Assembly (NCBI GenBank): GCA_019358935.1
Contig: JAHHIK010000167.1
Coordinates: forward strand, 1 to 11,899
DNA length: 11,899 nucleotides
Reading direction: 5' to 3'
Source: Tolypothrix carrinoi HA7290-LM1
GTDB lineage: Bacteria; Cyanobacteriota; Cyanobacteriia; Cyanobacteriales; Nostocaceae
Shown here: positions 1-11,899 of the stretch, in pieces
Numbering within the stretch: position 1 is the stretch's first letter
Layout of the letters: the number at the start of each line of letters is the position of its first letter
Notes under the pieces: model-generated
What the model saw: the letters and a program-made list of their open reading frames with translations, nothing else
Told to the model about the DNA's origin: nothing
Databases searched by the model: none
Translations under genes and position numbers: made by a program

Positions 1-1
1 A

Positions 2-91
2 GACAAATTGAAAGCCGTTCCTAACTGGCAAAAACGGCTTAGAGAATACGTTGAACGGTTGATAGCTGGACAAACGGGAAATGATGGGTAG
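2..91 (+). CDS. 3' end of a small hypothetical protein (...DKLKAVPNWQKRLREYVERLIAGQTGNDG*), start outside the window
   Basis: Manual translation from base 2 is open to TAG at 89-91. The KLKAVPxWQxRLRExVxRLI pattern resembles small cyanobacterial ribbon-helix-helix-like proteins (recalled, unverified). Confidence 0.5.
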   Translation, partial: DKLKAVPNWQKRLREYVERLIAGQTGNDG

Positions 92-104
92 GCTTGTCCA
101 GATA

Positions 105-293
105 TTAGCGAACAGCAACTAACCCTTTACTTCCCGCTTCCGGGTTCAAATCTTCGGTGCGATCTGCCTTCTCTACCTCATCCAAATCCCGGATTTCCCG
201 TAGCAGCTTGTTCGCTATTTTTTGGCGTCTCTCATCATCTAACTCTGGATCACAAACGGCAAAGGTGAATTTAATAATCGGTTCGCCTGTGAT
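105..293 (-). pseudogene. Probable truncated remnant of a small cyanobacterial hypothetical protein (EPIIKFTFAVCDPELDDERRQKIANKLLREIRDLDEVEKADRTEDLNPEAGSKG...)
   Basis: The protein-like part of ORF 105..401 resembles a recalled cyanobacterial family that normally continues well past the GSK motif. Here it stops 5 codons after GSKG, and the expected start position reads ATC rather than ATG. Confidence 0.4.
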
Positions 294-409
294 TTTAACC
301 TTTAAAGTCGCGTCATCTACATGGTAATAGATTACACTTTCACATTTTCCGATTCCGGTCAGAAAAAAGATAGCCCAAAAGCGATCAATAAGCGATCGCA
401 ACGTCTAAT

Positions 410-461
410 AGCCTGCGGAGGCAGGCTTTGTTCGTATAGCCCCACCCTTCTAGGGTGAGGG
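410..461 (+). repeat. Small dispersed double-hairpin repeat (copy 1)
   Basis: AGCCTGC-GGAG-GCAGGCT hairpin, then TTGTTCGTATAGCCCC, then a CACCCT-TCT-AGGGTG hairpin. A related copy lies at 9713..9750 on the - strand. Confidence 0.75.
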
Positions 462-507
462 TAAATAAATCACATAGTTTTGCGTAAATGCGTAGCGTTT
501 TTAAATG

Positions 508-715
508 CATCGCTCTGCATTGGCATAACATCGCTCTGCATTGGCATAACATCGCTCTGCATTGGCATAACATCGCTCTGCATTAACATAACATCGCTCT
601 GCATTGGCATAACATCGCTCTGCATTAACATAACATCGCTCTGCATTAACATAACATCGCTCTGCATTAACATAACATCGCTCTGCATTAACATAACATC
701 GCTCTGCATTGGCAT
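508..715. repeat. 21-bp tandem repeat, about 10 units, CATCGCTCTGCATT(GG/AA)CATAA
   Basis: Nine full units plus a 19-bp partial unit. The two unit variants occur in the order GG,GG,GG,AA,GG,AA,AA,AA,AA,GG. Confidence 0.97.
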
Positions 716-776
716 TGCAGGGTATTGTCTTTCTTTAATTCGCGCTTGTATTAATGAAACGCTGTACTAAGATATA

Positions 777-2291
777 TTAAAAATGCGATAAATTATCTAA
801 TAACTCTGCTGTTTGCTCTGGCTTAACCAAAGTATTCGCGCACAAAATGCCAGATGCAGCCACCGCCGGTACACCGATTCCTGGCATAGTGCTGTCACCA
901 ACGCGATACAATCCAGCAATGGGGGTGTGTGTGCTAGGAAACATTCCCTTACCTGCGGGAATGGCTGGTCCATAAGTTCCCTGATATCTTCTGAGATAAG
1001 AAGCGTGAGTCAGCGGTGTACCGATAAGTTCTAACTCTATGCGATCGCGAATATCTGGAATAATTCTTTCTAAAGCACGATATAAAGATTTTGCTTTTTC
1101 TTGCTTCTTCTGTTCATACCCTGCATTCCGTTCCCATCCCGCTAATGGTTCTAAAGTATAAGCATGAACTACATGATGTTTTTCTGGTGCAAGAGAAGCA
1201 TCCCACACGCTAGGAATCGATATCATGCAAGTATTTCCCGGTGAAGTTATATCTTGCTGTGCATCGTGGACTACCACATGATGTCCCGTCAAATTCTCCA
1301 ACCCTTCGCCACGAATGCCTAAGTGTAAATGCATAAAACTATCCACCGCTGGTGTATCTAGCGAAACTTTACGATAAGATGCGGGTAAGTCTTCCGGACG
1401 TAACAACTTAGTGTAAGTATCCCAAATCGTGGCATTAGAAATCACTACAGGCGCTTTGAGAATTTCACCATTTTGTAACCGCACGCCAACAGCTTTACCA
1501 GATACTAAAATCTGTTCAACATGACATCCCAGCTGCAACTTACCATTAAATTTTTCTAATCCCCGCACCAAAGCCTTGACAATTGCTCCACTACCTCCCA
1601 CAGGATATTCAACCCCAGCACGGGAGCGTTCACCCAACATAAAAGCTACCTCTGGGGCAATAGTACCATGTGCCTTTAAACCAGACAGTAGAAAGCATTC
1701 CAAATCAATCAGCCGTCGCACCCAAGCATCTTTCACTGTTGCATCCATCACATTGCCCACAGAAGCTTGGACAATCGGCAAATTCGGGAGCATTTTCGCC
1801 AAAGATGGCAAATAATGTCTTAGTAATACTAAAATCAACTGCCAATCTGTTCTCAAAGCCAAAGTGGGAATGCCTTTCATCGCTTCATAAAGCGGTAATA
1901 AACGTTGTTCAAACCGCTTTAATTCTTTAGCACCTTGAAGCGTAATTTTCTCCACTTCATGACGGTAACGCTCAGTATTGCTATAAACTGCAAAAGTGCC
2001 TTCAGGAAGGTGATAATGTCCTAAAGGATCGTAAGACACACATAAAAGGGATTCGCCTAAAACATCCAGAACTTGTTTGAGAGGATTTAAACTCTGGGCA
2101 TCAGTCAGACCGCAGTAAAAAGAGGGACCGGAATCAAATTCAAATTTTCGTCGTCTGAAGCTATGAGCAGCACCACCAGCAATTGTATGGCTTTCACAAA
2201 CAATTACTCGCTTGCCATAACGTGCAAGTAATCCAGCAGCACACAATCCGCCGATACCGCTACCAATGACTATGACATCACAATCTTGCAT
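777..2291 (-). CDS. FAD-dependent oxidoreductase, phytoene desaturase/carotenoid isomerase (CrtISO-like) family
   Basis: 504 aa. N-terminal dinucleotide-binding motif VIVIGSGIGGL...E, then GGAAHSF...FDSGPS and YPVGGSGAIVKAL. C-terminal GLYRVGDSTMPGIGVPAVAASG. It looks like the CrtISO paralog group rather than canonical CrtH. Confidence 0.88.
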   Translation of the reverse strand: MQDCDVIVIGSGIGGLCAAGLLARYGKRVIVCESHTIAGGAAHSFRRRKFEFDSGPSFYCGLTDAQSLNPLKQVLDVLGESLLCVSYDPLGHYHLPEGTFAVYSNTERYRHEVEKITLQGAKELKRFEQRLLPLYEAMKGIPTLALRTDWQLILVLLRHYLPSLAKMLPNLPIVQASVGNVMDATVKDAWVRRLIDLECFLLSGLKAHGTIAPEVAFMLGERSRAGVEYPVGGSGAIVKALVRGLEKFNGKLQLGCHVEQILVSGKAVGVRLQNGEILKAPVVISNATIWDTYTKLLRPEDLPASYRKVSLDTPAVDSFMHLHLGIRGEGLENLTGHHVVVHDAQQDITSPGNTCMISIPSVWDASLAPEKHHVVHAYTLEPLAGWERNAGYEQKKQEKAKSLYRALERIIPDIRDRIELELIGTPLTHASYLRRYQGTYGPAIPAGKGMFPSTHTPIAGLYRVGDSTMPGIGVPAVAASGILCANTLVKPEQTAELLDNLSHF

Positions 2292-2297
2292 TTTTGT

Positions 2298-2475
2298 TAT
2301 TGGTTAGTTAGTTGTTAGTAGTTAGTTGTTAGTGGTTAGTGGTTAGTTGTTAGTGGTTATTTGCCCAATGCCCAATGACGGCAGATGCTCCACGCAGGTG
2401 AACCCCAAGACCGCACTGCCTCCCGAATGCCCATTGCCCATTGCCCCATGCCCAATTCCCAATGCCCCATGCCCA
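2298..2475. repeat. STRR-type 7-bp tandem repeats (TTAGTGG/TTAGTTG; CCCAATG/CCCCATG-like) flanking a small dispersed repeat core at about 2377..2424
   Basis: The heptamer tracts are read directly from the sequence. The core has inverted arms GGCAGATGC (2380-2388) and GCACTGCC (2413-2420). Confidence 0.9.
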
Positions 2476-3255
2476 ATGAATAAACCATTAATTGAACTTA
2501 AAGGTGTTTCTAAGTCGTTTGGTGACAATAAAGTTTTAGACAATGTAGACTTGACAATTTACCAGGGAGAAGCATTAGGAATTATTGGTCCTAGCGGTAC
2601 TGGTAAATCAACAATTTTACGGGTAATTGCGGGATTAACGGCTCCCGATGCTGGAGAAATTTATGTACAAGGGGTACGGCGAGAAGGTTTGATAGAAGAT
2701 GGTGCCGATCCGGTTGGGATTGGGATGGTGTTTCAGCAGGCAGCATTATTCGATTCATTGACAGTCGAGCAGAATGTGGGGTTTTTACTTTATCAATACT
2801 CAAAAATACCGCGATCGCGCATTCGAGAACTGGTAAATGAAAAATTAGACATGGTAGGTTTGTCAGGAATCGGTTCGCGCTATCCTAGTGAACTTTCCGG
2901 AGGAATGCGAAAACGTGTCAGTTTTGCGCGTGCAGTTGTGTCTAACCCAGACAAACCACAAGACGCACCAGCAGTTTTACTATACGATGAGCCGACAGCC
3001 GGACTTGACCCAATTGCCTCTACAGTTATAGAAGATTTAATTCGCCAATTACAATGTACTCAAGGAGTCTGTGGTACTTATGCCATTGTTACCCACCAAG
3101 AGAGTACTATTCGTCGTACCGCTGATCGAGTTATTTTTCTCTATCAAGGTAAAGTGCAGTGGCAAGGTAGTATAGATGAACTTGAGAAAACAGAACATCC
3201 TTTGATTAAACAATTTCTCAGTGGGAGTGTGCATGGACCGATTCATGTCGGCTAG
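2476..3255 (+). CDS. mlaF: ABC transporter ATP-binding protein, MlaF/Mkl/TGD3 type (lipid transport)
   Basis: Walker A GPSGTGKS, Q-loop VFQQAALFDS, signature LSGGMRKRV, Walker B LLYDEPTAGLDP and H-loop VTH; adjacent to an MCE gene. True start taken as ATG 2476 (MNKPLIELK, 259 aa), because the upstream extension is translated STRR. Confidence 0.9.
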   Translation: MNKPLIELKGVSKSFGDNKVLDNVDLTIYQGEALGIIGPSGTGKSTILRVIAGLTAPDAGEIYVQGVRREGLIEDGADPVGIGMVFQQAALFDSLTVEQNVGFLLYQYSKIPRSRIRELVNEKLDMVGLSGIGSRYPSELSGGMRKRVSFARAVVSNPDKPQDAPAVLLYDEPTAGLDPIASTVIEDLIRQLQCTQGVCGTYAIVTHQESTIRRTADRVIFLYQGKVQWQGSIDELEKTEHPLIKQFLSGSVHGPIHVG

Positions 3256-3272
3256 ATGGCAGAAGGAGAAAA

Positions 3273-4778
3273 ATGCGATCGCGAACATTTAGAGAAGGTT
3301 CTGTAGGGTTATTGCTTTTGGCAGGATTAGGGGTATTTGGATTGATTCTGCTGTGGTTGAATAGAGTTACTACATCTCAACGTTCATACAAAGTTATTAT
3401 CGAGTTTGCTAACGCCACCGGAATGCAAAAGGGAACACTTGTTCGCTATCGCGGGGTGAAAGTAGGCAGTGTTTCTAAAATTCGACCAGGTTTAAATAAC
3501 GTTGAAGTGGAAGTTGATATTTCTCAACCTGAATTGAAAATCCCCCGTGATGTATTAGTTGAAGCTAATCAGTCCGGTTTGATTAGCGAAAGCATTATCG
3601 ACATCACACCAAAAGCAACGTTAATTCAAGCGACTGATGTCGCTAAACCCACAGAAACAAATTGCAATCCCCAGATTATTGTCTGTAATGGATCTCGCTT
3701 AAAAGGTCAGGTTGGCATCAGCGTTGATGAGCTGATTCGCAGTTCAACTGCGCTATCTGTTGCATACAGTAATCCGAAATTTTATAACACTGTCAATAAA
3801 ACGCTAGAAACTGCCTCTCAAGCAGCCGTCAGTGTAGCAGCTTTAAGTCGAGAACTCCAGGTTTTGAGCAAAAATGCACAACAACAATTAGGCACATTTT
3901 CCGCTACAGCTAATTCAGTGCAACGGGCAACAGATAAACTTAGTACATCTACCAATCAAACAGTAAATCAATTCGGTACGACAGCTAGGCAATTTAGCAC
4001 AACTGCAACTGAATTTAGTACAACCGCACAGGAATTTGGTACAACCGCAAAAACTATAAGTTCAACCGCAAATCAAGCAAAAAGTTTGGTGACAAATCTC
4101 GATAATTTGGTGACAACAAATCGCTCAACGCTGGTCGGTACATTAAATAATCTTAGCCAAGCCAGCGATCAACTGCGCGTTACAGTCAGCAGTTTATCAC
4201 CAACTGTCAATCGCTTCACCCAAGGAAAATTACTGGAAAATTTAGAAACTCTCTCAGCAAATGCAGCGCAAGCGTCAACAAATTTACGCAATGCTACCCA
4301 AAGCTTCAACGATCCAAATAACCGACTGCTATTGCAACAAACTTTGGATTCGGCACGGGTAACATTTGAAAATACCCAAAAAATTACATCTGATTTAGAT
4401 GAGTTGACCGGCGATCCCGCTTTTAGAAATAATTTACGGCAATTGGTGAATGGTTTAAGTACTTTGGTTTCTTCCACAGAGCAGATGCAACAGCAAGTGC
4501 AAATTGCTGATACTTTAGACTCTTTGAAAGCATCTGTTAATAAATCAGATTTGGTTATTTCTAGCCCAACAACCCAAAAGGTGATGATTATTGATACATC
4601 ATCTGCTACTTTTAAAAGTGCTGCCAAAAAGCCAGAAATCACAATTAGTTCAAGTACTTTAACTTCATCCCAAGCACGCTTGTTGAAGCAGTTGCGCGAG
4701 TATAAAGAGCAGCAAAATAAACTTCAGTTGTCCAAACAGGCAGAGCAGACGGGATTTAGGCTGACGACTGATAACTAA
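3273..4778 (+). CDS. mlaD: MCE/MlaD family protein (TGD2/Ycf22-like) with long helical C-terminal region
   Basis: N-terminal TM anchor (REGSVGLLLLAGLGVFGLILLWL) and MCE domain (FANATGMQKGTLVRYRGVKVGSV...QSGLISESIIDITP). RBS AAGGAG at 3263-3268; the gene starts 17 bp after mlaF. Confidence 0.9.
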   Translation: MRSRTFREGSVGLLLLAGLGVFGLILLWLNRVTTSQRSYKVIIEFANATGMQKGTLVRYRGVKVGSVSKIRPGLNNVEVEVDISQPELKIPRDVLVEANQSGLISESIIDITPKATLIQATDVAKPTETNCNPQIIVCNGSRLKGQVGISVDELIRSSTALSVAYSNPKFYNTVNKTLETASQAAVSVAALSRELQVLSKNAQQQLGTFSATANSVQRATDKLSTSTNQTVNQFGTTARQFSTTATEFSTTAQEFGTTAKTISSTANQAKSLVTNLDNLVTTNRSTLVGTLNNLSQASDQLRVTVSSLSPTVNRFTQGKLLENLETLSANAAQASTNLRNATQSFNDPNNRLLLQQTLDSARVTFENTQKITSDLDELTGDPAFRNNLRQLVNGLSTLVSSTEQMQQQVQIADTLDSLKASVNKSDLVISSPTTQKVMIIDTSSATFKSAAKKPEITISSSTLTSSQARLLKQLREYKEQQNKLQLSKQAEQTGFRLTTDN

Positions 4779-4780
4779 GT

Positions 4781-4910
4781 ATGGGGCATTGGGCATTGGG
4801 CATCGGGCAATGGGCATTAGTAATTAATAATTGTCCCCCTTGTCTCCCTTGTCTCCCTGCCCCCTGCCCCCTGCCCCCTGCCCCCTGCCCCATTCCCCAT
4901 TCCCCATTAC
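4781..4910. repeat. STRR-type mosaic (GGGCATT, TTGTCTCCC, CCCCTGC, CCCCATT units) between convergent genes
   Basis: Tandem 7- and 9-mers are directly visible. The GGGCA and TGCCC tracts are mutually complementary. Confidence 0.92.
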
Positions 4911-5207
4911 CTAATTCCAATCTTGTTCTTCTTTTTTGCCGCGAGTTTCGTAAATCTTCGCAAAGTTGTGAATTTGGCGGGTTTTCTGATAAAGTTCTGC
5001 TTCCGTCAAACCCCAAGTAAGCAAGACTCGATCTAAAGTCTGTTGGATGTCTCTCGCACCTGGAAAGCCTTGATAACGAATTCGCAGTCTGGCAAGTTCC
5101 GCCAAATTGTAATCTGTTGGCTCTTGAGATAGTAAACTATCTATTAGAGGGCGATCGCGATTGTAAAGCGGATGTTGTTGGTCTTTACCTGCGGATGCGT
5201 CTGTCAT
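4911..5207 (-). CDS. Conserved cyanobacterial protein, DUF3288-like
   Basis: 98 aa with QQHPLY..DR, YNLAELARLRIRYQGFPGARDIQ and WGLTEAELY.KTRQIH, matching the recalled DUF3288 pattern. Confidence 0.8.
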   Translation of the reverse strand: MTDASAGKDQQHPLYNRDRPLIDSLLSQEPTDYNLAELARLRIRYQGFPGARDIQQTLDRVLLTWGLTEAELYQKTRQIHNFAKIYETRGKKEEQDWN

Positions 5208-5249
5208 TATTTACACCGATTTAAAATTTTATATTTTGCAAAGGTTTAA

Positions 5250-5355
5250 GAGCCAAAACTTATTATTTTGGGCTTCCACAGGCTCTCCAGCCTCTCCAAT
5301 TTACTACTAGACGGCAACCACACCTGAGCCTTACGGCTCTCACTACTGCCACTTC
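5250..5355 (-). ncRNA. Candidate structured RNA or 5' leader upstream of the DUF3288-like gene
   Basis: GC-rich island in an AT-rich spacer. On the - strand, GUGGCAGU...GUUGCCGU encloses GAGCC-GUAA-GGCUC (GNRA loop), followed by AGGCU-GGAG-AGCCU and a third hairpin. Confidence 0.35.
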
Positions 5356-5405
5356 ACTTTAAATAAAGATACATTGTCCTTAAGAAAATACATGAAAGTT
5401 TAAAA

Positions 5406-5435
5406 AGAGTGAAGATTATTTCACTCTAGTATAAG
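5406..5435 (+). promoter_or_regulatory. Inverted repeat AGAGTGAA-N6-TTCACTCT abutting a possible -10 element (TAGTAT/TATAAG) of clpC
   Basis: Perfect 8-bp arms at 5406-5413 and 5420-5427, about 30 bp upstream of ATG 5457. Confidence 0.4.
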
Positions 5436-5456
5436 CAGCAAGGGAGCAAGCCCGTT

Positions 5457-7901
5457 ATGTTTGAACACTTCACTTCCGAAGCCATTAGAGTAATTATGTT
5501 AGCTCAGGAGGAAGCTCGGCGCCTGGGACACAACTTTGTCGGCACAGAACAGATTCTCCTGGGCTTGATGGGAGAAGGAACTGGGGTGGCTGCTAAAGTG
5601 CTAACTGAATTGGGTGTTACCCTTAAAGACGCACGTCGAGAAGTAGAAAAAATCATTGGTCGCGGTACTGGCTTTGTACCACCAGAAATTCCCTTTACAC
5701 CGAAAGTAAAAAGCCTGTTTGAGCAATCATTTAAAGAAGCTCGCAGTCTGGGACACAACTACATAAACACAGAACATCTACTTTTGGGATTGACCGAAGC
5801 TGGTGAGGGTGTCGCTGCCAAAGTTCTGCAAAATCTGGGAGTTGAGCTACAGAGTGTTCGCAGTGCAGTCATTCGCCGTTTGGGTGATGATGCAAGTGTT
5901 ACCGCTGGTGGTGGTCAAAAACGCACCCAAAACCTAACTATAGAAGAGTTTGGCAGAAATCTCACCAAACTAGCCAAAGAAGGCAAGATTGACCCTGTAG
6001 TTGGTCGAGAAAAAGAAATTGAGCGTGCCGTGCAAATTCTCGGTCGTCGCACGAAGAATAACCCAGTATTGATTGGCGAACCGGGAGTAGGCAAAACAGC
6101 GATCGCCGAAGGTCTAGCACAACGCATTATAAATCAAGATGTGCCCGATATTTTGCAAGACAAGCAAGTTATCAGCCTAGACATGGGTTCGGTGGTGTCA
6201 GGTACTCGCTTCCGTGGCGATTTTGAAGAACGCCTGAAGAAAATCATGGATGAAATCCGCACGGCGGGTAATATCATCCTCGTGATAGATGAAATTCACA
6301 CGCTTGTTGGTGCTGGTGGTACAGAAGGCGGTTTGGATGCTTCTAACATCCTCAAGCCAGCATTAGCGCGGGGTGAACTTCAGTGCTTGGGAGCAACTAC
6401 CCTTGATGAGTATCGCAAGCACATCGAGCGCGATGCGGCTCTAGAGCGTCGTTTCCAACCGATTATGGTCGGCGAACCGACTGTACAGGAAACCATCGAG
6501 ATTCTACAGGGTTTGCGGAGCGTTTACGAGCAGCACCACAGAGTCACAATTTCTGATGCAGCGCTAAAAGCTGCGGCTGAATTGTCAGACCGCTATATTA
6601 GCGATCGCTTTCTCCCAGATAAAGCCATAGACTTGATTGATGAAGCCGGTTCTCGCGTTCGTCTGCGGAACTCGATGTCCTCTACCAACAAAGAACTCAA
6701 GCGCCAACTCATTAGCGTTTCCAAAGCTAAAGACGAAGCCGTTAGAGTCCAAGATTTTGACAAAGCAGGACAAATGCGCGACCAAGAGTTAGAAATTGAA
6801 GCGCAACTGCAATTAGAATCACAAAACGAGACATTCAACGGCATCGTTGATGAAGAAGACATCGCCCAAATCGTCGCTTCCTGGACTGGTGTACCCGTCA
6901 ACAAGCTGACCGAATCTGAGTCAGAGTTGCTTCTACACTTAGAAGATACTCTCCACCAACGGCTTATCGGTCAAGAACAAGCTGTCACCTCAGTATCTCG
7001 CGCTATCCGTCGCGCTAGAGTTGGCTTAAAGAATCCCAACCGTCCGATCGCTAGCTTTATTTTCTCCGGTCCCACCGGCGTTGGTAAAACCGAGTTAGCA
7101 AAATCATTAGCGAGTTACTTCTTCGGTTCCGAAGAATCAATGATTCGTCTGGATATGTCGGAATACATGGAACGCCACACCGTTTCTAAGTTAATTGGTT
7201 CGCCTCCTGGTTACGTCGGATACGACGAAGGCGGACAACTAACCGAAGCCGTGCGCCGCAGACCATACACAGTGCTGCTATTCGACGAAATCGAAAAAGC
7301 ACACCCCGATGTATTCAATATGCTGCTGCAAATCTTAGATGACGGTCATCTCAGCGATGCGAAAGGTCGAAAAGTGGACTTTAAGAACACTTTGATTATC
7401 TTGACTTCTAACATCGGTTCTAAGGTGATTGAAAAAGGTGGCGGTGGTTTGGGCTTCGATTTCAGCGAAAATGCAGCTGATGCAAATTACACCCGCATCA
7501 AAACTTTGGTGAACGAAGAATTGAAGGCTTACTTCCGTCCTGAGTTCCTCAACCGTCTGGATGAGATTATCGTCTTCACTCAGTTGAACAAAGAAGAAGT
7601 CAAGCAAATCGCCGAAATCATGCTTAAAGAAGTTGCAGGTCGCTTGACCGAAAGGGGAATTACCTTAGAAGTCACAGAACGCTTTAAAGAGCGTGTGGTA
7701 CAAGAAGGTTATGACCCCAGCTACGGTGCTAGACCTTTACGTAGAGCGATTATGCGGCTTTTGGAAGATTCTCTCGCCGAAGCTATGCTATCCGGTCAAG
7801 TTGTCGATGGAGACTCAGCTATTGTTGACGTTGACGACGACGGTCAAGTGGTAGTACGCAAGACAGAAAAACGCGAGTTGTTATTAGCGAGTGTTGGCTA
7901 A
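5457..7901 (+). CDS. clpC: ATP-dependent Clp protease ATP-binding subunit, ClpC family (probably a second paralog)
   Basis: 814 aa. Double Clp-N repeats ([22 protein letters not shown] / [19 protein letters not shown]), AAA1 [15 protein letters not shown]-type middle domain ([18 protein letters not shown]), AAA2 [17 protein letters not shown], and a ClpP-docking LGF loop. Confidence 0.95.
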
Positions 7902-7939
7902 TCGATTGAATCAAGTACAAATGAAATGCTAATCGTCTT

Positions 7940-7969
7940 AACCCCTGGTAGAAATACTAGGGGTTTTTT
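7940..7969 (+). terminator. Intrinsic terminator of clpC
   Basis: AACCCCTGGTA-GAAA-TACTAGGGGTT hairpin running into a T tract, about 40 bp after the stop. Confidence 0.85.
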
Positions 7970-8041
7970 GTCGGGCTGGTAACAACTTTTAACTAATATA
8001 GCGGTTCTGTTGTTGGATGCAATACACAACGATACCGCAGC

Positions 8042-8069
8042 GTAGGGACAATTCATGAATTGTCCCTAC
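8042..8069. repeat. GTAG-type REP-like palindrome
   Basis: Perfect 28-bp palindrome GTAGGGACAATTCATGAATTGTCCCTAC. Confidence 0.8.
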
Positions 8070-8075
8070 TATATA

Positions 8076-8116
8076 AAAAGCAAGTAGGGGTAGAACTGAA
8101 ATTCTACCCCTATTTT
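8076..8116. terminator. Hairpin, likely terminator for the PEP-CTERM gene or bidirectional
   Basis: TAGGGGTAGAA-CTGAAA-TTCTACCCCTA, with an A-run on the left and a T-run on the right. Confidence 0.6.
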
Positions 8117-8240
8117 AAATTTATAATTAATTTATGACTGTTAAATGCAATCTGTCCTCACACCAGATTTATCTCAATTGAGTTGCTGAAAAGTTGCCAA
8201 AATCAACTTATTAAATTTAGCAAACTGTGAAGTACAAAAC

Positions 8241-9428
8241 CTATGCGTTTTTCACACGCTTGCGTCGGGAAGCAACTACTAAACCACCAACAGCAACTAA
8301 ACCGAAAATGGCTGAAGGTTCGGGTACAGTCTTGTAAGTCTTATTCCAAGAGTAAATGCCAGTGTGAGATGTAGTATCATTGGTCTTGTTGCGATCGCCT
8401 GCAATTGCACCGGAATCAGTTGCGCTGAAGCTAAAAGCGTAGTCAACTTGATCGTTGAAAGTTATCTTGGCAATTTCACTAACTTGGAATGGTGTATTTG
8501 TTAAGAATGCTGTTTTGGCTAAATTAAACAGCATCGCATCAAAGATTGCATTTCCTGTAGAGTTACGCGCTAAGTCAGGCGATTGCTTTAGATAATTCGG
8601 GTTAGGTATCGGCTTACCATAATTCGGATTATCTACCTTTACAGTAACGGTTTTAGTTTTAGTTGTCTTTTGACCCTTACTGTTTGTTACGATTTCAGTT
8701 ACGGTTTGGCGTTGGTTGATGTATTGATTAGTATCTATACCCAAGTTGGAGCGGGTATCTACATATTTTCCGGCTATATCCAAGTGTCCAACTAAATCAA
8801 CTTTTAAATTGCCAGTTTTTTGATTGTATGCAATATCCCCAATGTTGGCATCGCCAGCCGTGTTAAAACCGTTAGTGCTGAGGTAGCTGGCTATAGAAGC
8901 AAAGTTATTATTAAAATCTTTGAGCATATTAGAACCAGCAATTGTCGGAATGCTTGACATTAATCCGCTGTAAGCATTGCCAAAGCCTTTTAACCACGCT
9001 GTTGCTAATGTACCATCAGCCCAATCATCTTTAGTGACACTCTCAACCTTGATGGTATTCTTTCCTAAATTAGCAGTGAAGCCAACATGGTCTTTGACAA
9101 CTTCACCATCTGTAAATAGTTCAACGTTGGTAGCACTATCGTTATCTGTTAAAGCTGCGATCGCTTTATCGATGTTACCTTTATTTGTAGTATCATTTAA
9201 AACTCGTCGGTTAACGCCACCAATACCAGTGTTATCAGATTCCGCAGAACCATAAGTCCAGGTATTGATGTTAGGTTTATTCGCATCTGTGTTGTTGACA
9301 CCGTTGGTGGTGAATTGAATATTCGTAGGTTTGGTAAGGTTTGCAGCGAAAGCTGGAGTTGAAGCGATCGCGCTCATGCTTGCTGCTACCGTTGCACCTA
9401 CCAACAATTTTTTGATAGTTACTGTCAT
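8241..9428 (-). CDS. PEP-CTERM sorting domain surface protein (resembles cyanobacterial NF038130 family)
   Basis: Signal peptide (KKLLVGATVAASMSAIASTPAFA) and C-terminal VPEPS + TM + RRKRVK. Internal motifs NVELF, DLVGH, QVSEIAK, YAFSFSATDSG and SHTGIY recall that family (unverified). GGAG RBS upstream. Confidence 0.9.
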   Translation of the reverse strand: MTVTIKKLLVGATVAASMSAIASTPAFAANLTKPTNIQFTTNGVNNTDANKPNINTWTYGSAESDNTGIGGVNRRVLNDTTNKGNIDKAIAALTDNDSATNVELFTDGEVVKDHVGFTANLGKNTIKVESVTKDDWADGTLATAWLKGFGNAYSGLMSSIPTIAGSNMLKDFNNNFASIASYLSTNGFNTAGDANIGDIAYNQKTGNLKVDLVGHLDIAGKYVDTRSNLGIDTNQYINQRQTVTEIVTNSKGQKTTKTKTVTVKVDNPNYGKPIPNPNYLKQSPDLARNSTGNAIFDAMLFNLAKTAFLTNTPFQVSEIAKITFNDQVDYAFSFSATDSGAIAGDRNKTNDTTSHTGIYSWNKTYKTVPEPSAIFGLVAVGGLVVASRRKRVKNA

Positions 9429-9712
9429 AGTTATCTCCCTAATTTTTGATGTTGCGCGAATCTGTTTACTTGCAACAGATTCAGCCCTTTCATTAGCTAA
9501 TTTAATTTTTCTCCACTTTAATCAGGTAAAGTTTAAGTGAATTTATGAGGCTTTTTAGCTTAATAAAAAGGCGTTTTCATACTGATAGTATTTAGTGTTT
9601 ATACGCAATTAAAACTATTTTCAGTAGTTTTGCTCAAAGAACATGACGCAACACATTGACGGTGATATAAATTATTGTTGATGTTGCGTATTGCCCTCAA
9701 GAAAAAAAAGAT

Positions 9713-9750
9713 GGGGCTACACAAACAAAGCCCGCAGAACATCGCGGGCT
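9713..9750 (-). repeat. Small dispersed hairpin repeat (copy 2, partial, same family as 410..461)
   Basis: Reverse complement reads AGCCCGC-GATGTTCT-GCGGGCT-TTGTTTGTGTAGCCCC. Confidence 0.75.
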
Positions 9751-9902
9751 AACTTTCGCTGATTATTATGGAGAAATGGTATGAGCAAAAGCGAAGAGGA
9801 GTGTTGTGGGTATTGTCAAAACAGAACTACTCAAAGTGTTTAGTTTTTGTGGTTCAATAAAGTTAAAAGTACAATCAAACTTGTAGAGCAGCGCGAGATT
9901 TA

Positions 9903-10175
9903 ATGACTGTAAGGTTTATTTTAAGTGATTATGTTGAGCAAGCGATCGCACAAGCGGTTTACGACAAATTAGAAGATGGAACTTTGCCCTTGAGAATTCC
10001 CGAATGTAAGGGAGTAGTCGCCTTTGGTTTGACTTTGCGCGAGTGTGAAGATGAGTTACGCTCAACACTGGAAGACTGGATTTTGCTTGGGTTGAAATTG
10101 GGACATTCTTTACCAGTAATTGATAATATTGACCTTAATAAGGAGCCGACCCTTGAGCCGATGGACACCCTGTAA
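9903..10175 (+). CDS. hicB: HicB-family antitoxin, short form without a C-terminal DNA-binding domain
   Basis: 90 aa; LEDGT...IPECKGVVAFGLTLRECEDELRSTLEDWI...LP fits the partial RNase H-like HicB fold. Overlaps the downstream hicA-like gene. Confidence 0.8.
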   Translation: MTVRFILSDYVEQAIAQAVYDKLEDGTLPLRIPECKGVVAFGLTLRECEDELRSTLEDWILLGLKLGHSLPVIDNIDLNKEPTLEPMDTL

Positions 10176-10383
10176 GCGTCGGGATTTTGTGCAAAAATTG
10201 CGACTGCTAGGCAATGATTGTCCTTTTTATGGAACTAAGCATCAGTTTATGATTTACGCGGAATATCGCTTAACTATTCCCTCTAATGATGAGTATTCTG
10301 TACCGCAGCTGCGGATGATGGTTCGGGAAATTGAGGTAATTCTGGAACGGGAAATTACACTTGAAGAATGGAATAGTCTTTAA
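10153..10383 (+). CDS. hicA: HicA-family mRNA interferase toxin
   Basis: TTG start at 10153 with AAGGAG RBS at 10140-10145; 76 aa MSRWTPCKRRDFVQKLRLLG...GTKHQFM...LTIP...PQLRMMVREI. The conserved His is present. Overlaps hicB by 23 bp. Confidence 0.78.
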   Translation: MSRWTPCKRRDFVQKLRLLGNDCPFYGTKHQFMIYAEYRLTIPSNDEYSVPQLRMMVREIEVILEREITLEEWNSL

Positions 10384-10409
10384 GGTATTCGGTTTGTATG
10401 TTTATTTTA

Positions 10410-10475
10410 AATATAATGCGCGATCGCATTGCAGACTCATGCGATCGCATGAGTGTGGTTTAATAATTTTAGGTG
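10410..10475 (+). repeat. HIP1-anchored direct repeat, copy A
   Basis: 10439..10475 matches 11224..11260 at 33/37 nt, and 10410..10422 matches 11198..11210 at 12/13 nt. Confidence 0.85.
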
Positions 10476-10542
10476 TAGTTAAGTTTGATGGCTTAATGAA
10501 TTTTCACAGCACTCATGCGATCGACCGGGTTAGCTTCAAGCT

Positions 10543-10674
10543 AATTCATAATTATTAATTCATAATTCATAATTAAAAAGGCTTTGTACAAGCTGTTTGT
10601 ATCACGCAGTCCTGTTTCAGGTAGGGTTTAAATCCCCATCACCAAACATAATTATGAATTATAAATTATGAATT
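10543..10674. repeat. MITE-like dispersed element: inverted heptamer arms (AATTCAT)n ... (ATGAATT)n around a core of about 75 bp
   Basis: The left arm (10543-10574) and right arm (about 10649-10674) are reverse-complementary tandem heptamers. Confidence 0.7.
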
Positions 10675-10707
10675 TTTAAAGGCATACCCGGTTTTTTGAC
10701 GTTTTAC

Positions 10708-10869
10708 CTACCGCAGGAGGTAGAAGCAATCTTCACGGCGACCACCCCCGCGATAAGTACAATCACTCATTGCATTAGGTAAGTCATAGCTGGGTGATTG
10801 GTAGGCATCTGCTAGCGCTGGCATCGTAGAGGCGATCGCGTTAATCAACAAAACTGCTAAAATTTTCAT
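10708..10869 (-). CDS. Small secreted peptide (53 aa) with PatX/PatS-like RGxGR motif: MKILAVLLINAIASTMPALADAYQSPSYDLPNAMSDCTYRGGGRREDCFYLLR
   Basis: Manual translation from ATG 10869 to TAG 10708-10710. MK + hydrophobic core + PALA cleavage motif, and a C-terminal C-TYRGGGRRED-C. It is shorter than any ORF listed in the track. Confidence 0.65.
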   Translation of the reverse strand: MKILAVLLINAIASTMPALADAYQSPSYDLPNAMSDCTYRGGGRREDCFYLLR

Positions 10870-11197
10870 TGGTTTAGCTACTCGGATATTTAATTCATCA
10901 GGATTAGTCAGCTAATACCGGGTGCTTTCTCAAAACTTGTTCAGTCTTAAACTTTGGCTAATAGCAGTTTGGTGCGGTTGAACAGGTCGCAAGCGCGATA
11001 ATTAAAAAAATCAGCATTTTTTTTGAGCAAGAAAATATTCACACCTGCTACGAATTGCTGCTGTAAATGTTCATCACAGCAATCAAAGTTAGTAAACCAA
11101 AAAGTTCACCCATCATAGCGATCGCCCTTCGCTTAAGTCTTTTTTTAAGTACGATCGTGCCTGGTGGTACGCGAGATTTTATGAAAAAAAATATACG

Positions 11198-11260
11198 AAT
11201 GTAATGCGCGGCACAGCAGCAAAATGCGATCGCATGAGCGTGCTTTAATCCTTTTAGGTG
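11198..11260 (+). repeat. HIP1-anchored direct repeat, copy B
   Basis: AATGTAATGCGCG-N13-ATGCGATCGCATGAGCGTGCTTTAATCCTTTTAGGTG; matches copy A at 10410..10475. Confidence 0.85.
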
Positions 11261-11271
11261 GAAAAGTGACA

Positions 11272-11502
11272 AGGAACACCATCATTCAACCTCAGAAGTT
11301 GATAATTCAAGCTTTGAGGTTCATCATCCGAGTTCTGAAGCTGAAAGTTGAGCTTCTGAAGCTGAAAGTTGAGCTTCTGAAGCTGAAAGTTGAGCTTCTG
11401 AACATGAAAGTTGAGCTTCTGAAGCTGAAAGTTGAGCTTCAACACTGCAAAATCCGAGTTGAGAACTTCATCGTTGAGGCTATGACGTTGAATTTTACTG
11501 CT
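11272..11502. repeat. 21-bp tandem array: 5 near-identical core units CTGAAGCTGAAAGTTGAGCTT (11335..11439) with 3 degenerate in-phase units on each side
   Basis: Units start at 11272, 11293, 11314, 11335, 11356, 11377, 11398, 11419, 11440, 11461 and 11482. Confidence 0.92.
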
Positions 11503-11683
11503 TTGAATCCCCAGAGCGCTTATTTGCCTCAGGCAGCAATTGACCCAAATACCCGCCAACGCCGACTGAGCTTAAAGTCGCCTGCATGTCGGGCGGAAAT
11601 TATGATCGGCGAGCGATCGCACCAGCGCACCAATTACCAGAATAATTACGATTACAGACCTAACAGTTAATCAGTACAACATC

Positions 11684-11898
11684 CTAACTTCCATCCATTT
11701 TTTGCATGTGCTTTAGTTGCAGTTTGAGTTCTTTGATTTCATCAAAAAGTCGCTGCCGCTTTCTGGTCAATTCCCAAATTTACGTAACGCATTTCCCACT
11801 TTGGCGTTTTAGCTACCAACAACTTCTAATGCATTGAGAGTACTTTGTCCAATTGATTGAATACTGTTTAATAAATTAGCAGCTGCTTGATAAATACG
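11684..11898 (-). pseudogene. Decayed gene fragment(s), possibly prophage-like
   Basis: One frame reads RIYQAAANLLNSIQSIGQSTLNALEVVGS*NAKVGNALRKFGN*, with TAA at 11809-11811 inside a continuous amphipathic helix. A second frame then reads ELTRKRQRLFDEIKELKLQLKHMQKMDGS* to 11684. Confidence 0.4.
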
Positions 11899-11899
11899 A

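Follow-up and report, generated by a model that had tools for sequence, protein, structure and literature searches.

Heterocyst patterning is a textbook bacterial activator-inhibitor system, and to our knowledge its known inhibitors, PatS, HetN, and PatX, all carry RG(S/T)GR. PatS (a cytoplasmic peptide of 13–17 aa, NF047415) lacks a signal peptide and carries its (E)RGSGR at or close to the C-terminus, and HetN, which carries RGSGR in a reductase-like sequence, is a long enzyme-like protein (PMC7761841). In the structure of the HetR hood with PatS6 (PMC4649674), binding is through main-chain bonds and two arginines, with the Ser contributing one extra hydrogen bond. The ligand is a free hexapeptide whose C-terminal carboxylate lies close to HetR R223, and HetR E254 is among the residues gripping its N-terminus in the solved complex (PMC4649674). 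PatX (Asl2332 in Nostoc/Anabaena PCC 7120; NF047413, "heterocyst-inhibiting protein PatX") is small and has an N-terminal Sec-type signal, and the maturation and readout of the exported peptide were worked out only in 2025 (PMC12756182). That source uses a Sec/SPI signal peptide and the absence of a transmembrane domain as a criterion for PatX, and describes a peptide that is exported and then matured outside the cytosol by PatP, a Peptidase_S13 according to its supplement table. Full-length PatX lacking the signal did not bind HetR in a two-hybrid assay there, and therefore processing would be required (PMC12756182). The promoters of patS and patX contain a DIF1-type TCCGGA element (PMC7761841; PMC7377430).

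The locus that we compare with these systems lies on an 11,899-nucleotide stretch of Tolypothrix carrinoi HA7290-LM1 DNA, called the window here, which is the whole of contig G000:C167 (G000 being this genome, 7.96 Mb and 99.65% complete). A sequence-only reading of the window had pointed to an unannotated 53-residue ORF, referred to here as ORF53, and the frame is indeed intact from ATG to TAG over 53 codons, with the translation MKILAVLLINAIASTMPALADAYQSPSYDLPNAMSDCTYRGGGRREDCFYLLR; its orthologues are intact in 7 genomes. The signal peptide and 33-residue mature part in that reading are likewise predicted here: the N-terminus has one Lys and a 12-residue hydrophobic stretch of mean Kyte-Doolittle 2.5, n-, h-, and c-like regions are recognized by a simple script, and the −3/−1 rule places an A-L-A/D site after residue 20. 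AlphaFold2, run with the family alignment, gives a sole helix at residues 3–14, thus N-terminal only, with the rest at low confidence (mean pLDDT 58.3, pTM 0.25). There are exactly two cysteines, C37 and C48, and they lie around T-Y-R-G-G-G-R-R-E-D as had been claimed. The coordinates of these and the surrounding features are collected in Table 1. The best ESM Atlas scores with ORF53 (0.80–0.81) are in the noise range, and no Pfam family matches in a set used without PF28278, the Pfam assignment precomputed for PatX proteins; the genome's own PatX likewise gives 0 matches with that set. Near-identical proteins at NCBI, in Tolypothrichaceae, Hassallia, and Plectonema radiosum records, are named "hypothetical protein".

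Table 1. Features of the ORF53 locus, in window coordinates
Feature	Position	Strand	Basis
ORF53 gene	10708..10869	(-)	intact frame; TAG stop at 10708-10710
Predicted Sec-type signal peptide, residues 1-20 MKILAVLLINAIASTMPALA, A-L-A/D cleavage-type site	10810..10869	(-)	hydrophobicity and -3/-1 rule script
Predicted exported part, 33 residues (DAYQ...FYLLR)	10711..10809	(-)	from predicted cleavage site
Cys37-Cys48 loop CTYRGGGRREDC, disulfide predicted	10726..10761	(-)	invariant motif, low pN/pS
YRGGGRRE, extended PatX-type core	10732..10755	(-)	profile comparison and six-frame pattern count
Non-coding leader/promoter block, conserved	10870..11106	(-)	88% mean column identity, 7 genomes
Promoter-like -35 ATTACA / -10 TAAAAT	11176..11205	(-)	consensus match only; partly conserved in closest relatives
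Conserved ~33 nt past stop codon; homology block stops there	10675..10707	(-)	alignment

A protein search of 41 related genomes finds full-length, stop-free orthologues at 68–100% identity in 7 genomes of the genus (G000 included), all of which keep the frame, the ATG, the stop position, and the loop. The single indel among them, +2 codons in L007, is in frame. The same search returns weaker paralogues in G003 and G009, and a profile search gives 4–5 family matches in each of these two genomes. When 201 genomes of the family were searched with the profile, ORF53 relatives were present in 7/7 sampled genus members besides G000, and nothing convincing was seen among the other 193 genomes; matches in G125, G164, and G211 (E 0.002–0.008) were rejected as spurious, the signal-plus-loop architecture being absent or stops lying inside. 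At the level of the order, a degenerate nucleotide pattern encoding C-x-[YH]-R-G-x-x-R-R-E-x-C occurs in G000 alone of 401 genomes, a sample that held no second genome of the genus, and a reversed control pattern gave 0 matches. The homologue search that the sequence-only reading had proposed returns a frame and Cys pair conserved within the genus, and a motif present in 0/400 other genomes of the order. Among 1.84 billion protein cluster representatives, 10 proteins reach E ≤ 0.001 in a profile search; those named by their source are hypothetical proteins, and the single organism on record is Hassallia. On these comparisons ORF53 is a real coding gene, restricted to one genus of filamentous, N2-fixing cyanobacteria, for a small peptide with predicted Sec export.

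Alignment of 13 family members reveals where the constraint lies. All 13/13 sequences keep the motif D-C-x-[YH]-R-G-x-x-R-[RK]-E-x-C, the Cys pair included, and the invariant columns are I3, P17, D36, C37, R40, G41, R44, E46, and C48, with R or K at position 45 and Y or H at position 39; the MKIL... start is present in 11/13. The dN/dS check that had been called for gives 0.5–1.8 for the whole gene, and pN/pS over the 7 orthologues (Nei-Gojobori) is lowest in the loop (13 codons), at 0.17, against 0.66 in the signal, 1.45 in the middle part, and 0.95 in the tail. The dN of ORF53 is above that of neighboring genes. Overall the peptide evolves fast, and only the loop is under strong constraint, with purifying selection acting on it. 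Because the cysteines and the flanking D and E are invariant, the alignment suggests that the selected entity is a closed loop rather than a released hexapeptide. Core positions 3–4 are variable in the family, reading GG, AG, AS, or GS in the orthologue clade and SD, GE, GD, or DS in paralogues, and the pentapeptides found among the relatives of ORF53 include RGAGR, RGASR, RGGSR, RGSDR, RGGER, RGGDR, and RGDSR.

Several relatives have features of their own. P0008 and P0011 (also P0006 and P0010) contain a second PatS-like stretch, E-R-G-[ST]-G-T-R or G-S-G-T-R, shortly before the Cys loop, which hints at a two-motif ancestry (compare the two-motif PatX forms in L052, L055, and L064). Among P0010 (276 aa), P0014 (227 aa), and P0012 (100 aa), two long forms join an N-terminal domain and a hydrophobic segment to the C-terminal loop, with no match in Pfam, and one paralogue reads into a DDE transposase fragment and was probably disrupted by insertion.

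In G000, G001, and G004 the neighbors of ORF53 are clpC and a gene for a PEP-CTERM protein, and DNA alignment finds the same flank in G009, G010, and G008. The claim that the gene sits in an accessory region holds only in part: synteny within the genus is kept in 6/7 ortholog-bearing genomes (G006 has the upstream flank only), and tblastn of ORF53 against plasmid and phage collections gave no match at E ≤ 1. Between ORF53 and the PEP-CTERM gene, G000 and G009 have a HicB/HicA-like pair that G001 does not; in the window it consists of a HicB-like ORF (UPF0150, 86.6 bits) overlapping a HicA-sized ORF at 9903–10383 (+), and it looks like an inserted toxin-antitoxin pair. Tandem repeats occur in the window at 508–710, 11333–11440, 2307–2478, and 4784–4907, with a 21-nt unit in 9.7 and 5.1 copies and heptamers in several arrays, some of them in intergenic spacers beside genes.

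Upstream of the ATG lies a conserved block of ~237 nt, and conservation reaches about 11242 in close relatives. The block has a 7-bp inverted repeat, ATTGCTG...CAGCAAT, and shows no codon periodicity; it is probably a leader or promoter. Two mini-ORFs in it (22 and 19 codons) were rejected as genes, since their changes are mostly replacements and one is without a start codon in G001 (alignment by eye), and a terminator-like hairpin at 11117–11133 (+) was set aside because it is not conserved in G004 and G006, again by eye. A structured RNA in the block is disfavored by RNAalifold, which predicts 62 pairs with 0 compensatory changes and a covariation term of +1.51, and Rfam finds nothing near gathering score on 10400–11400.

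These data bear on the proposal that the ORF is incidental and untranslated, with the whole conserved block of ~570 nt (about 10675–11242) acting as an RNA or regulatory element. Such an element would account for the upstream 237 nt varying no more than the ORF does (25% versus 35% variable columns), for the nearly even distribution of variable ORF columns over the codon positions (19/15/21), and for a dS in ORF53 of 0.03–0.07, below the 0.11–0.37 of neighboring genes in identical genome pairs, though the counts are tiny. It does not sit well with the paralogues at other loci, whose DNA is dissimilar and which do not share the upstream block, yet which keep the signal peptide, the loop, and the stop position, nor with a loop whose changes are synonymous with few replacements, nor with the RNAalifold and Rfam results. 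We regard an untranslated element as quite improbable.

How close, then, is the encoded peptide to PatX? Both are small, PatX with an N-terminal Sec-type signal and ORF53 with a predicted one, and both have a C-proximal core of the form [HY]-R-G-x-G-R-[RK]-[ED]. In six-frame translation of the genome (15.9 million residues), [HY]RG[SGTA]GR[RK][ED] occurs twice against 0.01 expected, as HRGSGRRE in PatX and as YRGGGRRE in ORF53. When the ORF53 family is aligned to PatX by hhalign, the probability is 92.9% and the E value 3.8e-7, over 15 columns only, around the core. At the same time, ORF53 has no match at E ≤ 10 to any NCBIfam family, neither NF047413 nor the PatS model NF047415, and is absent from the genome-wide matches to the PatX model at E ≤ 1.

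The genome has a canonical patX on a separate contig (G000:C142:4317-4559), which scores 101.9 bits against the NF047413 cutoff of 30, and an above-cutoff patX is found in 10/10 genomes of the genus and in 27/41 relatives searched, whereas ORF53 belongs to one genus. Thus, despite the exported-peptide architecture and core motif that would recommend it, the idea that ORF53 is this genome's patX orthologue is refuted, and its membership in the PatX family was rejected on the same absence of a model match beside so strong a canonical score. The PatX likeness put forward in the sequence-only reading holds in part: the signal-type N-terminus, the C-proximal [H/Y]RGxGRR, and the likeness in the profile comparison stand, but ORF53 has no NF047413 match and no TCCGGA element, and its relatives vary at core positions 3–4.

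The differences from PatX extend beyond the model score. PatX cores are flanked by P-[HY] before and [RK]-[ED]-L after, and ORF53 has neither the Pro/Lys-rich spacer nor the L-M-x-Y tail of PatX. Its core is held between two invariant cysteines, a bracketing found in 0 of the best 120 PatX representatives. Among the best 120 of 322 PatX matches (cluster representatives), positions 3–4 of the core are S-G or G-G, with RGSGR in 117 and RGGGR in 3, whereas the relatives of ORF53 vary there. The Gly at the Ser/Thr position, noted earlier as the departure of ORF53 from PatX, turns out to be a natural PatX allele as well: YRGGGRRD occurs in 3 of the best 120 representatives, one of them an NCBI-named PatX of Dendronalium, so that YRGGGRR(E/D) is common to ORF53 and the PatX alleles of a Dendronalium-type lineage. 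In G024, YRGGGRRD is the core of the sole PatX above cutoff, which lies about 11.5 kb from hetR. These sequences suggest that Ser/Thr at position 3 of the PatX core is not obligatory; our literature search found no paper pairing "RGGGR" with "heterocyst". PatX orthologues of this lineage with YRGGGRRD are found at L057:1468-1689 (-) (G024:C23) and in proteins P0094, P0120, and P0134.

Compared with PatS and HetN, ORF53 has an RGxGR-type pentapeptide with both arginines and with Gly in place of Ser. Unlike PatS, it has 53 residues, a signal-type N-terminus, and 9 residues past RGGGR. A further short ORF was seen at G000:C69:4566-4721 (+) (L023:4566-4721); it encodes 51 aa (MQILAALL...) with a hydrophobic N-terminus, a Pro/Glu-rich spacer, and HRGGGRR, matches the PatX model weakly (14.2 bits), and among 41 genomes is found only in G000 and G009 (90%), with a fragment in G010.

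The regulatory context also differs from that of patX. The genome's own patX has TCCGGA 58–63 nt upstream of its ATG, and no TCCGGA lies within 7.8 kb of ORF53, the only window copies being at 1393 and 2896. Neither an NtcA-type GTAN8TAC nor a HetR-site-like palindrome was found at ORF53. The distance between patX and hetR is about 11–13 kb in G011, G013, G014, and G024; in G006 about 445 kb separate the ORF53 orthologue from hetR, both on one contig, and in G000 ORF53 and hetR are on different contigs.

Taken on architecture and core, ORF53 may be a cysteine-looped variant of the PatX-type exported peptides confined to one genus, a description that we adopt tentatively and at somewhat less than even odds. 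That estimate also covers our preferred reading of its function, in which ORF53 would act in the PatX-PatP-HetR signaling route as a variant or competing ligand. The peptide would be exported by Sec and its signal removed after A-L-A20, and the C37–C48 disulfide would close in the periplasm, leaving a ring that would offer a PatX-type site to the route by which PatX is matured and taken up. From there, either the PatX-maturing peptidase route would cut the loop to give a YRGGGR-type peptide, whose two arginines would bind it to the HetR hood, or the closed loop would tie up the peptidase or the uptake pathway, thereby modulating PatX signaling. The first option has a structural cost, as the ligand seen with HetR is a free hexapeptide (PMC4649674), so that the ring of ORF53 would have to be cut at two sites.

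Present in the same genome are hetR on contig C71 (G000:C71:36756-37652), the canonical patX, one PatP-type S13 peptidase gene on contig C58 (G000:C58:7523-8818), and a patS-like ORF of 21 codons, MTKFENDCDERGSGRFDQPSI, at G000:C1:179170-179235 (-), which has six residues past RGSGR and scores 22.8 bits against NF047415, under the cutoff of 30. The HetR contact residues R223, E253, D256, D270, and D278 are the same in each of 21 HetR sequences, that of this genome included. Residues 252–256 of HetR (L073:1501-2397) read L-E-T-M-D in 5/5 genus sequences aligned, versus L-E-E-L-D in most other genera; the HetR of G023 likewise has T254. Counted for the HetR route, beside the invariant contact residues, is the PatX-type core that is unique in the genome to PatX and ORF53; counted against it are the missing DIF1-type, NtcA, and HetR-site motifs, the variability of core positions 3–4, and a similarity of 15 columns.

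Much of what weakens the HetR route fits a peptide with a target of its own. According to this alternative, ORF53 is an exported, disulfide-looped mini-peptide with a HetR-unrelated target, for instance a signal outside the cell or in the periplasm, or a peptide used in competition or defense, and the likeness to the PatX core goes back to a remote common ancestor or to convergence, with no function shared. It would explain why both cysteines, the D ahead of the first, and R-[RK]-E are kept throughout the family, yet the two residues that are fixed in the best 120 PatX representatives vary freely, and why the parts outside the loop evolve fast, with the middle at a pN/pS of 1.45 and dN above the neighbors. 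Several paralogues per genome, as in G003 and G009, are typical of diversifying secreted-peptide families; the surroundings of the paralogues are unrelated to development, and the regulatory motifs of the patS/patX type were not found near ORF53. It leaves aside, however, that the eight-residue core is confined in the genome to PatX and ORF53 and corresponds to a natural PatX allele, and no receptor, transporter, or modifying enzyme is a constant neighbor. We give this own-target explanation serious weight, as a possibility that also remains below an even chance, close behind the preferred reading.

One candidate receptor did emerge from the neighborhoods. A gene for a 695-aa NB-ARC + TPR (STAND) protein is present at L070:7256-9343 (+) in G001, at L069:10501-12585 (-) in G006, and in L004 in G010. 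Firmicutes have TPR-receptor/pro-peptide cassettes, and by analogy with their layout ORF53 might be the peptide half of a receptor pair with this upstream protein. In G001 and G006 the genes are 87–92% identical and lie 414–626 nt upstream on the same strand, and the 3′ end of the gene is upstream in G010 also. Still, the adjacency holds in 3/7 ortholog-bearing genomes only, G000 has no orthologue (the best relative, at 51% identity, is elsewhere in the genome), such genes are very numerous in these genomes, and a cytoplasmic receptor would call for re-import of the peptide. A pairing of this kind therefore seems very improbable.

Returning to the PatX-PatP-HetR route, a more specific form of it makes the ring itself the active element. 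Bowman-Birk and SFTI-1 type protease inhibitors use disulfide-closed loops that mimic a substrate. ORF53 resembles them in having a short Cys-to-Cys ring with basic, substrate-like residues, which in its case correspond to the PatX processing site; it differs in ring size, there is no kinship of sequence or fold, and the enzyme targeted would belong to the S13 peptidases rather than to the trypsin-like ones. By this logic ORF53 could be a disulfide-caged PatX mimic, either a poorly cleavable decoy for PatP or uptake, or a redox-gated pro-morphogen that would be opened for release, though we consider such caging unlikely. As a decoy, the ring would tune or antagonize the maturation of the HetR-inhibiting morphogen. 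If true, the caged mimic would give bacterial patterning circuits of the Turing type their first extracellular antagonist or gate.

What sets the family apart is a combination: the processing and recognition core of PatX is kept and clamped in a cysteine loop, and the two "untouchable" residues in its middle drift. The YRGGGR PatX of the Dendronalium-type lineage already suggests that Ser/Thr is dispensable at position 3. If ORF53 is unrelated to HetR, it would be an ordinary orphan secreted peptide of one genus. If it is HetR-linked, the family would widen the sequence rules for HetR ligands, or would add a layer, in the form of a decoy, a competitor, or a redox gate, on the periplasmic maturation of the signal.
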